IMG/VR virus record: IMGVR_UViG_3300036402_000062
Coordinates: 135-64,134 of that record
Strand: one strand, 5' to 3'
DNA from: a virus
Length of the DNA stretch: 64,000 nucleotides
The position numbers and the translations under genes are program-made. This document shows positions 1-64,000 of this stretch, piece after piece (position 1 is the stretch's first letter; every line of letters begins with the position of its first letter). The notes under the pieces are model-generated. The model saw nothing but the letters and a program-made list of their open reading frames with translations. It ran no database searches and was not told where the DNA came from.

Positions 1-161
1 GGTCGATCATCAGTGCCACAGACTCGCCGCCGTCTGGGAAGTAGGCGCAACCCGTGCGCAGTTGACCTAGGGCCTTGCGAAGGGCCCGAAGATGCCTGCG
101 CTTCTCGGAGCGGAAGGCGTGGGCGTTCGGGAAGGCGTGTGTCGGGTATTTGACGGAGGTC

Positions 162-344
162 TTAGCCATGGTCGTTTTCCTTGGGTTCGTGAGTGCCATG
201 CACGCCAAGTGCGTCCGCTGCTTGCAGCATCCGCATCTGCTTCCGTGCATTCAGCCAGTCCGCAATCGCTCCGGCGCCGAGGCCGAAAGCGAACACGGCA
301 GCAACGAAACCGACTGCGACGGCGATGGCTTGAATGCCGCTCAT
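162..344 (-). CDS. small hypothetical membrane protein
   Basis: 60-aa ORF with a hydrophobic N-terminal segment; ATGA overlap with the upstream gene stop. Confidence 0.55.
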   Translation of the reverse strand: MSGIQAIAVAVGFVAAVFAFGLGAGAIADWLNARKQMRMLQAADALGVHGTHEPKENDHG

Positions 345-1267
345 GGCTGGCCCCCATCAGACGTTTCCACGCCAGCGGCGGCGAGCCAGATGTTGGAGCC
401 AACCCCTTCGGCGCTGCGGCCATCGGGATACACCTTCACTGGCATTCCCGGCGGCTTGATGTAGACGACCTTCTCGCGCGGGTCCATGTGCGTCACGTCG
501 AACGTCTTGCCGTGGTAGTGCAGGACGAACTTCGTGCCGTCTTTGAACGCCCGCCACAGTTCCAGCGGCGTTGCGTAAGGCAGAGGCTGCGTCTCCGCCA
601 CGCCATCGGCGGCAGCACGGCACGCATCCCACCCGGCCATCCAATCGGCCTCTGACGGCGTGAGCGTGCCAGCACACCAGCGTCGGTATGTCTCTGGCTG
701 CTTCAGCCGCAGCCATTCATGTGACGACGGCACGTTCTCCAGCACCTCGGTGCGGCCGTCCTTGCGGCCCTGTTCGTAATTGGTCCAGTCGGGCTTGAAA
801 GCCTCCGGCACGCCACCGGGCTCCAGCGCTGTGCAATGCACGCAGCGGCTCACCTTGCCGCCCGCACTATCCGGCTCCAGCCTGAACTGGTGCTGGCACG
901 CGGCAGGTATTCCCACGCCAGCAATGCTGTTGAAGCTAGGCAGATTGAGGCAGTCAGGGGACTTGCAGCACTCGCCAGCGGGGCACTGCGGCAGGCCGCA
1001 TGGGACCACCGGCACGCCACAGGGGAAGCGGTCCGCTAGTCCCTTCGCCAGGTCGGCCATGAAGGCGGTTGCAACGTCCCTCGCCGCCTTGACGCTTGCC
1101 ATGTGGTCGTTGGTCGATTCCGCGACGGACTCGATGCATTCCAGCAGTTCCGCAGTCAGGTTGCACAGCGCGCGGAGGTTGCCGAGGCGCCGCTCGTCAA
1201 TGTGCGAATCCCCAACAGGCTCGACTGAGCCGTTTAGCTTCACCACTACGTCGAAGATGTCCATCAC
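341..1267 (-). CDS. hypothetical mosaic phage protein (Cys-rich segments)
   Basis: 308-aa ORF coupled to its neighbours; contains several internal GV-type boundary motifs. Confidence 0.75.
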   Translation of the reverse strand: MMDIFDVVVKLNGSVEPVGDSHIDERRLGNLRALCNLTAELLECIESVAESTNDHMASVKAARDVATAFMADLAKGLADRFPCGVPVVPCGLPQCPAGECCKSPDCLNLPSFNSIAGVGIPAACQHQFRLEPDSAGGKVSRCVHCTALEPGGVPEAFKPDWTNYEQGRKDGRTEVLENVPSSHEWLRLKQPETYRRWCAGTLTPSEADWMAGWDACRAAADGVAETQPLPYATPLELWRAFKDGTKFVLHYHGKTFDVTHMDPREKVVYIKPPGMPVKVYPDGRSAEGVGSNIWLAAAGVETSDGGQP

Positions 1268-1626
1268 GCACCTCCTTTCGGTTGTGCGTCACGACACGGG
1301 GTCACGCCAAGTGCGTCCGGCTGGGCGCGCAAGAAGAATCGCCACAGTGCTTCGACCTTCCTGTCGCGGTATTCAGAAGGAATCTCGATGGTGGGCGTCT
1401 CCCACCGCTTGCTCCAGAACGCGGGGTTGCCCCAGCCGGAAACACGCAGTTCGCTGAACGGCTCGCCACCCTGCATCAAGCTGCACAGCAACTGCTCGAA
1501 GCGTGGGCGCAGTACAGTCTCTTCGACGCGCCGCTTGTTGATGTGCGCAATGTCGTGATGGTGCGGCTCAGCCGCGCCGCAGACGGAGCACGCGAAGGTA
1601 CCTTGAAGCTCGGTGTCGTCGTTCAC
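1264..1626 (-). CDS. hypothetical phage protein
   Basis: Start re-assigned to GTG 1626, which overlaps the upstream stop (GTGA); CxxC motif. Confidence 0.65.
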   Translation of the reverse strand: MNDDTELQGTFACSVCGAAEPHHHDIAHINKRRVEETVLRPRFEQLLCSLMQGGEPFSELRVSGWGNPAFWSKRWETPTIEIPSEYRDRKVEALWRFFLRAQPDALGVTPCRDAQPKGGA

Positions 1627-2144
1627 GGTTGCCCCTTCAAAGGTATTCCCACGCCATCGGCGGCATCGTCCAGCTTCTCCTGTAGTTCGATCACGGCTGT
1701 CTGCGACTCCCGCAGCATCGCGCCGACCTTGTGGCCCTGCAGCCTCCAAGCCTCCAGCACCACGGGGTCAACATCGGACAGCACCTCGGCACGGGTGGCG
1801 GCCCGCTGCGCTTCATCCGACGCCTTCACGCCAGCAGCAACAGCGAGGGTTTCGATGCCTTGCCACAGCTTGTGTTCATCCTCGATGGCGAACAGGCGCA
1901 TCGCCCTCCTGTCGGCCAGCGGGCTCATCGCTCCCTCGGCTGCGACGATGGCGTCGCGCAGCAGCTTGCGTATTTCTGGCAAGGTTGGAACGGCATGCCA
2001 TGCCCAGCGGTCGGCCTTGACTTCGCGCTCCACGGTCTGCTGCATGTCGAGCTGTCGCACCCAATCGTCCGGCACTTCTATTGCTATGAAGACCTTCACG
2101 GCTGCCCCTTCAAAGGTATGCGACATGACGAATATGCGCTTCAC
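1623..2144 (-). CDS. hypothetical phage protein
   Basis: 173-aa ORF, translationally coupled at both ends. Confidence 0.7.
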   Translation of the reverse strand: MKRIFVMSHTFEGAAVKVFIAIEVPDDWVRQLDMQQTVEREVKADRWAWHAVPTLPEIRKLLRDAIVAAEGAMSPLADRRAMRLFAIEDEHKLWQGIETLAVAAGVKASDEAQRAATRAEVLSDVDPVVLEAWRLQGHKVGAMLRESQTAVIELQEKLDDAADGVGIPLKGQP

Positions 2145-2326
2145 CCCTTCACCTCCACATAAGCGCCATAGAACTCGTCTAGCGTGGGGCAGAGGTACTG
2201 CGCCATCGGTGCTCCGTCGTGCCGTTCAACGTAACGGGCGCAGGTTTCGCGCTTTGTGCAGGGGATCTCTCCAGTAGGGCCGGGAAGTAGTCCTAGGCAG
2301 CGGGTGGAGTCGGCGACGAGAGTCAT
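2141..2326 (-). CDS. small Cys-rich hypothetical protein
   Basis: 61-aa ORF with 4-nt overlaps at both ends. Confidence 0.6.
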   Translation of the reverse strand: MTLVADSTRCLGLLPGPTGEIPCTKRETCARYVERHDGAPMAQYLCPTLDEFYGAYVEVKG

Positions 2327-3027
2327 GCCAATCCCATCTGCTCGGGCTGTCGCTGCGGCTCTGCGTCAAATAGCGGGCGCTGGTTGTACGCCTGCTCAAT
2401 GCGGCGGCAGGCAATGTCGAAGTAGCTTTCCTCGCGCTCTATGCCGATGAACTGGCGGCGGCGTTCGGCGGCAGCCACCCCGGTTGTTCCTGAGCCCATG
2501 AACGGGTCGAGGATGCTGTCAGCCTTGGGGCACAGGTCAATCATCCAGCCCATAACCTGTAAAGGCTTCTGGGTAGGGTGGAAACGCTCCTCCATGCCCT
2601 CGCGAATCATCCCGTGCCAACGCCATTGAATGCGCCGGACGGCCATCGGCCAGTTAGTCCACACCAACTCGCAATCCGCATAGGAGTTGTCGCCATTCAG
2701 CTTGTCCCAGACAAGCCAGCAACTGGATGGAGGAAAATTGAAGTAGTTCCCACCGAAGATTGCCGCCCAGCGCCCCTGCTTGACAACCATCTCCACCAGA
2801 ACTGATGCTGGGCGCGCCCGATCCCAGTCCGAGGGAGCGTAGGATTTTCTTGCGACTCTGCGGCTGCCATGCCCGGACACGCGCCCAGAGTCAGCGCTCA
2901 TGGAGTTCGCCACATCAATCCCATACGGCGGGTCCGTCACCACCGCATCCACCTTTGGCAGCGTCGGTAGGATCTCCATGCAATCCCCGAGATACAGCGT
3001 CGCGTCGCCAATGACTTCCTTACGCAT
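2323..3027 (-). CDS. orphan DNA amino-methyltransferase (N6-A/N4-C, beta class)
   Basis: LYLGDCMEIL start, catalytic DPPY precedes SAM-binding DPFMGSGTTG, HPTQKP motif; start set at ATG 3027. Confidence 0.92.
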   Translation of the reverse strand: MRKEVIGDATLYLGDCMEILPTLPKVDAVVTDPPYGIDVANSMSADSGRVSGHGSRRVARKSYAPSDWDRARPASVLVEMVVKQGRWAAIFGGNYFNFPPSSCWLVWDKLNGDNSYADCELVWTNWPMAVRRIQWRWHGMIREGMEERFHPTQKPLQVMGWMIDLCPKADSILDPFMGSGTTGVAAAERRRQFIGIEREESYFDIACRRIEQAYNQRPLFDAEPQRQPEQMGLA

Positions 3028-3333
3028 CAGCGGCCACCTTTCGCCGTTCCTCGATTTCCTTGCGGATTCGTCGGCCAAGTCCATCCAAGTGCCACGGCTC
3101 GCCCTTCTCGTAAAAATCCGCTGCGCTCATCGCGTACACCGTGTCTGCCTGGTCCAGAAGCTGCAGGCAGTACGCCAGCATTTCCTTGCGGCGTTCCTCG
3201 CGGGTAATACAGCCGCTCGCCGGTCGAGCCGTGGTGTCCATTGCGGTACGTCACCTTGGGGTTGCGCTGGACACTGGCCCGAAAGCGGCGATTGAACACC
3301 GCGTCCTCGAACGCCTTGCGGGTGTTGTCGTGG

Positions 3334-3675
3334 TCAGCCACGGTCGTTCTCCTGTTGTGCGTCACGACACGGGGCCACGTCATCGGGCAGCACGCCAGCG
3401 GCGGCCTGCCAGACGGCCACGAGGTCGTCGGCTTCCATGTGCATGGCGTGGCCTTCGATCAAGTCGTCCGCCACGCCGGGATTGCAGTTCGGCATCGCAG
3501 CCACAGCAGCCCGAATGATGGCCTCGCGCTGGAGAGCCGATGCACCCACAGCCACGCCAGCAGGCGCTTTTGCCGGAGGCCACTGATTGCGCTCCACGCC
3601 GCAGGCGCAGGCCGGCCAAGAGCACTTCCCCTTGGCATAGCCACGATCGCATTTCGTCGCCGGGTGTTCGCTCAT
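3334..3675 (-). CDS. hypothetical phage protein
   Basis: ORF from MSEHPATKC with Cys cluster; ends in the shared APCRDAQ boundary motif. Confidence 0.6.
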   Translation of the reverse strand: MSEHPATKCDRGYAKGKCSWPACACGVERNQWPPAKAPAGVAVGASALQREAIIRAAVAAMPNCNPGVADDLIEGHAMHMEADDLVAVWQAAAGVLPDDVAPCRDAQQENDRG

Positions 3676-3816
3676 TGCCCGCTGGGCGCGACGCTGCGCG
3701 TTGTAGGCCAGTGCGGCGAGCACCGGCAACTTACCGCGTGGCACAGGTCAATCATGGCTAACACCGCGCGCGCGGCCGCCGCGAACACCAGCAGCAGCGC
3801 GAACCAGAGGAGGCGC

Positions 3817-4263
3817 TTACATATCTGCATCACTGCCCCTCGCCTGCGTCAGCGTGTCGCGCGGTTTCGCTTCGCCATCAAGCACCCCCACGCCAGAAGT
3901 GGGCGATGTGTCTCTCGGGTCGCATAGCCCGGCGCAGGTATCCATCGCCTTGCACGCTTCCTTGTTCGGACAGGTGCCGGTAGCGGCTGGCACGTTACGG
4001 AACAGTGAGCTGCACGCTCCGCAGCCCATGTCCATACAGCGGGCGCAGCCGGGCGCTTCGGGCCCCTTCACGCCAGCAGCGGCGCGGGTGTTCCATTTGG
4101 CGAAGTCGCCCGCGCTCTCGAAGATGACGAACGGATCGCCCAGCCCTACAGCGGACAGAACGCAGTCGCTGGTCGGGTGCTGATACCAGCTGTCGCCCTC
4201 GCGGCGCGGCTCGTAGCGCACCAGTGATGTGCCGCAGAACGGGCACGGTTTCAGTTCAACCAT
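3817..4263 (-). CDS. Lar (restriction alleviation)-like Zn-ribbon protein
   Basis: N-terminal ELKPCPFCG and later KWNTRA motif typical of the Lar family; start ATG 4263. Confidence 0.65.
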   Translation of the reverse strand: MVELKPCPFCGTSLVRYEPRREGDSWYQHPTSDCVLSAVGLGDPFVIFESAGDFAKWNTRAAAGVKGPEAPGCARCMDMGCGACSSLFRNVPAATGTCPNKEACKAMDTCAGLCDPRDTSPTSGVGVLDGEAKPRDTLTQARGSDADM

Positions 4264-4597
4264 GCTGGCCTCCATCAATCGGTGCCACGCCACGGGGCAC
4301 CCACGATTCGTATTCGGCATGGCCCATCGCAATCAGGACTGCCGGCGGCTGGTCGGGCACACTCGTCACGTAGGACCGTCGGTTCTGCGGCAGCGCCGCA
4401 TTGAAGCAGGACGGGCACACTTGGTACGGTGGCAACCAGTCCGCGCAGGTCTTCACCTCTCCGCAACAGGAGCACCAGCCGCGCGCCCTGCCGTACTGTC
4501 TGAAGTTGGCGTTCAGCGCGACGGTGGCAAAAGCGTCGCGCTTGCCCATGACCTCGCGCATACGCTCAATCGTGATGCGGGGGAAGTCACTTTCCAT
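4256..4597 (-). CDS. hypothetical Zn-finger protein
   Basis: CSCC and CPSC motifs; coupled overlaps. Confidence 0.6.
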   Translation of the reverse strand: MESDFPRITIERMREVMGKRDAFATVALNANFRQYGRARGWCSCCGEVKTCADWLPPYQVCPSCFNAALPQNRRSYVTSVPDQPPAVLIAMGHAEYESWVPRGVAPIDGGQHG

Positions 4598-4868
4598 GCT
4601 GTGCTCCATCAGGTAATGCCACGCCAGCAGCGGCATCGTCCAGCGCGTAGGGCCACACCGGGTCTTTCACTTCGCGGGCGGTCAGTTCGACGGCGTTGCG
4701 CACCGCCTTCGTCATTGCCTCGCGTGCGCAGCGGTCGAAGTCGTCTTCGTTCTTGCCCTGCGCGTGGAAGTAGCGGTAAGCCTGCGTGATGGCCGGCAGG
4801 CAGGTCATGGTCGCGTGGAAGATCGCGTCGGCCTCGATCTTGGGGATGTTCGGCTCAGCCACGGTCAA
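4587..4868 (-). CDS. hypothetical phage protein
   Basis: 93-aa ORF in operon; ends in AAAGVALPDGAQHG boundary motif. Confidence 0.65.
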   Translation of the reverse strand: MTVAEPNIPKIEADAIFHATMTCLPAITQAYRYFHAQGKNEDDFDRCAREAMTKAVRNAVELTAREVKDPVWPYALDDAAAGVALPDGAQHGK

Positions 4869-5280
4869 CCTCCTTCACGCCACGGGGAACCCACGACAGG
4901 TACTCCGCGTCGCCAGCAGCGCCGGAGCCGCGCTTGTAGAGGCACCGCTCCGGGTAGCCGGTGTTGCAGGGTTCGCAGATCGCATAGCCGGGGCTGATGC
5001 GCCGCGCCTCCAAGCAGTTCAGGTGGCTGGTGTCGGCATCCACCATCACGCCACGGGTGGCCGGCTGCGCTTCGTTAATCGGCTCGGAAGCCGCGCCAGT
5101 GCTGGGTTTAGGGGTGGCCGGCTGCACGCTAGGAATGGAGGCCAGCGTGGCGATGGCCGCATCGAGATTGACGAGCGCTGTGCCGTTCTCCTCCTCGGCT
5201 TTGATGCCCATTGCGATAAGCCTGTTGCGAACAAGGCCCAGCGCCAGCAGCGCCCAACTAATTGTCGGAACTGCGTTCAT
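4855..5280 (-). CDS. hypothetical phage protein
   Basis: Start ATG 5280 overlaps the upstream stop. Confidence 0.6.
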   Translation of the reverse strand: MNAVPTISWALLALGLVRNRLIAMGIKAEEENGTALVNLDAAIATLASIPSVQPATPKPSTGAASEPINEAQPATRGVMVDADTSHLNCLEARRISPGYAICEPCNTGYPERCLYKRGSGAAGDAEYLSWVPRGVKEVDRG

Positions 5281-5882
5281 GCGGCCGCCTTTGCTGCCGG
5301 GACGGGTACGCTCTCGCGCAGCGCCTTGATCCACTGGTTGCGGCCCTCGGTGCGCGCGACCTCTTCGGCGTGCATGCGCTCGTACGTGGCGAGCATCCGC
5401 CGGTGCTGTTCGAACTGCCTTGCGATCCAGACCGCCGGATCCAGCCGCTCGGGCTGCGGCCCGACACCGCAATCGAACCGCATGCTCTCGTTCAGCTGCT
5501 GCAGCATGAAGTCGCGCAGGCCAACGTGTTCGGCCGTCGGCGGCGTCCAGGCTTCCGCTTGCGCGAGCATCGCTGCGTACTTCTCGCGCAGTGTGTCCGC
5601 AGCAGCGAGCCGCTTTCGCCAGCTCGCCAGGGCCACTTCGTGGGCGGCGGCCGCGGCGATGGCGACCTCTTCGGCCGTCATGCCATCCAGCAGCGTGATC
5701 TGCGCGCGGGCTTCGTCAGCCGACTTCTGATAGCTGCCGCTCGGCTCGAAGCGCTCGGGAATGGCGGCGCCGGACGGCGCGTCGCGCAGCAGCACGAGAG
5801 CGCCGAATGCGCGGGCGCAGTTCCAGACGAACTGATCGAAGCTGATGCCGTCAGCGATGTCGGCGGTGTATCCGGTGGGCAT
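5277..5882 (-). CDS. conserved phage hypothetical protein (MPTGYT family)
   Basis: 201-aa ORF with RBS; MPTGYTA..I..G.SF..F...CARAFG start recognised from other phages. Confidence 0.8.
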   Translation of the reverse strand: MPTGYTADIADGISFDQFVWNCARAFGALVLLRDAPSGAAIPERFEPSGSYQKSADEARAQITLLDGMTAEEVAIAAAAAHEVALASWRKRLAAADTLREKYAAMLAQAEAWTPPTAEHVGLRDFMLQQLNESMRFDCGVGPQPERLDPAVWIARQFEQHRRMLATYERMHAEEVARTEGRNQWIKALRESVPVPAAKAAA

Positions 5883-5892
5883 GGTGTGTCCT

Positions 5893-7899
5893 TCAGGCGG
5901 CTTTCGCCAACTGGTCCCGAACCTTCGTCAGGTGCTGGATGGCGGCGGTGAGGATCAGGGGCAGGTCCGCCTGGTGATACAGCTTCGCGGCGCCTTCACG
6001 GCCAGCCGGCGGAAAGCCGAGCGCCTCCAGGCCTGCGGCGTCGATCTGGAAGGGATGGAGGTGGTCGCGAATGTCGCCGAGCTTCAGCGTCGGCGGGCCG
6101 GAGGGCGCGGCCGGCGCGCGGGTGGGCATGGGGATGACGGCAGGGCCGGCAACCGCCGCGAGCACGGGCGTTTGCGGCTGGTGCGGCTGGACGGCGCGCG
6201 CTTCGGCATCCGAGACAGTCTGCTGCTGGCGCTCCTGCTCCGCGCGCGCCGCGGCTTGCTCGCGCTCCACCGCGTCCGCGTGTGCGATCTCCAGCTGCTC
6301 CAACCGGGTGACGCGTGCCTGCGCAGCTTCGGCGACACGGTCGTCCAGCAGGGCCTCGGTCAGCGTGCAGGACTGCAGCGTGCGGATGGCTCTGGCGATG
6401 TTCTCGCTGTCGGTCACCCCGGCGCCGGCCGTCTTGATCCCGTCGATGCGGGCCTGCACTTGGGCCCGCCGCTCCTGCTGCTGGCGCGCGCGCTCCTCTT
6501 CTTCCTGCCGGATGCGCGCGCGCTCCGCATCGAGCCGGCGTTCCTCCGCCGCCCGGTGCTCCCCGATCCTGCTGGTGATCACCGCCAAGCAGTCGTCCGG
6601 CGCCTTCAGCACCACGATGGCCGTGTCGGCGAACAGGAAGGCATGCTCGCTGGCCAGCTCGCGCAGCGCCTTCAGGTTCGCGTCGACCCGGTCGGCTATT
6701 TCGTTCGCGACGATCTTCGCGCGTGCCAGCTCGGTCGCCACGCGGTCTTCCATGCTGGCCAGCGACTTCATGCCCTTGATGCAGCCGCCGAAGTCGGCCT
6801 GGACGGTGGGCATGTAGGCTTTGCCCAGCCGCTTGTTCAGGGCAGCGATGTGGTCGGCCAGCGCCTTCACCCCGCCGGCCACGATCTCGCCGCGGCGGCG
6901 CTCCTTCTCGGACGCCATCAGCTTTTCGGACAGCAGCCGGTTGTCGCGCACCAGCGCCTTCAACATGTCCTTGCGGCGCTTCTTCTGGCTGACGGTTTCG
7001 ATCTGCGCGATCCAGCTGTCCTCGGCGTTGTCGAGCGCGGCCTCAGCACCCTTCATCGCCTTGATCTGCATCTCGAGGTCAGCGAACTGCTGATCGGTTC
7101 GCGGTTCGCGGATCAGCCGGTGTTCCAAGAAGTCGCGCATCGCGACCTCGAAGGCGTCGAAGTTCTCGTGGATGACGATGCTGCCTTCGACCTTGACGGA
7201 CACGGAAGGCAGGGCCTGCACGGGCTCGGCAACGATCTTCTCGACGGCGGACGCGGCGGGCGGGACGTAGGCGGCCAGGTCGGTGGCGAACTGCTTCCAG
7301 CCGGCCAGGATCTCCGCCCGCAGCGCCCGGTCGCTGTTGTAGAAGGCGTGCCGCTCCTCGGTCACGTTGCCGTCGGCATCGAACTGGCACGCCGAGAACA
7401 GCGTCCGCGTCGCGCCGGTCACCATCTGCTGCTGCTCCAGCTGCGTGCGGTAACCCTTGGGCAGCTGCCGTGCGTCATTTCGTGCATGGCTGTCGCGGCC
7501 GGTGTGGGGCAGGGCGGCGCGCAGTGCTTCGTTGGCGGACTTGCATTCGCCGAGCGTGTCCTCCATGAACGTGACCGCGTCGAGGGACGCGCCCAGCGGC
7601 CGGGACAGGCCGACGTCCAGCGATCCGGACAGCACCTGCAGGTCCTCGCCCAGGATCTGCTCCGCGATCGGGCGCCAGAGCGCCTCAATCCGGTGTCCGG
7701 GGTTGATCACCTTCTCCTGCACGTAGTCGCTGAACTCGCGCTCGATGCCGGTGTGCAGCTCCTCCAGCAGCTGGGTGCGGGTCTTCCCGCTCGGGTGGCA
7801 CCCGAGCATGGCGGAGGCGTCGCCTGCGTTGAAGCAGCGCGCGCGGCGGGCGTGCCAAGCTGCGCTTCCCGGCTCGTCGGTGTAGCGGGTCATCGCCAT
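5893..7899 (-). CDS. YqaJ-like viral recombinase exonuclease with long coiled-coil extension
   Basis: WHARRARCFNAGDASAMLG, GHRIEALWR, GASLDA, ECK and YRTQLEQQQ motifs of the lambda-exo/YqaJ fold; adjacent to RecT-like gene. Confidence 0.88.
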   Translation of the reverse strand: MAMTRYTDEPGSAAWHARRARCFNAGDASAMLGCHPSGKTRTQLLEELHTGIEREFSDYVQEKVINPGHRIEALWRPIAEQILGEDLQVLSGSLDVGLSRPLGASLDAVTFMEDTLGECKSANEALRAALPHTGRDSHARNDARQLPKGYRTQLEQQQMVTGATRTLFSACQFDADGNVTEERHAFYNSDRALRAEILAGWKQFATDLAAYVPPAASAVEKIVAEPVQALPSVSVKVEGSIVIHENFDAFEVAMRDFLEHRLIREPRTDQQFADLEMQIKAMKGAEAALDNAEDSWIAQIETVSQKKRRKDMLKALVRDNRLLSEKLMASEKERRRGEIVAGGVKALADHIAALNKRLGKAYMPTVQADFGGCIKGMKSLASMEDRVATELARAKIVANEIADRVDANLKALRELASEHAFLFADTAIVVLKAPDDCLAVITSRIGEHRAAEERRLDAERARIRQEEEERARQQQERRAQVQARIDGIKTAGAGVTDSENIARAIRTLQSCTLTEALLDDRVAEAAQARVTRLEQLEIAHADAVEREQAAARAEQERQQQTVSDAEARAVQPHQPQTPVLAAVAGPAVIPMPTRAPAAPSGPPTLKLGDIRDHLHPFQIDAAGLEALGFPPAGREGAAKLYHQADLPLILTAAIQHLTKVRDQLAKAA

Positions 7900-7902
7900 G
7901 GC

Positions 7903-9081
7903 TCAAGCCCCCTTCGTGAGTTCGGCGCGGCGGGCTTCGGCCTTGCCGAACAGCTCGTTGCGCTGCTCGCCATCCAGGATGGCGGGGATGAGCGTCTCGG
8001 CTTCATCGAGCTGCTCGGTGGTGGCCGCCTTGGCGATGCGATCCGCCACCTGGGCATAGGTCACCTGCGGCGCGCCCTGGTCCTTCGGCTGCACGTCGGT
8101 GACTTGCTGGCCGGCGGCTGCCTGGGCATCGGCCCCCGGCTTCTTCAACGCCCGGATCTTGGTTTCCTGGTCGGCGGTCAGGTGCCGCTTGGACTTCACG
8201 AAAGCGACGATGTCGTCGTGCGACTTGCCGGCAACCAGGTAGCCCTGGTAGATCGGCAGCCGCTTCTCGAAGTCGGCGTCGCTGTCGGCCGGTTGCTGCG
8301 CGCCGGTCTTGGTGTCGCCCGAGGCTGCGGCCGCCGCCGGGCCGGCGGGCTGCACAACATCGGCCGGCCCCATGTGCCGCTCCATCGGCGGGCCTCCCTC
8401 CAGCTCCTCCGGGGTGTAGACGCCGAGGATGGCGCCGGGGGAATTCAGCCGGCCCCACTTGCGCACTGCAAGGTAGCAAAGCTGCTGAAAGGGGTCCGTG
8501 GCCCATTGCGTCGAAAAGCGGGGGTACGCCTGCGACATCATCACGCGCAGCTCGCGCGGGGAAGACTCGCCGCTCAGCGTGGCGCGGACGATGACGCCCA
8601 GGCCTTCTTCGTCCTTTTTCGTGTAGGTGGCAGCGAACCACTTGCCGCCTTCGGTGCCGTCCGGCCGTGCCTTGCCCTGCCGCTCTTCCACCTTGCCCAA
8701 CACCTTGGACCAGTCGCCGATGGCCTCGTACTCGGGTTCGCGCTTGATCGCGCCGGTGCTCACCAGGATGGCGCTCACCAGCTGTGCCTCATAGCCGAGG
8801 GCTCCGCTCTGCGACATGTGCGTCTTCTGCGCAACCGCGAAGGGGTTCATGCGCCAGCCCAGCGCCTGGATCGTGATGGCCATGCAGTCGCCCATGTTCC
8901 CGCGCAGGTGCTTCGGCACGGACACGGAGCCGGTCGACATCAGCTTTGCGAATGACTGCACGCGGTCGAAGGCCGGGCCGAGGATCAGCGCGGCTGCGTC
9001 ATTGACCTGTCCGACCTCGTACGACTGGGGTTCGTGGATGGCGAGAGCGCCGCTCTCGGCTCGCTGGGTGGGTGCGTTCAT
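7903..9081 (-). CDS. recT: RecT-family single-strand annealing protein
   Basis: HLRGNMGDCMAITIQALGWRMNPFAVAQKTH...GYEAQLV motif; start ATG 9081 with RBS. Confidence 0.8.
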   Translation of the reverse strand: MNAPTQRAESGALAIHEPQSYEVGQVNDAAALILGPAFDRVQSFAKLMSTGSVSVPKHLRGNMGDCMAITIQALGWRMNPFAVAQKTHMSQSGALGYEAQLVSAILVSTGAIKREPEYEAIGDWSKVLGKVEERQGKARPDGTEGGKWFAATYTKKDEEGLGVIVRATLSGESSPRELRVMMSQAYPRFSTQWATDPFQQLCYLAVRKWGRLNSPGAILGVYTPEELEGGPPMERHMGPADVVQPAGPAAAAASGDTKTGAQQPADSDADFEKRLPIYQGYLVAGKSHDDIVAFVKSKRHLTADQETKIRALKKPGADAQAAAGQQVTDVQPKDQGAPQVTYAQVADRIAKAATTEQLDEAETLIPAILDGEQRNELFGKAEARRAELTKGA

Positions 9082-9089
9082 GTTCTCTT

Positions 9090-9344
9090 TCAGGTGAGGA
9101 AGTGCCGTGCGAGAGCCACGGCGAAGAAAATCAGGCCGGGCACGGCAAGGCATGCGCCGACCAGGACAGGGCGGCTGATGGAGGGAAGGCGAGGCCTGGG
9201 CGGTTCGAGCTCCGGGTCCGGCACCTCGCAGGCCTGCGCGCTGATGCAGCGCCCATTGCTGCAGAACGAGCACAGGGAGCTGGTGACGCCGTGGCTCACC
9301 TTCTCGCCGCCAGGACAGAAGCGGACGGCGAAAACGTCAAGCAC
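9090..9344 (-). CDS. small membrane protein
   Basis: C-terminal hydrophobic helix; start uncertain (possibly GTG near 9296). Confidence 0.5.
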   Translation of the reverse strand: MLDVFAVRFCPGGEKVSHGVTSSLCSFCSNGRCISAQACEVPDPELEPPRPRLPSISRPVLVGACLAVPGLIFFAVALARHFLT

Positions 9345-9558
9345 GGCAGCGCTCCTGAACTTCCGCGATTTCGGCCAGCACGGTCGGCATGCCCGGGTGC
9401 TGCGGATGCATGCATTCGTGCAACCACCTCAACCAAACCAGCAGCAGCGGCGCGGGCAGGAAGCCGGTGAGCATCAGGATGGACACGGCGAAGCGCTGGC
9501 ACCAGGTGCCGAAGCGGCGGACGCGCGTGATGAACGGGCGGCGCATCACAGCGGCCAA
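9337..9558 (-). CDS. small membrane protein
   Basis: 73 aa with hydrophobic stretch; overlapping neighbours. Confidence 0.5.
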   Translation of the reverse strand: MAAVMRRPFITRVRRFGTWCQRFAVSILMLTGFLPAPLLLVWLRWLHECMHPQHPGMPTVLAEIAEVQERCRA

Positions 9559-9734
9559 CTCACATCGACGCCACTACCCTGCAGGATCATCCCCAGCACG
9601 ATCAGCACCAGGATGGCGGTGAGAGCGCGGCCGACGGGAGACTCCAGCGCGTCAACGGTTGCGCGGCGGCAGGCTTCGCAGTTACGGCCTTGGTTGTTGC
9701 CAACATCTATGCGGGTCATGTGGCGGGACTTCAT
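9546..9734 (-). CDS. small membrane protein
   Basis: 62 aa, CxxC plus hydrophobic helix; ATGA overlap. Confidence 0.55.
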   Translation of the reverse strand: MKSRHMTRIDVGNNQGRNCEACRRATVDALESPVGRALTAILVLIVLGMILQGSGVDVSWPL

Positions 9735-10132
9735 GCGTTACTCCCGGTGGCGCGGGCGATTGCGGCGCGAACCTCGTCGACGAACAGTTGCGCATCGAAT
9801 CCATCGCGGCTCTCAAGGCTGTAGCTGCCATGACCAAGGCGGTCGATAGCGTCGTTCAGTTGGACAAGGAGGGCGAGCAACTCCGGCGCGGAAGCGATCA
9901 GGCGAGCGTTGGCTTCGCACTGAGCTAACGTGTCTCCGAAAACGAGTGCGGGGGCCGTTTTGTCGGACGCGGCAATTTCGATGCATGGGTCGTCCTTGCT
10001 GACCAGATCGGCACGCAAGGCGAACTTGCAGCACATTGCCGCAGCAGCAGCGGGCCCGGTCACGGCGAGCGTCGATCCTTTACCGAGGAACCACGCTTCC
10101 CACGGCCCCCGTGCGTGTTCTGCTTTGCTCAT
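9731..10132 (-). CDS. conserved phage early protein (GPW...ANARLIAxAPELL family)
   Basis: HARGPW and EANARLIASAPELL motifs widespread in phage early genes. Confidence 0.8.
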   Translation of the reverse strand: MSKAEHARGPWEAWFLGKGSTLAVTGPAAAAAMCCKFALRADLVSKDDPCIEIAASDKTAPALVFGDTLAQCEANARLIASAPELLALLVQLNDAIDRLGHGSYSLESRDGFDAQLFVDEVRAAIARATGSNA

Positions 10133-10166
10133 TCCGCGTTCTCCAGCCAGTCGGTGGATTCGATGT

Positions 10167-10670
10167 TCACGATTGCGTCTCCTTGAGTGCAGCGCGGGCG
10201 GCGATTACAACTGCGTCATCCCAGCACCCGAGGTAAATGAGCAACTTCTCCGCAGCTTCCAGCGCCTCTCTGAGCTTGCGGACAGTCTCCTGCGTCTCCT
10301 GAACGCCACGGGCGGGTGCTGGCACGCCGGGAATGTTTACGTTGCGAGTGACGGTCAGTAACTTGCGCTGCTCGTCGGTCAGGCAAATCTCCTGCACGCG
10401 ACAATGCGGCTCCGCGTCCTTCGTGGTGACGGTTACTCCGTCTTCCGCTGTTGCATAGCGGCCGAGGTAGGGTGAGCCGTCAAAAGTCTCCTGCGTCTCC
10501 TGATGGGAGGAGGCAGAGGCTTGCCAACCCGTCCAGATGTCCTCTACGTGCTGAAGCTCGTAGGTGTGGAGCGAGTCGCTATCGGCAGGAACGGTTATGT
10601 AGTTCTTGCGCTTTGCCCACGCTTCAAACTCGCGGCGCATCGCGGCCTGTTGTGCGGTGTCTTGGGTCAT
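10167..10670 (-). CDS. hypothetical phage protein
   Basis: RREFEAWA motif; internal duplicated QETQET; start ATG 10670. Confidence 0.65.
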   Translation of the reverse strand: MTQDTAQQAAMRREFEAWAKRKNYITVPADSDSLHTYELQHVEDIWTGWQASASSHQETQETFDGSPYLGRYATAEDGVTVTTKDAEPHCRVQEICLTDEQRKLLTVTRNVNIPGVPAPARGVQETQETVRKLREALEAAEKLLIYLGCWDDAVVIAARAALKETQS

Positions 10671-10981
10671 GACTGCTCCTGAGCGCTGGTGAGCACGGCA
10701 TCGCACGCAAGGCAGGTGTAGTGCCCGGGCGGCACGACGACCTCGCAGAAGTCGCACAGGATGTGGCCCTTGTTCTCGGCACGCGCGAGGGCGCTAGCGG
10801 CCCTGTAGAGGCTTTGGGGCGTCACCTTGCCGACCGGGAAGGGTGTGCGCCCCCACAGGACATGCTCGCACCAGTCATCGGCAGCGCCCGGCTTTGCTGC
10901 GCGGCAAATGTCCTGCGCCGTCATTCGTGCTGGCGCACTCCCCCCAACATCGCAGCCATCGCCAGGAATAGGGGCGGTCAT
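10667..10981 (-). CDS. hypothetical protein with C-terminal CxxC-CxxC
   Basis: Start ATG 10981 coupled to the upstream stop. Confidence 0.65.
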   Translation of the reverse strand: MTAPIPGDGCDVGGSAPARMTAQDICRAAKPGAADDWCEHVLWGRTPFPVGKVTPQSLYRAASALARAENKGHILCDFCEVVVPPGHYTCLACDAVLTSAQEQS

Positions 10982-11283
10982 GGAGATTCCTTCGTGACAG
11001 CGGGAGCGATGGAGAGAAGCGCCTGCGTGACGGCTGCGTGGATGCCGTAGTGCGCGCCAAAGTGCTTGTTCATCTTCTCGTGCGCCTCGTGCTCGACGCG
11101 GCCGAACTTGCCCTTCGCCACCTTGTGCTCCCAGCCAAGGCACGCGTCATGCCATCCGGCCATGCGGATGCCGATGCAGTACTCGTTGTCTGCGTATGCG
11201 CGCAGAGCGGCGGCAAACTGCTCAAGCTGTTCAGCCACTCGCTTCTCGCAGCCATCGCCGGGCTTGTGTGTGGAATCGGTCAT
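10978..11283 (-). CDS. hypothetical phage protein
   Basis: Start ATG 11283 coupled to the upstream stop. Confidence 0.6.
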   Translation of the reverse strand: MTDSTHKPGDGCEKRVAEQLEQFAAALRAYADNEYCIGIRMAGWHDACLGWEHKVAKGKFGRVEHEAHEKMNKHFGAHYGIHAAVTQALLSIAPAVTKESP

Positions 11284-11741
11284 AGCGGGGCGCTCTTGAT
11301 CTGTTGCGCAACCCATGCGCGCACCTTTTGCCATCGCCTCTCGCGGTCGGCACGCTCAGCCTCTTCGCCGCGTGTGTTGCCAAGCGCCCAGCGCCCGTAG
11401 AAGTGCCCGCTGTTGTCGTTCACATCCATGATTTCGGCGGCAAGTGCCTCGGCGATGCCGAAGGTCTTGGCTAAGGTCTTGGCTACCTCTTCGCGCTCAG
11501 CGTCGACAAGATGTGCAACCGGCATCCCACGCGCCGCACCAACCACGCCGAGGGCGCAGAACTGGCCGTCCGACTGGAACTCTTCGGCCACCAGTTCTTT
11601 GACAGGCATGGCGTCCATCGCTGTCGCCAGTTCGCGCAGCAAGTCCTGCCCACGCTTACCGCGAATCGCGGACTTCACGGCACCACGCCACCGGATCAAG
11701 TCCCAGTCGTCGCAGTCCTCGGAGTAACCGCTGCGGCTCAT
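11280..11741 (-). CDS. conserved phage hypothetical protein (MSRSGYSDD family)
   Basis: MSRSGYSEDC...WRGAVKSAIRGKRGQ..L.EL..A.DAMP.KEL motif. Confidence 0.8.
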   Translation of the reverse strand: MSRSGYSEDCDDWDLIRWRGAVKSAIRGKRGQDLLRELATAMDAMPVKELVAEEFQSDGQFCALGVVGAARGMPVAHLVDAEREEVAKTLAKTFGIAEALAAEIMDVNDNSGHFYGRWALGNTRGEEAERADRERRWQKVRAWVAQQIKSAPL

Positions 11742-11959
11742 AGCGCACCCTTGCAGCGCATCGCATCGACGTCGACCAGCTGCAAAGCAGCGGCGCGGGC
11801 ATCGTTGCGGGCGTGCGCCTTCGCGGGCTTGTCGACGTTCGCATCGATGTCGGCCGCAATCCATGCGTGCTCGTCGATCTCGGCTGCGAGTGCCTCTCCG
11901 ATGACGATCACCGGCCGCTCGTGGTTCACCCGCTGGGTGGGCATGCGGTGGATGGTCAT
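11738..11959 (-). CDS. hypothetical protein, paralog of 12692-12973
   Basis: Shared C-terminal W.AAD...ARNDA.A.A.Q..D.DAMR. Confidence 0.6.
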   Translation of the reverse strand: MTIHRMPTQRVNHERPVIVIGEALAAEIDEHAWIAADIDANVDKPAKAHARNDARAAALQLVDVDAMRCKGAL

Positions 11960-12057
11960 GCGCTCGCTCCGGTGGCCTTGGCGATGGCGCTCTCCGCCTT
12001 TTCTTGTGCCCGGTCCCAGCCGACGCCGTACAAGTCGCCGTGATAGCTGCGCGGCGT

Positions 12058-12393
12058 TCATGCAGCACCGCCGATCTGCCACACGGGCGCCGTGACGAAT
12101 CCGCTGCGCGCCGGGGGCAGGTCATCGCGCACCTTGAACAGCCCACTCTTCAGCGCCTCCGCCGCGAGCACCTTGTTCTCCGACCACTCCTTCGCGTAGA
12201 AGCAATCGGCAGGCAGGTCGCTGGAATCGTGCGTGCACTCCGGCCTGTACATGTTCACGCTGAGCGTTGCGAGCGGCTTGCCGCCGTTCGATTGCAGGAC
12301 GACAGCTGTCGGACCTTTCGGGCCGTCATACGTGGCGCGCAACACCGTGACGATGCCCCAGCGGGCGGAGTTGAAGGTGCCGATCTGCTTCAT
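12058..12393 (-). CDS. conserved hypothetical protein (DUF4313-like)
   Basis: LATLSVN...KEWSEN...SGFVTAPVW pattern; family assignment from memory. Confidence 0.6.
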   Translation of the reverse strand: MKQIGTFNSARWGIVTVLRATYDGPKGPTAVVLQSNGGKPLATLSVNMYRPECTHDSSDLPADCFYAKEWSENKVLAAEALKSGLFKVRDDLPPARSGFVTAPVWQIGGAA

Positions 12394-12701
12394 GCCGCAC
12401 CCCCAGCCTTGGCGATGACGGAGTGCGCACGGCGCACGTCGCCCATCGTCAGCGTCTTGCCCGCAGGCGTTCTCGCGATGACCCACGAATCCTCGCGGCC
12501 GTGGGGACCGAAGCCGGATGCCCACTGCGCGAAGGGTTCCAGCGCTTCCACCAGTTCCTGCACCGTAGCCATTGCCTCGCGCAGGTCGTGGCTGTGCCCG
12601 TAGTGCATGAGGCCCTGCAGGTGGTCGTCGGTCGCGGCCAGGACCTTCATCACGGGCTTGGCGATCTCGCCAGGGGCCTGCGCGGCGTTCATCACAGCCA
12701 C
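12390..12701 (-). CDS. hypothetical phage protein
   Basis: 103-aa ORF coupled to neighbours. Confidence 0.6.
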   Translation of the reverse strand: MAVMNAAQAPGEIAKPVMKVLAATDDHLQGLMHYGHSHDLREAMATVQELVEALEPFAQWASGFGPHGREDSWVIARTPAGKTLTMGDVRRAHSVIAKAGGAA

Positions 12702-12973
12702 CGAGCCCGGCGCATCGCGTCCAGGTCCATGACCTGCGTCGCGACTGCCTGCGCATCGTTGCGCGCGGCGAGCTTCGGCCCTTTGTTCTCGTCGCGCGCC
12801 AGGTCAGCGGCCGTCCAGTCGTCTTCGGACAGCTCCATCGGCTGGGTCACCGGCCCGCGGTCGATCAGGTCCAGCTCGTCGTTCTGCGCCGCCAGGTGAT
12901 TGCCGCTGGCGATGCGGCCGAGGATGCCCTCCCGCTTGATCTGCCTCGCCTCGCGCTGCTGCGTGTGTGCCAT
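12692..12973 (-). CDS. first gene of leftward early operon, hypothetical
   Basis: GGAGGGA RBS directly downstream of the PL-like promoter. Confidence 0.7.
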   Translation of the reverse strand: MAHTQQREARQIKREGILGRIASGNHLAAQNDELDLIDRGPVTQPMELSEDDWTAADLARDENKGPKLAARNDAQAVATQVMDLDAMRRARWL

Positions 12974-13009
12974 CTGTCCCTCCAGTGCCCGTATCTCGGG
13001 TGTGGCGGA

Positions 13010-13060
13010 ATTCTAGCCTCACGCTAGACTATGTCAAGCTTAAAGCTAGACTACGGCTAG
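13010..13060 (-). promoter_or_regulatory. PL-like promoter with operator array
   Basis: Minus strand TTGACA (13037-13032), 16 nt, TAGAAT (13015-13010); CTAG/CAAG half-sites at 13013, 13024, 13035, 13046, 13057 (11-bp period). Confidence 0.8.
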
Positions 13061-13081
13061 AATCGGACGAACGGCAGACGC

Positions 13082-13106
13082 AAAAAAGCCCGCGCGCGGC
13101 GGGCTG
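13082..13106 (-). terminator. intrinsic terminator of the repressor operon
   Basis: Minus strand AGCCCGC-loop-GCGGGCT followed by a T run. Confidence 0.75.
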
Positions 13107-13126
13107 GGTGCTGGGCGATAAGTGGA

Positions 13127-13444
13127 CTACTGTACGTTCTTGGCGATCCAGACCATCGCGCCGATGATGGCGAGGCCCAAGGTTGTGACAGCTCCGATGA
13201 AGCGCCACGTCTGGCTATGCAACTCGCGCTGCAGGTCCTCTTTCGTGGCGAACGTGTCTAGCTTTGTCTCGATGCGCGCAAGCCTCTCCTTCGCTGCAGA
13301 CGCGAAGTCTTCGAGGGCCTTGATTCGGGGTTCCATGTCGCCATCATATGGGGGCGGCGGCGGCGTGGGCAAGGAACCGGATCCGGCGCCCCCCTTCTGG
13401 GAGCCGGCCAGGCGGTCCAGTAAGGTCGTCGAAACTTTGGTCAT
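13127..13444 (-). CDS. coiled-coil protein with C-terminal TM helix (possible lysogenic conversion or exclusion)
   Basis: FATKEDL coiled coil then hydrophobic FIGAVTTLGLAIIGAMVWI. Confidence 0.7.
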   Translation of the reverse strand: MTKVSTTLLDRLAGSQKGGAGSGSLPTPPPPPYDGDMEPRIKALEDFASAAKERLARIETKLDTFATKEDLQRELHSQTWRFIGAVTTLGLAIIGAMVWIAKNVQ

Positions 13445-13692
13445 TCCTGCTCCTCGTCGTCGTTCGGACTCTTGCTGATGGATGTTCGAATGGCAGACAT
13501 CAACTTACCACCGCCGCCCGTTCCCTTGAGCATCATCAATTCGTAGTCCTTGAGCCGGTTCGCCAGCTCGGCACCGTCCACGTGGCCGGAGCGCACCAAT
13601 GCGTTTATGAGTTCTGTAAGCGTGACAGCTACCGCAACAGCTCTGTCGTACTCTGTCGGCTTCGTTGTTTCCACCTTCTCATCGGGCATCAC
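13441..13692 (-). CDS. hypothetical protein
   Basis: 83 aa, coupled to the downstream gene. Confidence 0.6.
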   Translation of the reverse strand: MMPDEKVETTKPTEYDRAVAVAVTLTELINALVRSGHVDGAELANRLKDYELMMLKGTGGGGKLMSAIRTSISKSPNDDEEQE

Positions 13693-13969
13693 GCCGCTCC
13701 TTTCTGCATTCCCTCACATCCACCAGCGTCTTGAACCGGTGGTCCTCTTTGCGGATCCACTGCAAGTTCTGCCTCGTGTCCGGCCCGCCGGCGCACAGCG
13801 GCACGATGTGGTCGACCTCCCAGCCTGGGCACCCGCCGCGGCGCTCTCCCGTAGCAGGGCAGGGCTGCTCGCGCATGAAGGCCAGGCGTTCGGCGGCCGA
13901 GCGCGGGGCAGCCGCCGCCGACGCGGCCAGTAGCAGCACTGCGACTACGGCTGATCCGACCTGAGCCAT
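13679..13969 (-). CDS. signal-peptide-bearing HNH endonuclease
   Basis: MAQVGSAVVAVLLLAASAAAA then CPATG...EVDHIVPLCAGGPDTRQNLQW...HRFKT. Confidence 0.75.
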   Translation of the reverse strand: MAQVGSAVVAVLLLAASAAAAPRSAAERLAFMREQPCPATGERRGGCPGWEVDHIVPLCAGGPDTRQNLQWIRKEDHRFKTLVDVRECRKERRDAR

Positions 13970-14112
13970 CCGGCGACCCGCCCGACGGCGAACACGAGCA
14001 CACCAAAAACGGCAACGCCGGTCCCCCAGAACTCTCCAGCCCCCGCGCGGACGATGACTCCAAAGAGCAAGAGGAGAACGCCGACCAATTGGGTGACTTT
14101 CCAAGCTTTCAT
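13945..14112 (-). CDS. small two-TM membrane protein (55 aa, not in ORF track)
   Basis: Own translation: MKAWKVTQLVGVLLLLFGVIVRAGAGEFWGTGVAVFGVLVFAVGRVAGWLRSDQP. Confidence 0.6.
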   Translation of the reverse strand: MKAWKVTQLVGVLLLLFGVIVRAGAGEFWGTGVAVFGVLVFAVGRVAGWLRSDQP

Positions 14113-14121
14113 GTTGCGGAC

Positions 14122-14394
14122 CTACGGGCGCACGCTGTACTTCTGCGTGAAGTCGGTTTCCATGCGCTCGCAAGCGCCGGCGGCTAATCGGGCGGCAGAG
14201 GGCTCAAGTGATTTGCGACTCTGCTCACCCCAGCACAGCTTGATGACATCCCTCGCTCGACTCTTCTCCTGATTGGCTGGGTCGCTGCTGGAGGACCATG
14301 CCCACCAAACGACCAACGCGACGACGCCGCCAACAACCCACGGCCACCTGGCTGGACTGTCTTCTACAGGGGGAGGAAGATTTCGGTCGGCCAT
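14122..14394 (-). CDS. membrane-anchored hypothetical protein
   Basis: WPWVVGGVVALVVWWAW TM helix, two Cys. Confidence 0.7.
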   Translation of the reverse strand: MADRNLPPPVEDSPARWPWVVGGVVALVVWWAWSSSSDPANQEKSRARDVIKLCWGEQSRKSLEPSAARLAAGACERMETDFTQKYSVRP

Positions 14395-14403
14395 CTCAGC
14401 TGG

Positions 14404-15105
14404 CTATTGCTTCTCTTCGTCGCTTGCCTTCGGCACCGCTTTGACGCGCTCGTACCAGGCGCGTTCGTTCGCTGGCGCCGTTTCTGAGCGGAATGCGCCG
14501 CGCGTCAGAGGCAGGTTGAACTGCTGCTTCTTGCCCCCTCCGATCTTGAGGACCAGGGCGGCTTTCCCGGTCGCCCGCGTTGCCGGTGCGGAGGTCGTGG
14601 TCTTCTTGGTCTTCGTAGGAGCCGGCGGGGGATCTTGCGGCCGTCGACCGTGCACACGCACCAGCGTCTCCAACATTTGAAAGGACATTCCCGGCTTTTC
14701 GGGGCTCTTGGCCAGGGAAGTGAGGATCGACACAGCCATCTCGCGGCCGATTTCGTCGAGCGACGTGAGGGCCTCGGCGATGCGGTCCCACGCCTCTTCC
14801 AGGGTGGGCGGGCGAATAGGGCCGAAGTCGTGATCGACGTTCGCCACGCCAACTGGATGGTCCATCCAATCCGCCGGCTTGTCCTTTCCAAAGGCCTTGC
14901 TGATCTTCTTGACCGCGTCCTCGCCGAGCCGCGTCTTCCCGCTCTTGCCCGTGTAGACCTGATAGACGTAGTCGTACGTCAGCCCGGCCTCGTCAGCCAC
15001 CACGCGGTATCCCTCACGAAGGAGCGGCTTGCCGCCCTTTCCCTCTGGGGAAAGGCTCTCGACAAGCCGCCTGAAATGGGCGAGGCGGTTCTCTTCAGCA
15101 GCCAT
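14404..15105 (-). CDS. cI-like immunity repressor (N-terminal HTH, no S24 peptidase domain)
   Basis: Divergent from cro-like gene across the operator array; HTH-like YRVVADEAGLTYDYVYQVYTG...WMDHP. Confidence 0.7.
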   Translation of the reverse strand: MAAEENRLAHFRRLVESLSPEGKGGKPLLREGYRVVADEAGLTYDYVYQVYTGKSGKTRLGEDAVKKISKAFGKDKPADWMDHPVGVANVDHDFGPIRPPTLEEAWDRIAEALTSLDEIGREMAVSILTSLAKSPEKPGMSFQMLETLVRVHGRRPQDPPPAPTKTKKTTTSAPATRATGKAALVLKIGGGKKQQFNLPLTRGAFRSETAPANERAWYERVKAVPKASDEEKQ

Positions 15106-15125
15106 TGCCACATTCAAGCAGATAG

Positions 15126-15178
15126 CTAGAGCCCGTGGCTAGCGAGTAGCTTGACATTGGCTAGCGTACGGCTAGACT
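15126..15178 (+). promoter_or_regulatory. PR-like promoter and OR operators
   Basis: TTGACA 15151-15156, 16 nt, TAGACT 15173-15178; CTAG/CTTG at 15139, 15150, 15161, 15172 (same 11-bp period as at PL); -10 lies 6 nt before the cro ATG, suggesting a leaderless mRNA. Confidence 0.78.
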
Positions 15179-15184
15179 TGCGAC

Positions 15185-15433
15185 ATGTCTGCAATTACCG
15201 CCCCCGAACGCAAGCGCTGGGCTGAACAGCTCGGTATCAACGAGCAGTACCTCTACCAGTGCCTTTCCGGGCGCCGCGACATGGATGCCGCTGCCGCCAT
15301 GAAGGTCGAGAGGGATACCGGCGGAGTCCTGAAGCGGCAGATGCTCTGCCAAGCCAGCTTCCGCGACATCTGGCCGGACTTGCTCCCGCTGCCGGATGCG
15401 AGTGAGCGCGAGGCCGAGCAGAAGGCAGCCTGA
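15185..15433 (+). CDS. cro: Cro-like HTH regulator
   Basis: WAEQLGINEQYLYQCLSGRR HTH and L.PDIWP-like C-terminus; position opposite the repressor. Confidence 0.82.
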   Translation: MSAITAPERKRWAEQLGINEQYLYQCLSGRRDMDAAAAMKVERDTGGVLKRQMLCQASFRDIWPDLLPLPDASEREAEQKAA

Positions 15434-15816
15434 CATGCGGCCCGCAACACCGATCGCGTGGCGGCGGCGGCACGTCCGCTCGCCATCACTCAGCGACGCC
15501 CTGGAGGGGATCAGGGCTTCCCAGTTCGCAGCGCCTGGAGGAAGGTACGCAACCATTCGCGATCTTGCTGACTTGGGCTTAGCACGCTCACCAGCAAAGC
15601 ATCCGGCGATCCCCGCAGCCTCCGGGGCCTGCGCGTCGTGCCCCAAGTGCGCAGGCACCAAGTTCACGCAAGTAGCCTGGCTGGACGAAGACTTCGTGCG
15701 CTCGACGTGCGCCTGCGGCGCTACCGGTCGCGTTCGCGGATCGATTCTTGAAGAAGTTCCTCTGCCCGCTTCAGCGCGTAGGTCTGTACCTCCGCTCGCG
15801 CCTTTGCTCATGGCGA

Positions 15817-16164
15817 TCAATGCGGTGTCGGCGGCTGTATATGACCCAGGCGAGTCATGTGCTGCACAAGGAACTGGCGGCCGCCTTCGTCCAGGCGAAA
15901 GTGCAACCAGCCAAACCCAGGGTGGCGAATGCCCAGCATCGGCTCTCCGCTCAGTGCCGCCGCGGCAATCATCTTCGGCGTCGGATGCATCTCCACCTGC
16001 TCGTTCATCGCCGGCGGTTGCAGTCCGACTGGCGGCAGCGTGCTGGCGCGCTTCTTCCCGAGCTGCACGATCAGCAGGTCGAGCATTTCTGCGCTGGGTG
16101 GCTCTGTGAAAAGGATCTCCGGTCCGGTGTCGCCCTCGACGATCTCGAAGTTCGTCAGTTTCAT
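15817..16164 (-). CDS. hypothetical protein on the opposite strand (moron-like)
   Basis: 115-aa ORF with LGIRHPGFGWLHF motif; antisense to the early right operon. Confidence 0.55.
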   Translation of the reverse strand: MKLTNFEIVEGDTGPEILFTEPPSAEMLDLLIVQLGKKRASTLPPVGLQPPAMNEQVEMHPTPKMIAAAALSGEPMLGIRHPGFGWLHFRLDEGGRQFLVQHMTRLGHIQPPTPH

Positions 16165-16672
16165 GTCCGCCCCTTCCGGTGATGGTTGCCTGGATCACCT
16201 GCATACCCTCCTTGCCTATGACCCGGGGAGCGGGGAATTCCGCTGGCGGGAAAAGGTCTCTTCCCGCAGGCCCGCCGGCAGTCCGGCGGGCACTCGTACC
16301 GCGCGTGGCTACATCCGCATCCGCATCAACGGCAAGACACATGCTGCCCATCGTCTCGCGTGGTTGTTCGTCTACGGTGACTGGCCCGAGCAGCAAATCG
16401 ACCACATCAACGGCGACCGCGCCGACAACCGTATTGCGAACTTGCGAGACGTTGCCCCGCGTGTGAACTCGCAGAACCGCAAGCGCGCTAACGCTACGAA
16501 TTCGAATGGCTTGCTGGGCGTCTCCAGATGCCGAGAACGCGGCACCTTCGTTGCGCAAATCCGCGATCCGCAGGGCCGCATGAAGTTTCTCGGGCGCTTC
16601 GATCAGTCCGAAGCTGCTCACGCCGCTTACCTGAAGGCGAAGGCCGTGCTTCACGAGGGGAACACCCTGTGA
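16163..16672 (+). CDS. HNH homing endonuclease with AP2-like domain
   Basis: GYIRIRING..HAAHRLAW..YGDWP..IDHINGDRADNRIANLR...N..N; C-terminal FLGRFD..EAAHAAY. Confidence 0.92.
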   Translation: MSAPSGDGCLDHLHTLLAYDPGSGEFRWREKVSSRRPAGSPAGTRTARGYIRIRINGKTHAAHRLAWLFVYGDWPEQQIDHINGDRADNRIANLRDVAPRVNSQNRKRANATNSNGLLGVSRCRERGTFVAQIRDPQGRMKFLGRFDQSEAAHAAYLKAKAVLHEGNTL

Positions 16673-16839
16673 GCCGCATCGTATGCCGGAGGGTGGCGGG
16701 CACCCTGAATGCGCATCTGCATGACGCGACTGTGCCTGGCGTGCGCGCTGTGCACCTCTGCACGGTGGGCTATGCCAAGCGGGGCACCACCGTCTCCTCC
16801 CGTCAGCGCAATGCCGAAGCAAGCGGCGCGCTGGCTTGT

Positions 16840-16872
16840 CCCGCCGGCCTCGTGTCGGCGGGGTTTTCTTTT
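16840..16872 (+). terminator. tR1-like intrinsic terminator
   Basis: CCCGCCGGC-ctcgt-GTCGGCGGG then GTTTTCTTTTC. Confidence 0.7.
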
Positions 16873-16958
16873 CGTTCGCGCGGTGTTCGTCATGGCTCGG
16901 CAATTTGCCCCGAAGAGCCTCGCAACGCCACGCAATCTTCTGGCGGAGCTTTGCGGAC

Positions 16959-17351
16959 ATGACCCAGCCGACCCTGATTTCAGTGGAGGTGCCGCTGTCG
17001 GAGGTGATGCGCAAGCAGTCCCTTGGCAAGGCGATTGAGTACTGCGCGGAGCTCGCCGGCTACAGCTACGACAAGGAGCTGGAGAAGGCGCTCAACGAGC
17101 ACGGCGTGAAGGTCGACAACACGCAGCTCACGCGCTGGAAGCAGGGCGCCGAGGGCATCAAGTGGGAGAAGTTCTGCGGCGTCATGGACGTGTGCGGCAA
17201 CGACGCTCCGCTGATGTGGATGAACTACTCGCGCGGCTGGGACATCCACAGCATGCGCCGACAGGAGACTGAAACGGAACGCCGGCTGCGGCTGGCGCTG
17301 GAAGAGAACGTCGCGCTGCGCCGCGTGCTGGTCGGAGGCGCCGCCGCATGA
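16959..17351 (+). CDS. CII-like phage transcriptional regulator
   Basis: Position after cro; D..QLTRWKQG HTH-like segment and CGNDAPL.W motif. Confidence 0.65.
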   Translation: MTQPTLISVEVPLSEVMRKQSLGKAIEYCAELAGYSYDKELEKALNEHGVKVDNTQLTRWKQGAEGIKWEKFCGVMDVCGNDAPLMWMNYSRGWDIHSMRRQETETERRLRLALEENVALRRVLVGGAAA

Positions 17352-17563
17352 GCCGCCGCACGAAGCCCGTTCCGATCGGTCCGCTGTCTTCGAAGAGCGC
17401 AGGCGCAAGGCACTTCATGCTGCCGGCGCAGAACTTCGCTCAGCCGACACGCGTCACGAACTCGATGATGCGCGACGTCTTCGTACAGGAGGCGCGCTGG
17501 GCAGACCCGCCGCGCGCCGGCAGCCTGGCCTTCATGCAACTCCCCTCGAAAGGGGACCGCTGA
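17348..17563 (+). CDS. hypothetical protein
   Basis: Coupled 71-aa ORF. Confidence 0.55.
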   Translation: MSRRTKPVPIGPLSSKSAGARHFMLPAQNFAQPTRVTNSMMRDVFVQEARWADPPRAGSLAFMQLPSKGDR

Positions 17564-17748
17564 TGGACACGATCACCAGCATCGACGCGATCGCGCGCCA
17601 GGCATCCGCAGCCGCTGCGCAGTGGGTCCCGGGAAGTGACCAGCCCGAGAACCCGTACGACGTGCACGTCATGCCGGCCCAGCACCAGGAGTGGCAGCGC
17701 CGCTTCCAGATCGCGCTGCTGCGGTCGTCGCAGAAGGAAGCGGCGTGA
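17563..17748 (+). CDS. hypothetical protein
   Basis: Coupled 61-aa ORF. Confidence 0.6.
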   Translation: MDTITSIDAIARQASAAAAQWVPGSDQPENPYDVHVMPAQHQEWQRRFQIALLRSSQKEAA

Positions 17749-18239
17749 GCGAGTCCTATCCCGACCTCACCCGCGACGCCTCGTCACCGACGCGCACGAA
17801 TCCTGTCGGCGCACGAAGGGTGCGCGGGCCGGTACACAAGTACCACTCGCAACGGCTCTGCGCGCAGACCCGCGGCATCGAATGGTTGTTCACGTTCGAC
17901 ACCTGGTGGCAGGTCTGGCAGGAATCGGGGAAGTGGGAGCAGCGCGGCCAAGGCATCGATCAGTACGTGATGTCGCGGCCTGGTGACAAAGGGCCATACG
18001 CGCCTCACAACGTGCAGATCGTGACGGGTCGAGAAAACCTCCGCGAGATGAACGCCAGGTGCCTACCCAAGAGGCTTGGCTCCGGCAAGGGTTGGAAATT
18101 CAACCCCAAGAACAAGACGCGGCCTTACACGGTCCTGATCGCTCATCGCTGGGTTGGCGCGTTCCCCACGCCGGGGGAGGCGACTGCAGCGTATCGACAG
18201 GCTGTTTCATTGTTGCTCAAGCAGGCCGAAACGGCATGA
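17745..18239 (+). CDS. HNH-like endonuclease (divergent) with AP2-like C-terminus
   Basis: W..TFDTWW..W..SG...RG....YVMSR.GD.GPY...NV.I.T..EN motif. Confidence 0.7.
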   Translation: MSESYPDLTRDASSPTRTNPVGARRVRGPVHKYHSQRLCAQTRGIEWLFTFDTWWQVWQESGKWEQRGQGIDQYVMSRPGDKGPYAPHNVQIVTGRENLREMNARCLPKRLGSGKGWKFNPKNKTRPYTVLIAHRWVGAFPTPGEATAAYRQAVSLLLKQAETA

Positions 18240-18676
18240 ACTCACCCAGTTTGCAGCATGCCGCGACGACTCCAGGCGCAGTGTCAGCCCACGTCCATTC
18301 CGTTGTCGGACAGGATCGACACAGCCATTCTGCTGACGCCCGATCAGCTCGCAACCTGGTGCTGCAGACGCCGGCTGGCGCACGGCTGCAAGGCGTCTTG
18401 ATCACGAGCGACGACCGCGAGCTCGAGGAGCACATCGTCGCCTGCGCGGGCCTGAACGAACGCTCTTACGCCCGCTTCGTGGCTCACGGAAATCCCTACG
18501 ACCGCGACGAGGCGGTGCAGTGGATGGACCAGATGCACCAAGCCATCGGCAGGCGGCGCCGGGAAGTGGCGGACGCCATCCACGCCGAGATCCAGCAACG
18601 GATCGACGCCGGGGCGGGGTACTTCATCGACCGAGGCGACCAGGCGCGCGCGGCGCTGGCGGGGAGGGCCGCGTAG
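18236..18676 (+). CDS. hypothetical protein
   Basis: 146-aa coupled ORF. Confidence 0.6.
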   Translation: MNSPSLQHAATTPGAVSAHVHSVVGQDRHSHSADARSARNLVLQTPAGARLQGVLITSDDRELEEHIVACAGLNERSYARFVAHGNPYDRDEAVQWMDQMHQAIGRRRREVADAIHAEIQQRIDAGAGYFIDRGDQARAALAGRAA

Positions 18677-19357
18677 GTGCCCAACCGGCTTCTCAAGGAA
18701 GGCATCGTGGACTCGGCGCTGATCGACAGCGTGAGCGCGGAGGCCGAGGTGTGTTTCTACCGTCTGCTGGTCGTGTGCGACGACCTTGGCCGGTTCGACG
18801 CGAGAACCGCCATCGTGCGGTCGCGGTGCTTCCCGCTTAAGGAGCAGTCGAACTTCTCGGCGAAGGTCGAAGCGTGGCTGAGCGAACTGGAGGAAAAGCT
18901 GCTGATCCTGCGGTACAAGGCCGACGGGCAGCCGTTCCTGCAGATCGCGAAGTGGGACCAGCGAGTGCGGTCGAACGGCAAATACCCGCCACCTTCTGAC
19001 AGCGACCTGCAGACATTCCGCGAACGGTTGTCAGCAGGCTGCGGACAGCCGCCAGCAGATGGCGGCTCGGGGTTGGGGAAGGGGAAGGGTATGGGTGCAT
19101 CAGCGAACGATGTTCGCTTCGATGCCGCAGCCGGCGCATGGTCGGTTCCCGACCTCCTCCGGGAGCAATGGGTCAAGGCGTACCCGGCCGTCGACATAGG
19201 CCGGGAGCTCGCCTCGGCCTGCGCGTGGTTGATCGCGAATCCGGCCAACCAGAAGTCGAACTATGCGCGATTCCTGACGAACTGGCTCAAGCGAGCGCAG
19301 GACCGGGCGCCGGCAAAGGGTGGCGGCCAGCCCGGGCGGCAGGAGACCTTCGTATGA
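18677..19357 (+). CDS. phage replication initiator protein
   Basis: MPNRLLKEGI...FYRLLVVCDDLGRF N-terminus and RFLTNWLKRAQ C-terminus; upstream of helicase. Confidence 0.75.
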   Translation: MPNRLLKEGIVDSALIDSVSAEAEVCFYRLLVVCDDLGRFDARTAIVRSRCFPLKEQSNFSAKVEAWLSELEEKLLILRYKADGQPFLQIAKWDQRVRSNGKYPPPSDSDLQTFRERLSAGCGQPPADGGSGLGKGKGMGASANDVRFDAAAGAWSVPDLLREQWVKAYPAVDIGRELASACAWLIANPANQKSNYARFLTNWLKRAQDRAPAKGGGQPGRQETFV

Positions 19358-19710
19358 GCCTCAAAGTCATCCGCCAGCTCCGCCGTCACGGCCAGAAGCC
19401 GTCCGGCGTCATCACGGTTCTTGCCGGCCAGGCTCCTCGCTGGCTTGAGGACGATGCCGGCGTGGTTGTCGTGCGTGCAGCCGATGACCCCCGATTCATG
19501 GACTGGCGCCCGTTGGTGGGCCTCTGGGTGGCGGTCTTCAGCGCGCACCAGGAGCCCGCCCGCATGCTCGCGTTGCTCGAGGCGCTGCACCAGGTAGGCG
19601 TGAAGTTCTACGGGATGGTGGACCACACGGGCGCGTATCCGACGGTGCTTGAGCCGACCGAGCGGCACGAGTTGAACCTGCAGCGGACGTGGGAGGCGCT
19701 ATGCCGGTGA
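19354..19710 (+). CDS. hypothetical protein between initiator and helicase
   Basis: Coupled 118-aa ORF. Confidence 0.65.
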   Translation: MSLKVIRQLRRHGQKPSGVITVLAGQAPRWLEDDAGVVVVRAADDPRFMDWRPLVGLWVAVFSAHQEPARMLALLEALHQVGVKFYGMVDHTGAYPTVLEPTERHELNLQRTWEALCR

Positions 19711-20693
19711 TCACGCCCGACGACATCGACTTCAGCGCGTACGAGCACGAGACCGAAGCGCGCCAGCGGGTGCGCCCGGCGTCGCTGTACGTGCAGGCGC
19801 TGATCGACCGGGTCGACTCGCCGCAGAAGGAGAAGCGCTGCTTCATGCCGTGGGGCAAGACACACCGGCTGATCCACTTTCGCGAGGGCGAAGTCACGGT
19901 GTGGGGTGGACAGAACGGCAGCGGAAAGAGCCTGGTCACGGGGCAAGTCGGAATCTCACTGGCCGCACAGGGCGAGAAGATCGCCGTCGCCAGCTTCGAG
20001 ATGAAGCCGATCAAGACGATGCACCGGATGGGCCGGCAGTGGACGCAGCAAGACATCGAGGATCCAGAGCTGCTGGCGAACCCAGTGGAGCGTCGAGCGA
20101 TGCGAGACCTCTACGAGCAGTTTCGCGACTGGACCGACACCCGCCTGTGGTTGTACGACCAGCAGGGCACGGTGCACTGGAAGCAGGTATGCGCCGTGGC
20201 GCGTTACTGCGCCAAGGAGCTGGGGATCAACCACCTCTTCATCGATAACCTGATGAAGTGCGTGGCCGGTGAGGACGACTACAACGGGCAGAAGGCGTTT
20301 ATCGACGAGGTCTGCGCCATCGCCCGCGACCACAGCATCCACATCCACGTCGTGCACCACGTGAAGAAGCCGGCGAAGGAAGACGATTTTCCGACGAAGT
20401 ACGACTTCAAGGGCACTGGGGCGATCACGGACCAAGTCGACAACGTGATTGCGGTGTGGCGCAACAAGAAAAAGGAACGCGCACGCGGAGCTGAGCGCGC
20501 GCTGCTGGATGCGAAGCCCGACGCGATGCTGATCGTCGACAAGCAGCGCAACGGCAGCGGCTGGGAAGGAAACATCGGCCTGTGGTACCTGCATCAGTCG
20601 CAGCAGTACGTCGGCAGCTCGCGCGCCGAGGCCATCTCCTTTCTCTCTGATTCCAGCAGCGACGGCATCTTTGGTGGCGATGAGGACGCATGA
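19701..20693 (+). CDS. DnaB-like (SF4) replicative helicase
   Basis: Walker A GQNGSGKS, ASFEM, Walker B FIDNL, HVVHH, KGTGAITD, KQRNG. Confidence 0.9.
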   Translation: MPVITPDDIDFSAYEHETEARQRVRPASLYVQALIDRVDSPQKEKRCFMPWGKTHRLIHFREGEVTVWGGQNGSGKSLVTGQVGISLAAQGEKIAVASFEMKPIKTMHRMGRQWTQQDIEDPELLANPVERRAMRDLYEQFRDWTDTRLWLYDQQGTVHWKQVCAVARYCAKELGINHLFIDNLMKCVAGEDDYNGQKAFIDEVCAIARDHSIHIHVVHHVKKPAKEDDFPTKYDFKGTGAITDQVDNVIAVWRNKKKERARGAERALLDAKPDAMLIVDKQRNGSGWEGNIGLWYLHQSQQYVGSSRAEAISFLSDSSSDGIFGGDEDA

Positions 20694-20905
20694 CCCACGA
20701 CATCACCACGCACCGCGAAAGCGTGCACGCCTGGTGCCTGCGCCTGATCCGCGACGGCGGCCGCGGCTGGTTCGACTACGTCAGGGACAAGGCAAAGCGC
20801 CTTGCTGCCGAAGACCCGGGTCTGCACGCAGACCTTCCGCGCGCGGTGGAAGCCGCGATCAACGAAACGGCGCCGCAGCGCGCAGCCCCCACCAGGAGAA
20901 CCTGA
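20690..20905 (+). CDS. hypothetical protein
   Basis: Coupled 71-aa ORF. Confidence 0.55.
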   Translation: MTHDITTHRESVHAWCLRLIRDGGRGWFDYVRDKAKRLAAEDPGLHADLPRAVEAAINETAPQRAAPTRRT

Positions 20906-21615
20906 TGTCTTTCGAGCTTCCCGACGTCACCGAGGTGACTTTCACGAACGCGAACACGCGCCCGGAGTTCCACGGCGAAGAGCATGTCCGCGCAGTCGAC
21001 ATCGCCATGAGGATCAAGGGCGAGAACACGCTGCTGGACCTGATCGAGAAGGGCCTGCGCGAACACCACTTCTGCAACCACGCGATGCAGGCCGGGCAGG
21101 AGCACCTGCCGGAAGTGGTGATCCCGCTGCCGAACCTGCGGCACCCGAAGCTGCCGACGAAGTACCAGTACGCCAAGGGCGAGAAGTGGCGCGGCTACCG
21201 GTTCGTGCAGGACTTCGGCCTGGGCGAGGAGGCCGGCAGCAACCTGGACTTCACGGACTGCGTGCTCACCGGCGTGTGGTACGAGATCTTCGAGGGCGGG
21301 TCCTGCGAGATCGGCTTCACCGTGCAGTACAACGGCGACGAGCTGGCCGACGACGGTATCTACGGGCGGTGCGCCGGCCTGGCCACCGTCGGCGATGGGC
21401 ACGTGCAGATCATCGCGCCGCCGACGCTCACGCTGGTGAAGGGCAAGGGCGCTTACCGCAGCGGCAAGCCGGATACGCCGCCGACGGGCGATGACGGCGG
21501 CGGCGACCTGCTGGGCAGCGGCGATGGCTTCGAGGTCCGCGATCCGAATGCGGGCGAAGACGACGACGAGGACACCCCCGAGAAGGCGCTGGAGCGCGCG
21601 GCGGCGGGCGGCTGA
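20905..21615 (+). CDS. conserved phage hypothetical protein
   Basis: 236 aa with acidic tail, strong codon bias, RBS AGGAGA. Confidence 0.75.
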   Translation: MSFELPDVTEVTFTNANTRPEFHGEEHVRAVDIAMRIKGENTLLDLIEKGLREHHFCNHAMQAGQEHLPEVVIPLPNLRHPKLPTKYQYAKGEKWRGYRFVQDFGLGEEAGSNLDFTDCVLTGVWYEIFEGGSCEIGFTVQYNGDELADDGIYGRCAGLATVGDGHVQIIAPPTLTLVKGKGAYRSGKPDTPPTGDDGGGDLLGSGDGFEVRDPNAGEDDDEDTPEKALERAAAGG

Positions 21616-21774
21616 AGTGAACTTCCACCCTGTTGCTCTGGCGGTGGCCGCTGCGTGCGGGGGCTACTTTGTGCCGCGGCCGATGGTGTCCGGCTGGGTG
21701 TACGTCGGCGCCGGCGGCCCCTTCGGTGCTTACCGGCACCGCGGCAGTCTCGCGGTCACCGCGAGGAGCTGACC

Positions 21775-22707
21775 ATGGCCTACGAACCTGGCGGGAAGAC
21801 GAAGATCGGAGTGGACGCCATCCTGGGCGCTCCGAACCGCATCTGGCTGGCGGCCGACCTGGCGCCGCTGATGGACGTAGCACGCAGCGCGGTGCCGGCT
21901 TACCTTGATCGGCCGATCCGCCATGGGCTGATCTTTCGCAGCGTGGAGACGGGCGCCCCGCGCTACGCGGGCACAGCATTCGCGCCCGCTCCTTCCCGCA
22001 ATGCGATCCACGTGCCAACGTTCGGCAAGGATGCGGCTGCGGCTGCGGCGGACTCAGTAGGGGCCGAGTCGAAGCACGCGCGTCAGCCCGGCCCGTCCGG
22101 GTTCGTGCCGCCGAAGATGACGGCGCCGCGGGTGGGCAGCGACATCCCGGCGCCGTCGCGCGCACCAGGGCCGCCGCCAACGGGGCAGAAGCTGTGCGCC
22201 GGCTGCACGCGGGACATCTGCCGGGAGAAGGGCTGCTGGTCCCAGCGGGCGAACCAGCTGATCGAGCCTCGCGCGCCGGCGGCCGCGAGCCCGGCGCCAG
22301 CTCCTACCGTGGCGCCCACGCCAGCACCTACGGCGGCGCCGACACCAGCGCCCACGCCGCCGGCGGTGACGCCCGCGCCGACCGAGGCGCCGCAGACGAT
22401 CACCGTCGTCAACAACACGCCCGGAGTCATCAAGGTGGAAGAGCGTTGGGTCGACGGCGAGCTGGTCCTGCTGGTCCGCACGCCGGAAACGCCAGCCGCC
22501 CCAGCGGAGCAAGCCGCGGCCGAAGCGGGCGCAGCCGAGCCCGAGCCCTTCGATGTGTTGTTCTCGATCATGACCGGCGAGGTGGTGTTCCAAGGCATCG
22601 AGCCGAACGAGGACGGCAGCTTCTCGCTCTCGGCCGAACGGCAGGAGCTGGTGCGCGACAAGTTCAACGCCATGCGGTCGCGGCTGGCGTGGATGGGGCC
22701 GACATGA
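21775..22707 (+). CDS. Pro/Ala/Thr-rich hypothetical protein
   Basis: RBS GAGGAG; PAPT-type low-complexity linker at about 22280-22390. Confidence 0.7.
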   Translation: MAYEPGGKTKIGVDAILGAPNRIWLAADLAPLMDVARSAVPAYLDRPIRHGLIFRSVETGAPRYAGTAFAPAPSRNAIHVPTFGKDAAAAAADSVGAESKHARQPGPSGFVPPKMTAPRVGSDIPAPSRAPGPPPTGQKLCAGCTRDICREKGCWSQRANQLIEPRAPAAASPAPAPTVAPTPAPTAAPTPAPTPPAVTPAPTEAPQTITVVNNTPGVIKVEERWVDGELVLLVRTPETPAAPAEQAAAEAGAAEPEPFDVLFSIMTGEVVFQGIEPNEDGSFSLSAERQELVRDKFNAMRSRLAWMGPT

Positions 22708-23228
22708 GCAGACTCATCCTCGCGCTCGATCCCGGCACGACGCAGACCGGCTGGGTCTTCTACGAAAGCGGCCGTGTTGTCGCCAGCGGCGTCTCGCTGA
22801 ACGCGGAAATGCTGCGAGTCGTGGCAAGCCACAAGGATGCGTACGACGCAGGCTGTTCGCGGCAGGGACCGGAGGCCGACACCCTCGCTATCGAAATGAT
22901 CGCCAGCTACGGGATGCCGGTGGGCCGCGAGGTGTTCGAGACGGTCGTCTGGATCGGCCGCTTCCAGCAGGCATGGCACGACCCGGAGGCCGTCCGGCTG
23001 GTGTACCGCAGGGACGTGAAGCTCCACCTGTGCGGCACGACGAAGGCGAAGGACCCGAATGTGCGACAGGCCATCCTTGACCTGTTCCCGCGCACCGGCG
23101 GCGGCGCCACACCGCAGGTCGGCACGAAGGGGCAGCCCGGCCCGCTGTACGGCGTCAGCTCGCATGCGTGGCCTGCGCTCGGGGTCGCACTGCTGGTGCG
23201 GCACCAGTTGTCTGGAGCACTTGCGTGA
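22704..23228 (+). CDS. RuvC-like Holliday junction resolvase
   Basis: ILALDPGTTQTGW, IEM, KLHLCG...AKD, W.ALGVA acidic catalytic pattern. Confidence 0.85.
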   Translation: MSRLILALDPGTTQTGWVFYESGRVVASGVSLNAEMLRVVASHKDAYDAGCSRQGPEADTLAIEMIASYGMPVGREVFETVVWIGRFQQAWHDPEAVRLVYRRDVKLHLCGTTKAKDPNVRQAILDLFPRTGGGATPQVGTKGQPGPLYGVSSHAWPALGVALLVRHQLSGALA

Positions 23229-23545
23229 AAGAGAGCTGGAACCTAACTGCACGGCAGGAGGAAGTCCTTGCCTTGGCGGCCGCTCACGCGCTGACGAGCA
23301 AGGAAATCGGCCGCCGTCTTGGCTTGTCCTCCAAGACCGTTGACGTTCATTGGGACCGCCTCACGACTCGCATGGAAGCGAAGACCCGCCTCCAAGCTGT
23401 GCTGATGTGGGAGCGCGCCCGGCGCGAGAAGGATGACGCGACGCGGCGCGAGTCCGAGGAGCGCCTTCAGGCGCAGCGGAATGCCGATTACGTGCACTGC
23501 CCGACGTGCGGTGGCGCTGGATTCATCAAGAGGAAGGCGGCGTGA
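23225..23545 (+). CDS. LuxR/GerE-type HTH protein with C-terminal CxxC
   Basis: LTARQEEVLAL...TSKEIGRRLGLSSKTVDVH. Confidence 0.85.
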   Translation: MKESWNLTARQEEVLALAAAHALTSKEIGRRLGLSSKTVDVHWDRLTTRMEAKTRLQAVLMWERARREKDDATRRESEERLQAQRNADYVHCPTCGGAGFIKRKAA

Positions 23546-23736
23546 TCCAAAGCCACTGCGCGCGCTGCCGTCGACCGATCCGCAAGGTCGTGATCGTCGA
23601 AGGCAAGGGCTATGGCGTGCGATGCGCCGCGAAGATGGGCGACCTGCTGACGCAGCCGGCGGAGCGCAAGCCGACCCGCGCGCGGCGCTCGCGGCCCGAG
23701 GATGCGCGGCAGCTGCAGTTGGAGGCGCAGCCGTAA
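23542..23736 (+). CDS. small Zn-ribbon protein
   Basis: CARC...YGVRC motif; coupled. Confidence 0.55.
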   Translation: MIQSHCARCRRPIRKVVIVEGKGYGVRCAAKMGDLLTQPAERKPTRARRSRPEDARQLQLEAQP

Positions 23737-23896
23737 TGCAGACCCTCATCCTCCTCTGCACCCTGGCCGCCCTTGCTGGCCTTCCGGCTGGCTATGGGCT
23801 GGCGTGGGTATTCGAGACGGTCGACGCTCTCATGGAAGCCTACGTGCAGGGCTCCGAGGCGCTGTTCGCGATCACGTACTGCCCGGAGGTGTGGCG

Positions 23897-24421
23897 GTGA
23901 GCGCGGCCACCCCCATCCTGATCTGCCCGGTCGTGCAGCTGCACACGCTGCCCGACCAGGAGCGCGACATTCTTCGCAGGTTCTTCACCGAGCACGTGCG
24001 CGGGATGGATGCCGGCAACGACAAGCGCTGGCGCCGGTTCGTTCGGGACCTGTTCAACGCCGCACCCGGCGAGGGCTTCGAGATCCTGCGCAAGGAAGAA
24101 CGCGGCGGGCCCTTCCATCGCCGGCACCGCGTGATCCTGCAGCGCCTGTTCGATTCGCAAGAGCGCTTCCGCAATCTCGACCGCCTGCACGACTGGATCA
24201 AGGTGGGTGCCGGGCACGTCGACTGGATCGAAGGGAAGCCGCGGCCGCGCTCCACCTCGTTCGACGTGTGCAGTGAAGACGAGATGCGCGAGTTCCACGC
24301 CGCGGCCGTGGAGTACCTGGAGACCGAGCGCGCGCAGCGCTTTCTCTGGCGCCTGGTAAAGGCGGCGCAGCGGCCGGCGATGTTGGAAGCCGTGCTCAGC
24401 AAACCGGAGGAAGACCGATGA
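23897..24421 (+). CDS. DUF1367/NinB-like protein
   Basis: R..PFHR.H...L..LF..QERF...D....W.KVGAGH.DW...PRS.SF...EDE...FH. Confidence 0.7.
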   Translation: MSAATPILICPVVQLHTLPDQERDILRRFFTEHVRGMDAGNDKRWRRFVRDLFNAAPGEGFEILRKEERGGPFHRRHRVILQRLFDSQERFRNLDRLHDWIKVGAGHVDWIEGKPRPRSTSFDVCSEDEMREFHAAAVEYLETERAQRFLWRLVKAAQRPAMLEAVLSKPEEDR

Positions 24422-24566
24422 CCACCACACGTCCGGCCCGCAAATCCCTCGTGCAGCTCACCTACGAGCTGATCGAAGCGGACGCGCGCAAGGCCAAGCG
24501 CGTGAAGAAAGAGCCGGAGCCCGAGGCCCCGGTGAAGAAGGCGACAGCGAAGAAAGGACGGAAGAC

Positions 24567-24959
24567 ATGAGCACGTGGACCAGGATCCGCGATTTCCTCC
24601 GCGGCACGCCACCGCCGCCACCGTTGCGCAATAAGCCGGGGGGCATGGCCTGGATCAAGCCGTTCTGCCAGGACATGGGCGCTGGCGTGCTCGCCGGGCG
24701 GATCGTGAAGACCGTGCGCCTGAACGAGCATGGCTCCTGGGACATCGAGCCAGTCCAGAGAATCATCTGCACCGCCTTTGTGTACTTCCCCACCGCCAAG
24801 TGCTACGCGAGTCCGGGGGACGTGATTACGTACGAGGGCCTGAACGACGAATCCCTGGAGCCGATCGGCACCCCCGGCCACACGGAGAAGGACGAGTCGC
24901 TGCGCTACCTGCCGCCGGTGCCGACCAGCACCAGAGCGCCGAAAGGTGTGCCGGCGTGA
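24567..24959 (+). CDS. hypothetical protein
   Basis: 130-aa ORF with RBS. Confidence 0.65.
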   Translation: MSTWTRIRDFLRGTPPPPPLRNKPGGMAWIKPFCQDMGAGVLAGRIVKTVRLNEHGSWDIEPVQRIICTAFVYFPTAKCYASPGDVITYEGLNDESLEPIGTPGHTEKDESLRYLPPVPTSTRAPKGVPA

Positions 24960-25507
24960 AGCGCACACCCATGAAGCGCATCGCCCCGCTGCGCCAGAGC
25001 CGCCGCCACGGGGCCGATGTCGAGCGCGAGCCGAAGCCGTGGGCGGTTGCACTGGCCAGCTCTACGCTGCGGCCGCTGCAGGTGCCGAGCTATGCGGGCA
25101 GCACCAGCGGCCGAGCGGTGGCGAAGTCGAAGGCCTATCGGGACCGCGCACTGTTGGACATGGCGGAGAACCGACCCTGCCTGTTGCTCGTGCCAGGCGT
25201 CTGCAATCATCGTGTCGACACCACCGTCGCCTGCCATAGCAACCTGGGCATCCATGGCAAGGCCGGCGCGCGCAAGGCTGACGACTGTCACTCCGTGCAT
25301 GGCTGCAGCGCTTGCCACGCTTGGCTCGACACGGACCGCACCGCGCCGGCCGCATTGAAGGAACGCGTTTACATGGAGGCGCACCTGCGGATGGTGCTGG
25401 TGTGGCGCCAAGTCGGGGTGGATGCAGCGGAGCCGGAGCGATTCAGGAGCGCGGCGCGGCGGGCCCTGGAGCACCTCAACGCGACACCGATCGGAGACAC
25501 GCCGTGA
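24956..25507 (+). CDS. DUF1364-like His-Me finger nuclease (nin region)
   Basis: CLLLVPGVCN...TTVACH...GK...KADD...GCSACHAWLD. Confidence 0.8.
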   Translation: MKRTPMKRIAPLRQSRRHGADVEREPKPWAVALASSTLRPLQVPSYAGSTSGRAVAKSKAYRDRALLDMAENRPCLLLVPGVCNHRVDTTVACHSNLGIHGKAGARKADDCHSVHGCSACHAWLDTDRTAPAALKERVYMEAHLRMVLVWRQVGVDAAEPERFRSAARRALEHLNATPIGDTP

Positions 25508-25935
25508 AGCCAGTCATGCAGACCGTCACCGGAACGTCAGGCAACTGCATGTCCGCCTGCCTCGCGTCCATTCTGGAACTGCCCATCGAGGCGGTGCCGA
25601 ACTTCTGCGAGGTCGGCAGTGACGACTCGGAATGGTGGAACGCCTGTCGCTCCTTTCTGCGGCAGTTCGGGCTGGGCATCATCACGCTCACGTTCGACAA
25701 CCCGGCGCAGTGGACGCATCTGCGGCTCGCTGGGTATCACATCGTCAGCGGCCCGTCGCCGCGCCTAGAAGGCATGCACCACGCGACGGTGTGGCATCGA
25801 GGAGTGATGGCGCACGATCCGCACCCCGACGGAACCGGCATCGTCAAGCCGGAAACGCTGGACATGCTCTACCTGATCGAGCCGGCGTCGCTGCAACTGC
25901 CGGCGTCCATCATCGCGGCGCAGATGAAGGGGTGA
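25504..25935 (+). CDS. C39/papain-like peptidase-fold protein
   Basis: GNCMSACLASIL and HATV...HDPHP (Cys/His/Asp pattern). Confidence 0.6.
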   Translation: MKPVMQTVTGTSGNCMSACLASILELPIEAVPNFCEVGSDDSEWWNACRSFLRQFGLGIITLTFDNPAQWTHLRLAGYHIVSGPSPRLEGMHHATVWHRGVMAHDPHPDGTGIVKPETLDMLYLIEPASLQLPASIIAAQMKG

Positions 25936-25937
25936 CG

Positions 25938-26417
25938 ATGCGCAAAGCAACCCGCCGCAAGCACCGCCCAGGCCTGCACCCGCTCGATGCCATCACGGCC
26001 AGCCAACCCTTCCCGCAAGCCGAGCTCGTGCGGATCCTGCTGAAGGTGCACACCGCCTTCGAGCACCTGTCCCACGGAGGTGATGACGTCGACCAGTTCG
26101 ACCGGCTCGCCGCGGTCCTGAACGTCGGGATGGTGCGCTGCGAAGGAATCGGGCAGGCGGGCGTCGACGTGTTCAAAGCGGCGCAGGGCGCGCTGATGGA
26201 TGCGGATGCGCTGTACGGGCGCCACCGGCGCTTCGGCTTTACCGGCCCGGGCCTGGAGGCGATGCGCGAAGCAATCAGGCTGTACGACGACATCCTCCGC
26301 GCGAGCACGCCGCTGCAGATGGCCAAGGCGCAGGTCGAGTGCATGCGCCGGGTGCGCGCCGGCCAGTTCGAGCAAGCCGTTGCTTGGACCGCGGGCATGG
26401 AGGCGAAACCAGCATGA
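25938..26417 (+). CDS. conserved phage hypothetical protein
   Basis: Basic N-terminus MRKATRRK; coupled. Confidence 0.7.
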   Translation: MRKATRRKHRPGLHPLDAITASQPFPQAELVRILLKVHTAFEHLSHGGDDVDQFDRLAAVLNVGMVRCEGIGQAGVDVFKAAQGALMDADALYGRHRRFGFTGPGLEAMREAIRLYDDILRASTPLQMAKAQVECMRRVRAGQFEQAVAWTAGMEAKPA

Positions 26418-26662
26418 GATTCACTCAGCACCCAACGAACAACGCCGTCCTGGGCGCACCGCCTGGGGTGGGCATTGACGACTGCCGCGCCCTGCCGATC
26501 ACGCGAGTTGAGTTTCCGGACGGCGCGCCCGGCGTGCAGTCCTTCTGGCGGCCGACGGACGCGGAGCGCGCGGCGATCGCGGGCGGTGCGCTGGTGCTGT
26601 TCCAGTGCTGGGGCCGCACGCACCCGCCGGTGTACCTGGGCGTGGATGGAGTCGAAGGATGA
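26414..26662 (+). CDS. conserved phage hypothetical protein
   Basis: SFWRPTDAERAAIAGG...HPPV motif. Confidence 0.7.
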   Translation: MRFTQHPTNNAVLGAPPGVGIDDCRALPITRVEFPDGAPGVQSFWRPTDAERAAIAGGALVLFQCWGRTHPPVYLGVDGVEG

Positions 26663-26964
26663 GGATCTCCGCAAGCGAAAACCCCGGGCCGTGGATGGTG
26701 TACCGCAACGGTGAAATGCTGCGGAACGTGTTGTGGGTGGACAGCGACGCGAAGCAGTGGTCCGACGTCGAAAGCCCCATGGCGATGTTCTTCGGTGTCG
26801 AGAAAGAGGCCGTGCACCAAGCCCGCCGCATCGTGGTCGACCAGGCGGGCTGGCGGGTGGATGTCGACGCGCCGGAGATTCCTCCAGAAGTCCATAACCC
26901 ACGCGCGGTGAGCCCGGAGCGAGCGATGGCGGCCGTGCGTGCGATGTGCCAGGGCACCAAGTGA
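26659..26964 (+). CDS. hypothetical protein
   Basis: Coupled 101-aa ORF. Confidence 0.55.
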   Translation: MRISASENPGPWMVYRNGEMLRNVLWVDSDAKQWSDVESPMAMFFGVEKEAVHQARRIVVDQAGWRVDVDAPEIPPEVHNPRAVSPERAMAAVRAMCQGTK

Positions 26965-27209
26965 CCTGCGGCAGCTGCACGCGCGCCCAGCAGATCGCGA
27001 CGCATCGCGACTACGTCGACGCGTGCCCCAGCTGCCAGATCAGGAAGCTGGCGCACATGCCTTCGGAGCAGCGGGAGCGGCAGCTGGACCTCTTGTGCCA
27101 CCTGTGCGGGCCAGGCGCACGGGCGAGGGTGCGGCAGGAGCTGCAGGTCGAGATGGCCAGGATCAAGAACTTGAAGAGCGGCGCTGCCGCACGAAGGGAA
27201 CGAGCATGA
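26961..27209 (+). CDS. small Cys-rich protein
   Basis: CxxC motifs; coupled. Confidence 0.55.
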   Translation: MTCGSCTRAQQIATHRDYVDACPSCQIRKLAHMPSEQRERQLDLLCHLCGPGARARVRQELQVEMARIKNLKSGAAARRERA

Positions 27210-27709
27210 GCCTTGCCTACGAAGCCATGGTGTTCGCCCGCGAGGTCCACAAGGACCAGCGCCGCAAGTACACCGGCAACCCGTACACCGACCATCTGGC
27301 CGAGGTTGCCGGGATCGTTGCTACGGTGACTCAGGAATTCATGGTGCCGCCGCAGGCGATGCTCGCAACGGCATGGCTACACGACAGCCGAGAGGATCAG
27401 GACATCACCGGGGAAGAGATCGAGAACCGCTTCGGCGTGCAAGTCGCGGTTGGCGTGGCCCTGCTGTCCGACTTCGAAACGGGCAACCGCGCCGAGCGCA
27501 AGCGCCTCGGCCGCGAGCGGCTCGCATCGGCTCCAGCCTGGGTGCAAACCATCAAGGTCGCCGACCTGATCTCCAACACCAGCAGCATCGTGCAGCACGC
27601 CCCACAGTTTGCGGCGGTGTACCTGGAGGAGAAACGGCTACTGCTGGACGTGATGACGAAGGCCGAACCGCGGCTGGTGGCGATTGCGCGTGCGCAGGCA
27701 GAACTGTGA
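27206..27709 (+). CDS. HD-domain (p)ppGpp hydrolase-like protein (SpoT/Mesh1-type SAH)
   Basis: A..FA..VH..Q.RKYTG.PY..HL.EVA, AWLHD..ED, IKVADLISN. Confidence 0.85.
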   Translation: MSLAYEAMVFAREVHKDQRRKYTGNPYTDHLAEVAGIVATVTQEFMVPPQAMLATAWLHDSREDQDITGEEIENRFGVQVAVGVALLSDFETGNRAERKRLGRERLASAPAWVQTIKVADLISNTSSIVQHAPQFAAVYLEEKRLLLDVMTKAEPRLVAIARAQAEL

Positions 27710-27743
27710 ATCAACTGCGCGGTCACCGCGCGAAGGAAAGAAC

Positions 27744-28097
27744 GTGAGTCGTGAACTTGCCCTGCTGCTGCTGGTCATTCTGAGCCTGGCGTGCAACCTC
27801 ATGGCGCTGTACCACGTAACGCGTGCGCAGCGGCTCCTCGGGTTGCTGCGTGGGCAGATCTCGCCTCGTCGGTCGCCGCCAGCGCCAGTGCCGCGCTTCG
27901 AGGGCTCGAACGTGAACCCGCGTCCGACTTACGCCCGTCCGCAGGCGCCTCCGACACCACCTTCGGCCCCGCGGGTGCCGCCAATGGCGGACATGGTCTA
28001 CGGGTGCGACGAGCACTACTACGACGGATGTCCGAACTGCGGACGAGGGCGGCGGCGGCGCGGGCCCGGGCAGCCGGATGACGATCCAGCGCGCTGA
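27744..28097 (+). CDS. membrane-anchored Pro-rich protein
   Basis: N-terminal TM helix after GTG with RBS. Confidence 0.55.
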   Translation: MSRELALLLLVILSLACNLMALYHVTRAQRLLGLLRGQISPRRSPPAPVPRFEGSNVNPRPTYARPQAPPTPPSAPRVPPMADMVYGCDEHYYDGCPNCGRGRRRRGPGQPDDDPAR

Positions 28098-28195
28098 AAG
28101 AGAAAGCCCCCGCAGATTGCTCCGCAGGGGCCCGTAGATGACGACGTGAGAACCGAATTCTACGAGCAACGGCAGAGGCAGGAAAGGGGCAACAC

Positions 28196-28948
28196 ATGCT
28201 GGATGGCACCAACGCAACGAACGAACGGCCCGACATCGAGGAGAGCTACATCTCCGCGGCCGGCACGTCCACGATGAAGGTGGAGCCGCACAAACGCACG
28301 CCAGCGGACCTGATCATCGCCGCGGGCATGTCGACCCATCGCATGGGGCTGGCGCTGATGCGGCTGCGCACCGAGTGGGATAGGTCGGCCAAGCCGATCC
28401 CACCGACCGCGGTTGCGATCGAGCAGCTCGCCGCGAGCCTCGACAAGGAACCCGCAACGCTGGAAGACGGCAGCGGCGAGCACGTGAAGACGGTGCCGAA
28501 CCCGCATGCCGGCCTGGTGCGCGACGCGGTCGACGGCCGGCCGCGGTACCGGCTTCCGCTGGTGGTGGCGAAGGAGCAGGCCGACCGGTGGCACGAGCAC
28601 GAGCTGAAGATCCTGCTGCAGCAGCTCAAGACTCTGCCCGCAGTGCGCGACGGGCTGACCTTCTGGGCGCACGAGCAGGAGATCGAAGAGGGCGTGCACC
28701 TGGTGAGCGCCGTGCTCCTGTGGTGGCTGGACCCCACGTGCCAGACCTGCAGGGGCGTGAAGTTGCGGGTGGTGAAGGGGACCGGCCGCACCTCGAGCAA
28801 GGCCTGCCCAGCGTGCCGCGGAACGGGCGAAGGGAAGCTGCCGCACGCTGGCCAAGGCCGCAAGCTACTGGCGTACCTGAACGAGTGCAAGCGCGGCGCG
28901 CGGGTGGATCTGGACGGGAAGTTCAGGCACCAGCGGCGCCGGGAGTGA
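28196..28948 (+). CDS. Q-like late antiterminator
   Basis: Last large gene before the late promoter; CQTCRG...CPACRGTG Zn finger. Confidence 0.7.
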   Translation: MLDGTNATNERPDIEESYISAAGTSTMKVEPHKRTPADLIIAAGMSTHRMGLALMRLRTEWDRSAKPIPPTAVAIEQLAASLDKEPATLEDGSGEHVKTVPNPHAGLVRDAVDGRPRYRLPLVVAKEQADRWHEHELKILLQQLKTLPAVRDGLTFWAHEQEIEEGVHLVSAVLLWWLDPTCQTCRGVKLRVVKGTGRTSSKACPACRGTGEGKLPHAGQGRKLLAYLNECKRGARVDLDGKFRHQRRRE

Positions 28949-28986
28949 CAATCGACGGCGGCGCGGCTGCGCCGGGAAAGGTGAGC

Positions 28987-29346
28987 ATGGTCGAGATTCC
29001 GTATGCACAGGCTCCGCGCGGTCGGACACGCCTGTTCGCGAAGCTGAAGACTGAGGCGGCGCGTGCGGTGTGCGAACTGCAAGTCCTCAGCTTCTCCGCC
29101 GGTCTAGATCGACGGAACCGGCTGGTGTCTTCCTTCGACGTCTTCGACGATCCGGTGTATCAGGCCGTGGTCGTGCCGGCTGCCGCGCGCCGCCAGGTGC
29201 TGCAGTTCGGCGTGGAATACCCGGACGGCCAGCGCATTCTGATTACCGGCCGCGTGAAGGTGCGTTCGCCGCGTGCTGGTTCGGCTGTGTGCCAGATCAC
29301 CTTGGCGCCGGACGTGAAGCTGGTGAAGCTGGAAGCGGCGCCATGA
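28987..29346 (+). CDS. hypothetical protein
   Basis: 119-aa ORF. Confidence 0.55.
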   Translation: MVEIPYAQAPRGRTRLFAKLKTEAARAVCELQVLSFSAGLDRRNRLVSSFDVFDDPVYQAVVVPAAARRQVLQFGVEYPDGQRILITGRVKVRSPRAGSAVCQITLAPDVKLVKLEAAP

Positions 29347-29609
29347 AGCACAAGGTCCCCGAACTAGAAGGCGCGCTGCTGGATGCGGCGGTGGCGAAGG
29401 CGCGAGGAAATGACCCCGATCCATTCGGCGCATCGTTGACCATGCAGGGCATGAACCTCTACGAGAAAGAGGGCATCGCGGTCGACACGCTGTGCTCGCC
29501 GCCGGTCGCCAAAGGCTGGAATTGCACGATGACGGGCAGCACGCCCCGGATCGCTGCCATGCGCGCCTACGTCGCCAGCAAGTTCGGGGAAGAGGTGGAA
29601 CTTCCATGA
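29343..29609 (+). CDS. DUF2591/NinX-like phage protein
   Basis: LEGALLDAAVAKA and G.TP.IAAMRAYVASKFGEEVELP. Confidence 0.75.
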   Translation: MKHKVPELEGALLDAAVAKARGNDPDPFGASLTMQGMNLYEKEGIAVDTLCSPPVAKGWNCTMTGSTPRIAAMRAYVASKFGEEVELP

Positions 29610-29860
29610 TGATCATCAGCAAGGAAATGATGGCCGACGAGCAGGCGTTGCGCCAGTACGTGAACCTGACCCCGGGCACACACCGCCTGCAGTCCGTTGA
29701 CGGTTACTGGAAGCTATGGCGCGCCGACGAAGCCCAGGGCCAGATGCATGTCATCACCAACCGGTTCTGGGATTTTTGGGACGGTTCCGCGTGGCGGCCC
29801 GTGTCCGAGTGGGCGGAATGGTGGAAGGCGCAGCACTTGAACGGGCTGCCAGGGGTGTAG
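29606..29860 (+). CDS. Trp-rich hypothetical protein
   Basis: 84-aa coupled ORF. Confidence 0.55.
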   Translation: MMIISKEMMADEQALRQYVNLTPGTHRLQSVDGYWKLWRADEAQGQMHVITNRFWDFWDGSAWRPVSEWAEWWKAQHLNGLPGV

Positions 29861-29861
29861 C

Positions 29862-29890
29862 TTGCCCTGCTTGACAGGCTGTGCAACAAT
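29862..29890 (+). promoter_or_regulatory. pR'-like late promoter
   Basis: TTGCCC, 17 nt, AACAAT downstream of the Q-like gene, followed about 120 nt later by a terminator. Confidence 0.55.
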
Positions 29891-30012
29891 CGCGCCCAGA
29901 CCGCGCAACCCTCAGAGAGACGCGGGCGCCTAGAGCGCAAAGGCCAACGCCTCACCCCGCTGCCCGCAAGGGCCGAGACCTTCAGGGGAGAGCCGCCGGC
30001 GCAAGATTCCAG

Positions 30013-30041
30013 AAGCCCGCCACTGTGCGGGCTTTGTCGTT
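30013..30041 (+). terminator. tR'-like terminator
   Basis: AAGCCCGC-cactgt-GCGGGCTT-TGTCGTT. Confidence 0.75.
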
Positions 30042-30107
30042 CCGCGACGCAGCTGGTGTGGCGAACGGGCCTTCACCCCGTTGAGCGGGGATCGAAATAC
30101 GCGGCCA
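30042..30107 (+). pseudogene. degenerate tRNA-Glu(TTC)-like remnant
   Basis: AACGGG/CCCGTT stem with CC-TTC-AC loop; T-stem 3' half missing; CCGCG/CGCGG-CCA ends overlap tRNA-Gly. Confidence 0.45.
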
Positions 30108-30175
30108 AGGTGACGGGATCACCGCGGGGCCTTCCAAGCCTTCGACATGGAGTTCGATTCTCCATGGCCGCTCCA
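30101..30175 (+). tRNA. tRNA-Gly(TCC), atypical D-arm
   Basis: Acceptor GCGGCCA/TGGCCGC, U73, CCA; anticodon loop CT-TCC-AA (30131-30137); T arm TGGAG-TTCGATT-CTCCA. Confidence 0.85.
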
Positions 30176-30485
30176 GTATTCGGCGCGAAAAGCCGGCAGG
30201 ATGAAGTCGCAGGGGCCCGCGCGAGCATGCGCTGCAAACCCCAGTTCGAGATCTCGGACACCGCGACCGCTCCCTGCTGCCCCGTTTCGACGGCCGCCGA
30301 ACCTTTCACGCAGCGCCATCCCCCGCAAATCCGGCACTTCACTGAACCCCGGGCAAACCTTCCCATGGGCGAGGCCAAGCCGGCCCCAACCGCAGGCGGG
30401 CAAGCAGCGGCGCGGATTCTGGGCGAACTCGGATGCAAGCCGAGAGGGGCCGCCCAAGGCCGCATCTACACATGGAGAGCCTCCA

Positions 30486-31112
30486 ATGAGCACCATCGAC
30501 TGCTTTCTGCTGGAAGAGACCGAGCGGGTCAGCCACAAGCTGCGCCGCTACGCGAAGCACGGGAGCGCAGGCCGGGAGTGCTCCGCGTCCGGGCTCGGCT
30601 ACCACAATGCCGAGACCTTCCTGGGCGTGGCGATCGCGCCGCGTGATGCCGTGGAACGCGGGCAGGACGTGCCGGACACACCGCGGGAGGATGCGCGCTG
30701 GCCAGCGCAGTGCGCCTGCGGCTACGCGTTCGCGGCGGATGACGAGTGGCAGGACTTCACCCGCCGCCTCTACCGCCGCACCGACACCGGCGAAGAAATG
30801 AGCCTGCGCGATGCTCCGGCAGGCGCGATGTGGTTCGCGGACTGGCTGAGCGACCACAAGGGATACCGCGGTCCCGATGGGCGCACCTTGGTGGTGAAGC
30901 TGCCGCCGGACGGCCAGGAATGGATCGTCGATAGCCGCGCCAGCAACTGCACGATGCCGGACGACACCGAGCACAAGTGCTGGGTGCGTCACGGGGACGC
31001 GCCGAACATCACGGTGGACAAGAACGGCCACACGTGCGCCGCCGGCGCGGGCAGCATCGCCACGCCCAAGTATCACGGCTTCCTGCGCGGCGGCAAGCTG
31101 CTGGAGTGCTGA
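30486..31112 (+). CDS. Cys/His-rich metal-binding protein, C-terminus DUF6527-like
   Basis: CACG, CWVRHG..PNITV...SI...YHGFLRGG.L; family label from memory. Confidence 0.6.
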   Translation: MSTIDCFLLEETERVSHKLRRYAKHGSAGRECSASGLGYHNAETFLGVAIAPRDAVERGQDVPDTPREDARWPAQCACGYAFAADDEWQDFTRRLYRRTDTGEEMSLRDAPAGAMWFADWLSDHKGYRGPDGRTLVVKLPPDGQEWIVDSRASNCTMPDDTEHKCWVRHGDAPNITVDKNGHTCAAGAGSIATPKYHGFLRGGKLLEC

Positions 31113-31114
31113 CC

Positions 31115-31393
31115 ATGGTGAAGATCCAGACCGGCAACGAGCTCGGAACGGCCATCCTCAAGGCGCTGGGCATTACCGAGAAGGGCGTGTTGCGCGTGCA
31201 GATCGACTGCCAGTCGAACGAGCTCGCCACCGTCACATTGATCCGCGTGGTGGGCCAGGACGAGCAGGGCAAGCTGCTGGCGGAGCTGGACGGCTTCGTC
31301 CTGGACAGGAAGCCCGAGGACCCCAACGTGCAGGCGATGGAGACAGTCGCCCGCAACCTGTTGAAGGCGCACGACGCCGGCTCCGGCCGCTGA
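31115..31393 (+). CDS. hypothetical protein
   Basis: 92-aa ORF from ATG 31115. Confidence 0.65.
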   Translation: MVKIQTGNELGTAILKALGITEKGVLRVQIDCQSNELATVTLIRVVGQDEQGKLLAELDGFVLDRKPEDPNVQAMETVARNLLKAHDAGSGR

Positions 31394-31522
31394 CGGCAGA
31401 TGTCGGCGGTGATCGATTCCCCTGGCGCTGCGCTCGTACGAGAGGCGAACCGCGCCAGCATGCTGCTGGACCCGCCACCGCATCGGCGGCCACTGGCACC
31501 TTCCCAAGAAAGGCAGGCCCAG

Positions 31523-31765
31523 GTGGCTGAAATCGACCCTCAGGAGTTCGGGCGTTTGCAGGCCCAGGTGGAGCAGTTGATCAGGTCCAACGCGGTGCTC
31601 ACCGAGGCGGTCACCGGTTTGAACGTGGTGATCCAGTCCATGCAGCTGCAGATGGCGGAAGCCAAGGGCGGCTGGAAGACGCTGATGATCCTCGGTGGCG
31701 CGTCGGCGTCGCTGGGCGGCCTGGTCACGGGAGTGCTGTCCCACTTCATGGGCAAGGGCGGCTGA
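31523..31765 (+). CDS. holin/antiholin-like coiled-coil plus TM protein
   Basis: FGRLQAQV coiled coil and C-terminal TM; immediately upstream of the endolysin. Confidence 0.6.
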   Translation: MAEIDPQEFGRLQAQVEQLIRSNAVLTEAVTGLNVVIQSMQLQMAEAKGGWKTLMILGGASASLGGLVTGVLSHFMGKGG

Positions 31766-32277
31766 TGGACTTCGATGCCGCATTCGAACGCCTGATCGAC
31801 CCGGCGCGCGAGGGAAGCGCCTTGTCCCTGGACCCCAAGGACCGGGGGAACTGGACCGGCGGAGAGCAGGGCAAGGGCAAGCTCCTCGGCTCGAAGTACG
31901 GCGTCAGCGCCATGAGCTACCCGGGCGAGGACATCGCCGGGCTGACGGTGCAGCGGGCGAAAGACATCTACCGCCGCGACTACTGGGGCCCGGCCGGCTG
32001 CGACGCCGCACCGGCGTGCATCAAGTTCGACCTGTTCGACATGGCCGTGAACAGCGGCAAAGGCAACGCGATTCGTTGCCTGCAGCGTGCGTGCGGCGAG
32101 GCGCAGGACGGCGTTCTCGGGCCGCGCACGCTGGCGGCGGTGCAGTCGATGCCGGCATTCCGGCTGGCAGCCCGCTTCAACGGGGCTCGCCTGATGTTCA
32201 TGGCGGAGCTCCCGACCTGGCCCGCGCATGGCCGCGGTTGGGCCCGCCGCGTCGCGGCCAACCTGCTGGAGGTGTGA
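31765..32277 (+). CDS. endolysin, glycoside hydrolase family 108
   Basis: FDAAFERLI...E....DPKDRGNWTGG...KYGVS, FDMAVNSG, DGVLGPRT, GW.RRV. Confidence 0.92.
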   Translation: MDFDAAFERLIDPAREGSALSLDPKDRGNWTGGEQGKGKLLGSKYGVSAMSYPGEDIAGLTVQRAKDIYRRDYWGPAGCDAAPACIKFDLFDMAVNSGKGNAIRCLQRACGEAQDGVLGPRTLAAVQSMPAFRLAARFNGARLMFMAELPTWPAHGRGWARRVAANLLEV

Positions 32278-32279
32278 TC

Positions 32280-32810
32280 ATGGAATGGAAAGAAGTAGGC
32301 GACTGGATCAAGGGCAACGCAGGCACTGGTGCCGCGCTCGTCGGCTCCCTGCTGACCGGCAACATCCCCGGCGCGATTGCCGCTGGCGTGTCCCTGGTCA
32401 CCAGCGCCACCGGCCAGGCCACGCCCGACGCTGCGCTGGCGCAGCTGCAGAACGATCCTGTCAGCGTGCTCAAGTTGCGCGATCTGGCCTACCAGAACGA
32501 GGCCAGCATCCGCGAGCACATCCGCGAGATGACCGAGCTGGAGTTCACGGACAAGCAGGCGGAGCACCATGAGACGCAGGAAACGATCCGTGCCGGTGAC
32601 GCTGCCGAGGACAGGTTCGTGCGCTGGTCGCGACCTGGCCAGAGCCACGTCAGCCTGATCGCAGCCATCACCTATGTGTTCGTCAAGGCCGAACCGAGCA
32701 CCGAAATCCTGCTGCTGCTGCTCGCGCTGCCGTGGGCATACGCCGGGCTGCGCCAGATCGGCAAGGGCATCGAGTCCGTCGTGGCCCTGAAGACGGCGAA
32801 GATCAAATGA
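32280..32810 (+). CDS. putative holin
   Basis: Follows the endolysin; C-terminal TM pair after RFVRWSRP. Confidence 0.65.
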   Translation: MEWKEVGDWIKGNAGTGAALVGSLLTGNIPGAIAAGVSLVTSATGQATPDAALAQLQNDPVSVLKLRDLAYQNEASIREHIREMTELEFTDKQAEHHETQETIRAGDAAEDRFVRWSRPGQSHVSLIAAITYVFVKAEPSTEILLLLLALPWAYAGLRQIGKGIESVVALKTAKIK

Positions 32811-33184
32811 ACCGCGCTCGCCGCGCCTGGCGGTCCTTCCGCGCCATGCCGTCCATCGTGCAGTTCGGCGCCTACCTGGCGCTGGCCATCCTGATCATGC
32901 TGGCGCTCCCGAGCGGCGCCCGGGCAGAGGACCGCATCGCCCGCCAAGGTCACGACGAGGTCATGATCTCCGAGAGCCCGTGCATGTTCGCCAGCGTCCT
33001 GATCGAGATCGACAAGGTCCTGCCTGGCCAGCGGGAGCAGTTCAGGCGCGCCGTGACGCACTTCGGAGGGAAGAAGTACTTCGCCTGCTGGCGTCCGATG
33101 GGCGGCGGTGCGCACCTGGTGTACGAGGACGGTGACCAAGGCATCGTGCCGTTCGCCGACTTCAAACGGGTCCTGAGCCTCTGA
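32807..33184 (+). CDS. membrane-anchored/exported protein (possible lysis accessory)
   Basis: N-terminal basic region, TM helix, ARA cleavage-like site. Confidence 0.6.
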   Translation: MNRARRAWRSFRAMPSIVQFGAYLALAILIMLALPSGARAEDRIARQGHDEVMISESPCMFASVLIEIDKVLPGQREQFRRAVTHFGGKKYFACWRPMGGGAHLVYEDGDQGIVPFADFKRVLSL

Positions 33185-33347
33185 CAGCCATGGCGCAGTG
33201 CACCATCACGGTCACAGCGATGGTGTCCTGGTGGGTTCGCCCGTACATCCAGGCCGTGGCGCTGTTCTCCTTCGCGACCGGTATGCAGCCCGACGTGGAC
33301 AAGGTGGCCAGCACCTGCATGCGCGGTGTCCGCTTGACGTTCCGCTG

Positions 33348-33641
33348 ATGTCTCCCGCCGCCTTCGCCGTCGACCGCTCCCTGCTGGTCCAGGCTGGCCA
33401 GGTCGTGAAGACCGCCTACGTGGACATATGGAAGGTGCGCCTCGCTTGCCGGGACCGCATGGCCGTGGGTGACGTCGGCAACGCGTACCAGAAGCTCCTG
33501 CAGCTGGGTGACGGCAGCATGTGGCCCTGCCCGAATGGAGAGTGGGCCGGTGACGTGTTCGTGCTGGCCGATGGTCGACATGAGTACATCGCTGCCCTAA
33601 TGCTGGGACGCACGCACATCCTGGTGGCGTGGCTGGAATGA
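33348..33641 (+). CDS. ParB/Srx-like small protein
   Basis: VLADGRHEYIAA motif. Confidence 0.55.
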   Translation: MSPAAFAVDRSLLVQAGQVVKTAYVDIWKVRLACRDRMAVGDVGNAYQKLLQLGDGSMWPCPNGEWAGDVFVLADGRHEYIAALMLGRTHILVAWLE

Positions 33642-33952
33642 AGCTCACGACCCTGAAGTCACGCCTCGCGACCGTACCGGGCAGACTGCAGTTGGCCGCC
33701 ACCCTGAGCACTCAGCGCCTGAGGGGCAGGGCAGCAGTGGAGCGCCGGGCTCGCTGGCTTCGCCTGCACCCCCTGTGCGAGCAGTGCGAGAGCGTAGGGC
33801 GGGTGACAGCAGCGGACGTGGTGGACCACCGCATCCCCCTGTGGAAGGGTGGGGCGGACGACGAGTCGAACCTGCAGTCCCTGTGCCAGACGCCGCACCA
33901 CGACGAGAAGACCAAGGCCGAGGCGGCAGAACGGGCAAGGGGAGGGCAGTGA
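33638..33952 (+). CDS. packaging-associated HNH endonuclease (HK97 gp74-like)
   Basis: CEQC...VVDHRIPL.KGGADDESNLQSLC..HH..KT directly before terS. Confidence 0.9.
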   Translation: MKLTTLKSRLATVPGRLQLAATLSTQRLRGRAAVERRARWLRLHPLCEQCESVGRVTAADVVDHRIPLWKGGADDESNLQSLCQTPHHDEKTKAEAAERARGGQ

Positions 33953-34029
33953 GGCAGGCACACCTGCGCACCACCACGATCCTCATCGACCGGCCTGAGG
34001 CCTCCTGACACGGACCAGAGGCATCGGCA

Positions 34030-34110
34030 GGGGGTAGGGGGGCATCGATCTTCGGGGCCTTCCGACCGGAAACCCCATGGTTCCCCACGCGCGGAAACGA
34101 ACCCCCATTT
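34030..34110. other. putative cos/packaging initiation region
   Basis: Non-coding G-run...CCCCACGCGCGGAAA segment between HNH and terS, the usual cos position in HK97-like phages. Confidence 0.4.
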
Positions 34111-34126
34111 CAGATCGGGAATTCAA

Positions 34127-34555
34127 ATGGCAGGTGTGAAAGGTCGCAGCGGTGGTGCACGGCCAGGTGCCGGGCGCAAGCCGAAGGCCAAGGCGCCTGC
34201 CGCTAATCAAACGCCGCAGACGCCAGGGGTGAAAGTCACGCAGGAGCCCCAGGCCCACGGCGGGTCGCTGAAGCGCGCCAAGGCGAAGCAGCCGGACCAG
34301 ACGTCCGCGTTGAATGACGGGAAGACCCGCGACCCGCTGACGTTCTTGGAGCTGGTGATCAACGACCCGCAGGCGCCGTTGAAGGACCGAATCCGGGCTG
34401 CCGTCGCGGCGGCTCAGTACCGGCACACGAAGCGTCACGATGGCGGGAAGAAGGAAGACACTGCGGGAAAGGCCAAGGAGGCGGCCACGGGCCGGTTCTC
34501 CGCTCCGGCGGTTCCGCCGCGGCTGGCAGCTGCCGGCGGCAGGCGACTGACCTAG
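34127..34555 (+). CDS. terminase small subunit
   Basis: GVKGRSGGARPGAGRKPK start; DPLTFL..V.ND...RI.AA.AAAQY.H. Confidence 0.85.
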   Translation: MAGVKGRSGGARPGAGRKPKAKAPAANQTPQTPGVKVTQEPQAHGGSLKRAKAKQPDQTSALNDGKTRDPLTFLELVINDPQAPLKDRIRAAVAAAQYRHTKRHDGGKKEDTAGKAKEAATGRFSAPAVPPRLAAAGGRRLT

Positions 34556-34556
34556 C

Positions 34557-36374
34557 GTGGCGACCAAGGAGCGGGAGAAGGCGGCGAGGCGGCGCACGAA
34601 GAAGCATGCCGGCCGGCCCACGTGGAGCACGTCATGCCCCGATTGGGCAGACCGCCTGCGGCAGGGCCGCTCGATCATCCCGCCGCCGATCTACGCCGAC
34701 CAGGCGCAGGCGGCACTGGCCATCTTCAAGGAATTGCGGGTCGTTGACCTGCCCGGGAAGCCCACCTTCGGGGAGTGCAGCGATCCGTGGGTGTTCGACT
34801 TCGTGGCCGCCATCTTCGGCGCCTACGACGCGGAGACGGGAAAGCAGCTGATCCGGGAGTTCTTCCTGTTGATCAGCAAGAAGAACACGAAGAGCACGAT
34901 CGCCGCGGGGATCATGCTCACCGCCGTCATCCTGTGCTGGCGCGACGAAGAGGAGCACCTGATCCTCGCGCCCACAAAGGAGGTCGCGGACAACAGCTTC
35001 AAGCCGGCGGCCGGGATGATCCGGGCCGACGAGGAGCTCACAGCCCTTTTCCATGTTCAGGACCACGTCCGGACTATCACGCACCGCGTGACCAGGGCGA
35101 GCCTGAAGGTGGTGGCAGCGGACACCGACACGGTATCCGGCAAAAAGGCCGGCCGCATCCTGGTGGACGAGCACTGGTTGTTCGGCACCAAGGCGAATGC
35201 ACAAGCCATGTTCATGGAGGCCACCGGCGGCCAGGTGTCGCGCGAAGAGGGCTGGGTCATCTACTTGTCCACCCAGAGCGACGAGCCGCCGGCAGGGGTG
35301 TTCAAGGAGAAGTTGCAGTACTACCGCGACGTGCGGGACGGAAAGATCGACGACCCGAAGTCGCTGGGCGTGCTGTACGAGTTCCCGGACGACATGCTGC
35401 AGTCCAAGGCGTACCTGGACCCGAAGAACTTCCACATCACGAACCCGAACATCGGGCGGTCGGTGAGCGCCGAGTGGCTGGAGGATCAGCTGCGCAAGGT
35501 GCAGGCGCGCACGGACGGCGCCTTCCAGCAGTTCCTCGCCAAGCACCTGAACATTCAGATCGGAATGAACTTGGCCAGCGACCGCTGGGCGGGCGCGGAC
35601 TTCTGGGAGGCCGCACAGGTTCCCGGCATAACGCTGGACACCATCCTGGAGCGCTGCGAAGTCGCTGTCGTCGGGATCGACGGCGGCGGCCTGGATGACT
35701 TGCTGGGGCTGGTGGTCTTGGGGCGCACGCGCGAGGCTGAAACTTACGAGCAGCCGTCCCACAAGGATGAAACGGGCGCGATTGTGAAGGCACAGACCGT
35801 CACGAAGAAGCGCTGGCTGGTGTGGGCGCACGGCTGGGCGCACCGCATCGTGTTGGAGCGTCGGAAGGAAATCGCGCCCCGGCTCCTGGACTTCGTGAAG
35901 GACGGGGACCTGACGCTGGTGGGGATGCCGGGCGACGACGTCACTCAGGTGGCAGACATCGTCTGTCGGGTGCGCGACGCCGGCCTGCTACCTGAGAAGA
36001 ACGCGATCGGCGTCGACGCGGCCGGCATCGGAGACATCGTCGACGAGCTCATTCAGGAGGAGCGCGGCGACTCTGAAGAGATGCAGGCCAGGATCGTTGC
36101 GATCTCGCAAGGTTGGCGGCTCAACGGAGCCATTAAGACAACGGAGCGACGGGTTGCCTCAAGGCAGCTCGCGCCGGATGACAGCGCCTTCATGGCCTGG
36201 TGCGTTTCGAACGCACGCACCGAAATGAAGGGCAGCGCCTTGACCATCACCAAGCAGGTCTCTGGCACCGCCAAGATCGACCCGCTGATGGCGCTGTACG
36301 ACGCCGTCTCGCTGATGGCGCTCAACCCCGTCGCGAAGGCGGGCCGCTCATTTTGGGAAACGGAACCCGCCTGA
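34557..36374 (+). CDS. terminase large subunit
   Basis: ISKKNTKST Walker A, VDEHW Walker B, GIDGGGLDDL RNase H motif, KIDPLMA. Confidence 0.95.
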   Translation: MATKEREKAARRRTKKHAGRPTWSTSCPDWADRLRQGRSIIPPPIYADQAQAALAIFKELRVVDLPGKPTFGECSDPWVFDFVAAIFGAYDAETGKQLIREFFLLISKKNTKSTIAAGIMLTAVILCWRDEEEHLILAPTKEVADNSFKPAAGMIRADEELTALFHVQDHVRTITHRVTRASLKVVAADTDTVSGKKAGRILVDEHWLFGTKANAQAMFMEATGGQVSREEGWVIYLSTQSDEPPAGVFKEKLQYYRDVRDGKIDDPKSLGVLYEFPDDMLQSKAYLDPKNFHITNPNIGRSVSAEWLEDQLRKVQARTDGAFQQFLAKHLNIQIGMNLASDRWAGADFWEAAQVPGITLDTILERCEVAVVGIDGGGLDDLLGLVVLGRTREAETYEQPSHKDETGAIVKAQTVTKKRWLVWAHGWAHRIVLERRKEIAPRLLDFVKDGDLTLVGMPGDDVTQVADIVCRVRDAGLLPEKNAIGVDAAGIGDIVDELIQEERGDSEEMQARIVAISQGWRLNGAIKTTERRVASRQLAPDDSAFMAWCVSNARTEMKGSALTITKQVSGTAKIDPLMALYDAVSLMALNPVAKAGRSFWETEPA

Positions 36375-36589
36375 TGAAAAAACACCTGCAGCACATTGCA
36401 GCGCGGGCGGCCCTGGGGCTGCGGCTGCTCGGCACGGTGGCCGCAGGCCTGCGCCCGGACGCAATGATGGCGTGCGGAGCCGCGGGCATCGCCTATGGTG
36501 CGTGGCAGATGTACCAGCCCGCAGGCTTCATCGTCGGCGGCGGGTTGCTCCTGATTGCCGGCGTGCTCGCGGCGCGGAAGGCTGCCTGA
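36374..36589 (+). CDS. small membrane protein
   Basis: Two hydrophobic segments; typical between terL and portal. Confidence 0.65.
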   Translation: MKKHLQHIAARAALGLRLLGTVAAGLRPDAMMACGAAGIAYGAWQMYQPAGFIVGGGLLLIAGVLAARKAA

Positions 36590-37965
36590 TGGGGTTCCTC
36601 GCCTCGCTCGTCGCGCCGGATCCGCAGCGCGTGAACGCCGCCTTCCAGGAAGGGTTCTGGGAGAACTTCCTCACGAAGTCCGCTGCCGGCAAGAGCGTCT
36701 CGGTGGAGACAGCCCTGCAGGTGATGGCGGTACTCGGATGCGTGAAGGTCATCTCGGAAGACGTGGCGCAGGTCTCGCGCGGCTTGTTCAAGAAGCGCGA
36801 TGGAGACTCCGGCGGTAGCGATGAGCGGCGCGATCACCAAATCGGCCGCCTGTTCTTGCGTCGCGCAAACGAGTGGCAGACCGGCTTCGAGTTCCTTGAG
36901 ACGTTGGTGATCCACACAGCGTTGGCTGGGCGCTTCATCGCATTCAAGAATGTGGTGCGCGGCCAGATTCGCGAGCTGATCCCGTTCCAGCCGCACCAGG
37001 TCGAGCCGGTGATGGTGGAAATCGCCGGCGGCCGGCGGCAGCTGGTGTACCGCGCAACGCTGAATGGCGAGTCGAAAGACCTGCCGCCGTCGGCGGTGTG
37101 GCACGTCAAGGGGCCGAGTTGGAACGGGTGGGACGGCATGGAAGTGCTGAAGCTAGCCAGGGAGGCGATCGGTCTGTCCATCGCTACCGGTGAATCTCAC
37201 TCGCTGATGCACGCGAACGGCGCTCAGGCCTCGGGCATCTACAGCGTCGACGGCAACCTGGACGACAAGCAATACAAGGCGCTGCGGGACTGGATCGACA
37301 AGTCGGTCACCGGATCGAACAAGTTCAAGCCGTTCGTGCTGGACCGCGGCGGCAAGTGGATTCAAACCGCCATGTCGGGCGTGGATGCGCAGCACATCGA
37401 GACACGCAAGTTCCAGATCGAAGAGGTGTGCCGGGCGTTCCGCGTGATGCCCATCATGATCGGCTTCTCCGACAAGACGGCCACCTTCGCCAGCGCCGAG
37501 CAGATGTTCCAGGCGCACGTGAAGTACACGCTGGGCGCCTGGTTCCGCCGCCTCGAGGAGTCGATCGGCACGAACCTGCTGACCGACGACGAGTGGTCGC
37601 AGGGCTTCTATTTCAAGTTCCTGCCGATCTCGCTGCTGCGCGGCACGGAAAAGGACCGTGGCGAGTTCTATTACCGCATGTGGCAGATGGGCGCGCTTAA
37701 CCCGAACCAGATCCGCGGGATGGAGGAGATGAACCCTTACGAGGGCGGCGACGTTTACCGTGTGCCGGTCAACATGGCTGGCACTGACGACGAGCCGAAA
37801 GACGACGTTCCCCCCGGCGGCCAGCCGGCCGAGCCGCAGAACCGCCATCGCCTCAACGTCGGCCGCGTGCTCTCCGCGCGCAACGAGCGCCGCATCCGCG
37901 ACGCAGAAACCAACCTGCAGGACGTGCTCGCCGAACTGGGCGAGCAGCAGGAACCCCAGGAGTAG
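36589..37965 (+). CDS. HK97-family portal protein
   Basis: ETALQV.AV.GCVKVISEDVA, RKFQIEEVCRAFRV, NPNQIR.MEEMNP.EGGD. Confidence 0.95.
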   Translation: MGFLASLVAPDPQRVNAAFQEGFWENFLTKSAAGKSVSVETALQVMAVLGCVKVISEDVAQVSRGLFKKRDGDSGGSDERRDHQIGRLFLRRANEWQTGFEFLETLVIHTALAGRFIAFKNVVRGQIRELIPFQPHQVEPVMVEIAGGRRQLVYRATLNGESKDLPPSAVWHVKGPSWNGWDGMEVLKLAREAIGLSIATGESHSLMHANGAQASGIYSVDGNLDDKQYKALRDWIDKSVTGSNKFKPFVLDRGGKWIQTAMSGVDAQHIETRKFQIEEVCRAFRVMPIMIGFSDKTATFASAEQMFQAHVKYTLGAWFRRLEESIGTNLLTDDEWSQGFYFKFLPISLLRGTEKDRGEFYYRMWQMGALNPNQIRGMEEMNPYEGGDVYRVPVNMAGTDDEPKDDVPPGGQPAEPQNRHRLNVGRVLSARNERRIRDAETNLQDVLAELGEQQEPQE

Positions 37966-37969
37966 ACCT

Positions 37970-38848
37970 ATGCCGAAGAAGATATTTGACCTCGCCTCCA
38001 TGCGAGGCGTGATGAATCGTTGCCCCCAGGCCATGGGCCCAGGGGTCGTCCGTGTGGCGAAGGCCGAGGAGTCCGACGAGGCCGAAGTGTTCATCTACGG
38101 CGACATCGGAGGCTGGTGGGGCGGCGTCAGCGCGGAGGAGTTCGCCAAGGAGATCGGCGCCCTGGACGTCGGCACGCTGAACGTGCGCCTGAACAGCCCG
38201 GGCGGCCTGGTGTTCGAAGGGGTCGCGATCTACAACGCCCTTGCGCGGCACAAGGCCAAGGTGGTGATCCACATCGAAGGCATCGCCGCCAGCATCGCAT
38301 CGGTGATCGCGATGTCCGGCGACGAGATCCGCATTGCCGAGGGCTCGCGCTTCATGATCCACGACCCCTGGACCATCGTCATGGGCAGCGCGGACGACCT
38401 GCGGGCCGAAGCGGACGTGCTGGAGGGCCTGAAGTCGGACCTGATCGACATCTACGCAGCGCGCACCGAGCAAAGCCGCGATGACCTGTCCGACTGGATG
38501 ACGGTCGAGACGTGGCTCAGCGCCCGCGACGCCGTCGAAAAGGGGTTCGCCGACAGCATGACGCCGGCCAAGAAGAAGGAGAAGAAGGAAGCACACGCCC
38601 GTTCGGCGGTGATCCAGTTTTTCCGCAACGCACCCAAGGACCTGGTCGCAACTGGCGACGAAGCTCCCCCCATTCGTGAATTCGAAACCTTCCTCCGAGA
38701 CGGAGAAGGGCTTTCGCAGACCCAGGCCAAGCGCATTGCCGCTGCGGCCCGGGCCATCACCGTGCAACGTGACGATGCACGGCCGCCCCAACGTGACGAT
38801 GGGGCATCACTGCGGCTTGCCGCGCACATCCGCGCGCTCGCCGCGTAG
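37970..38848 (+). CDS. ClpP-like (S14) prohead protease
   Basis: IYGDIG, RLNSPGG.VFEG.AIYN.L, G.AASIASVI, FMIHDP, ETWLSA.DAVEKGFAD. Confidence 0.93.
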   Translation: MPKKIFDLASMRGVMNRCPQAMGPGVVRVAKAEESDEAEVFIYGDIGGWWGGVSAEEFAKEIGALDVGTLNVRLNSPGGLVFEGVAIYNALARHKAKVVIHIEGIAASIASVIAMSGDEIRIAEGSRFMIHDPWTIVMGSADDLRAEADVLEGLKSDLIDIYAARTEQSRDDLSDWMTVETWLSARDAVEKGFADSMTPAKKKEKKEAHARSAVIQFFRNAPKDLVATGDEAPPIREFETFLRDGEGLSQTQAKRIAAAARAITVQRDDARPPQRDDGASLRLAAHIRALAA

Positions 38849-38908
38849 CCCCGTCCCCCAGCCAACGAACCCGCCGCGAGCGGGTTTCTTACTTTCAGGA
38901 GTTTCAAA

Positions 38909-40150
38909 ATGGCAGAAAAAGACCCGACCCAAGCGGTCATGGAAGCGTTCAGCGAGTTCAAGTCCACTGTGGACAAGGAAATCGCCGCGAAAGCGGACGG
39001 CAAGGCCGTCGGTGACCTGACGGCCAAGATCGAGAAGCTGAATGCGGTGTTCGACAAGTTCGAGCCCATGAACCAGGCCGTCACGCTGGCTGGCCAGCAG
39101 TCGAAGGCGATGCAGGAGCAGCTCGATCGCGTCGAGACCATCCTGAACCGCCCGGGCGCGCTCGGTGGCGGCGACAAAGCCAAGGAAGCCAGCGCCAAGA
39201 TGGCCGCCGCGTTCGACCGCGTGATGCGCAAGCCCGCGGCCGACCGTGACGCCGCGGACATGGAGACGCTGCGCCACATGAACACCCTGGTCAAGGGCAA
39301 CGACGCCGGCGCCGGCTACCTGCTGGCACCGCCCGAGATGCAGAAGGACATCCTGAAGAACATCGTCGAGATGACGCCGGTCCGCGCGATCTGCAGCGTC
39401 AAGACGATCGGCAGCCAGAGCTACAAGCGCCCGAAGCGCACCGGCACCGCCACCGCCACCCGCGTGGGCGAGATCGGCACGCGCGTGAACACGGGCGATC
39501 CGGCCTACGGCATGCTGGAGATCATGGCGCCGGAGCTGTTCGCGCGCATCGAGGTCTCCCAGCAGATGCTGGAAGATTCCGACTACGACCTGATGGGCGA
39601 GCTGCGCGACGAGGCCGCGGAGCAGTTCTCGTACAAGGAAGGTTACGAGTCCATCAACGGCACCGGCGCCGGCACCAACCAGTGCGAGGGCATCCTGAAC
39701 AACGCCGACGTGGGCGAGGTGGTGTCCGGCTCGGCGGCGGCGATCACTGCCGACGGCATGATCGACCTGTACCACGCGGTGAAGACCGGCTACACCCGCA
39801 ACGGGCTGTTCGGCCTCAACCGCGCGTCGCTCAAGGCGGTGCGCAAGCTGAAGGACACCACGAACCAGTACCTGTGGATCCCGGGCATCGCCAACGCGGC
39901 GCCCAACACGATCCTGGGCGCGCCGTACGTGGAAATGCCCGACCTGGCCGACCCCGCCGCCAACGTGTACCCGGTGCTGTACGGCGACTTTCGCCAGGGC
40001 TACGCGCTGGTGGACCGCATCGGCATCAGCTTCCAGGTGGACTTCACCACCGGCGCCGACTCCGGCCTGGTCGTCTTCCGCGCGCGCAAGCGCACCGGCG
40101 GCGGCGTGCTGAAGGCCGAGGCGATCAAGAAGCTGAAGTGCTCGGCCTGA
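38909..40150 (+). CDS. HK97-fold major capsid protein
   Basis: Delta domain, AGYLLAPPE, SQQMLEDS, G.G.NQ.EGILN, YGDFRQGY. Confidence 0.95.
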   Translation: MAEKDPTQAVMEAFSEFKSTVDKEIAAKADGKAVGDLTAKIEKLNAVFDKFEPMNQAVTLAGQQSKAMQEQLDRVETILNRPGALGGGDKAKEASAKMAAAFDRVMRKPAADRDAADMETLRHMNTLVKGNDAGAGYLLAPPEMQKDILKNIVEMTPVRAICSVKTIGSQSYKRPKRTGTATATRVGEIGTRVNTGDPAYGMLEIMAPELFARIEVSQQMLEDSDYDLMGELRDEAAEQFSYKEGYESINGTGAGTNQCEGILNNADVGEVVSGSAAAITADGMIDLYHAVKTGYTRNGLFGLNRASLKAVRKLKDTTNQYLWIPGIANAAPNTILGAPYVEMPDLADPAANVYPVLYGDFRQGYALVDRIGISFQVDFTTGADSGLVVFRARKRTGGGVLKAEAIKKLKCSA

Positions 40151-40186
40151 TCGGGCTCTGACCTGATCGACAGCTGACGACCACAG

Positions 40187-40207
40187 GCCCGCTTCGGCGG
40201 GCCTTTC
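40187..40207 (+). terminator. hairpin/terminator after MCP
   Basis: GGCCCGC-TTCG-GCGGGCC-TTT. Confidence 0.55.
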
Positions 40208-40248
40208 ACATCCCCCTTCAATTTCCGTTTTCTGCGAGGAACCCCATC

Positions 40249-40677
40249 ATGGATCTCCACAACAACGTCAAGCAGGTGCAGGCCATCATCCCTGCCGCCA
40301 TCGGCGCCAACGCCACCAAGACCGGCCCCGTCATTGACCGCAAGGGTTACGGCGGCGTCGAGTTCATCACGTCCTACGGCTCGGTCACCACGACCGGCAG
40401 TGTGGTGACGGTGGTGGTGAAGGAAGGCGACGTCACCGGCACGATGACCAGCGTGGCAGATGCCGACCTGATCGGCACCGAGGCGCTGGCCAGCCTGCTG
40501 GCCGCGACGCCGCGCAGCGCCGGCACCACGAAAGAGGTGTCCAAGCGCGTCGGCTACCGCGGCAGCAAGCGCTACGTCCAGATGCTGATGGTGCAGACCG
40601 GCGTCACGTCGGTCGGCGCCGTGGCGGCGAGCGCACTGCTGTTCAACCCGGCGAATGCGCCGGTCGTGAACCCCTGA
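40249..40677 (+). CDS. putative capsid decoration/accessory protein
   Basis: Beta-rich Thr/Val/Ala/Gly composition; IDRKGY; position after MCP. Confidence 0.65.
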   Translation: MDLHNNVKQVQAIIPAAIGANATKTGPVIDRKGYGGVEFITSYGSVTTTGSVVTVVVKEGDVTGTMTSVADADLIGTEALASLLAATPRSAGTTKEVSKRVGYRGSKRYVQMLMVQTGVTSVGAVAASALLFNPANAPVVNP

Positions 40678-40757
40678 TGCTGCTTACGGCTGCCGGCTCG
40701 CCCCGGCAGCGCGGGACAACGTAACCCGCACCTCCAACTCTGGCGAGAGAGATTCAC

Positions 40758-42143
40758 ATGACATTGCACAGTGGCGAGCGCCAGGTGGCGCCGACAGTAG
40801 AAGGTGTGCGGGCAGATCACGTAGCACGGTACCAATGGGCGGCGGCCACGCTGCCGCATGGCAGCTACGTGGTGGACGTCGGCTGCGGCATCGGATACGG
40901 CGCGCGGATCCTGGCAGAGGCTGGACATCGCGTGCTGGCCGTCGACGTCGACGCCGAGACGATCGCATATGCCATCCAGCACTACGCGCACGAGAACATC
41001 GAGTTTCGCAGTGCCAGCGTCACGGACGAAGGACAACTGCAGGGATTGCTGCTCACGCGTGCGCCCGAAGCGGCCGTGTGCTTCGAGATGATCGAGCACG
41101 TCGCCGACCCGCTGCCGATGCTGCGCCAGCTGCGCCAGTGCGTGCGGACCTTGCTCGCCAGCGTGCCGAACGAAGAAGTGTTCCCGTGGCAGGGCTACGC
41201 CTTCCACTTCCGGCACTACACGAGGGAGCAGTTTCGCAAACTACTCACGGATGCGGGATTCCAGTCGACTCGCTGGCTTGGCCAGCTGGGCCCGACGTCA
41301 GCGGTCAATACCGGCGTCAACGGCCGCACGTTGCTCTCGGTGGCGGTGGCGGACGAGGGCAGCGGCGCCCCGACGCACCGGGTGGAGCGGTCGCAGGCCC
41401 AGCGTACGGCTGACGCGAAGCCCGCGCCCAAGCACGTGGCGCTCCTCGGACTCGGTCCGAGCGTGCGGCAGTTCCTCGAAGTGACGAAGAGGATGGGCGG
41501 CCGGCGCGCGTTCTGCGACGAGGTGTGGGGCATCAACGCCCTGGGCGATGTCTTCGCGTGCGATCGCATCCTGCACATGGACGACGTGAGGGTGCAAGAG
41601 ATCCGAGCTGCGGCAAAACCCGACTCGAACATCGCGCACATGCTGAAGTGGCTGAAGACGCACCCGGGCCCGGTGGTGACCAGTCGGGCGCATCCAGATT
41701 ACCCCGGTCTGGTGGAGTTCCCCCTGGCCGCGGTCGTGACGGAGTTCCCGCTGGCCTATTTCAACAGCACGGCCGCCTACGCGGTCGCGTACGCGCTGCA
41801 CCTGGGCGTGGAGAAGATCAGCTGCTGGGGCTTCGACTTCACCTATGAGGATGCGCACCACGCCGAGAAGGGCCGTGCCTGCGTGGAGTTCTGGCTCGGT
41901 ATCGCGGCCGCGCGCGGCGTCGAAATCGCCATGCCGCGCACCACCAGCCTGATGGACGCCTGCAATCCGCAGGACCAGCGCTTCTACGGGTACGACACGC
42001 TGCACCTTGACATGCACCGCGGCGCCGACGGCGTGACCGTCACCCGCACCGAGCGGGAGAAGCTGCCGACGGCCGAAGAAATCGAGCGGCTCTACGACCA
42101 CTCGCGCCATCCCAACCAGCTGGTGGAAGCCGGCGAAGGCTGA
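40758..42143 (+). CDS. class I SAM methyltransferase fused to a DUF115/Maf/GT29-like transferase domain
   Basis: N-term H.ARY..A, VVDVGCGIGYG, VCFEMIEHV; C-term VALLGLGPS, VWGINA, NSTAAYA..YALHLG..I..WGFDF. Confidence 0.75.
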   Translation: MTLHSGERQVAPTVEGVRADHVARYQWAAATLPHGSYVVDVGCGIGYGARILAEAGHRVLAVDVDAETIAYAIQHYAHENIEFRSASVTDEGQLQGLLLTRAPEAAVCFEMIEHVADPLPMLRQLRQCVRTLLASVPNEEVFPWQGYAFHFRHYTREQFRKLLTDAGFQSTRWLGQLGPTSAVNTGVNGRTLLSVAVADEGSGAPTHRVERSQAQRTADAKPAPKHVALLGLGPSVRQFLEVTKRMGGRRAFCDEVWGINALGDVFACDRILHMDDVRVQEIRAAAKPDSNIAHMLKWLKTHPGPVVTSRAHPDYPGLVEFPLAAVVTEFPLAYFNSTAAYAVAYALHLGVEKISCWGFDFTYEDAHHAEKGRACVEFWLGIAAARGVEIAMPRTTSLMDACNPQDQRFYGYDTLHLDMHRGADGVTVTRTEREKLPTAEEIERLYDHSRHPNQLVEAGEG

Positions 42144-42146
42144 ACA

Positions 42147-42746
42147 ATGGACTTCAAGGTCGTCACCGCCGTCACCACCGAGCCCGTCACGCTGGCCGAG
42201 GCGCGCCTGCAGCTGCACTTGACGGCGAGCGACAGCACCGCGGAGGACTCGCTGATCACGATGTGGATCAGCGCGTCGCGCGAGGTCGCGGAGCACTACA
42301 CCGGCTGGGCGCTTGCGCCGCAGACGCTCGAGGCGGCTGCGGATGCGTTTCCGGCATGCGGGGAATCGTTCGTGCTGCCGATGCCGCCAGTGGCATCGAT
42401 CACGCACATCAAGTACACGGACGAGGATGGGGCCGAGCAGACCCTCTCCAGCGGCACCTACGCGCTGAACACGTACGGCGACAGCCGGATCGTGGCGCTC
42501 ACCTACGACAGCGAGTGGCCGGACACCAGGTGCGAGCCCAACGCGGTGCGCATCCGGTACGCCACGGGTTACGGAACGGCTGTCGCCGAAGCAACCCCGT
42601 TCCCGCACAAGAAGGCCGTGAGGTCCGCCATCCTGCTGATGGTGGCCTGGATGAACGAGCACCGCGGCGACGAGATGAACCCGGACGACATCCAGCCGCC
42701 CGCAGCGAAGGCGCTACTGGGCACTCTGAAGCTCTGGGCGCGCTGA
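42147..42746 (+). CDS. head-tail connector (gp6/gp8-like)
   Basis: EPVTLAEARLQL, AEHYTG.AL..QT, AVRIRY..GY, AILL.VA...EHR. Confidence 0.9.
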   Translation: MDFKVVTAVTTEPVTLAEARLQLHLTASDSTAEDSLITMWISASREVAEHYTGWALAPQTLEAAADAFPACGESFVLPMPPVASITHIKYTDEDGAEQTLSSGTYALNTYGDSRIVALTYDSEWPDTRCEPNAVRIRYATGYGTAVAEATPFPHKKAVRSAILLMVAWMNEHRGDEMNPDDIQPPAAKALLGTLKLWAR

Positions 42747-42766
42747 AACCACAGGAGAACCACCCC

Positions 42767-43150
42767 ATGAATCTCGCACGACACTTGCGCCGCGGGCTTG
42801 CTGCGGCATGCTTGCTCCTCGCACTGGGCGCCCTCGCGGCGCAGCAGACGGTCCTTGTATCCGCGGCGACGGTGACCGGCGCGACCACCATGGTGACGCT
42901 GTCCGGCGGCGGCACGAAGACCTTCCAGGCATCGGGCACTACCACCGCAGGCGCTGGTTCGGTGACCGTCGGCGTCCAGTGCTCCCTGGATGGGGTCAAC
43001 TGGGACACGCTCGGCACCATCACGCTGACGCTGTCCACCACGACCGCCAGCAACAGCTTCAGCAGCAATGACCGATGCGTGAATCACAGGGCGAACGTGA
43101 CTGCGATCAGCGGCACCGGCGCGTCCGTCACCGTCCGAGTGGGGATGTAA
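42767..43150 (+). CDS. signal-peptide-bearing beta-rich protein
   Basis: MNLARHLRRGLAAACLLLALGALAA; Thr/Ser-rich jelly-roll-like body. Confidence 0.7.
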   Translation: MNLARHLRRGLAAACLLLALGALAAQQTVLVSAATVTGATTMVTLSGGGTKTFQASGTTTAGAGSVTVGVQCSLDGVNWDTLGTITLTLSTTTASNSFSSNDRCVNHRANVTAISGTGASVTVRVGM

Positions 43151-43153
43151 GCC

Positions 43154-43708
43154 ATGCGCCGCATCCTTTCCCTGCTGCTCGCCTGCGCGATGGCGCTCGC
43201 GACGCCTGTCGCCTTCCCGCAAGTCTCCGTCGATGCCTCCAAGACCGGCGTTTCGCGCTCGATGCACCTCCTGTGCAGCTCGGCTTCTGCAGCAACTGTC
43301 ACCGGCATCCTGACCGAGACCACTCTGGCGACTTGCTCAGTCCCTGCGGGTGCAATGGGTGCCACGGGCGGTGTCCAGATCCGAACATCCTGGACTGTCA
43401 CGAACAGCGCGAACAGCAAGACACTGCGCGCTCGGTTTGGCGGCGTTTCCGGGGCGGCCTACCAAGCGATGGCGGTCACGAGTTCTGTTGCAGTCAGCGA
43501 TCTGAAGGTCATCCGCAACCGCAATTCGGCCACATCGCAAGTGGGATCGTTTTCAGCCGCGGGGTTCGGCTACGGGGCAGGGTCCGCCCCACTCACCACG
43601 TCCACTGTTGATACGAACGCCGCTGTGGACATCGTGATTTCAGGCCAACTCGCCAATACGGGTGAGAGCATCACCCTGGAGTCGTACGAGGTTTGGCTGC
43701 TGCCGTAG
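43154..43708 (+). CDS. signal-peptide-bearing beta-rich protein
   Basis: MRRILSLLLACAMALATPVAFP; Thr/Ser/Ala-rich. Confidence 0.7.
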   Translation: MRRILSLLLACAMALATPVAFPQVSVDASKTGVSRSMHLLCSSASAATVTGILTETTLATCSVPAGAMGATGGVQIRTSWTVTNSANSKTLRARFGGVSGAAYQAMAVTSSVAVSDLKVIRNRNSATSQVGSFSAAGFGYGAGSAPLTTSTVDTNAAVDIVISGQLANTGESITLESYEVWLLP

Positions 43709-43710
43709 CC

Positions 43711-44028
43711 ATGCAGATCGGCAAGCTCAATCGGCTGGTGACCATCCAGCAGCTGGCCGCCGGCCAAGACGCCGCTGGCCAGCCGGTGCAGACCTGGTCC
43801 ACGCTCGCGACCGTCTGGGCGAACATCCGGCACCTCTCCGGCGTGGAGACCATCAAGGCCGGCGCCGAGACTTCGGCGGTAAAGGCCTCGATCAGGATCC
43901 GCCGCCGCACCGACGTGACCACGGCGATGCGCGTCGTGCACGGCTCCACCACCTACGAGATCAAGGCAGTGCTGCCGGACGAGGAGTGCCGCGAGCGCGT
44001 CGATCTGGTGTGTGAGGTCATCGCATGA
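43711..44028 (+). CDS. head closure (head-tail joining, SPP1 gp16-like)
   Basis: IGKLNRLVTIQ...D..GQ...W..ATVWA; IR.RTDVT..MRV. Confidence 0.9.
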   Translation: MQIGKLNRLVTIQQLAAGQDAAGQPVQTWSTLATVWANIRHLSGVETIKAGAETSAVKASIRIRRRTDVTTAMRVVHGSTTYEIKAVLPDEECRERVDLVCEVIA

Positions 44029-44468
44029 GCGGTTCCTTTTCGATCAAGTTCGATCCAGCGGCGCTGAATGCCGGGCTTGACGAACTGGCCAGGGGATCGG
44101 CGGAACAGGTCCGGCCGGCCGCACAGGCCGGCGCACAAGTGCTGTACGAGGAAGTGAAGATACGCGCGCCAGTCAAGGCAAAGCCGACCGTACGCAAGGG
44201 CAAGGTGCTTCCGCCCGGAGCGCTGAAAGCATCGATTTACCAGGTGTTCAGCCGCAGCAACTCGGACGCCACGCACGCCACCTATCACATCAGCTGGAAC
44301 GCCAAAAAAGCCCCACACGGCCACCTGGTGGAGGTCGGCACCAGCCGCGCGCCGGCGCATCCCTTCCTGCGCCCCGCTTATGACGCCAAGGTGCGCGAGG
44401 CGCTTGCAGCGGCGAACCAGGCATGGATCGATGGCACCCGCAAGGTGCTCGCAGGGATGGGCGCATGA
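44025..44468 (+). CDS. HK97 gp10-like tail completion protein
   Basis: AP..GALK.SI, HLVE.GTS...AHPFLRPA. Confidence 0.88.
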   Translation: MSGSFSIKFDPAALNAGLDELARGSAEQVRPAAQAGAQVLYEEVKIRAPVKAKPTVRKGKVLPPGALKASIYQVFSRSNSDATHATYHISWNAKKAPHGHLVEVGTSRAPAHPFLRPAYDAKVREALAAANQAWIDGTRKVLAGMGA

Positions 44469-44815
44469 CGATCGAAACTGACTTTTCCGACTGCATCAAG
44501 TCGCTGACGACGAACCGCTGCTACCCCGACGTCGCGCCGCATTCGCCGACGCTGCCGTACACCGTCTACCAGCAGGTCGGCGGCGAAGCCGAGAGCTTCC
44601 TGGAGGGCGGGACGGTGCCCAAGCGCAACGCCCGCATGCAGGTCGCGTCTTGGGCGGCCACGCGCCTGGCAGCTGCAGCCCTCGCCCGGTCCGTGGAGGA
44701 CGCGCTGGTCGCCAGCACGACGCTGCGTGCGACGCCGCTCGGTGCCATGACGGCCGACTACGACGAAGAGACGCGCCGCTTCGGCGCCCGCCAGGACTTC
44801 AGCGTCTGGTACTGA
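44465..44815 (+). CDS. tail terminator (DUF3168)
   Basis: YP.VAP....PY.VYQQVGG; QV..WA.TR; D..VW. Confidence 0.85.
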   Translation: MTIETDFSDCIKSLTTNRCYPDVAPHSPTLPYTVYQQVGGEAESFLEGGTVPKRNARMQVASWAATRLAAAALARSVEDALVASTTLRATPLGAMTADYDEETRRFGARQDFSVWY

Positions 44816-44854
44816 CGCACTGAGTTTCCCGCCCGTTTCGGGCAACAGCAACCG

Positions 44855-44880
44855 GCCGCCTTTGGGCGGCTTTTTCTTTT
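44855..44880 (+). terminator. intrinsic terminator within the late operon
   Basis: GCCGCC-TTTG-GGCGGC-TTTTTCTTTT. Confidence 0.65.
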
Positions 44881-44902
44881 CCAGACCCGAAAGGCCCATG
44901 TC

Positions 44903-45691
44903 ATGAAAATCAAGCGCTTCCTCCCTCTGCTCTTCGCGGCCGCCCTCGCCGCTGTGTCGGTCGCGGCGCAGGCCGCTGGCGTGGACGTGAACGGCTTCAT
45001 CGCCGCGCACAGCGACGCCATCACCGGCTTGGCCATGGTCGGCTCGGTTTCCCTCCCGAACGGCGCCCTGGTGCACATCGCCAGCGGCTACGGAGCGTCG
45101 AAGACGATGTCCGCGATCACCAACGCCTCCGCGGCGGTGGCAACGCTGGAAGCTTCGCACGGAGTCATCGTCAACGACATCATCGAGGTGACCTCCGGCT
45201 GGTCCCGCCTGAACAACAAGGTGGTGCGCGCCTCCGTGATCTCCACCAATGACGTGACGCTGGAAGGCATCGTCAGCACGTCGACCGCCATCTACCCGGC
45301 CGGTACCGGCACGGGCTCGGTGCGCGAGATCACTGGGTGGACCCAGCTGCAGCAGATCCTTGACTCCGGTTCCAACGGCGGCGAGCAGCAGTTTCTCGAG
45401 TTCCAATTTCTTGAAGGCGACGCGCAGGTGCGCATCCCGACGTTCAAGAATGCCGCGGGCCTTTCCTTCAGCATCGCGGACGACCCGACCCTGGCCGGCT
45501 ACCTGCTCGCGTCTGAAGCGAACGACGACCGGCTGCAGCGCGCGGTGCGGATCACGCTGCCGTCGAGCGCGAAGATCTATTACAACGCGTATATCAGCCT
45601 GAACAAGACGCCGTCGCTGAACGTCAACCAGCTGATGGCATGCCAGGTCACGTTGTCGCTGCTGAACGAGCCGGTGCGCTACACCTCGTAA
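44903..45691 (+). CDS. major tail tube protein with signal-peptide-like N-terminal extension
   Basis: SVSLPNGA core start, SGWSRLN, GGEQQF..QFLE, PSLNVNQ; preceded by MKIKRFLPLLFAAALAAVSVAAQAA. Confidence 0.88.
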   Translation: MKIKRFLPLLFAAALAAVSVAAQAAGVDVNGFIAAHSDAITGLAMVGSVSLPNGALVHIASGYGASKTMSAITNASAAVATLEASHGVIVNDIIEVTSGWSRLNNKVVRASVISTNDVTLEGIVSTSTAIYPAGTGTGSVREITGWTQLQQILDSGSNGGEQQFLEFQFLEGDAQVRIPTFKNAAGLSFSIADDPTLAGYLLASEANDDRLQRAVRITLPSSAKIYYNAYISLNKTPSLNVNQLMACQVTLSLLNEPVRYTS

Positions 45692-45694
45692 GCC

Positions 45695-46006
45695 ATGGCG
45701 AAGCTGCAATTGAAAGCGGCGCCCACCTTCCAGGCGGAGGTGGGCATTCCTGCTGCTGGTGGTGTGGTGACGAACGTCTCCATGACGTTCAAGCACCGCA
45801 CGAAGAGCGAGCTGGACGAGTTCATCAAGGGCCGCGTCGGCAAGTCCGACGTGGAGTCCTTCATGGAAATGGTCACCGGCTGGGAACTGGAGGACGAGTT
45901 CACGGAGGCATCGGTCAAGACGCTCCTGGAGAACTACATCGGCGCAGCGCAGGAGACGTTCTTCAAATACGTCGACGAGCTGGTCCAGGCCAAGCGAAAA
46001 AACTGA
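45695..46006 (+). CDS. tail assembly chaperone (gpG-like)
   Basis: After the tail tube gene; ends at slippery A-AAA-AAC. Confidence 0.85.
   Translation: MAKLQLKAAPTFQAEVGIPAAGGVVTNVSMTFKHRTKSELDEFIKGRVGKSDVESFMEMVTGWELEDEFTEASVKTLLENYIGAAQETFFKYVDELVQAKRKN
45997..46003 (+). other. programmed -1 frameshift site (A AAA AAC)
   Basis: X-XXY-YYZ heptamer in frame before TGA 46004-46006; the -1 frame is open to 46314. Confidence 0.8.
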
Positions 46007-46314
46007 CGGCGGCAGCTCGTGGGCTCTACACCGAGGGACCCACCGAGCAGGAAGCCGCGCAGTTTGGCCTGACGGTCGAAGAGGCGGAGCAGACGGTGGA
46101 AGTCTGGCCGGACAACTGGCTGTCCGTGAACACGTTCGCCGCGCTCTCCACGCAGTGGCGCGTGGGCGTGTCCGGCCCCATCGGCCTCGACTACACGGCG
46201 ATCCCCGATGTGATGCGGATGACCGGCGTTCCGCGAGCGGAATGGCCGGAAGTGTTCGACTGCATCCGGGTGATGGAAGTCGCCGCGCTGCGCAAGCTGC
46301 GCGAGAAGAAATAG
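45997..46314 (+). CDS. tail assembly chaperone gpT-like extension (DUF1799-like)
   Basis: VWPDNW...F...TQWR.G..G..GLDY...IRVME.AAL reached by the -1 shift. Confidence 0.82.
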   Translation, partial: KKLTAAARGLYTEGPTEQEAAQFGLTVEEAEQTVEVWPDNWLSVNTFAALSTQWRVGVSGPIGLDYTAIPDVMRMTGVPRAEWPEVFDCIRVMEVAALRKLREKK

Positions 46315-46315
46315 A

Positions 46316-46684
46316 TCAGGAACCGAACTGTCTAAGTGTCGGATCGCGCTTTGTGCGCGGCGCGGCGCAAACCCATTCGCTGAGGGCGCGTGATGCCTTC
46401 GTCGCGCCCGCCTTGTCCCCCGCGAAGTTGACGCCCTTGCGGTCTTGCAGCGTGATGACGCTTCGTTGGCAGTTGACGACGAGAAAGAACGCGGTCCGGT
46501 CAACCCCCTTCGGGCCACCCATGAAGACGGGAGATGCACGGACGTCACCGTTCGCTGTGACGTTGGATTCGTCGATGCACATAGTCCCCCGAGTGACTTC
46601 GTCAACGTGGCACGACAATTCTTTCGCATGAGCAGAGCCGAGAAGGAATGCGACGAGGCCGAGCGCCAACCGCAGTGCAGTCAT
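46316..46684 (-). CDS. exported protein (moron)
   Basis: Signal peptide MTALRLALGLVAFLLGSAHA; four Cys; antisense to the tail genes. Confidence 0.75.
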   Translation of the reverse strand: MTALRLALGLVAFLLGSAHAKELSCHVDEVTRGTMCIDESNVTANGDVRASPVFMGGPKGVDRTAFFLVVNCQRSVITLQDRKGVNFAGDKAGATKASRALSEWVCAAPRTKRDPTLRQFGS

Positions 46685-47019
46685 TTGCCCCCCTTAATTT
46701 TGCGGGGCGGCTGTTCGGGGGGGCGCACCTGCCCGAAGTGAATCGGATCGCCGTCATCATGCATTTCAATGCCGCCATCCTCGGGCTGGCGCTGCATCCA
46801 CTTGTGCAAAGCGTCTACTTGTAGCGACAAGCGATCGAAGCGGCGCGCGAATTCAGAGGCCGCGGCAGGTTCAAGGGTCTGCTGAAGGCGCGCGACGATC
46901 TCGGAGTTCATGGAGCGGTTGTTCCGCTTCGCCGCCTCCGCGATCTTGTCGCGCATGCCATCTGGCAGCCGAACGATGAACCGATCGGCGAGTTCGCTGG
47001 GGTACTTGTCAGCCGGCAT
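46681..47019 (-). CDS. Arc/Mnt-family ribbon-helix-helix repressor
   Basis: DRFIVRLPDGMRDKIAEAAKRNNRSMNSEIVARL. Confidence 0.92.
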   Translation of the reverse strand: MPADKYPSELADRFIVRLPDGMRDKIAEAAKRNNRSMNSEIVARLQQTLEPAAASEFARRFDRLSLQVDALHKWMQRQPEDGGIEMHDDGDPIHFGQVRPPEQPPRKIKGGK

Positions 47020-47036
47020 CGGCCCATGCTAATCCC

Positions 47037-47093
47037 GACTTGGCATCAAGGGAATCATGCCAACTTGTCATCGATGCCGAGTCGCCATATAGT
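47037..47093 (+). promoter_or_regulatory. sigma70 promoter with Arc/Mnt-type operator repeats
   Basis: TTGTCA (47065-47070), 17 nt, TATAGT (47088-47093); TTGGCAT/ATGCCAA inverted repeat 47040-47063 and a third half-site GATGCCGAG 47073-47081. Confidence 0.75.
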
Positions 47094-47128
47094 GACGGTG
47101 TCAACACGATGTAGCTGAGAGGTACTAA

Positions 47129-47305
47129 TTGAAAGCCGGAAAACGTCCGATCCCCCCATTTGGGCTCCGCCTGCCGGAAGACCTCAAGACGTGGCTTGAG
47201 GTGCGCGCCCGCGAAAACCGACGCTCCATGAACTCAGAAATCACCTTTTTGCTTGACCGGTACCGCGCGCAGCAGCAGCGGCAGCCACAGGAGGCGATGC
47301 AGTGA
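47129..47305 (+). CDS. Arc-like repressor (58 aa, not in ORF track)
   Basis: Own translation from TTG: MKAGKRPIPPFGLRLPEDLKTWLEVRARENRRSMNSEITFLLDRYRAQQQRQPQEAMQ; GAGAGG RBS. Confidence 0.85.
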   Translation: MKAGKRPIPPFGLRLPEDLKTWLEVRARENRRSMNSEITFLLDRYRAQQQRQPQEAMQ

Positions 47306-47841
47306 CCGCGCAGGTGCTTGTCTTCGCCGACTACCAGGGGCTGGAGGTGTCGTTCACCCCAGACGGCTGGTTCAACGCCACTGCGGCCGCGAGCAAGTTC
47401 GGCAAGAAGCCCAACGAGTGGCTACGACTGCCGGAGACGAAGCGGTACATGCGCGCGCTAGCCAGGAAGGCCGAAGCGGGAAAATCCCACTTCGGGTACC
47501 GGACGGAGCGCGGTGGTCGCATGGGCGGCGGCGTCACCTGGCTGCATCCGAAGCTGGCGGTTCGGTTCGCTCAGTGGCTTGACGTGGACTTCGCGGTCTG
47601 GTGCGACGAGCAGATCGACGCCTTGCTGCACGGCCGCCCGGTGGTCGGCGCCGGACTCTATGCGCAGCGACTCGCTTTCGAGGGTCGAAAAGCCGGGAGC
47701 GAGCAGAAGGGACGGATCGGCAGTCGATTGATGAATGAGCGACGGAGGGAAAAGCCGGCGCTGGAGCAACAGGACGAGCGGTGGAAGCTGACCATGGAAC
47801 CCGGCTTGTTCGGGCGATTGGACTTCGCACAGGCTGCCTGA
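47302..47841 (+). CDS. KilA-N domain protein (antirepressor-like)
   Basis: DGWFNATAAASKFGKKPNEWLRL, GG.TWLHPKLAV.FAQWL..DFAVWCD. Confidence 0.9.
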   Translation: MTAQVLVFADYQGLEVSFTPDGWFNATAAASKFGKKPNEWLRLPETKRYMRALARKAEAGKSHFGYRTERGGRMGGGVTWLHPKLAVRFAQWLDVDFAVWCDEQIDALLHGRPVVGAGLYAQRLAFEGRKAGSEQKGRIGSRLMNERRREKPALEQQDERWKLTMEPGLFGRLDFAQAA

Positions 47842-47916
47842 AAAGGTGAAGCCCCGACGCTGGCAGGCGTCAGGGCTTCGGTGATGAACCCAACCCGTCT
47901 AAGAGAAGGAATCAAC

Positions 47917-48177
47917 GTGGCGAAGATTACCACCGCGCGCCGGAGCGCGCAAACACGACAGTTTTCGAAGTTCATGGCGCAAGTCATGGAGCCGGTGACC
48001 CAGAAGCCGACCCTGCGGGAGGCGATCGCAACGATTGGAGAAGCCCTCCAGCCGCTCGGCCAGTTGGAGCGAGACGTTATCGCGGTCGGCCTCGCTCTCC
48101 TCGCGAAGAACCCGGAGCAGAGCGGCAGGCTCGCGATGTCCATCAGCGTCTTGGCTGGACACGAGGCAGCACGCTGA
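47917..48177 (+). CDS. hypothetical helical protein
   Basis: GTG start after an AGAAGGA RBS; TGATG-coupled to the RAMP-like gene. Confidence 0.6.
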   Translation: MAKITTARRSAQTRQFSKFMAQVMEPVTQKPTLREAIATIGEALQPLGQLERDVIAVGLALLAKNPEQSGRLAMSISVLAGHEAAR

Positions 48178-48752
48178 TGGTCACGAAAAAAGAAACCACG
48201 ATCACGCTGCCGGCGCTGAATATTCAGTTCCTGAAGCTGCGACTGGTGGGCGACAGCCCGCTGATCTGCCACGCCTGGAGCGAGAAGGCGAAGAAGCAGA
48301 TGCTCGACGCGCAGATGAAGAAGGCAAAGCAAGCGAAGGCCGCCAAGGACCCGGAGCAGGATTTCCAGGACTCGCTCTACACGCACCCTGATGGCGGATA
48401 CGGCTTCCCCGCGGTTGCGTTCAAGGCGGCGGCGGTGGACGCCTGCAGTTCCATCGAGGGCGTCACGAAAGTGGAGGCGCGCGGCGCCTTCCACATCATG
48501 GGCGACATGGTGAAGATCGAAGGCGAGCCGACGCCGCGCGAAGACATGGTGCGCGTTGGCATGGGGACGGCGGACATCCGCTACCGTGGCGAGTTCCGCG
48601 AGTGGGCTGCAGACATCACGCTCCGCTACAACGCAAACGTGCTGAGCCCGGAGCAGATCGCGAACTTGTTCAACACAGCCGGCTTCGCGGTCGGCGTGGG
48701 CGAGTGGCGTCCGCAGCGTGACGGCAGCTTCGGCATGTTCCACGTGGGTTGA
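48177..48752 (+). CDS. stand-alone RAMP/Cas7-like RNA-binding protein (Vipr-like)
   Basis: RAMP hallmarks: beta1 LRLVGDSPL, GFPAVAFKAAA (cf. IPgssLKG), terminal Gly-rich loop GVGEWRPQRDGSFGMF; 191 aa. Confidence 0.8.
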   Translation: MVTKKETTITLPALNIQFLKLRLVGDSPLICHAWSEKAKKQMLDAQMKKAKQAKAAKDPEQDFQDSLYTHPDGGYGFPAVAFKAAAVDACSSIEGVTKVEARGAFHIMGDMVKIEGEPTPREDMVRVGMGTADIRYRGEFREWAADITLRYNANVLSPEQIANLFNTAGFAVGVGEWRPQRDGSFGMFHVG

Positions 48753-48754
48753 TC

Positions 48755-49240
48755 ATGATCTACAAGTTCAGGGACGGCGCCCACCTCACGGGCGATGCGC
48801 AGAAGGTGGGCGAACGGCTGGCGGCACTGGAGGCCTCCGGGCGCCTGACGGCCAAAGCGGTGGTGCAGGAAGCTCGCAGCGACGACAGCCCGTTGCATCC
48901 GCTGTTCGAATGGGACGACGCGAAGGCGGCGGACAAGTACCGGATCGCACATGCCGGTCACGTGATTCGCTGCGTCACCGTGGTGTTGGACCAGCAGCAA
49001 TCGGAAGAGCCGAAGACGATTCGCGCGTTCGTGCCGATCACGCAGGGCGACGAGAGCCGGCAGTACGTGGACACCGTGCGCGCGTTGAGCGACACTGAGA
49101 TGCGCAGGCAGGTGCTGGCGCAGGCGCACGCAGAACTCGGCGCAGTGGCGCGCAAGTACCGCGAACTGAAGGAGCTGGCGGACGTGGTGAACGCAATCGA
49201 CCGCGTCGGCGAGCTCCTGAAGGAAGGGCAGCACTCGTAA
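48755..49240 (+). CDS. conserved phage protein linked to the RAMP gene and array
   Basis: LTAKAVV.EAR...SPLHPLFEWDDAKAA..YR motif; lies between the RAMP gene and the array. Confidence 0.8.
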   Translation: MIYKFRDGAHLTGDAQKVGERLAALEASGRLTAKAVVQEARSDDSPLHPLFEWDDAKAADKYRIAHAGHVIRCVTVVLDQQQSEEPKTIRAFVPITQGDESRQYVDTVRALSDTEMRRQVLAQAHAELGAVARKYRELKELADVVNAIDRVGELLKEGQHS

Positions 49241-49250
49241 GAGGCTGGCC

Positions 49251-49445
49251 CGGGCCCCAAGGCCCGAAACATGGCAGGCATGGCTCGGCAAGGCGAGTCG
49301 GGGCTTGGCGTGGCTTGGCTTGGCGCGGCTGGCTAGGCGCGGTTTGGCTAGGCAAGGCAGGGCTTGGCGCGGCCCGGCGAGGCGAGGCAGGCATGGCTTG
49401 TCTTGGCATGGCACGGCTGGGCACGGCTCGGCCCGGCAGGCGGTA
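49251..49445 (+). ncRNA. putative guide RNA: 5' hairpin plus GGY-NN pentamer array (vrRNA-like)
   Basis: 30 pentamers (27 GGC-NN, 1 GGT-NN, 2 GTC-NN) in 3 blocks delimited by 4-nt GGCW units at 49273, 49327, 49386, 49435; hairpin CGGGCC-ccaa-GGCCCG 49251-49266. Confidence 0.85.
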
Positions 49446-49451
49446 AATGGG

Positions 49452-49480
49452 AAGGCCCTCTTCGGAGGGCCTTTTCTTTT
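49452..49480 (+). terminator. intrinsic terminator closing the array
   Basis: AAGGCCCTC-TTCG-GAGGGCCTT-TTCTTTT. Confidence 0.9.
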
Positions 49481-49490
49481 GGGGAAATAG

Positions 49491-52181
49491 ATGGCGGACC
49501 TCAAAGCACAACTACAGATCGGCGCCGACGTTTCCGGCGTCGAAGCGGGAATCACGCGTGCGAAGAAGTCGATCAACAGCCTCGGCGTGGCCGTTCAGGA
49601 CGCGAACAGCAAGGGCGCGAAGTCGATCGACCGCTACGTCCAGACCCTGCAAACGCAGGCTGCGACGATGGGCAAGTCCTCGCGCGAGGCGGATCTGTAC
49701 AAGCTGGCGCTGAAGGGTGCTTCCGACCAGCAGCTGAAGGCAGCCGACACGGCCATCAAGATGAAGGAGGGCTACGAGCGAGGGGAAGCCGCGGCGCAGC
49801 GCCTGCGCTCGGCCTTCGTTGCGATGGGCGCCATCGCCGCCACCAGCCTGATCGGCGCGCTCGTCGCGTTCGACCAGCTGGTGAAGAAAGCCGGTGACTT
49901 TCAGGACATGGCCGAGAAGTTCGGCGATTCCGGGGAGAACTTCGCCTCGCTCGCCGTTGCCGCCGGCACCGCGGGTGTGCAGATGGACGTGGTCGGATCG
50001 GCCGCGGGCAAGCTGACGAAGAACCTCACCGGCGTGGACGACGAGTCCAAGGCGGCAGGCGCGGCGATCACGGCGTTGGGCTTGAACCTCGCCACCTTCA
50101 AGCAACAGAGCCCTGCCGACCAGATCGAAACCGTCGCGAAGGCGCTGGCCGGGTTCGAGGACGGCGCGACAAAGACTGCCGTGGCGATGGCGCTGTTCGG
50201 CAAGTCGGGCGCCGACCTGTTGCCGTTCCTGAAGGAGCTGGGCGCCGAGGGCGGCCGGCAGGTGATCCTGACGCAGGAGCAGATCCGCCTGGCGGACGAA
50301 TACTCCGATCGCCAGGCCAAGCTGCGCACGGAGATCAGCCTGCATGCGCAGGCGCTGGCCACGGAGCTGCTGCCAACGATCACTCAGTTCACGGCCGCCA
50401 TCGCCGAACTTGCCAAGGACCAGCAAATTGCCTCTGCGGCGGTCGACCTGCTCAAGTCGGCAATCGGCGGCGGGATCGTCGTCTTTCAGACGATCGCAGT
50501 CGTCGCCTCCGATGTGGGGTTTGTGTTCAAGGTGCTTGGCCTAGAGGTCAAGGCGACCTACGACCAGCTGGTGAAGATCGCAACGCTGGATTTCACTGGT
50601 TTCGCAGCAATCAGTGAAGCTGTGGAGAAGGATGCCGCACGAGCACGCTTGACGCTCGATCAGTTCCAGGCTCGGATCATGGCCATCGGCCAGCCCAAGT
50701 TCACCGATCCGCGCATCCTCGGACCAGTTGGATCAATCGCTGAACAGTCGGCCGGCTTCCGAAAGAAGCTGACATTCGACGGCGGCGAGAAGAAAGGCGA
50801 CAAGAGCGCGGAGCAGGAGGCGAAGGCGCGGCTCGCTTTCGACCTGGAGCAAATCAAGAAGGCGTCAGAGTCGATCATCGGGTCGTTCAGCAATGGCGAA
50901 CGAATGCTGGAGGCGGCCCGGTCGGCCGGATTGCTGGACGAGAGGGATTACTACGACCAGAAACTTGCCTTTCTGCGCGCGAATGCGGCTGAGCAGGAGG
51001 CTGCAATCAGCGCCGAGATCAACCGTCTGCAACGGGAGAAGCTGACGGGCAAAGACAAGATCGACAACGACCGAAAGATCCTCGACTCGAAGGCGAAGCT
51101 GGCGAAGGCGACCGCCGATGCTGCGGCTTCGGAGCAGGTGCTGGCCACGCAAACCACCGCAGCACTTAGCCGGCAACAGGTTGCCTTGCTCTCGGCTCGC
51201 CAAGCCGCACAGGACTACTACGACGAGGTCCAGCGTCAGCAGCAGCGCGAGCTGGCCAGCGTCGGGCTAGGCAAGCGCCAGCGCGACCTGAATGCCGGCG
51301 TCAACCAGATCGAGGACCGGTACGCGAACCAGCGTCGCGACCTGGAGAACCAGCGCGCGTTGATCGCGATGGAAGGCAAGACGACCGCCGAGACGGAGCG
51401 TCAATACGCCGAGCGTCTGCGGATCATCAACGAGTTTCAGCAGCGGTCGGTGGATTCGTACATCGGCTATTACGCCCGGCTCATGGAGCAACAGGGTAAT
51501 TGGGCCGCCGGCGCGAACGAGGCGCTGCAGAACTACTACGACGATTCGCAGGACGTGTTCAAGGGCGTCGAGGGCGCCGTCACGAAGGCGTTCCAGGGCA
51601 TGGAGGACGCGCTCGTCGAGTTCGCCACCACCGGGAAGATGAACTTCAAGGGGCTGGTGAATTCGATCATCGCGGACATCGCCCGCATCGTGATCAGGCA
51701 GAACATCACCGGGCCGCTGGCGAAGGCGCTGCAGGGCTCCTTCGGTGGCGGCGGCAGCGGCCCCGGCGGCGGCTTCAGCTCCGACGCGAGCCTGCTGAAC
51801 TACGTGAACGCGATGCCCAGCGCCAAGGGCAACGTGTTCCAGTCGGCCGGCCTCGCAGCCTACTCGAACCAGATCGTCAACAGCCCGACGCTGTTCGCGT
51901 TCGCGCGCGGTGCCGGGCTCATGGGCGAGGCTGGCCCGGAGGCGATCATGCCGCTGCGCCGCGGCGCCGACGGTCGGCTGGGCGTGGAGGCGGCGCAGGG
52001 CGGCGGCGCCATCCACATCGTGAACAACCTGCCCGCGCAGATCGGCAAGGTCTCGCAGCGCCAGACACCCGACGGCGACCGGGTTCTCGTTCTCGAGGCT
52101 GTGGCGACGGCGCTGGGCGACCCGCAATCGCGCGTGAGCAAGGCCATGCAGCGCAACTACGGGTTGTCGAGGAACCGCTGA
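49491..52181 (+). CDS. tail tape measure protein (lambda gpH-like C-terminus)
   Basis: 896 aa, helical Ala-rich; C-terminal SAKGNVF...SPTLFAF..GAGLMGEAGPEAIMPL.RG.DG.LGV. Confidence 0.95.
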   Translation: MADLKAQLQIGADVSGVEAGITRAKKSINSLGVAVQDANSKGAKSIDRYVQTLQTQAATMGKSSREADLYKLALKGASDQQLKAADTAIKMKEGYERGEAAAQRLRSAFVAMGAIAATSLIGALVAFDQLVKKAGDFQDMAEKFGDSGENFASLAVAAGTAGVQMDVVGSAAGKLTKNLTGVDDESKAAGAAITALGLNLATFKQQSPADQIETVAKALAGFEDGATKTAVAMALFGKSGADLLPFLKELGAEGGRQVILTQEQIRLADEYSDRQAKLRTEISLHAQALATELLPTITQFTAAIAELAKDQQIASAAVDLLKSAIGGGIVVFQTIAVVASDVGFVFKVLGLEVKATYDQLVKIATLDFTGFAAISEAVEKDAARARLTLDQFQARIMAIGQPKFTDPRILGPVGSIAEQSAGFRKKLTFDGGEKKGDKSAEQEAKARLAFDLEQIKKASESIIGSFSNGERMLEAARSAGLLDERDYYDQKLAFLRANAAEQEAAISAEINRLQREKLTGKDKIDNDRKILDSKAKLAKATADAAASEQVLATQTTAALSRQQVALLSARQAAQDYYDEVQRQQQRELASVGLGKRQRDLNAGVNQIEDRYANQRRDLENQRALIAMEGKTTAETERQYAERLRIINEFQQRSVDSYIGYYARLMEQQGNWAAGANEALQNYYDDSQDVFKGVEGAVTKAFQGMEDALVEFATTGKMNFKGLVNSIIADIARIVIRQNITGPLAKALQGSFGGGGSGPGGGFSSDASLLNYVNAMPSAKGNVFQSAGLAAYSNQIVNSPTLFAFARGAGLMGEAGPEAIMPLRRGADGRLGVEAAQGGGAIHIVNNLPAQIGKVSQRQTPDGDRVLVLEAVATALGDPQSRVSKAMQRNYGLSRNR

Positions 52182-53083
52182 TGCCGACGATCCCGAGCGG
52201 CATGAAGCCGGTAGTGGAGAGCTACGCCATCGGCGCGCCGGATGGCGTGAGCCGCATCGAGGTGGCGGGCGGGCTGCCGCGGTACTCCCTGGAGTGGGAC
52301 CGCGGCAAGCAGGCTTACCGCGTCACGTTGGTGCTGGACGAGGTGCAACTATCCGTCTGGACGGCCTTCTTCCACCACATCATCGACAACGGGTCGCTGG
52401 CGTTCGATATGCCCCTGGATAGCGGCTTCGGCGTGACAACGCACAGCGTGTGCATCGTCCCTGGCACCTACGCGGCCAGCCGGCGCGGAACGGCGACTAC
52501 GCTGACGTTCACGGTGGAGGCCGAGAGCGACGCCTATGGCTTGAGCGAAGCTGCGGCGGAAGCGCTGATCGATGCGCACAACGGCTACTCGCCGCCTGCG
52601 GGCGCGCCCCAGATCCCGCGAGCGATGAACCCGGTGGTGGAAGGATACGGGTACGGCGGCCCCGATGGCGTCGCGCGCACAGACATCCGCGGCGGCGCGT
52701 CACGGTACGCACTCATGGCTGCGCGCGGCCCCCAGCAATTCCGCGCCACCCTGATCCTGGATGCGCATAAGTTCTCGGTGTGGACTGCGTTCTTTCACCA
52801 TGTGGCGAAAAAGGGGGCGCTGTCCTTCGTGATGGACCTGGACAGCGGCTTCGGCAGCGAGGCGCACACGGTCGACATCATCCCGGGCACCTACGGCGCG
52901 ACGCGCAACGGCGCCATCACCGTGGTCAGCTTCAGCGTCGAAGCGGAGAGCACGGTTTATGCGATGAGCGCCGTCGATGCGCAAGCAATCATCGGCCTGT
53001 ATGCCGCCTTCGGCTCTGGCTCGTCTGCCTTGCTGCAGCGGATAGACCGCTTCGCCAATCAGGACACATTGGTGCTGCCATGA
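52181..53083 (+). CDS. distal tail (Dit/gpM-like) protein with tandem duplicated domain
   Basis: Position after TMP; two homologous halves (P.M.PVVE.Y..G.PDGV.R...GG..RY; SVWTAFFHH; LDSGFG; PGTY). Confidence 0.8.
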   Translation: MPTIPSGMKPVVESYAIGAPDGVSRIEVAGGLPRYSLEWDRGKQAYRVTLVLDEVQLSVWTAFFHHIIDNGSLAFDMPLDSGFGVTTHSVCIVPGTYAASRRGTATTLTFTVEAESDAYGLSEAAAEALIDAHNGYSPPAGAPQIPRAMNPVVEGYGYGGPDGVARTDIRGGASRYALMAARGPQQFRATLILDAHKFSVWTAFFHHVAKKGALSFVMDLDSGFGSEAHTVDIIPGTYGATRNGAITVVSFSVEAESTVYAMSAVDAQAIIGLYAAFGSGSSALLQRIDRFANQDTLVLP

Positions 53084-53592
53084 GCCTCGACCTTGCAACC
53101 AGGCTGAAGGAGTTGCTGGCGTCTGCGCCGCGGAACATCCGAGCGATTCAGACATTGGAGATCAGTCACTCCGCGATGACGCAGACGTACTACCTCTGGC
53201 GGGAGCCGTACCTCGGCACGATGGGCACGGAAGACGGCTCCTTCGTGGTGGAGCCGGTGAACATGGAGATCAAGCTGGCCGGCGCCGAGGGGCATCTGGA
53301 CCAGTCGTACACGATCAACATCGACACGGTGGACATCAACGACGAGTTCCGCGAGCAGATGGACCTGATCCCCCTGGACACGCAGGAGCGCATTCGCTGC
53401 GTCTACAGGGAATACCTCAGCGACGACTTGAGTAACGCCGGGATCATGGCCAGCGCGGTGCTGCAGGTCGAGGCCATCAGCTACAACGTGGGCGTGGCGA
53501 CAATCTCGGCGATCACGCCGAAGTTGAACGTGACGAGGACCGGCGAGCTGTACGTTCCGCGCGATGTGCCGATGTTGCGCGGGTTCCTCTGA
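53080..53592 (+). CDS. minor tail protein (DUF1833/gpL-like)
   Basis: TLEISH..MTQTYYL; YREYLSDDL; position. Confidence 0.8.
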   Translation: MSLDLATRLKELLASAPRNIRAIQTLEISHSAMTQTYYLWREPYLGTMGTEDGSFVVEPVNMEIKLAGAEGHLDQSYTINIDTVDINDEFREQMDLIPLDTQERIRCVYREYLSDDLSNAGIMASAVLQVEAISYNVGVATISAITPKLNVTRTGELYVPRDVPMLRGFL

Positions 53593-53957
53593 TGAACGTC
53601 AGCACCTATCAGGCCAAGGCGTACCCGTCGCCGCCATGCTGGCAGCTCGTTGCCGACGTCTACACGACCGAGCTGGGGCAGGAGGTCGAGGGCTACAAAA
53701 CGATTTCCGGCTCCGTCCGCGCGATTGCCAGTGCGCTGCGCCTGGCGCTGCACAAGAACGCCGACGGCTTCCAGCAGATCGAGGAGCCGGCGGACTATGC
53801 CGTGGTTCTCATGGGCGGGCAGCGGCGGGGTCTGCATCACTGCGGCATCTACTACCAGGGCAAGGTGCTGCACGCGCTCCCGCAGGGCACGCTGTACCAA
53901 GATCTGGCCAGCCTGCGCGATGAATACGAGCTGATCGAATATTGGGCGAAGACATGA
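53592..53957 (+). CDS. NlpC/P60-like tail assembly protein (gpK-like)
   Basis: CWQLVADVY and HHCGIY..G.VLH. Confidence 0.82.
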   Translation: MNVSTYQAKAYPSPPCWQLVADVYTTELGQEVEGYKTISGSVRAIASALRLALHKNADGFQQIEEPADYAVVLMGGQRRGLHHCGIYYQGKVLHALPQGTLYQDLASLRDEYELIEYWAKT

Positions 53958-56767
53958 AGATCAGGCTGCATCGGCACATCTTCTCGGGCGCCGCGCCGGA
54001 GGAGTTCGAGGCAGACAGCCTCGCGCAGTGGCTTCTCGACCGGTACGAGCGCGGCCCGCGCGTCGGCTTTCAGGTCTTTGCCGGCGAGCCGTCGGCCGAG
54101 ACGGACATCACGTCCGACGAAGCAGCGATCCTGCGCGGGGACGCACCGATCTACACCGTGCTGCTGTCACCTGGGTACGGCACCGGCATCGGTGACGCGC
54201 TCATAGCGGCGGCTATTTCGATGACGGTCAGCGCTGCGGTGTCCTTCCTGTTCGCCAAAGACCCGACCACGCTGGACAACCGCTCGCAGGAGAGCCCGAA
54301 CAACCAGCTTTCCAACCGTGAGAACCGCGTGCGCGCGCTCGAGCGGGTGGAGGACATCTACGGCACGGTCAGGTCGATCCCGACCATGATGATGCCGACC
54401 TACTTCAAGTACATCGACCACAAGAAGGTCGAGTACGGCTACTACTGCATCGGCCGCGGATACTACGACGTCGACGACGTGCGGGACGGCGACACGCTGC
54501 TGTCGGACATCACCGGCGCAAGTGCCGCGGTGTATGCGCCCTTCACCTCGCCGAACAACGACTCGCCGCAGCTGCAGATCGGCGACGCCATCATCGACGA
54601 GATCCTGACCGTCACGCGCAGCAGCTCGGTCGACGCAATCACGCTGAAGGCGCAGAACCAGATCCAGCTCAAGGCCGCCAGCGAGTACTACTTCCGCGGG
54701 CCGTCGGTGCTGACGACGGCGCCGGTGCCGATCGCGACCGCAGTCGACATCCTGTACCAGCCGCTGGCGGACCGGAAGCCGAACTTCGCCGCGGTTTGCG
54801 AGATCGGACAGGTTCTCACAATCAGCATGTCGGATACCTCGGTCACGCGGGACCACACGACCGGCGGGCTGGTGGACGTCGACGCGGGATCGAACACCTA
54901 CACCAGCACGATCCCCGGCTTCTTCCGCGGTGTGGTGAACGGCTACACGATCAACGTGAGCGGAAGCTTCAGCAATTCCGCGAACATCGGTGTGAAGACC
55001 GTTCTTTCGCACACCGACCAGACACTCACGGTCGCCGAGACGCTGGTGACCGAAGCAAGTATCGGCACCGCGGCCTTTGACCTGGTGATCAGCTACGCCG
55101 GCACCCGCACCATCGCCACGGTCGAGAGCGGCTACGTCACGCTCACGAGCACCGCGCTGTACTACTCGATTCCGGAGAGCATCGTGGCGACGATCACGGT
55201 GGCGAACGGCCTGGCCGACTGGACCGACTGGTACACGCTACCGGACCTCGCGCGCACGGAGGTCTGGACGAACGTGATCGCGCAGAACGGCATCTACAAG
55301 GACGACGGGGCGAAGTCCAGTGCGACCGTGGCCTACGAGGTGCAGATCGAAGCGCTGGACGGCTTGCTGGCGCCGACGGGCATCGTGGAGACCGTCACCG
55401 GGTCGCTGAGCGGCGCCACCAGTTCGGAGCGCGCCGAAACGCTGGAGCGGGTAACTGGTTGGCTCGGGGCCTCGCGCGTGCGCGCGCGCCGCACGACAGC
55501 CTTCGACTACGACTTCACCGGCTTGGTGATCGACGAGATCAGGTGGATGGACCTGTACAGCGTCGTTCCGGTGGATAAGGCCCACTTCGGCAACAAGACG
55601 ACCATCCACACGGTGACGCGCACCACTGCCGGCTCGACTGCTGTGCGCCGGCGGGAATTGAACTGTCTGGCCTCGCGGCTGCTGCCGACCTTCAACGGCA
55701 CCGTCTATTCCGCCACCTTCGACGAGGATGGACTTCTATTTGGGGGAACGCTGAACCCCACGAGCAAGATTTTCGACATCATCTCCGCAGTTGCCATCGA
55801 TCCGAAGATCGGCGCCCTGTCACTCGACGACCTGGACCTGACGCAGATGTGGGCGGTGCAGCAGGCACTGGACGCCTGGAACACGGAGTGCGGGCAGTTC
55901 AACTACACGTTCGACAGCGACAGCCTCAGTTTCGAGGAGACGGTGCACGCCATCGCGAACGCCGGCTTTTGCGTGCCGTACCGGCAGAACGGGCAAATCC
56001 GCCTGGCGCTTGACCGGCCGCAGTCGGCAAGCGTGGCTCTGTTCACGCACAGGAACAAAAAGCCGGACTCGGAAACCATCACACGCACGTTCTCCACGCA
56101 GTCGGAATACGACGGGATCGAGCTGGCGTATCGCGACCCGGAGACAGAGGATCAGGAGACGATCCGCCTGCCGCTCGACGGCAGTTTCACGAAGCTGAAG
56201 AAGGTGGAGATCACCGGCATCCGAAGCTATGAGCAGGCGTGGTTCCGCGCCAACCGTGAATACAACAGGCTGCGCTCGCAGCGCATGACGATCGACACGG
56301 TGACGACGACGGACGCGCGCGCGCTGCTGCCGAACAGCCGCGTGGACATCGTGGATAACACGCGCTTCAAGAGCTTCGCAGGCGAGGTGGTTGGACAGAG
56401 CGGCCTGACGCTCACCCTGAGCTGCGACGTCGAGTTCCTGCCGTCGACGGCGCACAGCGTCGTGCTCATGAAGCGCGACGGCTCCATCCAGAGTCTCGCC
56501 TGCACCGAAGTAGCAGGCGAGACGAACAAGGTGCTGCTGGCCAGCACCCCGGCCGAGACGATCATCACGACACCGACGGCGGAAGACGGAATTCGCACGA
56601 TCTTCAGTTTCGCCGCCGACAGCGCGCGCGCCGCGCAGGCCTGGCTGGTGCAAGAGTTGGAGATCACGGACGACGGCTACGTCCGTATCCGCGGGATCAA
56701 CTACAGCGACGACTACTACACGGCCGACGAAGAGGCTGTGCCGGCCAAGGATGGCGTCATCAACTGA
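53954..56767 (+). CDS. central tail fibre/tip host-specificity protein (gpJ-like)
   Basis: 937 aa; SPNNQLSNRENRVR..ER..DIYG.V.S.P; FT.RNKKP; G..S..QA...A.RE. Confidence 0.9.
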   Translation: MKIRLHRHIFSGAAPEEFEADSLAQWLLDRYERGPRVGFQVFAGEPSAETDITSDEAAILRGDAPIYTVLLSPGYGTGIGDALIAAAISMTVSAAVSFLFAKDPTTLDNRSQESPNNQLSNRENRVRALERVEDIYGTVRSIPTMMMPTYFKYIDHKKVEYGYYCIGRGYYDVDDVRDGDTLLSDITGASAAVYAPFTSPNNDSPQLQIGDAIIDEILTVTRSSSVDAITLKAQNQIQLKAASEYYFRGPSVLTTAPVPIATAVDILYQPLADRKPNFAAVCEIGQVLTISMSDTSVTRDHTTGGLVDVDAGSNTYTSTIPGFFRGVVNGYTINVSGSFSNSANIGVKTVLSHTDQTLTVAETLVTEASIGTAAFDLVISYAGTRTIATVESGYVTLTSTALYYSIPESIVATITVANGLADWTDWYTLPDLARTEVWTNVIAQNGIYKDDGAKSSATVAYEVQIEALDGLLAPTGIVETVTGSLSGATSSERAETLERVTGWLGASRVRARRTTAFDYDFTGLVIDEIRWMDLYSVVPVDKAHFGNKTTIHTVTRTTAGSTAVRRRELNCLASRLLPTFNGTVYSATFDEDGLLFGGTLNPTSKIFDIISAVAIDPKIGALSLDDLDLTQMWAVQQALDAWNTECGQFNYTFDSDSLSFEETVHAIANAGFCVPYRQNGQIRLALDRPQSASVALFTHRNKKPDSETITRTFSTQSEYDGIELAYRDPETEDQETIRLPLDGSFTKLKKVEITGIRSYEQAWFRANREYNRLRSQRMTIDTVTTTDARALLPNSRVDIVDNTRFKSFAGEVVGQSGLTLTLSCDVEFLPSTAHSVVLMKRDGSIQSLACTEVAGETNKVLLASTPAETIITTPTAEDGIRTIFSFAADSARAAQAWLVQELEITDDGYVRIRGINYSDDYYTADEEAVPAKDGVIN

Positions 56768-56791
56768 CGCCCGTCGCAACGCAATGACCAG

Positions 56792-56818
56792 AGCGCCCTA
56801 GTGGCGCTTTTGTTTTTT
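56792..56818 (+). terminator. intrinsic terminator
   Basis: AGCGCC-ctagt-GGCGCT-TTTGTTTTTT. Confidence 0.7.
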
Positions 56819-56828
56819 AGGACCACTG

Positions 56829-58562
56829 ATGCCATCCATCAATCTCACCGATCTCCAAAACGCGAAGTTGGACGTCGACCATATCGACGAGGTAACCAAC
56901 TCCGCAGAGCTCACCGCGACCAACCGGCACGGCGTGGTGAAGGAGACGGTGGCAGGTGCGCTGTACAAGATCCAGGGGATCAACAACCGTGGTGCCTGGG
57001 CTTCGGTGACTGCGTATGCATCCAAGGACATCGTCTCGATTGGAGGCATCTGGTACATCTGCGTCGTTGCCCACACGTCAAGCGCTCTGTTTGCGACCGA
57101 TTCAGCAAGTAAGTGGCGCGTCTATCAGGGCGTCACCACGGGCGACTTGTCGGCTTCGAGCGGCGCGACGCTGATCGGCTTTCTGCGCAACTCCGTTGGC
57201 TCCGTCTTGCGCACCCTGCTGGCAAAGCTGTTCGACCTACCCCCGACGCCCCAGGACTTCGGCGCGGTTGTTGACGGTGTGACCCTAGCTTCCGCTACGA
57301 TTCAAGCAGCATTCGACAGTGTCTCCGGGTTCGGCACCGTTGACATCCCTGCCGGGGTCTACAACCTTGGCACGACCGGCGTCGTGTGCCCGTACAACGT
57401 GTCGATCCGCGCCGCAACCGGCGCGGAGTTCCTGTACAGCGGCAGCGGCACGGCGCTGAAGATCGAGGGGCAGGCATTCTCAACGCTGCGCGGGCGGTCG
57501 ATGGTGCTGCCGGTGGTGCGTCGCTCTCCGCTGCAACCGCCGGGCTGGTACAGCGGCACGGACAGCACTTCTATCGGCGTGCATCTGGTTGATGTTTCGC
57601 ACGACGACATCTATTTCCCTGCCGTCCTGTCGTTCGCCACTGGCATCAAGCTGGAAGCGGTTGCGTACAACGTCTTCCTCAACACCTTCCGACTCGGCCG
57701 CATCGCGAACAACAAGAAGGGCGTCGACTTCCTTGCTGGAGTCGGCTGGGGCGTCAATCAAAACACCTTCATTGGTGGCGGCATTCGCATTGATAGCGCG
57801 TACACGATGGTGGGTTGCTACAAGCTCTACATGCCCGGGGTGGAGGCGAACGGCAACACCTTCGTCGGCGTCGATCTGGAACGTGGCGCTTCCGAGTTGG
57901 CCATCTACTGCGAGTCGAGCGGCAACGTGTGGGTGAACTGCCGGTTCGAGTCCGGCACGACCATCCCGGGGTTCATCACGTTTACCCCGACTGCGACCGG
58001 CAACCAAATTCACGGCGGTGGTGGTGCACTGGTGAACACGGCCCCGTTCGTGAGCTGGATCGTAGACAACGGCTTCGCCAATTTCTACCACCTCGGCACC
58101 ATCATGGGCGGAAAGTATTTCCGCTGGGACCTGAACAACGTCAAGGCGCTGTTGCTGGGGAATGGCTCCGTGAACCCCGCATACCCGATCAGTGGGTACG
58201 GCACGGATCGGTTGCAGCTTGGTGATGCGACCGCTAAGGGTGGCGTGCGGCACTACGGCCCCATGCAGCAGGAGGAAGTCATCATCACCTCCGGTGGGAC
58301 ACTGACCGTGGGGGCGAACCACTACCAGTTGAATTACGCGACACCAACCACCGTAAATGCGATCAACACTGGTCTTGCCGACCAGACGGTGAGCGGTATT
58401 GTGAGTGTGACGGACATCAACGGGAATATCACGATCTCGCACGCAGTAGCCCCCGCTGCTGCGTCCGGCAGGTTCGTGAACAAGAGCGCAGCTAGCAAGG
58501 TGCTCACCGCCTATCAGCCGGTGTTCTATGTCGCGGTCAACGGCAACTTCTACGAAGTATGA
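56829..58562 (+). CDS. tailspike/depolymerase with beta-helix (pectate-lyase-3-like)
   Basis: N-terminal anchor LQNAKLDVDHI; DFGAVVDG....TIQAA, IPAG.Y; Asn/Gly-rich beta-helix repeats. Confidence 0.85.
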   Translation: MPSINLTDLQNAKLDVDHIDEVTNSAELTATNRHGVVKETVAGALYKIQGINNRGAWASVTAYASKDIVSIGGIWYICVVAHTSSALFATDSASKWRVYQGVTTGDLSASSGATLIGFLRNSVGSVLRTLLAKLFDLPPTPQDFGAVVDGVTLASATIQAAFDSVSGFGTVDIPAGVYNLGTTGVVCPYNVSIRAATGAEFLYSGSGTALKIEGQAFSTLRGRSMVLPVVRRSPLQPPGWYSGTDSTSIGVHLVDVSHDDIYFPAVLSFATGIKLEAVAYNVFLNTFRLGRIANNKKGVDFLAGVGWGVNQNTFIGGGIRIDSAYTMVGCYKLYMPGVEANGNTFVGVDLERGASELAIYCESSGNVWVNCRFESGTTIPGFITFTPTATGNQIHGGGGALVNTAPFVSWIVDNGFANFYHLGTIMGGKYFRWDLNNVKALLLGNGSVNPAYPISGYGTDRLQLGDATAKGGVRHYGPMQQEEVIITSGGTLTVGANHYQLNYATPTTVNAINTGLADQTVSGIVSVTDINGNITISHAVAPAAASGRFVNKSAASKVLTAYQPVFYVAVNGNFYEV

Positions 58563-59251
58563 GCCAGGACCAGCAGCGAGCAAAAGCCCAGCGCCCTCAC
58601 GGTGAGGTGCGGCGCGACGGCGAACATCGCCCGCACGAAGGGCTTGGCGATCTTGCGCTTCAGGGTCGTGGCGGGGAAGTCAAGAAATGGCGTTGTATAG
58701 GCGCTGTCGATCACCGTGTATCCGCAGTCGCGCAGGGTCGCAAGCGCGGTGTCGAGCGTGAAGTAGTGAAGGTGTCCGGAACCCTTGCGCTGGCTAAGCA
58801 GGGTGCCGCGCAGGACGGACAGCACGGTCACCTCCAGCGGAATGTGAAACACGACATACCTTGCTTTCCCACGCAGGGCGCGGGTGAACCCCATGTAGTC
58901 CTCGACGTGCTCGAAGACATCGATGCACAGCAGGCAGTCGAAGGTTTCCGGGTCAGCGTGGATGTCTTGCAGGCGAAACGTCACCTTGGCCGATTCGCGG
59001 GTACGGCACAGCGCAAAGGCTTGCGGGCTCAGCTCGTAGCCGACGAACGAAGCATCGGGCATGGCATTGGAGAGCTGGGCAAGTATTTCACCGGCTCCGC
59101 AACCAACCTCCGCGACCGACTTGGGCGCGACGTTGTTCTTTTGCAGGATGCGAATGATCTGCCGGGCCTTCCACGGGGAATCCTCAACGTGCCAGGTCTG
59201 GTGCTGTTGAAGGTAGCGGCCACCGACGTAGAGGTCGTTCGTTGTACCCAT
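58559..59251 (-). CDS. class I SAM-dependent methyltransferase (moron)
   Basis: VAEVGCGAGE, GYELS, DVFEHVED, GHLHYF; convergent with the tailspike. Confidence 0.88.
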
Positions 59252-59501
59252 GCTGAGCCTTCCCTGATTGGAAGGCCCAATCTACCCCAGACGCCGCCGA
59301 ATTCACAGTGGACCAATGGGTGGGTACTGGTTTTGACCCAGCTCGCGCTGCAGCTCGAAACCGACGGAGTGCCGCCGGCCAAGGAATATCACGTCACGCA
59401 GGGAGCGCGCACCTGGTCCGGGTGCTGGGTGCGCGACATGGGCGGCGACGTGATGACGCGAGCGCTGCACGCCGAGCCGGGGAACATCCCCCTGGACTGG
59501 T

Positions 59502-59696
59502 TCAAGCGCGAACAGGCTCCTGCATGTCCCGCACCACGATCACCAGCCCAGCATCCTCGCCGCCCATGACCTCGGCGACGTGCATGCCCTCCTGGAAGGT
59601 GATGCGAACAAGCTGGCCGTGGTCTTCCGGGTTCGATCGGTAGACCGCCACGCCCCAGGGCGGGTCCGGCAGGCGGGAAGGGACGCGGCGCTCCAT
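59502..59696 (-). CDS. hypothetical protein
   Basis: 64-aa ORF downstream of 59703-59939. Confidence 0.4.
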   Translation of the reverse strand: MERRVPSRLPDPPWGVAVYRSNPEDHGQLVRITFQEGMHVAEVMGGEDAGLVIVVRDMQEPVRA

Positions 59697-59702
59697 CAGG
59701 CC

Positions 59703-59939
59703 CTACCCCTTCGCCGGCGGCTTGACGCTGTCGTGGCCGGCCGACTGGTAGCGGTACATGGCCGTGAGCTGCTCCTCGGCGGTTTCCGGAAGGTCGCGCA
59801 TCTGGCGCGTGGCCAACTCCGGCTTGGCTCCAGGGTACTGCCGCGCCGCAGTCTCGGCGTCCATGGGGAAGCTGGTCAGGTACGGCCGGCGCCGACCCGG
59901 GGCGGTGACCCACCAGCGGAAGTATTCGACTTGGCGCAT
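59703..59939 (-). CDS. small phage hypothetical protein
   Basis: VEYFRW...M.AE.A..YP.A.P...TR..R.LPET pattern seen near phage att sites. Confidence 0.6.
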   Translation of the reverse strand: MRQVEYFRWWVTAPGRRRPYLTSFPMDAETAARQYPGAKPELATRQMRDLPETAEEQLTAMYRYQSAGHDSVKPPAKG

Positions 59940-59948
59940 GGCTGCCGA

Positions 59949-60203
59949 TTGTTCCGCAAAACGGTCAGGCGATAATGGCTTCCCTCTGAAAGAATTCGCC
60001 AGATATTGGCGCTTTGCGGAATAGCTTTGAACGTAAGTACTTGATCCGCAACGAATTCTCGATGGACTTAAAATCCGCCGCCGTGTAATAGCGGCGTCCC
60101 GGTTCGATCCCGGGTCGAGGCACCAGCAATAGATTTCGCGCTACAGATTCAATAGCGAATTGCCGCCGACTTCCGCAAAAATGCGGGGTTGTTCCGCAAA
60201 ACG
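59949..60203. mobile_element. attP-configuration attachment site
   Basis: tRNA-Leu 3' half core flanked by TTGTTCCGCAAAACG at 59949-59963 and 60189-60203, TTCCGCAAAA at 60171, inverted TTTGCGGAA at 60013. Confidence 0.85.
60064..60125 (+). pseudogene. 3' half of tRNA-Leu(TAA) (att core)
   Basis: GGA-CTTAAAA-TCC, long variable arm CGCCG/CGGCG, CCCGG-TTCGATC-CCGGG, ends ACCA; no D-arm upstream. Confidence 0.88.
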
Positions 60204-61370
60204 CTACTTGCGCGGGGTCACTTTCCGGCCGATCTTGTTCCGGATGTACCGCACCGTCATGCTCTCCGTGGTGTGCCCGAGGACTGCTTGGGCGGCGCGC
60301 GTGCCCTCCGCTTCGTCGGTCTCGGTGCCCACCTTGGCGCGGAAGTCGCGGAACTGGAACAGGTCCTTCTGCACGCCGCCGCGCTTGCGCGCTTCGTCGA
60401 AGCGGGAGCGGAGCATCGCCTCCGTGAGGGCCTCGCCTTCCTCGTTGACCAGCAGCATCATCGTGTGCACGACCGGCTTGCCGGCCTCACGCCGGCGCAG
60501 CGCCACCTGGCGCTTGTAGGCCCGGATCTCCGTGATCAGGTCGGCGAGGGCGCCCGCGATCACGATGCGCAGCTTCATCTTCGTCTTGCCCTGCCGCACC
60601 TCGAGGATCCCGCCAGGCACTTCGCCGCGGATGTGCACCTCGCTGCAGCGCCGCACATCAGAAGGGCGCTGCCCGATGATGTCGGCCAAGCGCATGGCGA
60701 ACTCCAATGGCTTGTCCGCGTGGGCCAGCACGCGTCCCACCAGCACGTCGTCTGGCGCGGCGTCACGGCCTTCCTCTTCGAAGCCGCTGATGCCGGCGCA
60801 GGGGTTCGACAGCTTCGTGAGCCCTTCCTCTCTCGCGTAATTCCACACGTGGGAGAACAGCGCCTTCTCACGGTTCGCGCGCACGTGCCCGAGGTCCACC
60901 GCGATCGGCTGCTCGGGCTTGCCGGCCGTGCGCCGCGCGGCGTTCCTTTCCTCAGCGAGCGTCTTAGCCGCCTTCACACGCCAGCGCAGGTACTGCGTGA
61001 CGTGCACGGGCTCGATGCTGTCCAGCGGCGCGGGCGGCTCGCCGAAGAACTTGAGCAGCCACACGAGCTCTTCCTCGTTGTCCTGCTGCGTGCGGGGTGC
61101 CTTGAGCGGCAGCACGTCCTTTCGGTACCCCTCGCACTTGCCGCGGCCGTTCAGCGCGTCAAGAAACGTCACGGGCCCGGCCGGGTTCGCGGGCGCCGGC
61201 TTGCTGGTGAGCTCGGCCCACTTCGCGACGGCCTGCACGTAATCGCTGCCCAGCGGAATCTCGCGTCGCGGCTTCGCGCCGGTGTCCAGGTAGTAGTGCA
61301 CCAGGTTGCCGCGCGGGCGAGCGCGCATCCCCTTGGGAAGGTTCGTCCAGCGGGTCGGCTTTCGCCCCAT
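60204..61370 (-). CDS. int: tyrosine integrase
   Basis: GQRPSDV, GKT, FRDFRAK, LGH...MT.RY catalytic residues; adjacent att site; start ATG 61370. Confidence 0.95.
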   Translation of the reverse strand: MGRKPTRWTNLPKGMRARPRGNLVHYYLDTGAKPRREIPLGSDYVQAVAKWAELTSKPAPANPAGPVTFLDALNGRGKCEGYRKDVLPLKAPRTQQDNEEELVWLLKFFGEPPAPLDSIEPVHVTQYLRWRVKAAKTLAEERNAARRTAGKPEQPIAVDLGHVRANREKALFSHVWNYAREEGLTKLSNPCAGISGFEEEGRDAAPDDVLVGRVLAHADKPLEFAMRLADIIGQRPSDVRRCSEVHIRGEVPGGILEVRQGKTKMKLRIVIAGALADLITEIRAYKRQVALRRREAGKPVVHTMMLLVNEEGEALTEAMLRSRFDEARKRGGVQKDLFQFRDFRAKVGTETDEAEGTRAAQAVLGHTTESMTVRYIRNKIGRKVTPRK

Positions 61371-61594
61371 TACGTTCCTCCGGCAATCACTCTCGGCGTC
61401 CAGCCCTGCGCCTGCGCCGCGCTGGCGGCTTCCTTGCGGCCTTCCACGGCGGCCCATGTCACCACCGGATGCCCGGTGGCGTTCACGCGGAATGGTATCC
61501 CCTCGGAGCGCAGCCACTCAATCTGGCGGCTCTTGTAAGCTCGGCCAGTGAGTTTCCGCACTGCGGCATCGTCAAGGAAACCGGTACTGCTCAT
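61370..61594 (-). CDS. excisionase-like (DUF4224) protein
   Basis: L...V.KLTGR..KSRQIEWL...GIPF.VNATG.PVV directly upstream of int. Confidence 0.85.
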   Translation of the reverse strand: MSSTGFLDDAAVRKLTGRAYKSRQIEWLRSEGIPFRVNATGHPVVTWAAVEGRKEAASAAQAQGWTPRVIAGGT

Positions 61595-61599
61595 ACGGG

Positions 61600-63267
61600 T
61601 CAGGCCGCGAGCCCCCGAAAGATGCCGGCCAGGCCGACCATCCCCTTGCCCGGATATTCCGCTACGCCGATGCCGTTGAGGGCGCCGCACATGTTGTTGA
61701 AGTGGCCGTTCACCGTGTATCCGGCGCGGCTGGCCAGCTCCTCGCGCGTGAGCGGCTCGCCGGCCTCGACCAGAACCGTGAAGACCCGACGCATCGGCTC
61801 GCCCTTCAGCACGCCGAGCACGCGCTGCACGAGGTTGTCGCGCGTCGGTTTGGCGTCCGGTTTGTTCGCCACCGCGCGGCCCAGCGCCAGCAGGCCCAGC
61901 GCGCCGCCGGTGGGGTAGTCGATCAGGCCACGCGTGCGCAGCTCGCCGCACTGGTTGTTGAAGTGGCCGTTGACGGTGTAGCCCGCCACGAAGGCCACCT
62001 GGTGCCGGGTCGGCTGCTCGACGCCCGCGGCTGCCCACCAGGCGAGGGCGTCCAGGAGGCGCTGCTGCGATGCCGTGACGCCGGCCGAGACCGGCCCCGG
62101 CGCCGCGGCGGCGACTGCCGGCGCGCGGGTGTGCTGTTGTCGCACAGGGGGTGCTGCTGGTGCGCCTGCACCGCCTGCAGCCGCGAGCTCCGCCTGCACC
62201 GCCTGCAGGCCTGCGGCGATCTTCTCCACGCCGGCGACCAGCGCCTTGCTGATGATCGGCGCCGCCGGCTTTATGGCGAGTTCGCGCTCCCGGGCCACAG
62301 CTTCGTCAATTCTCTTTTGCACCTCTCCAGAGGGGACGCCGGCGGATTGTGACGACCGCGTCAGCTGGCCGCGCAATTTCGCCACTTCGGCGCGCAGTTC
62401 CTCGACGGTGCGCACCTCCTGCTCCGCCTCCCGCTGCAGACCCTCCAGCTTCGTCAGCTTGGCCAGCACCGCCTTGGATGCCGGCGGCGGCGCCACCATG
62501 CCGCGCTGCCCGGTCTTCGGGTGGGACGTGGCGACCGGACCGACCTTCGTGCGCTCCACGGCGCGCGTCAGCGCCGGGCCGAACACGAAGGCCTCGCCGG
62601 GCTGCAGTTCGCGCAGCGTCTGGGCCGCGCCGGCTCGCGCGATGCCCAGTTCGTCGGCGGCGCGTTGCACGTCGACGTCCAAACCGGTGCGCATGATGAT
62701 CTTGTTCAGCAGCTCCGCGGCTACATCCTTGTGCAGCTTGGACAGGCGCTGTGTCGCGCCCACCAGCGCCAGCCCGCGCTTGCGGCCACGGCTGGCCAGG
62801 TCGATCACCGCTGCCAGGCTCTCGGCGCTGCCCACCTGGGGCGCGAACATCTGGATCTCGTCGATCGCCACCAGCGTCGGGTGCCAGACCTTCTTCGGCG
62901 CGTTGATCAGCGCCTCCAGGAAGCGCCTCACGAACAGGATCCGCTCGTGCGCCTTGAGCTCGTAGATGTCGAGGATGGCGGAGGTGCCCGACTCCCACAG
63001 CGCGCGGGCCAGCGCGGCGGCCGTCTGCGGCGTGGCCACCGCATCGGCGTCATGGGGCGCGCACACGATGTAGTCGAACTTCTCACGCAGGCTGGCGAAC
63101 TCGCCCTCGGGGTCGATCACCAACTGCTGCACGCCGGCGGCAGTCTGCTCGAGGATCCGGCGCAAGGTGTAGCTCTTGCCGGCGCCGCTGTTCGCCTGGA
63201 TCAGCATGCGGGTCTCCAACAGGACCGGCAGGTTGATCGGCACGCTGCCGAGACTTGGGGCGATCAT
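61600..63267 (-). CDS. HerA/FtsK-like ATPase with two C-terminal winged-helix repeats
   Basis: ANSGAGKS, IDPEGEF, IDEIQ, RGRKRG, ATQR; duplicated AGYTVNGHFNN.CG.L...G..Y P. Confidence 0.85.
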   Translation of the reverse strand: MIAPSLGSVPINLPVLLETRMLIQANSGAGKSYTLRRILEQTAAGVQQLVIDPEGEFASLREKFDYIVCAPHDADAVATPQTAAALARALWESGTSAILDIYELKAHERILFVRRFLEALINAPKKVWHPTLVAIDEIQMFAPQVGSAESLAAVIDLASRGRKRGLALVGATQRLSKLHKDVAAELLNKIIMRTGLDVDVQRAADELGIARAGAAQTLRELQPGEAFVFGPALTRAVERTKVGPVATSHPKTGQRGMVAPPPASKAVLAKLTKLEGLQREAEQEVRTVEELRAEVAKLRGQLTRSSQSAGVPSGEVQKRIDEAVARERELAIKPAAPIISKALVAGVEKIAAGLQAVQAELAAAGGAGAPAAPPVRQQHTRAPAVAAAAPGPVSAGVTASQQRLLDALAWWAAAGVEQPTRHQVAFVAGYTVNGHFNNQCGELRTRGLIDYPTGGALGLLALGRAVANKPDAKPTRDNLVQRVLGVLKGEPMRRVFTVLVEAGEPLTREELASRAGYTVNGHFNNMCGALNGIGVAEYPGKGMVGLAGIFRGLAA

Positions 63268-63542
63268 TCCGTCTTACCTCCGGCCCCATCAGTGGGTGCG
63301 GGTGGAAACGTGTGATGGCAATCCACCGGCACGCCATGGGGTCGCAGCACCATCACCGGCTCGACCGTTACGCGCACCGACGCCAGGAACATCCCGAGCA
63401 CGGCCATGCGAGCAGGAATGTCCACCTCCTGGCTGTCCCAGTTCTGCCGTTCGCCCATCGCGTCGATGGCTTGGGCGGGCGTTGCGAATGTTTCGGGCCA
63501 GCACTGGTCTTCGCGTTCAATGAACCATGTCCAGCGCATCAC
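63264..63542 (-). CDS. hypothetical phage protein
   Basis: Coupled 92-aa ORF. Confidence 0.6.
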   Translation of the reverse strand: MMRWTWFIEREDQCWPETFATPAQAIDAMGERQNWDSQEVDIPARMAVLGMFLASVRVTVEPVMVLRPHGVPVDCHHTFPPAPTDGAGGKTE

Positions 63543-63997
63543 GAACCCTCCTTCACGCCATCGGTGGAATTGCCCTCTGAGTGCGGCACTGCAGGATCAA
63601 GGTCGCGCGGCAGCGGCGGGTTGGTTTGGTCCGGGCCCGGAATCTCCCACGGCTTCGCACCCACAGCTACGCCAGCGGCGGCGAGCGCCTCGCGGGCGTT
63701 GTGGCACAGCTTGGCGCAATGTCGGGATCGCTGCCCGTTGAACTCGGGGTCACACCCCGGATTGCACGGCTCCCAATGCGGCAGCGGCTCAGTCGGCGCA
63801 CCCACAGCCACGCCATCAATCACTGCCTGCTGCTGCGCGGCAACCTTGTCCATGACTTTGGCGTAAACCTCGGCCTTCGCTTCCGGCGACCAGTTGCGGA
63901 TGAAGTCGGACAGGCCGCTCGCACCCTCCGGCGCGCCAGGGGTGGTGGGCTGCGGCTCGCTACAGTCACATGGCCCCGGTTCAAAAGCTGGGGCCAC
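63539..63997 (-). CDS. hypothetical mosaic phage protein (possibly 5'-truncated by the window edge)
   Basis: Contains GVAVGA and GVKEG boundary motifs shared with the genes at 1-5.1 kb. Confidence 0.6.
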   Translation of the reverse strand: MAPAFEPGPCDCSEPQPTTPGAPEGASGLSDFIRNWSPEAKAEVYAKVMDKVAAQQQAVIDGVAVGAPTEPLPHWEPCNPGCDPEFNGQRSRHCAKLCHNAREALAAAGVAVGAKPWEIPGPDQTNPPLPRDLDPAVPHSEGNSTDGVKEGS

Positions 63998-64000
63998 TGA

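What the first reader, a model, noticed from the sequence alone, without database searches (positions are those of the whole stretch)
46681..49480. The guide system sits in an autonomous Arc/Mnt-controlled, immI-like operon inside the tail cluster
Seen: divergent Arc/Mnt genes flank a near-consensus promoter (TTGTCA, 17 nt, TATAGT) overlapped by TTGGCAT/ATGCCAA operator half-sites. Downstream arc, kilA-N, orf, RAMP, helper and array are co-directional and mostly translationally coupled, ending at one terminator 10 nt before the tape measure ATG. Established: P22 immI uses mnt/arc/ant in this divergent layout. Inference: the RNA-guided module has its own regulation independent of Q. It could act in the lysogen or in a burst at infection, and is co-regulated with an antirepressor-like protein, so it may take part in phage-phage competition or lysis/lysogeny control.
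Basis: partly seen in the sequence, partly recalled or inferred. Interest (0 to 1): 0.7.

Follow-up and report, generated by a model that had tools for sequence, protein, structure and literature searches.

The report
P22-type immunity switch driving phage VIPR
A soil phage carries, inserted between two tail genes, a copy of the classic phage P22 "immI" switch (two small repressors plus an antisense RNA). Here the switch controls a VIPR RNA-guided gene-silencing system together with an antirepressor-like gene, which suggests when and why such phage weapons are fired.

Summary
A 3.18-kb cassette (46315-49490) sits exactly at the tail-chaperone/tape-measure junction, and 7 of 7 relatives lack it.

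- **Payload.** The "guide system" is a VIPR system, described in 2026 preprints. It has a Cas7-like Vipr (whole-length homologue of phage SUSP1's Vipr), a vap gene and a staggered array of three GGY-NN guides.
- **Control region.** It is a true homologue of P22 immI. The sar-like RNA abuts the start codon of orf86, which is translationally coupled to vipr and vap.
- **Recurrence.** A divergent RHH pair precedes vipr in 6 of 14 sibling contexts, and 5 of these 6 carry a sar-like RNA. Antirepressor-type genes repeatedly sit between arc and vipr.
- **Targets.** One guide matches 18/20 a Rha gene in a rival's homologous operon. Another matches the phage's own tube gene 18/22.

Most likely mode: a burst at infection, silence in the lysogen. 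This is untested, as no RNA data exist. The three VIPR preprints describe no such regulation. Earlier notes of this scan already flagged regulator-bearing VIPR cassettes in tail clusters on other DNA.

The parts
46316..46684 (-). orf122: secreted protein (Sec signal peptide, AHA cleavage motif). It is translationally coupled to the Mnt-like gene and occupies the place of P22 orf59a/sieA.
   Evidence: ORF list. 4-nt ATGA overlap with 46681-47019. No Pfam or PHROG match. Weak Adhesin_E-like structural lead, TM 0.55.
46681..47019 (-). Mnt-like RHH repressor gene (112 aa): N-terminal Arc fold plus a C-terminal extension.
   Evidence: Pfam Arc, E 7e-17. 33% identity to P22 Mnt over 63 residues, E 3e-7.
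47015..47084 (.). Candidate operators: four GGCAT/ATGCC half-sites at 47015, 47042, 47057 and 47074, plus an imperfect 32-bp palindrome at 47057-47088 that spans the -35 and the spacer.
   Evidence: Inverted repeats I1, I2 and I4. This is the only 81-bp stretch of the window with 4 copies.
47065..47093 (+). Pant-like sigma70 promoter, TTGTCA-17-TATAGT.
   Evidence: 10 of 12 matches and the only site in 4.5 kb. Every sibling cassette and P22 has a rightward promoter at the same place.
47129..47305 (+). Arc-like RHH repressor gene (58 aa, TTG start, GAGAGG Shine-Dalgarno).
   Evidence: Pfam Arc, E 1e-9. 43% identity to P22 Arc, E 2e-7.
47302..47841 (+). KilA-N domain protein (179 aa), coupled to arc by a GTGA overlap. 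It holds the position that Rha or Rha-ANT genes hold in sibling cassettes.
   Evidence: Pfam KilA-N, E 2e-18. phrog_129 and phrog_1136. Siblings.
47844..47916 (-). sar-like antisense RNA: a 5' hairpin carrying the anti-Shine-Dalgarno UCCUUC, then a terminator hairpin. Its 5' end abuts the start codon of orf86.
   Evidence: Rfam RF00262, 43.6 bits against a gathering score of 43. Alignment to P22 sar. Fold z-score -4.9, same two-hairpin shape as P22 sar. Covariation in 6 of 13 pairs.
47924..47952 (-). Candidate Psar promoter (TTGCGC-17-TAATCT with a TG extension), inside the first codons of orf86.
   Evidence: A -10-like hexamer is positionally conserved in P22 and in 4 sibling cassettes. It is weak by consensus (6 of 12).
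47917..48177 (+). orf86, a small gene gated by sar. Its stop overlaps the vipr ATG (TGATG).
   Evidence: AGGA Shine-Dalgarno 7 nt before GTG 47917. No family match. 30% identity to the ORF before vipr in L006.
48177..48752 (+). vipr: the stand-alone Cas7-like RAMP protein of a VIPR system (191 aa).
   Evidence: AlphaFold2 pLDDT 95.8. The top 50 Foldseek hits are all Csm3/Cmr4/Cas7. VIA-align Z 11.3. Homologous over the whole length to the SUSP1 Vipr gene, E 1.6e-11. phrog_4652.
48755..49240 (+). vap: the VIPR accessory gene (161-163 aa, 'FEWDD' family, phrog_15946). It has an alpha/beta N-terminal domain and a 45-residue C-terminal helix.
   Evidence: Found next to vipr in Gordonia, Mycobacterium and cyanobacterial phages. 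pLDDT 94.4. No informative fold match. Not similar to SUSP1 vap1.
49277..49439 (+). Staggered vrRNA array of three guides: b1 49277-49326 (10 units), b2 49331-49385 (11 units) and b3 49390-49434 (9 units). Each guide is closed by GGCTG or GGCAG, which shares its last G with the next block.
   Evidence: This is the only GGY-NN tract in the window, and it is on the gene strand. The same grammar occurs in sibling loci. Matches the preprint's Fig. S18 legend.
49449..49480 (+). Intrinsic terminator hairpin plus U-run, 10 nt before the tape measure ATG.
   Evidence: -22.7 kcal/mol, z-score -2.9. A similar hairpin ends the arrays of L008, L010 and L011.
45560..45591 (-). Near-cognate site for guide b2 in the phage's own major tail (tube) gene: 18 of 22 guide bases match, and all skipped bases fall on codon position 3.
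   Evidence: Reached by 0 of 1000 permutations. Relatives score 15-16 of 22 at the same motif.

Best explanation
The stretch is an 'ant moron'-type cassette: a homologue of the phage P22 immunity-I (immI) switch inserted in the late tail operon. Its controlled operon carries a KilA-N gene, a small ORF and a complete VIPR RNA-guided silencing system (vipr, vap and a staggered three-guide vrRNA array).

**Shown.**
- The parts, their homology to P22 Mnt, Arc and sar, the promoter, the operator-like repeats and the gene coupling.
- The insertion relative to kin.
- The recurrence of the same switch in front of sibling VIPR systems.

**Inferred by homology to P22.**
- On entry into a cell without this prophage, host RNA polymerase fires the Pant-like promoter. 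This gives a burst of Arc58, KilA-N, orf86, Vipr, Vap and guide RNA.
- Arc58 then shuts the promoter.
- The sar-like RNA pairs with the ribosome-binding site and start of orf86. Because orf86, vipr and vap are translationally coupled, this curbs synthesis of the VIPR proteins.
- In the lysogen, the Mnt-like protein (made with the secreted orf122) keeps the promoter off.
- Late transcription probably also reads through the cassette to reach the tape measure gene.

**Likely purpose.** The guides are aimed at competitors. Guide b1 fits a Rha-type gene inside a rival's homologous immI-VIPR operon. Guide b2 fits an allele of the tail-tube gene. The module therefore looks like an infection-time weapon against related (pro)phages, deployed together with an antirepressor-type protein.
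For: **Parts and homology to immI.**
- Arc-family RHH genes, with similarity to P22 Arc (43% identity, E 2e-7) and to P22 Mnt (33% identity, E 3e-7).
- A single strong promoter in the divergent gap, with a unique cluster of four GGCAT half-sites.
- An Rfam sar hit at or above the gathering score. Its terminator stem is identical to that of P22 sar, and its 5' end abuts the start codon as in P22. It has the same two-hairpin fold.
- My own covariance model finds two further, untrained sar-like RNAs at the same position in sibling cassettes: L011 at 51 bits and L006 at E 3e-4.
- The terminator helix is 96% paired, with compensatory changes in 6 of 13 pairs. 0 of 500 shuffles reached the observed percentage paired, number of pairs or cells with compensatory changes, or covariation score.

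**Layout.**
- The P22 layout, taken from its annotated record, matches gene for gene, including a leftward passenger gene and placement inside the late operon (PMC2629481 on the 'ant moron').
- The cassette is an insertion. In 7 of 7 relatives the tape-measure ORF starts 308-316 nt after the chaperone gene, against 3,485 nt here. None of 37 relatives has vipr, vap, kilA-N or the RHH gene.

**Payload.** It is VIPR by fold, by homology to SUSP1 Vipr, by the GGY-NN array and by the conserved partner gene (preprints).

**Recurrence.**
- A divergent RHH pair lies before vipr in the window, L006, L010, L011, L014 and L018.
- Antirepressor-type genes lie before vipr in L006 (pRha), L014 (pRha+ANT) and Mycobacterium phage Quico (Bro-N+ANT).

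**Guide matches.**
- b1 matches 18/20 (permutation p 0.002) and b2 matches 18/22 (p<0.001), both in wobble-skipping register.
- Nine sibling guides gave only background-level matches in the same sequence set.
Against: - No expression data exist: only one DNA run holds the sequence.
- The leftward promoter for the Mnt-like gene is not recognisable. The best candidate scores 7 of 12 and would give a leaderless mRNA.
- The predicted Psar is weak by consensus (6 of 12).
- The Rfam sar score is only 0.6 bits above threshold.
- The operator sequences differ from P22 Oarc and Omnt, so which protein binds where is unknown.
- The sar-gated gene is orf86 of unknown function, not an antirepressor. KilA-N lies upstream of sar and has no ANT domain.
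- No perfect natural target was found for any guide in phages of similar base composition. b1's exact hits lie in AT-rich, unrelated phages and may be chance.
- 8 of 14 sibling VIPR contexts lack the RHH pair, so this control is one option and not a rule.
Confidence: 0.72

Rival explanations
1. Lysogen-expressed defensive moron. The promoter stays partly active in the prophage state, and the two RHH proteins only set a steady level by autoregulation. VIPR then protects the lysogen by silencing superinfecting or co-resident relatives.
For: - Morons with their own promoter and terminator in late operons are typically expressed from prophages (PMC2629481).
- In Pseudomonas phage LESphi2 the array, vipr and vap lie downstream of cI and in the same direction.
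- The published P. fulva prophage VIPR targets resident prophage regulators.
- A guide aimed at a relative's tube gene would block an incoming relative's late operon.
Against: - The control region is homologous to immI, in which Mnt silences Pant in the lysogen.
- An arc-type autorepressor plus a sar RNA are devices for a transient burst, not for steady expression.
Confidence: 0.2
2. Vestigial switch. The cassette is transcribed essentially as part of the late operon, and the promoter, RHH genes and sar are decaying remains of an older ant moron into which VIPR inserted.
For: - The cassette has the same orientation as the tail genes, and late polymerase must cross it to reach the tape measure gene.
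- Degraded ant morons are known (PMC2629481).
- No good leftward promoter was found.
Against: - Both RHH ORFs are intact with strong family scores.
- The promoter matches 10 of 12 positions.
- The sar helix is kept by compensatory changes across five VIPR cassettes.
- The same switch-plus-VIPR unit recurs in unrelated flanking contexts, so it moves and is maintained as a unit.
Confidence: 0.06
3. The RHH pair serves another role, such as a partition (ParG/omega-like) or antitoxin function, and is unrelated to control of VIPR.
For: PHROG labels two of the best RHH families 'partition protein ATPase'.
Against: - That label is also the product name given to P22 mnt itself in its RefSeq record.
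- No ATPase or toxin gene is present.
- The layout, the promoter and sar all match immI.
Confidence: 0.02

Closest known systems
Salmonella phage P22 immunity I region / 'ant moron' (mnt | Pmnt-Pant with Omnt and Oarc | arc - sar - ant)
   Same: - Divergent Mnt-like and Arc-like RHH genes around a strong rightward promoter.
- A passenger gene downstream of mnt.
- A sar-family antisense RNA with the same terminator stem, whose 5' end abuts the start codon of the gated gene.
- A terminator at the right end.
- Insertion within the late structural operon, in the same orientation.
   Different: - The payload is not Ant. sar gates orf86-vipr-vap-vrRNA.
- A KilA-N gene is inserted between arc and sar.
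- The operator sequences differ.
- No clear Pmnt was found.
- The host phage is a siphovirus, and the site is the chaperone/tape-measure junction rather than the gene 16/gene 9 junction.
VIPR systems (Vipr + vap + vrRNA): Escherichia phage SUSP1 and a P. fulva prophage; bioRxiv 10.64898/2026.04.26.720920, 10.64898/2026.04.26.720927 and 10.64898/2026.10.15.759431
   Same: - A stand-alone minimal RAMP/Cas7-like protein, homologous to SUSP1 Vipr over its whole length.
- GGY-NN pentamer guides on the gene strand.
- An adjacent accessory gene.
- Phage-borne.
- Near-cognate targets read with one skipped base that falls on wobble positions.
   Different: - The vap is of another family (FEWDD, phrog_15946) and is not similar to SUSP1 vap1.
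- The guides form one staggered array, with no tail between guides.
- The native control by an immI-type switch and sar RNA, and the tail-operon insertion site, are not described in the three preprints (word searches).
Gordonia phage ODay / Ecliptus cassette between tail assembly chaperone and tape measure genes
   Same: vipr, a GGY-NN tract and vap sit at the same junction, behind a divergent pair of small DNA-binding regulator genes with a leftward passenger gene.
   Different: The regulators are HTH_3 proteins, not RHH. No sar-like RNA was detected. The host is an actinobacterium.

Membership tests
P22 immI / ant moron | Divergently transcribed mnt-type and arc-type ribbon-helix-helix repressor genes | tested here: met
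   Pfam Arc, E 7e-17 and 1e-9. BLASTP to P22 Mnt, E 3e-7, and to P22 Arc, E 2e-7.
P22 immI / ant moron | Strong rightward promoter (Pant) with repressor operators, overlapped by a leftward Pmnt | tested here: inconclusive
   A Pant-like promoter matches 10 of 12 positions and sits in a unique cluster of four half-sites. No convincing leftward promoter was found; the best scores 7 of 12. Binding was not tested.
P22 immI / ant moron | sar antisense RNA covering the ribosome-binding site of the gated gene | tested here: met
   Rfam RF00262, 43.6 bits against a gathering score of 43. Alignment and fold match P22 sar. Covariation across 6 sequences.
P22 immI / ant moron | The gated gene is an antirepressor (Ant) | tested here: not met
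   orf86 has no family match and no similarity to Ant. KilA-N lies upstream of sar, lacks an ANT domain and is not similar to P22 Ant.
P22 immI / ant moron | Moron: an independently regulated insertion in the late operon that is absent from related phages | tested here: met
   7 of 7 relatives have the tape measure gene directly after the chaperone genes. 0 of 37 carry cassette genes.
P22 immI / ant moron | Mnt silences Pant in the lysogen, and Arc shuts it off after a burst | not testable with these tools
   No RNA run holds the sequence. This needs reporters and transcript mapping.
VIPR system | Vipr: a minimal single-RRM RAMP protein with a G-rich loop | tested here: met
   pLDDT 95.8. Foldseek and VIA-align top hits are all type III/VII Cas7. 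Invariant G169, G173, R178 and G186 near the C-terminus. Homology to the SUSP1 gene, E 1.6e-11.
VIPR system | Adjacent tandem GGY-NN (YNNGG) repeats on the gene strand | tested here: met
   33 units at 49273-49445, the only such tract in 64 kb. Tracts accompany vipr in every one of 14 related loci that were scanned for them.
VIPR system | An accessory vap gene next to vipr | tested here: met
   The 163-aa partner co-occurs with vipr across Proteobacteria, Actinobacteria and cyanobacterial phages. Which of the published vap1-6 it is could not be determined.
VIPR system | Guides match natural targets under the one-skipped-base rule, at 80% or more of NN bases | tested here: inconclusive
   b1 matches 18/20 in a Rha gene of L006. 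b2 matches 18/22 in the phage's own tube gene. No perfect target was found in phages of similar base composition.
VIPR system | vrRNA is expressed and bound by Vipr, and silences target DNA | not testable with these tools
   Requires small-RNA sequencing, pull-down and reporter assays.

The most novel reading that the evidence does not exclude
immI-controlled VIPR is an 'induce-and-cripple' entry weapon. In the first minutes of infection, the antirepressor-type protein (KilA-N here; Rha, Rha-ANT or Bro-ANT in siblings) derepresses resident related prophages. At the same time the co-expressed VIPR guides silence those prophages' tail operon and their own immI-VIPR operon. sar and Arc then switch the weapon off before it harms the phage itself.

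The cassette sits beside the tail genes so that it stays genetically linked to the phage's own mismatched ('immune') tube allele, which lies 1.3 kb upstream of the Pant-like promoter.
Probability: 0.15. Interest if true: 0.8.

Novelty: new variant of a known kind. Interest (0 to 1): 0.55.

Why it matters
VIPR systems were described only in 2026. In the three preprints held in the library I found nothing on how phages control them in nature (word searches for promoter, Arc, antirepressor, ribbon-helix-helix, tape measure, lysogen and, in the first preprint only, 'regulat').

This locus and five siblings show a whole VIPR clade wired to one of the best-understood phage switches, which carries clear and testable predictions:
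- a transient burst at infection;
- silence in the lysogen through an Mnt-like repressor;
- a second brake from an antisense RNA, acting through translational coupling.

The locus also links VIPR repeatedly to antirepressor-type genes, and it places one guide against a rival's homologous operon. This points to a role in fights between related temperate phages. Finally, it extends the sar RNA family well beyond enterobacterial P22-like phages.

Tried and rejected
- **Expression data.** No RNA holder is listed for the stretch; only one soil-metagenome DNA run holds it.
- **Exact target searches.** Guides b2 and b3 gave no exact hit in viral contigs, and b2 none in metagenome contigs. The seven exact b1 hits lie in AT-rich phages, in one protein family (peptide ISKDGFVLLA) plus one short ORF. 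I treat them as probable chance.
- **Reciprocal targeting.** Nine guides from sibling cassettes gave only background-level matches against the window and the sibling loci.
- **vap fold.** The structure search was dominated by the long C-terminal helix and gave nothing usable.
- **Locus searches.** The genome-contig scan with a single protein returned only one locus.
- **Leftward promoter.** A perfect TTGACA at 47104-47099 on the minus strand has no usable -10, so I rejected it as the leftward promoter.
- **CRISPR reading.** I rejected it: there are no repeat-spacer units and no other cas genes.
- **TRAP-like RNA-binding ring or iteron/centromere reading of the pentamers.** I dropped both once the Cas7 fold and the VIPR papers were in hand.
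- **Early literature searches.** Searches on 'pentanucleotide repeat' and 'Cas7-like' found nothing relevant.

Full report
**1. What is there**

The window is almost the whole of a 64.5-kb viral record from a soil metagenome.

Gene order around the finding:
- major tail protein, 44903-45691;
- tail assembly chaperone G (45695-46006), with its frameshift extension running to 46314;
- on the minus strand, a secreted 122-aa ORF (46316-46684), coupled to a 112-aa Arc-family RHH gene (46681-47019);
- on the plus strand, a 58-aa Arc-family gene (47129-47305);
- a KilA-N gene (47302-47841);
- a small ORF;
- a 191-aa gene (48177-48752);
- a 161-163-aa gene (to 49240);
- a GGC-NN pentamer tract (49273-49445);
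- a hairpin terminator (49449-49480);
- the tape measure gene, from 49491.

Checks on the regulatory signals:
- The promoter TTGTCA-17-TATAGT (47065-47093) is the only sigma70-like site in 4.5 kb.
- The TTGGCAT/ATGCCAA inverted repeat is real. It is part of a cluster of four GGCAT cores that is unique in the window.
- The terminator folds at -22.7 kcal/mol.

**2. The payload is a VIPR system**

- The 191-aa protein belongs to a very large family without a name: 3,955 clusters at 50% identity, no Pfam family, phrog_4652.
- Its AlphaFold2 model is confident (pLDDT 95.8).
- Two independent structure searches return only CRISPR RAMP proteins of the Cas7 group at the top. Foldseek's first 50 hits are Csm3, Cmr4, Cas7-11 or type VII Cas7 (E down to 5e-6). 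VIA-align gives Z 11.3.
- In Mycobacterium, Gordonia, Pseudomonas and cyanobacterial phages its homologue lies beside a GGY-NN tract on the same strand. In all of these but Pseudomonas phage LESphi2 (not among the matches to the 163-aa protein) it also lies beside a homologue of the 163-aa protein.
- Notes from earlier work in this scan led me to three 2026 preprints, which I read. [quoted passage not shown] A minimal RAMP protein (Vipr) polymerises on a vrRNA made of GGY-NN repeats. The NN bases pair with double-stranded DNA while skipping every third base, and binding silences transcription. An accessory vap gene lies alongside.
- The experimentally studied SUSP1 gene aligns with the window's protein over its whole length (24% identity, E 1.6e-11). 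It is flanked by the published one-plus-three vrRNA tracts.
- The window's tract parses into three blocks of 10, 11 and 9 units. Each is closed by GGCTG or GGCAG, which shares its last G with the next block. The same grammar appears in sibling loci. It fits the 'staggered arrays' with 1-nt overlaps in the preprint's Fig. S18 legend.
- The vap here is not similar to SUSP1 vap1.

**3. The control region is a true immI homologue**

- Arc58 is 43% identical to P22 Arc (E 2e-7). RHH112 is 33% identical to P22 Mnt over 63 residues and, like Mnt, has a C-terminal extension.
- Rfam places a sar RNA (RF00262) at 47844-47915 on the minus strand, at 43.6 bits against a gathering score of 43.
- Aligned with the P22 record, the terminator stem is identical (ACCGAAGCCCUGAC...GGGGCUUCA).
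- The anti-Shine-Dalgarno stretch is kept, as is a -10-like element upstream.
- The 5' end abuts the complement of a start codon, exactly as P22 sar abuts the ant ATG.
- That homology fixes the start of the small ORF at GTG 47917 (86 aa), 7 nt after an AGGA.
- The RNA folds into the same two hairpins as P22 sar (z-score -4.9).

The layouts match gene for gene:
- P22: gene 16 | sieA, orf59a, mnt (leftward) | Pant - arc - sar(-) - ant - terminator - gene 9.
- Window: chaperone | orf122, mnt-like (leftward) | promoter - arc-like - kilA-N - sar(-) - orf86 - vipr - vap - vrRNAs - terminator - tape measure.

The literature calls the P22 region an 'ant moron'. It is described as independently expressed, highly variable between related phages, and crossed by late transcription on the way to the tailspike gene (PMC2629481; roles of Mnt, Arc and sar in PMC11016777).

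**4. Comparative evidence**

*The cassette is an insertion.*
- 37 viral contigs carry homologous tube and chaperone genes. None has vipr, vap, kilA-N or the RHH gene.
- In 7 of 7 contigs with enough sequence, an 831-999-aa ORF starts 308-316 nt after the chaperone G gene. In the window the same distance is 3,485 nt.

*The switch travels with VIPR.*
- Among 14 distinct contexts of close Vipr relatives, six have a divergent RHH pair directly upstream: the window, L006, L010, L011, L014 and L018. Their flanking genes are otherwise unrelated.
- Each of the five checked with the scan (the window, L010, L011, L014 and L018) has a rightward sigma70-like promoter in the gap.
- Rfam gives sub-threshold sar hits in L010 and L014 at the expected place.
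- A covariance model built from the window, L010, L014 and P22 finds two untrained members: L011 (51 bits) and L006 (E 3e-4). Each lies immediately upstream of, and antisense to, the ORF that leads into vipr. There are no hits in VIPR loci without RHH pairs.
- The terminator helix is 96% paired, with compensatory changes in 6 of 13 pairs. 0 of 500 shuffles reach the observed percentage paired, number of pairs or cells with compensatory changes, or covariation score (28 of 500 reach the count of further pair types). Versions with the partner column slid score 34-52% paired.

*Antirepressor-type genes recur before vipr.*
- Between arc and vipr, sibling cassettes carry pRha (L006) or pRha+ANT (L014).
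- Mycobacterium phage Quico has a Bro-N+ANT antirepressor just upstream of its array and vipr.
- The window's KilA-N protein has no ANT domain and no similarity to P22 Ant. 'Antirepressor-like' is therefore a positional argument only.

*Same site in a distant phage.* Gordonia phage ODay has a VIPR at the same chaperone/tape-measure junction, behind a divergent pair of HTH regulators.

**5. What the guides point at**

I decoded the guides with the published rule: the NN bases of each unit, with one base skipped between units.

*Guide b1.*
- It matches 18 of 20 guide bases in L006, at the conserved '(M)TKDGFVFLA' motif of a Phage_pRha gene (Pfam E 1e-25).
- That gene sits in L006's own RHH-controlled VIPR operon, at the place KilA-N holds in the window.
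- Permuting the unit order reaches this score in 0.2% of trials.

*Guide b2.*
- It matches 18 of 22 bases in the phage's own tube gene (45560-45591, minus strand), with every skipped base on a wobble position.
- 0 of 1000 permutations reach this score.
- The decoded perfect target would encode SSGAKL(F/L)Y(K/N)AY, against the phage's own PSSAKIYYNAY.
- Relatives show G at the third residue and L at the sixth and seventh residues of this motif, and score 15-16 of 22.
- The guide therefore looks aimed at a sibling allele that is not yet in the databases. A self-regulatory role cannot be excluded.

*Controls and negatives.*
- Nine guides from sibling cassettes give only background-level scores in the same sequence set.
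- No perfect target was found in phages of similar base composition.
- b1's exact hits in AT-rich phages are probably chance.

**6. How it most likely works**

*Shown:* the parts, their homology and their recurrence.

*Inferred from P22:*
- The Pant-like promoter fires on entry.
- Arc58 shuts it off.
- The sar-like RNA blocks the ribosome-binding site of orf86. Through the overlapping stop and start codons, this also lowers Vipr and Vap synthesis.
- The Mnt-like protein, made together with the secreted orf122, holds the operon off in the lysogen.
- Late transcription probably reads through the cassette, as in P22.

This favours a burst at infection over steady expression in the lysogen. I put the odds at roughly 3 to 1, but nothing here measures expression.

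Weak points:
- No recognisable leftward promoter. The best candidate is TTCCCT-17-TAGCAT, which would give a leaderless mRNA.
- A weak Psar.
- Operators unlike those of P22.

**7. Novelty**

Both halves are known kinds: immI/ant morons since the 1980s, and VIPR since 2026. What is new is their union.
- An immI-type switch, including a sar RNA, serves as the native control of a VIPR clade.
- Antirepressor-type genes are repeatedly co-located with vipr.
- One guide is aimed at a rival's homologous operon.

The three VIPR preprints contain no mention of ribbon-helix-helix or antirepressor genes, or of a tape-measure insertion site. Their only uses of 'promoter' quoted in the passages returned concern expression and reporter vectors and reprogrammed guide positions.

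Earlier notes of this scan had already flagged regulator-bearing VIPR cassettes inside tail clusters on other DNA (e1-3410448, e1-3475563). They had also flagged many immI cassettes in tail operons (for example e1-150129 and e1-5323411). I found no note that joins the two through sar.

Noticed in passing
window 46316-46684 (-): A 122-aa protein with a Sec signal peptide and four cysteines is translationally coupled to the Mnt-like gene. By the P22 analogy it would be expressed in the lysogen. It has a weak structural resemblance to surface adhesin E clusters (TM 0.55). It is a candidate exclusion or conversion factor.
   Followed up: partly
window 45560-45591 (-): Guide b2 of the phage's own array matches its own tube gene at 18 of 22 guide bases, in wobble-skipping register. 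The VIPR preprint reports no self hits at 80% or more, so this is either an escape allele or self-regulation.
   Followed up: partly
L013 (P22 NC_002371) 14519-14770; PHROG phrog_795 and phrog_2685: The P22 RefSeq record gives the product of mnt as 'partition protein ATPase'. This probably explains the misleading PHROG label on Arc/Mnt-type families.
   Followed up: no
L011 3885-3940: The gap between the RHH genes of this sibling cassette has a TTGACA-18-TATATT promoter. It is flanked by CCACCGTGG and CACGGTGG palindromes that resemble the P22 Mnt operator core (TCCACGGTGGA).
   Followed up: no
L002 3634-3957 (Gordonia phage UmaThurman gp40); L015 3846-4541; protein P0325: GGY-NN guide tracts are annotated or gene-called as proteins, including a 'pentapeptide repeat' ORF and an N-terminal extension of a vap. 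These are likely systematic mis-annotations of vrRNA arrays.
   Followed up: partly
window 49246-49270; L008 6125-6150; L010 2625-2652; L011 6085-6108: A conserved leader (GGCCCGGGCC-N4-GGCCCGAAAC, then ATGGCAGGC) precedes the guide array in this clade. Its hairpin is not more stable than shuffled sequence (z-score 0.0). It may be a processing or handle element.
   Followed up: partly
L003 (Gordonia phage ODay) 1763-4718: A VIPR cassette with a divergent HTH regulator pair and a leftward passenger gene sits at the same chaperone/tape-measure junction as in the window, in a phage of a different bacterial phylum.
   Followed up: partly
L019-L025 (IMG/VR contigs): Guide b1 has seven exact 20-base matches in AT-rich phages. 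Five encode the peptide ISKDGFVLLA in what looks like a tail or baseplate-type protein; two lie in a short ORF. They are probably chance matches to a conserved peptide, but this is not excluded as a real target class.
   Followed up: partly

What the first reader, a model, noticed from the sequence alone, without database searches (positions are those of the whole stretch)
48177..49480. CRISPR-less RNA-guided system: stand-alone RAMP/Cas7-like protein, helper ORF and GGY-NN pentamer guide array
Seen: a 191-aa protein with RAMP signatures (beta1 LRLVGDSPL, GFPAVAFKAA, C-terminal Gly-rich loop GVGEWRPQRDGSFGMF). It is followed by a 161-aa conserved ORF, then a non-coding array in which GGC recurs every 5 nt with two variable bases, closed by a strong terminator. 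No cas1, cas2, cas10, nuclease or CRISPR repeat-spacer array occurs anywhere in the window. Established: Cas7-type RAMPs polymerise along guide RNAs with a fixed number of nucleotides per subunit. Inference: each protomer binds one constant GGY and presents the NN bases, so the array is a programmable guide read with a non-contiguous code. The likely use is silencing or blocking DNA of competing phages. From memory and unverified, this matches the recently reported VIPR systems (Vipr protein plus GGY/NN RNA, every third target base skipped), so it may be newly described rather than unknown.
Basis: partly seen in the sequence, partly recalled or inferred. Interest (0 to 1): 0.97.

Follow-up and report, generated by a model that had tools for sequence, protein, structure and literature searches.

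The report
Phage VIPR guide-RNA system
This soil phage carries a complete VIPR system, a CRISPR-related RNA-guided DNA-silencing system first described in 2026 preprints. One of its three guide RNAs spells a conserved motif of the tail-tube gene of rival phages, so it is a well-supported new example of a known kind.

Summary

**The protein.** The 191-aa protein (48177-48752) folds with high confidence (pLDDT 94) as a minimal RAMP.
- Its best AlphaFold-DB matches are the five entries the VIPR discovery preprint names as founding Vipr proteins.
- A profile of its family hits the PDB chain "SUSP1 Vipr protein" at E 1e-13.
- The GGY-binding residues of SUSP1 Vipr are conserved.

**The array.** The tract 49273-49441 holds 33 pentamers, 31 of them GGY-NN. 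They form three phase blocks of 11, 12 and 10 units joined by 4-nt GGCAGGC steps, which is the published "staggered" vrRNA architecture. A terminator hairpin closes it.

**Linkage.** Ten of eleven homologous loci examined carry such arrays on the same strand, with different NN bases.

**Targets under the published 1-nt-skip rule.**
- Guide 2 matches the major tail gene of related phages at 23/24 positions, with every skipped base at a codon wobble position. The phage's own allele matches only 20/24.
- Guide 1 weakly matches Rha regulator genes.
- Guide 3 has no target.

**Limits.** No RNA data exist, and the VIPR type cannot be assigned.

VIPR is already described, and this scan has noted it before on other DNA (28 earlier findings in at least 27 genomes). 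This is a new member of a known kind.

The parts
48177..48752 (+). vipr: a 191-aa minimal RAMP (Vipr) protein
   Evidence: - AlphaFold2 model: pLDDT 94.2.
- PDB Foldseek: the top hits are all Csm3/Cas7-type RAMPs.
- AFDB cluster hits ranked 1-4 and 6 are the five founding Vipr entries named in the preprint.
- Family profile A1 hits PDB 36pp_D 'SUSP1 Vipr protein' at E 1.1e-13.
- It is 24% identical over its full length to SUSP2 gp040.
- H32, K48, R137, E176, W177 and R178 correspond to SUSP1 H17, K33, R138, D177, W178 and R179.
48755..49240 (+). vap-like accessory gene, 161 aa, function unknown
   Evidence: - It is always adjacent to vipr in close relatives.
- hhalign gives 99.8% probability against Gordonia phage Ecliptus gp20, which follows that phage's vipr and array.
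- It is not recognisably related to SUSP2 Vap1 or to the LESphi2 neighbour gene.
- The model has pLDDT 90.8: an alpha/beta N-terminal domain plus a C-terminal helical hairpin.
- Only uncharacterised proteins give a clear fold match.
49251..49266 (+). Conserved leader hairpin between the vap stop codon and the first guide
   Evidence: Conserved in five related loci, with 2 compensatory pairs. Its function is unknown.
49273..49331 (+). vrRNA 1: start junction GGCAGGC followed by 11 GGY-NN units. NN: AT TC AA GA GG TT GT TT TT GC TG
   Evidence: - Units and phase.
- The best lead for a target is the Rha-family gene motif MTKDGFVFLA: 18/22 in L056, in frame with skips at wobble positions. 3.5% of shuffled guides score as high.
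49331..49390 (+). vrRNA 2: 12 units. NN: TA GC TT TA AA AG TT GC CC GA GA AG
   Evidence: - 23/24 NN match to the major tail genes of L051-L054, and 22/24 to L055.
- 20/24 to the phage's own gene.
- The match appears only under the 1-nt skip rule.
- Shuffled guides reach at most 19.
49390..49441 (+). vrRNA 3 (10 units; NN: AT TT TT AT AC TG AC TC CC AG) plus the end junction GGCAGGC
   Evidence: Units. No target scores above chance.
49452..49480 (+). Intrinsic terminator that closes the array
   Evidence: Hairpin with a UUCG loop and a U tract. Equivalent hairpins with the tail GGCCTWTTTCTTT follow the arrays of L010-L012.
45557..45591 (-). Near-match to vrRNA 2 (20/24) inside the phage's own major tail gene (44903-45691, +)
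   Evidence: - All 11 skipped bases lie at codon position 3.
- The next best score in the genome is 15.
- 0 of 500 shuffled guides reach 20.
- The own peptide LPSSAKIYYNAY is unique among 120 homologs.
47881..48177 (+). Small ORF of unknown function. The likely start is the GTG at 47917. Its stop codon overlaps the vipr start codon.
   Evidence: Sequence. It shows no similarity to the ORF in the same position in L011 and matches no Pfam or PHROG family.
46681..47915 (.). Upstream immI-like regulatory module, the likely control region of the operon
   Evidence: - Arc-type RHH gene, 46681-47019 (-), and a second one, 47129-47305 (+): Pfam.
- Promoter-like site, 47065-47093 (+).
- KilA-N gene, 47302-47841 (+): Pfam.
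- sar-like antisense RNA, 47844-47915 (-): Rfam RF00262, 43.6 bits against a gathering score of 43.

Best explanation
This is a VIPR (Viral Interference Programmable Repeat) locus in a complete 64.5-kb siphophage genome from soil.

**Layout.** The cassette is inserted between the tail assembly chaperone and tape measure genes. It encodes Vipr (a minimal Cas7-like RAMP), a vap-type accessory protein, and a staggered array of three vrRNAs of 10-12 GGY-NN units each, closed by a terminator.

**Mechanism, by analogy with the characterised SUSP1 system (inferred here).** One Vipr protomer binds each pentamer and buries the GGY bases. The NN bases are presented to pair with double-stranded DNA, with every third target base skipped. 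The bound complex blocks transcription.

**Shown here in silico.** Guide 2 reads the motif L-P-S-G-A-K-L-F-Y-N-A-Y in the tail-tube gene of related phages, with the skipped bases at wobble positions. The phage's own allele differs at four guide positions through three amino-acid changes.

**Most likely use (inferred).** The system silences virion assembly of competing kin phages in a shared host while sparing the phage's own tail gene.
For: **Protein membership.**
- Confident RAMP fold.
- The nearest AFDB clusters are the five founding Vipr entries of the preprint.
- The family profile hits the solved SUSP1 Vipr at E 1.1e-13.
- Full-length alignment to SUSP2 gp040, pairwise E 2e-11.
- The residues that recognise G1 and G2 and contact the target backbone are conserved.

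**Array.**
- 31 of 33 units are GGY, in three phase blocks, and there is no other such run in the window.
- GGCAGGC is the 4-nt-step junction in 35 of 43 junctions across 11 loci. Most blocks are 44-59 nt long. This fits the staggered arrays of the preprint's fig. S18.

**Linkage.**
- Arrays lie on the same strand next to vipr in L002-L006, L009-L013 and L056, and in SUSP2 and LESphi2. The NN bases differ even where Vipr is 90% identical (L010).
- The family is large: 3955 representative clusters.

**Target of guide 2.**
- 23/24 in four contigs that differ at the skipped bases, and 22/24 in a fifth.
- Skip rules 0, 2 and 3 give at most 16, and shuffled guides at most 19.
- The own gene scores 20/24, with all skips at codon position 3.
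Against: - No RNA-seq or other expression data exist for this phage; the only run that holds it is a soil DNA metagenome.
- Binding, silencing and vrRNA processing were not tested.
- Exact-pattern scans of IMG/VR and JGI metagenomes found no perfect targets for the full guide patterns, though the JGI scan also missed known positives.
- No target was found in 301 genomes of the family of the one genome that holds a close prophage relative.
- Some 23/24 targets lie in phages of 46% G+C. The match therefore partly reflects a conserved peptide rather than a proven shared-host rival.
- The own gene's 83% identity exceeds the 80% cut-off that the preprints use to call targets, so self-sparing is not assured.
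- The vap is unrelated in sequence to the tested Vap1.
- The VIPR type cannot be assigned because the preprint's supplementary tables are not held.
Confidence: 0.9

Rival explanations
1. It is a VIPR locus, but guide 2 acts on the phage's own major tail gene. This would be self-regulation, for example holding late tail genes off during lysogeny or timing them, rather than an attack on rivals.
For: - The own gene matches 20/24 (83%), which is above the 80% cut-off that the preprints use to call targets.
- The site lies 3.7 kb upstream on the same genome.
- The operon sits behind Arc/Mnt-type repressor genes, which suggests regulated expression.
Against: - Relatives' alleles match better, at 22-23/24.
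- The own peptide variant is unique among 120 homologs, and three of its four mismatches are amino-acid changes away from the guide.
- The preprints report self-scores that are lower than non-self scores as a way to avoid autoimmunity, and no self-targets in their sets.
Confidence: 0.12
2. The locus is a decayed or silent VIPR remnant. The genes and repeats are inherited but no longer expressed or functional, and the guide matches reflect past rather than current conflicts.
For: - There is no expression evidence.
- Two units are degenerate (GTC instead of GGY).
- Guide 3 has no target, and guide 1 has only a weak one.
- One close relative (L001) has vipr and a truncated vap but no array.
Against: - Both ORFs are intact and their key residues are conserved.
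- 31 of 33 units keep GGY.
- The leader hairpin, junctions and terminator are conserved in relatives.
- Internal degenerate units are described as common in functional vrRNAs.
Confidence: 0.06
3. The pentamer tract is an ordinary G+C-rich simple-sequence repeat or a structured 3' UTR, and the RAMP-like protein has an unrelated phage role. The guide-to-tail-gene match would then be coincidence.
For: - The tract folds more stably than shuffled sequence (z -3.7).
- It gives weak sub-threshold Rfam hits to sRNA families.
Against: - The array co-occurs with vipr across phyla while its NN bases vary.
- The protein is homologous to an experimentally characterised Vipr.
- The guide match is found only under the published skip rule, with all skips at wobble positions, and it exceeds all shuffled guides.
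Confidence: 0.02

Closest known systems
VIPR systems with staggered vrRNA arrays (bioRxiv 10.64898/2026.04.26.720920, fig. S18). The annotated example seen here is Gordonia phage Ecliptus gp19, its array and gp20 (OP820472.1).
   Same: - Vipr is 41% identical.
- The vap is homologous.
- The array is a continuous GGY-NN tract broken by 4-nt GGCAGGC or GGCTGGC steps into blocks of 8-12 units.
- The cassette is inserted at the same place, between the tail assembly chaperone and tape measure genes, behind small DNA-binding repressor genes.
   Different: - Here the gene order is vipr-vap-array, whereas Ecliptus and L004 have vipr-array-vap.
- The host lineage differs: G+C-rich Pseudomonadota rather than Actinomycetota.
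- The guides are unrelated.
- The numbered VIPR type could not be determined.
Type II VIPR of Escherichia phage SUSP1 and SUSP2 (Vipr, Vap1 and four vrRNAs; experimentally characterised, with cryo-EM structures)
   Same: - Homologous Vipr: 24% identity, pairwise E 2e-11, and profile E 1e-13 to PDB 36pp_D.
- The H, R and (D/E)WR residues that hold the GG bases are conserved.
- GGY-NN pentamers, 10-12 units per guide.
- The 1-nt skip rule applies, with skips at wobble positions.
- The predicted target is a competing mobile element.
   Different: - SUSP vrRNAs are separate genes, each with its own conserved pseudoknot tail. Here the guides abut without tails and share one terminator.
- The vap is not recognisably related to Vap1.
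- The residues of the Y3 pocket differ: V80, A81, V172 and V174 here, against E71, M72, C173 and T175 in SUSP1.
- The predicted target is a structural gene of kin phages rather than a satellite recombinase.
CRISPR-Cas class 1 backbone proteins (Cas7, Csm3, Cmr4)
   Same: RRM core, glycine-rich loop and thumb. The best solved-structure matches are Csm3 and type VII Cas7.
   Different: - There is no CRISPR array, Cas1, or other Pfam RAMP gene in the genome.
- Sequence identity is only 8-15%.
- The RNA register is 5 nt with a gapped code, not a 6-nt contiguous guide.

Membership tests
VIPR system | Vipr protein: a small stand-alone RAMP (RRM core, G-loop, thumb) homologous to the described Vipr family | tested here: met
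   - Model pLDDT 94.
- Cas7/Csm3 folds top the PDB search.
- The five founding Vipr UniProt entries are the top AFDB hits, with TM up to 0.85.
- The profile hits the PDB chain 'SUSP1 Vipr protein' at E 1.1e-13.
VIPR system | Residues that recognise the GGY scaffold (SUSP1 H17, R138, D177, W178, R179) and contact the target backbone (K33) | tested here: met
   The alignment maps them to H32, R137, E176, W177, R178 and K48. R137 and R178 are invariant in 62 family members. The Y3-pocket residues are not conserved.
VIPR system | vrRNA genes: tandem GGY-NN (YNNGG) pentamers, at least 4 units and typically 9-16, next to vipr on the same strand, with variable NN bases | tested here: met
   Three blocks of 11, 12 and 10 units, 31 of 33 being GGY. 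Relatives carry arrays with different NN bases.
VIPR system | Minimal locus with a vap accessory gene and no CRISPR array or cas genes | tested here: met
   - A vap-like ORF is linked to vipr in relatives.
- There is no CRISPR-like repeat array.
- There is no Cas1 or Pfam RAMP match in the genome.
- Other cas genes were not tested individually.
VIPR system | Targets recognised by the 1-nt skip rule, with skipped bases mostly at codon wobble positions | tested here: met
   - Guide 2 scores 23/24 against rival tail genes only at skip 1; skips 0, 2 and 3 give at most 16.
- All 11 skipped bases fall at codon position 3.
- It exceeds all shuffled guides.
- This was met for one of the three guides.
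VIPR system | vrRNAs are transcribed, processed and bound by Vipr, and the complex represses transcription | not testable with these tools
   No RNA run holds this sequence. Testing this needs sRNA-seq, a pull-down and a reporter assay.
VIPR type II (SUSP1 / P. fulva clade) | Separate vrRNAs, each with a conserved structured 3' tail, plus a Vap1 accessory protein | tested here: not met
   The guides abut through 4-nt junctions without tails. The vap profile does not match SUSP2 Vap1 or the LESphi2 neighbour gene. The locus belongs to another type, with a staggered array.
CRISPR-Cas | Repeat-spacer array with an adaptation module (Cas1/Cas2) | tested here: not met

The most novel reading that the evidence does not exclude
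The locus may work as a kin-discrimination device.

- Guide 2 reads a conserved peptide motif of the tail-tube gene shared by close relatives. The carrier phage's own allele has been recoded by amino-acid changes (G to S, L to I, F to Y) just far enough to escape.
- Guide 1 is aimed at the Rha regulator gene that, in a rival prophage (L056), lies directly upstream of the rival's own vipr operon. Silencing it could also disarm the rival's VIPR.
- The whole operon is wired to a P22 immI-like switch (Arc/Mnt-type repressors and a sar-like antisense RNA over the ribosome-binding site of the gene coupled to vipr). This would be a regulatory layer not yet described for VIPR.
Probability: 0.3. Interest if true: 0.5.

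Novelty: new member of a known kind. Interest (0 to 1): 0.3.

Why it matters
VIPR is a very recent discovery, and its natural targets have been mapped mainly for two type II clades: satellites, and prophage lysis-lysogeny regulators.

This locus adds a well-anatomised example with a staggered array from a soil phage of Pseudomonadota. It has three points of interest:
- **A concrete, testable natural target.** The target is an essential structural gene of kin phages, read through its codon periodicity.
- **A graded self versus non-self contrast.** The own allele matches 83% and rival alleles 96%. This could calibrate how many mismatches VIPR tolerates.
- **A candidate regulatory input.** An immI-like module lies directly upstream.

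It does not change the picture of what VIPR is.

Tried and rejected
- **Exact-pattern scans for all three guides.** IMG/VR and JGI metagenome contigs returned nothing for the full guide patterns. The relaxed guide-2 pattern also failed to recover known JGI positives. These negatives are therefore weak.
- **Guide 2 in genomes.** With up to 2 mismatches it found nothing in 301 genomes of the family of the only genome that holds a close prophage relative. With up to 3 mismatches it found nothing in that genome itself.
- **Guide 1 without its terminal unit.** It gave 7 exact IMG/VR hits. Five lie in one family of large proteins of unknown function (phrog_19383) from phages with 40-46% G+C, and two lie in AT-rich sequence with no open frame. 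I judge these a coincidental peptide match (ISKDGFVLLA), not a plausible shared-host target.
- **Guide 3.** The best scores are 15/20 in the held loci and 17/20 in a 4.6-Mb genome, both at chance level.
- **Vap fold searches.** PDB Foldseek, AFDB clusters and VIA-align wide gave only uncharacterised relatives, or generic matches to the C-terminal helical hairpin. Weak winged-helix-like rows are not significant.
- **Sequencing runs.** Only the likely source soil DNA metagenome holds the locus.
- **VIPR type.** The supplementary tables of the VIPR preprint are not held, so the type (I-VII) could not be assigned.
Full report
**What is there.** The window is almost all of a 64.5-kb linear virus record rated 100% complete. 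The only sequencing run that holds it is a soil metagenome.

Around the finding the plus strand carries, in order:
- the major tail gene (44903-45691; PF08813 / phrog_584);
- the tail assembly chaperone (45695-46314);
- a 3.2-kb insert;
- the tape measure gene (49491-52181).

Related phages have the chaperone directly followed by the tape measure gene, so the insert is a cassette.

The cassette holds:
- a small minus-strand ORF with a signal-peptide-like start (46316-46684);
- two Arc-type ribbon-helix-helix genes facing away from each other (46681-47019 on the minus strand, 47129-47305 on the plus strand), with a promoter-like site between them (47065-47093);
- a KilA-N gene (47302-47841);
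- an Rfam sar-RNA match on the minus strand (47844-47915; 43.6 bits against a gathering score of 43);
- a small ORF (47881 or 47917 to 48177) whose stop codon overlaps the next start codon;
- the 191-aa gene (48177-48752);
- the 161-aa gene (48755-49240);
- the pentamer tract and a terminator hairpin (49452-49480).

**The observation.** GGY recurs every 5 nt from 49273 to 49441. There are 33 units, of which 30 are GGC, 1 is GGT and 2 are GTC. They are not in one register. Three blocks of 11, 12 and 10 units (49277-49331, 49331-49390, 49390-49439) are each shifted by one base at a 4-nt step. The step is GGCAGGC at 49273, 49386 and 49435, and GGCTGGC at 49327. No other run of six or more in-phase GGY units occurs on either strand of the window. 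The window holds no CRISPR-like array, and the record gives no match to the Cas1 or Pfam RAMP models.

**The protein.** Pfam finds nothing, and PHROGs places it in phrog_4652, a family of unknown function. The family is very large: 3955 clusters at 50% identity with E up to 0.001.

- An AlphaFold2 model built on 62 homologs is confident (pLDDT 94.2, pTM 0.86).
- Against solved structures, the first 50 Foldseek matches are all CRISPR complexes whose matched chains are RAMP backbone subunits: Csm3, Cmr4, type VII Cas7 and Cas7-11.
- Against AlphaFold-DB clusters, the hits ranked 1-4 and 6 are A0A0F9A1L0 (TM 0.85), X1U2U4, A0A661D0E2, A0A2D6XG06 and A0A1F4YLN4. These are exactly the five entries that the VIPR discovery preprint names as its founding Vipr proteins.
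- A profile of the family hits one PDB sequence significantly: 36pp_D, 'SUSP1 Vipr protein', at E 1.1e-13.
- The protein aligns end to end with gp040 of Escherichia phage SUSP2, a sister of SUSP1 (24% identity, pairwise E 2e-11). That locus has the published layout of vipr, vap1 and flanking GGY-NN RNAs.
- The cryo-EM preprint identifies H17, D177, R138 and W178 as the residues that hold G1 and G2, R179 as stacking on Y3 in the neighbouring protomer, and K33 as the residue that contacts the target backbone. These map to H32, E176, R137, W177, R178 and K48 here. R137 and R178 are invariant in the family alignment.
- The residues that line the pyrimidine pocket are not conserved.

**Linkage to arrays.** Ten of the eleven homologous loci that I fetched carry GGY period-5 arrays on the vipr strand, next to the gene, and so do SUSP2 and Pseudomonas phage LESphi2. 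The ten are IMG/VR contigs L002-L006, metagenome contigs L010-L013 and a MAG prophage L056. The exception is L001, where the vap is truncated and a different gene follows.

- The NN bases share nothing between loci, even at 90% Vipr identity (L010). The leader hairpin, the junction motif and the terminator are conserved.
- Across 11 loci, 35 of 43 four-nt steps read GGCAGGC, and the blocks between them are mostly 44-59 nt, that is 9-12 units.
[quoted passage not shown] S18 legend), and the published 9-16 repeats per vrRNA.

**The accessory gene.** The 161-aa protein travels with vipr in close relatives. It is homologous (hhalign 99.8%) to gp20 of Gordonia phage Ecliptus, which follows that phage's vipr and staggered array. 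It shows no detectable relation to SUSP2 Vap1 or to the LESphi2 neighbour gene.

Its model is confident (pLDDT 90.8), but fold searches give only uncharacterised proteins or generic helical hairpins. I call it vap-like by position and linkage; its function is unknown. The locus is therefore not type II. Its numbered type cannot be assigned, because the preprint's tables are not held.

**Targets.** I applied the published rule: NN dinucleotides joined by one wildcard, both strands scanned.

*Guide 2.*
- In the phage's own genome it scores 20/24 at 45557-45591, inside the major tail gene. The next best position scores 15, and none of 500 unit-shuffled guides reaches 20.
- Skip lengths 0 and 2 give 16 and 15, and skip 3 finds only the array itself.
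- All 11 skipped bases fall on codon position 3.
- A perfect target would encode L-S-S-G-A-(K/N)-L-(F/L)-Y-(N/K)-A-Y. The own gene encodes LPSSAKIYYNAY, a variant found once among the 120 closest homologs. Five homologs carry LPSGAKLFYNAY.
- I fetched DNA for two of those five proteins (two contigs each). It gives 23/24 in four contigs from four samples (L051-L054), which differ from one another only at skipped bases. A fifth contig (L055), whose tail protein is 79% identical, gives 22/24.
- On these loci, skips 0, 2 and 3 give 15-16, and 600 shuffled guides reach at most 19.

This is the hallmark that the preprints describe: codon-periodic recognition that synonymous changes cannot escape, with self-scores lower than non-self scores.

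Two cautions apply. Two of the 23/24 contigs have 46% G+C against 65.5% here, so the match tracks a conserved peptide and does not by itself identify the actual rival. And the own gene's 83% lies above the 80% cut-off that the preprints use, so self-sparing is an inference.

*Guide 1.*
- It scores 18/22 on a Rha-family gene (PF09669) in L056, in frame with skips at wobble positions. The peptide read is MTKDGFVFLA.
- 3.5% of shuffled guides do as well on the same 0.5 Mb.
- In the 4.6-Mb genome that holds L056, this is the only site within 2 mismatches of the first ten units, and the reversed control pattern gives none.
- The Rha gene there sits in the same operon position, upstream of that prophage's vipr, as the KilA-N gene does here. 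The present phage has no Rha gene.
- I treat this as a lead, not a result. The 17-19/22 scores across 80 Rha loci are biased, because those loci were fetched with the motif itself.

*Guide 3.* It has no match above chance.

**Mechanism.** The following steps are shown by others for SUSP1 and inferred here:
- One Vipr protomer binds per pentamer, and the GGY bases are flipped into protein pockets.
- The NN bases pair with DNA while one target base per unit is skipped.
- A triplex R-loop forms and represses transcription on either strand.

The following is shown here only by sequence and modelling: the protein belongs to that family and keeps the GG-binding residues; the RNA genes have the right form; and one guide fits a rival gene under that code.

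The following is inferred:
- The array is co-transcribed with vipr and vap from the promoter between the Arc-type genes.
- The 4-nt steps delimit three separate RNPs.
- The terminator hairpin caps the last guide.
- The phage uses guide 2 to block tail-tube expression of kin phages.

**Novelty and score.** VIPR was described in April-October 2026 preprints. This scan has already noted it in at least 27 other genomes, including a soil actinophage with a staggered array and a guide against a rival structural gene. The present locus is a new member of a known kind.

Its modest added value is the clear pair of target alleles (96% against 83%) and the immI-like regulatory context. Arc-type gene pairs also precede vipr in L010, L011 and L056, and Gordonia phage Ecliptus has its VIPR at the same chaperone/tape-measure junction.

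Noticed in passing
window 47844-47915 (-), with 46681-47841: There is an Rfam sar RNA match (RF00262, 43.6 bits against a gathering score of 43). It lies antisense to the ribosome-binding site and start of the small ORF that is translationally coupled to vipr.

Together with two divergent Arc-type RHH genes, a promoter-like site at 47065-47093 and a KilA-N gene, this resembles the P22 immI region (mnt, arc, ant, sar). It may control the VIPR operon.
   Followed up: partly
window 46316-49480; L009 (Gordonia phage Ecliptus, OP820472.1 10039-11950): The VIPR cassette is inserted between the tail assembly chaperone and the tape measure gene, both here and in an actinophage. Related phages without VIPR (L051-L055) have those two genes adjacent. 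This suggests a preferred moron insertion site shared across phyla.
   Followed up: partly
L033 5176-5235 (IMGVR_UViG_3300037482_000077): An intergenic run of 11 partly degenerate GGY-NN units is followed by the hairpin GGGCTGACAACAGCC, in a locus that was fetched for its major tail gene and has no vipr within the 12.6 kb held. The tail resembles those of the vrRNAs of Pseudomonas phage LESphi2. This is a candidate orphan (solo) vrRNA.
   Followed up: partly
L005 4684-4728 versus window 48540 and other vipr genes: A 9-unit guide in the L005 array matches a conserved site inside vipr genes of several loci at 15/18, including its own vipr. It may be a vipr-targeting guide or chance.
   Followed up: no
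window 46316-46684 (-): A 122-aa ORF with a signal-peptide-like N-terminus (MTALRLALGLVAFLLGSAHA) lies at the left edge of the cassette. It matches no Pfam or PHROG family. It may be a secreted or lipoprotein moron.
   Followed up: no
L001 3441-3810 (IMGVR_UViG_3300043411_000241): This is the closest IMG/VR relative (Vipr 83% identical). It keeps vipr and the start of the vap, but the vap reading frame ends early, a different gene follows, and there is no GGY-NN array. It looks like a VIPR locus that has lost its guides.
   Followed up: partly

What the first reader, a model, noticed from the sequence alone, without database searches (positions are those of the whole stretch)
49271..49445. Array grammar: three guide blocks with AT-rich variable dinucleotides
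Seen: four-nt units (GGCA 49273, GGCT 49327, GGCA 49386, GGCA 49435) break the 5-nt register into three blocks. Block 1 (49277-49326) NN = AT TC AA GA GG TT GT TT TT GC. Block 2 (49331-49385) NN = TA GC TT TA AA AG TT GC CC GA GA. Block 3 (49390-49434) NN = AT TT TT AT AC TG AC TC CC. The constant triplet is kept in 28 of 30 pentamers (two GTC variants), while NN is unconstrained and 38/60 A+T in a strongly GC-rich phage. GGCAGGC recurs at three of the four junctions. Inference: three separate guides of 9-11 units each, processed or phased at the tetramer junctions, aimed at AT-rich regulatory DNA (promoters, operators, ori, att) rather than coding DNA. Slippage-generated microsatellites would homogenise NN rather than diversify it.
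Basis: partly seen in the sequence, partly recalled or inferred. Interest (0 to 1): 0.9.

Follow-up and report, generated by a model that had tools for sequence, protein, structure and literature searches.

The report
Phage VIPR guide-RNA array, three guides
The 5-base GGC-NN repeat tract is the guide-RNA array of a phage VIPR system, a CRISPR-like DNA-silencing system first described in 2026 preprints. Two of its three guides spell conserved motifs of rival phages' genes (a Rha regulator and the major tail protein) while skipping every third codon base, so it is a new example of a known kind.

Summary
At 49273-49441, 32 GGC triplets lie 4, 5 or 10 nt apart; the next-longest chain in the window has 4.

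This is a VIPR locus (bioRxiv 10.64898/2026.04.26.720920 and .720927).
- The 191-aa gene two genes upstream matches the solved SUSP1 Vipr protein (E 1.7e-13) and folds like Cas7/Csm3.
- Homologues in Mycobacterium, Gordonia, Pseudomonas, cyanobacterial and Felix-O1-like phages all carry same-strand GGY-NN arrays.
- Close relatives have 1-4 blocks with different NN strings.

Under the published 1-nt-skip rule:
- Block 2 matches 21/22 positions of the major tail protein gene of related siphophages, but only 18/22 in the phage's own copy.
- Block 1 matches 18-19/20 positions of the conserved Rha motif.
- All skipped bases fall at codon position 3, and no other gap size beats shuffled controls.
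- Block 3 has no target found.

"Three separate programmable guides" is supported. "Aimed at AT-rich regulatory rather than coding DNA" is not. The AT-richness comes at least partly from skipping the GC-rich wobble base.

No RNA data were available. This scan has already found VIPR loci on other DNA.

The parts
47065..47093 (+). sigma-70-like promoter (TTGTCA, 17 nt, TATAGT), the likely start of the operon that ends with the array
   Evidence: 10 of 12 matches; shuffles of the region give 0.1 sites on average. No promoter-like site lies between 48500 and 50000.
47129..47305 (+). Arc-like ribbon-helix-helix regulator, first gene of the island. A divergent Arc-like gene lies at 46681-47019 on the minus strand.
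   Evidence: PF03869 at E 1.3e-9 (plus-strand gene) and 7.3e-17 (minus-strand gene).
47302..47841 (+). KilA-N domain gene
   Evidence: PF04383, E 2.3e-18.
48177..48752 (+). vipr: a minimal RAMP (Cas7-like) protein of 191 aa, inferred to bind one pentamer per protomer
   Evidence: phrog_4652. The family profile hits PDB 36pp_D 'SUSP1 Vipr protein' at E 1.7e-13. The AF2 model has pLDDT 93, and its best Foldseek PDB matches are Csm3/Cas7 chains (E 3.5e-6, prob 1.0). The G-loop GVGEWRP (173-179) and thumb R137 align with SUSP1 D177/W178/R179 and R138.
48749..49240 (+). vap-like accessory gene (163 aa, phrog_15946); function unknown
   Evidence: It sits next to vipr in Quico, Saal, Ecliptus, UmaThurman and Cy-LDV1. 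In the MAG prophage the two homologues carry adjacent locus tags. The AF2 model has pLDDT 94: an alpha/beta domain plus a 45-residue C-terminal helix. No PDB fold match beyond coiled coils. No detectable relation to the type II vap.
49251..49272 (+). leader: a 6-bp hairpin (49251-49256 with 49261-49266), then GAAACAT just before the array
   Evidence: The hairpin and GAAAC are kept in the closest relative L063, with one compensatory pair change. GAAAC also precedes the arrays of L004 and L005. The fold energy is not better than shuffles (z -0.3), so the support is comparative only.
49273..49330 (+). opening GGCA unit, then guide 1 (10 pentamers, 49277-49326) and junction unit GGCT
   Evidence: Under the xNN rule it spells the Rha motif M-S-K-D-G-F-V-F-L-A. 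It matches 18/20 in L063:5102-5131 (a PF09669 gene) and 19/20 in L180, L120 and L117. 1 of 500 shuffles reaches 18.
49331..49389 (+). guide 2 (11 pentamers, 49331-49385) and junction unit GGCA
   Evidence: It matches 21/22 on the antisense strand of the major tail protein genes in L051-L055. The junction unit read as AG also matches, giving 23/24. Shuffles reach at most 18.
49390..49438 (+). guide 3 (9 pentamers, 49390-49434) and junction unit GGCA; target not found
   Evidence: no match above shuffles. The 33 exact metagenome hits fall in unrelated cellular genes.
49444..49484 (+). intrinsic terminator closing the operon: 12-bp G+C-rich stem, UUCG loop, U-run. It ends 7 nt before the tape measure start codon (49491).
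   Evidence: -22.7 kcal/mol, z -2.2. The simple scanner missed it.
45560..45592 (-). the phage's own near-target of guide 2, inside its major tail protein gene (44903-45691); 18/22, with four mismatches
   Evidence: 1-3 of 2000 shuffles reach 18. All 11 skipped bases are at codon position 3. The own peptide PSSAKIYYNAY is unique among the 120 closest homologues.

Best explanation
The tract is the vrRNA (guide RNA) array of a phage-borne VIPR system.

The operon reads: promoter 47065, arc, kilA-N, orf98, vipr, vap-like gene, array, terminator. It sits as an island between the tail assembly chaperone gene and the tape measure gene.

Inferred mechanism, by homology with the SUSP1 system:
1. The transcript is coated by Vipr, one protomer per pentamer. 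Each GGY is buried in protein and each NN is left exposed.
2. The exposed dinucleotides pair with double-stranded DNA that carries the same dinucleotides separated by one skipped base. This blocks transcription of the target.
3. The array is of the 'staggered' kind. Three guides of 10, 11 and 9 pentamers abut at a 1-nt register slip (GGCA|GGC), without the structured 3' tail that type II guides have.

Guide 1 is written against the most conserved motif of Rha-family regulator genes. Guide 2 is written against a conserved motif of the major tail protein gene of related siphophages. The phage's own tail gene differs at four read positions. The locus therefore most likely silences competing phages or prophages.

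Shown here: the anatomy, the protein homology, the cross-phylum association of gene and array, the hypervariable NN strings, and the in-silico targets. Inferred: transcription, cleavage at the junctions, binding and silencing.
For: Array anatomy.

Vipr homology:
- The profile hits the solved SUSP1 Vipr at E 1.7e-13.
- The fold is Cas7/Csm3-like.
- The GGY-binding residues are conserved.

Association of gene and array:
- A same-strand GGY-NN array lay next to the phrog_4652 homologue in 11 of the 13 other loci examined (L001, L004-L007, L009-L013, L063, L181), plus the window itself. L003 showed none and L008 is cut at a contig end.
- The family has 3955 clusters at 50% identity.

Programmability:
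- Relatives with 66-89% identical Vipr carry 1-4 blocks with different NN strings.
- Junction spacing has modes at 49, 54 and 59 nt.

Targets:
- Guide 2: 21/22 in L051-L055.
- Guide 1: 18/20 in a Rha gene inside a relative's VIPR island, and 19/20 in three other Rha genes.
- Only the 1-nt skip exceeds shuffles.
- The skipped base is the wobble base in every case.

The array RNA does not fold better than shuffles (z -1.5), as expected for a protein-bound extended guide.

The mechanism and the 1-nt-skip rule come from bioRxiv 10.64898/2026.04.26.720920 and .720927.
Against: - No RNA evidence: no RNA run holds this sequence. Transcription, cleavage at GGCA|GGC and loading on Vipr are therefore inferred.
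- Guide 3 has no target above background.
- No perfect (100%) target was found for guides 1 or 2. The best are 95%.
- The guide 2 targets were fetched after picking homologues whose peptide fitted the guide. The Rha loci were collected with a pattern that contains the motif. The unbiased tests are therefore only the own-genome hit (p about 0.001) and the L063 hit (1/500).
- The own-genome match of 18/22 (82%) passes the preprint's 80% threshold, although the preprint reports no self-hits at that level.
- The accessory protein has no recognisable DNA-binding or nuclease fold, and no relation to the characterised vap1 was detected.
- The VIPR type (I-VII) could not be assigned, because the figures and tables of the preprint are not held.
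Confidence: 0.8

Rival explanations
1. The system is the same, but the array works as one long, uncleaved 33-unit RNA. The tetramers only reset the register of a continuous Vipr filament, and the blocks act as segments rather than as separate guide molecules.
For: There is no tail, hairpin or ribozyme between blocks. Staggered arrays were not among the architectures the preprint confirmed by small-RNA sequencing. Only one promoter and one terminator flank the tract.
Against: Blocks 1 and 2 address unrelated genes, and the matches stop at the junctions. Block number varies from 1 to 4 among relatives. The preprint's legend for staggered arrays describes individually processed vrRNAs that overlap by 1 nt.
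Confidence: 0.12
2. One reading: the guides are aimed at AT-rich regulatory DNA (promoters, operators, ori, att) rather than at coding DNA.
For: The NN bases are 63% A+T in a 65.5% G+C phage. This is somewhat above the 46% expected from codon positions 1-2 alone. Guide 3 has no coding target.
Against: Both identified targets are coding, with every skipped base at the wobble position. No intergenic match exceeds shuffles in the window or in about 3 Mb of related phage DNA. The preprint reports the same coding and wobble pattern.
Confidence: 0.04
3. A non-programmable RNA: a sponge or scaffold whose GGC triplets titrate an RNA-binding protein (in the manner of TRAP or CsrA), or a G-rich structure. 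On this view the NN bases are mere spacers.
For: Conserved triplets with 2-nt spacers resemble TRAP binding sites (my own knowledge, not tested). GG tracts every 5 nt could in principle form two-tier quadruplexes.
Against: The NN strings of two blocks match conserved phage gene motifs far above shuffles, and only at one gap size. The partner protein is a homologue of a solved RNA-guided DNA binder.
Confidence: 0.03
4. A slippage-generated microsatellite, or a mis-called coding region, with no function of its own.
For: Tandem Repeats Finder reports periods of 5, 10 and 15. One relative's array is annotated as a CDS (UmaThurman gp40).
Against: The NN bases are diverse rather than homogenised. 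A 5-nt period with 4-nt slips cannot keep a reading frame. The arrangement is conserved next to one protein family across phages of distant hosts.
Confidence: 0.01

Closest known systems
VIPR systems with staggered vrRNA arrays (bioRxiv 10.64898/2026.04.26.720920, fig. S18 legend)
   Same: A lone Vipr RAMP gene plus an accessory gene. Guides are built of GGY-NN pentamers, with 9-16 repeats per guide. Neighbouring guides overlap by 1 nt, which is the GGCA|GGC register slip seen here. The system is phage-borne, follows the 1-nt-skip rule with the skipped base at the wobble position, and targets other phages.
   Different: The preprint did not confirm staggered arrays by RNA sequencing, and its main text names no example from this clade. 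I could not assign a type. Here the island sits inside the tail gene cluster under its own Arc-like regulators.
Type II VIPR of Escherichia phage SUSP1 and Felix-O1-like phages (PDB 36pp; bioRxiv .720920, .720927, 10.64898/2026.10.15.759431)
   Same: The Vipr proteins belong to the same PHROG family (phrog_4652). The window's family profile aligns with SUSP1 Vipr over residues 53-188, and the G-loop and thumb residues that hold the GGY are conserved.
   Different: In SUSP1-like phages the repeats are mostly GGT-NN, and each guide carries its own roughly 40-nt structured tail. Their accessory protein is phrog_5926, with no detectable relation to the window's phrog_15946. Their targets are a satellite, not tail or Rha genes.
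Class 1 CRISPR-Cas backbone (Cas7/Csm3 filament on crRNA)
   Same: The RAMP fold is shared; the best structural matches are Csm3 chains. In both, a protein filament on a guide RNA flips bases out periodically.
   Different: There are no repeat-spacer array, no cas1/cas2 and no effector nuclease in the island. The period is 5 nt with three bases hidden, instead of 6 nt with one. The target is double-stranded DNA read with gaps.

Membership tests
VIPR system | A Vipr protein: a minimal RAMP with RRM core, glycine-rich loop and thumb, homologous to the described Vipr proteins | tested here: met
   The profile of the 191-aa protein's family hits 'SUSP1 Vipr protein' (36pp_D) at E 1.7e-13. The AF2 model (pLDDT 93) matches Csm3/Cas7 best. 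G-loop GVGEWRP and thumb R137 are conserved.
VIPR system | Tandem GGY-NN (YNNGG) pentamers beside vipr on the same strand, with 9-16 repeats per guide | tested here: met
   Blocks of 10, 11 and 9 pentamers lie 520 nt downstream of vipr on the same strand. The same holds in 11 of the 13 other loci with a homologue that I examined.
VIPR system | GGY conserved and NN hypervariable between related loci | tested here: met
   L063, L004, L005 and L006 (66-89% Vipr identity) have different NN strings and 1-4 blocks. Over 273 units from 12 loci, the constant triplet is GGC 193 times and GGT 42 times.
VIPR system | Targets obey the 1-nt-skip rule (guide GGYNN reads target xNN), usually with x at the codon wobble position | tested here: met
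   In silico only, and for two of three guides. Guide 2: 21/22. Guide 1: 18-19/20. Skips of 0, 2 and 3 never exceed shuffles. All skipped bases are at codon position 3.
VIPR system | An adjacent accessory (vap) gene | tested here: inconclusive
   A conserved neighbour (phrog_15946) accompanies vipr in at least 6 loci. It shows no detectable relation to the type II vap and no recognisable fold. Which of vap1-6 it is, if any, could not be checked.
VIPR system | vrRNA expressed, bound by Vipr, and able to silence matching DNA | not testable with these tools
   No RNA run was listed for the sequence. Binding and silencing need experiments.
Type II VIPR (SUSP1-like) | Each vrRNA ends in an invariant structured 3' tail (a pseudoknot in the SUSP1 clade) | tested here: not met
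   No sequence lies between the blocks apart from the 4-nt unit. The only hairpin is the terminator after the last block. Downstream sequences are not conserved among relatives. The Felix-O1-like locus L181 does show such tails.
CRISPR-Cas | A repeat-spacer array with cas1/cas2 or an effector module | tested here: not met
   No direct repeats with spacers were found, and no cas gene family appears among the island's genes.

The most novel reading that the evidence does not exclude
In this tail-less, staggered class, a 1-nt register slip (GGCA|GGC, spaced 49, 54 or 59 nt apart in phages of Proteobacteria, Actinobacteria and Cyanobacteria) is by itself the signal that sets guide boundaries, whether by filament phasing or by an unknown cleavage. 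The guides are written against protein motifs (Rha M-S-K-D-G-F-V-F-L-A; tail tube S-G-A-K-L-F-Y-N-A-Y), so one guide covers many rival phages whatever their codon usage or G+C content. The carrier phage stays immune because its own tail gene has drifted at four read positions, all of which change an amino acid.
Probability: 0.3. Interest if true: 0.55.

Novelty: new member of a known kind. Interest (0 to 1): 0.4.

Why it matters
VIPR was described only in 2026 preprints, and experiments so far cover mainly the SUSP1 and Pseudomonas fulva (type II) systems. This locus adds four things:
- A worked natural example of the untested staggered, tail-less array class, from a G+C-rich temperate siphophage.
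- Two readable natural targets: a structural late gene and a Rha-type regulator.
- A built-in control, the phage's own 18/22 tail-gene site, for measuring how many mismatches VIPR tolerates.
- A practical point for annotation: such arrays lie in "empty" gaps of many actinophage and proteobacterial phage genomes, and at least one appears to be annotated as a gene.

It does not reveal a new kind of system.

Tried and rejected
- **Rfam.** Only sub-threshold hits, all caused by the terminator.
- **Exact xNN scans of IMG/VR.** Guides 2 and 3 gave 0 hits. Guide 1 gave 7 hits. Five lie in phrog_19383 proteins of 40-46% G+C phages (peptide ISKDGFVLLA). Two lie out of phase in a tail tube gene of a 35% G+C phage. 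I judged these to be chance hits multiplied by homology, because about one chance family is expected for 20 specified AT-rich bases. No shuffled-pattern scan of the collection was run.
- **Guide 3 in metagenome contigs.** 33 exact hits in unrelated cellular genes such as a cNMP-binding protein and a CinA-like protein. Rejected as chance.
- **Guide 1 with up to 2 mismatches in 301 genomes of the family of the MAG that holds L063.** 4 hits against 1 for the reversed control. Two of the new hits look Rha-like. This is weak.
- **Guides parsed from relatives' arrays, scanned against this window.** None beat shuffles, so no reciprocal targeting was seen.
- **Tail tube homologues in IMG/VR, 43-66% identical.** At best 17/22 for guide 2.
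- **Accessory protein.** No PDB sequence hit, no Foldseek hit, only coiled-coil matches to its C-terminal helix, and no hhalign relation to the type II vap.
- **QUICO_56.** Not related to either window protein.
- **Genome-contig scan with Vipr.** One locus only.
- **RNA runs.** None listed.
- **Supplementary tables of the preprint.** Not held, so the VIPR type is unassigned.
- **Readings considered and dropped.** The tail-chaperone frameshift extension, TRAP-like sponge and G-quadruplex readings were dropped once the Vipr homology and the targets appeared.

Full report
**Observation.**
The tract at 49273-49441 is real and far beyond chance. 32 GGC triplets follow one another at spacings of 4, 5 or 10 nt, whereas the next-longest such chain on either strand of the window has 4 members. 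Four 4-nt units (49273, 49327, 49386, 49435) break the 5-nt register into blocks of 10, 11 and 9 pentamers. Rfam has nothing for the tract.

**Setting.**
The tract fills most of the 250-nt gap between a 163-aa ORF and the tape measure gene (49491-52181; PF09718). Upstream, the tail tube gene (44903-45691; PF08813) and the chaperone region (DUF1799) are followed by an inserted island:
- divergent Arc-like genes;
- a promoter-like site at 47065-47093 (10 of 12 matches);
- a KilA-N gene;
- a 98-aa ORF;
- a 191-aa ORF (phrog_4652);
- the 163-aa ORF (phrog_15946);
- the array;
- a strong terminator hairpin at 49444-49484 (-22.7 kcal/mol, z -2.2).

No promoter-like site lies next to the array, so it is probably the 3' end of this operon.

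**What led to the identification.**
A distant DNA search of the phage collection matched only the repeat tract itself, in Mycobacterium phages Quico and Florinda. Quico has a 250-nt GGC-NN array with the same GGCAGGC punctuation, and the gene just downstream of it is phrog_4652, the family of the window's 191-aa ORF.

I then examined homologues in Gordonia phages Ecliptus and UmaThurman, Mycobacterium phage Saal, Pseudomonas phage LESphi2, cyanophage Cy-LDV1, a Felix-O1-like Shigella phage, six IMG/VR contigs and one MAG prophage. Eleven of these 13 loci carry a GGY-NN array on the same strand as the gene: upstream of it, between it and the next gene, or downstream of both. L003 showed none, and L008 is cut at the contig end. 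The second gene (phrog_15946) travels with the first in most of them. The protein family is large: 3955 clusters at 50% identity.

**Identity.**
A literature search found that this arrangement was published in 2026 as VIPR (Viral Interference Programmable Repeat): bioRxiv 10.64898/2026.04.26.720920, its cryo-EM companion .720927, and 10.64898/2026.10.15.759431. According to these preprints:
- A lone, minimal RAMP protein (Vipr) coats a vrRNA made of 9-16 GGY-NN pentamers, one protomer per repeat.
- The GGY bases are buried in protein and the NN bases are displayed.
- Double-stranded DNA is recognised where the same dinucleotides occur separated by one skipped base.
- The skipped base usually falls on the codon wobble position.
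- Natural targets are competing phages and satellites.
- Array architectures include 'staggered arrays' in which neighbouring vrRNAs overlap by 1 nt.

I tested membership directly:
- A profile of the window protein's family hits the solved 'SUSP1 Vipr protein' (PDB 36pp_D) at E 1.7e-13.
- The AF2 model (pLDDT 93) matches Csm3/Cas7 chains best.
- The residues reported to hold the two guanines and the pyrimidine (SUSP1 R138, D177, W178, R179) align with R137, E176, W177 and R178.

**Are the blocks separate, programmable guides?**
Relatives whose Vipr is 66-89% identical have 1, 1, 2 and 3-4 blocks with unrelated NN strings, each block bounded by GGCA|GGC. Over 12 loci from phages of three bacterial phyla, the spacing between successive GGCAGG motifs peaks at 49, 54 and 59 nt, that is 9, 10 or 11 pentamers plus the tetramer. 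43 of 69 spacings are 4 modulo 5. The 4-nt unit is what the preprint's legend calls a 1-nt overlap between adjacent vrRNAs. The array RNA does not fold better than shuffles (z -1.5).

**Targets.**
I scored each block against DNA with 0-3 skipped bases, using unit-shuffled guides as controls.
- **Own genome.** Only block 2 at skip 1 stands out. It matches 18/22 on the antisense strand of the phage's own major tail protein gene (45560-45592), and 1-3 of 2000 shuffles reach this. All 11 skipped bases are at codon position 3. The four mismatches would turn the own peptide P-S-S-A-K-I-Y-Y-N-A-Y into S-S-G-A-K-L-F-Y-N-A-Y.
- **Guide 2 in other phages.** Among the 120 closest tail tube homologues, the own version of this motif is unique, while P-S-G-A-K-L-F-Y-N-A-Y occurs in five. 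Fetching the DNA of two of these proteins gave five loci from different samples and two sequence groups (46% and 60% G+C). Block 2 matches 21/22 in each, although their wobble bases differ. The junction unit read as AG matches as well, giving 23/24. Those phages have no island between chaperone and tape measure genes.
- **Guide 1.** At skip 1 it matches 18/20 in L063:5102-5131, and 1 of 500 shuffles reaches this in 1.06 million positions. The site lies in a Rha-family gene (PF09669, E 1.2e-25) that occupies, in that relative's own VIPR island, the place of the window's KilA-N gene. The skipped bases again fall on codon position 3. In 80 further Rha loci the guide reaches 19/20 three times and 18/20 many times, always on the motif M-T-K-D-G-F-V-F-L-A/V, while other skips stay at or below 16. 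Those loci were collected with a pattern that contains the motif, so they show what the guide spells, not an independent probability.
- **Guide 3.** No target. There were no exact hits in IMG/VR. The 33 exact hits in metagenome contigs lie in unrelated cellular genes, which is what chance looks like at 18 specified bases.
- **Guide 1 exact hits.** Seven exact IMG/VR hits fall in an unknown protein family of much lower G+C phages, and I regard them as chance.

The guide idea, the role of the NN bases, the three separate guides and the single-N gap pattern are borne out. The proposed target class is not. Both readable guides address coding DNA. The A+T excess is at least partly a by-product of leaving out codon position 3, which is 14% A+T here against 38% and 55% at positions 1 and 2, combined with motifs rich in K, F, Y, N and I.

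**How it most likely works.**
The island's promoter drives vipr, the accessory gene and the array as one transcript that ends at the terminator. Vipr polymerises on the pentamers. The three guide segments, probably separated at the register slips, direct binding to Rha genes and to tail tube genes of related phages and block their transcription. The carrier's own tail gene escapes through four mismatches. The October 2026 preprint reports the same pattern, self-match scores lower than matches to other phages, for SUSP1-family solo vrRNAs. Everything after 'one transcript' is inference from homology, because no RNA data exist for this sequence.

**Differences from the characterised type II systems.**
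- The constant triplet is GGC rather than mostly GGT.
- There is no per-guide structured tail.
- Guides abut directly.
- The accessory protein family has no detectable relation to the type II one and has no recognisable fold beyond a long C-terminal helix.

The type (I-VII) could not be assigned.

**Verdict.**
This is a new member of a known, very recently described kind. This scan has already reported VIPR loci on other DNA, including staggered arrays. Its notes on this same window read the 191-aa gene as RAMP-like, which my tests confirm.

Noticed in passing
L009 (Gordonia phage Ecliptus) 1762-4613, compared with window 46681-49484: In an actinophage the VIPR island (two HTH regulators, vipr, array, vap-like gene, one more ORF) sits in the same slot as here, between the tail assembly chaperone and tape measure genes, with its own regulators. 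The two phages infect hosts of different phyla, so this slot looks like a recurrent insertion point for the module.
   Followed up: partly
L010 (Gordonia phage UmaThurman) 3634-3957: The annotated CDS gp40 (hypothetical protein) coincides with GGY-NN arrays at 3622-3938. It is probably a mis-called gene over vrRNA DNA.
   Followed up: no
window 49266-49272; L063, L004 and L005 just upstream of their arrays: A GAAAC motif directly precedes the first GGCAGGC in four proteobacterial loci. In the window and L063 it follows a small hairpin that keeps pairing through a compensatory change. From memory, many CRISPR repeats end in GAAAC or GAAAG. This is a lead only; I did not test it.
   Followed up: partly
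window 45560-45592 (minus strand): The phage's own tail tube gene matches guide 2 at 18/22 (82%), just above the 80% level the preprint uses to call natural targets. All four differences change an amino acid, and the resulting motif is unique among the 120 nearest homologues. This could be escape from self-silencing, or residual self-regulation of a late gene.
   Followed up: partly
L056, L057, L059, L060, L061 (IMG/VR contigs of 40-46% G+C): Guide 1 matches 20/20, in wobble phase, the peptide ISKDGFVLLA in a 700-850-aa protein of unknown function (phrog_19383). The hosts are probably unrelated to this phage's host, so I treated it as chance plus homology. No shuffled control scan of the collection was run.
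   Followed up: partly
window 49444-49484: The simple terminator scanner reported no site in 48500-50000. Yet a 12-bp G+C-rich hairpin with a UUCG loop and a U-run is present and folds at -22.7 kcal/mol.
   Followed up: yes
L012 (Cyanophage Cy-LDV1) 3439-3626 and 4226-4384: Two GGC-NN arrays flank the vap-like gene of a cyanophage. The same GGCAGGC punctuation occurs as in proteobacterial and actinobacterial phages.
   Followed up: no
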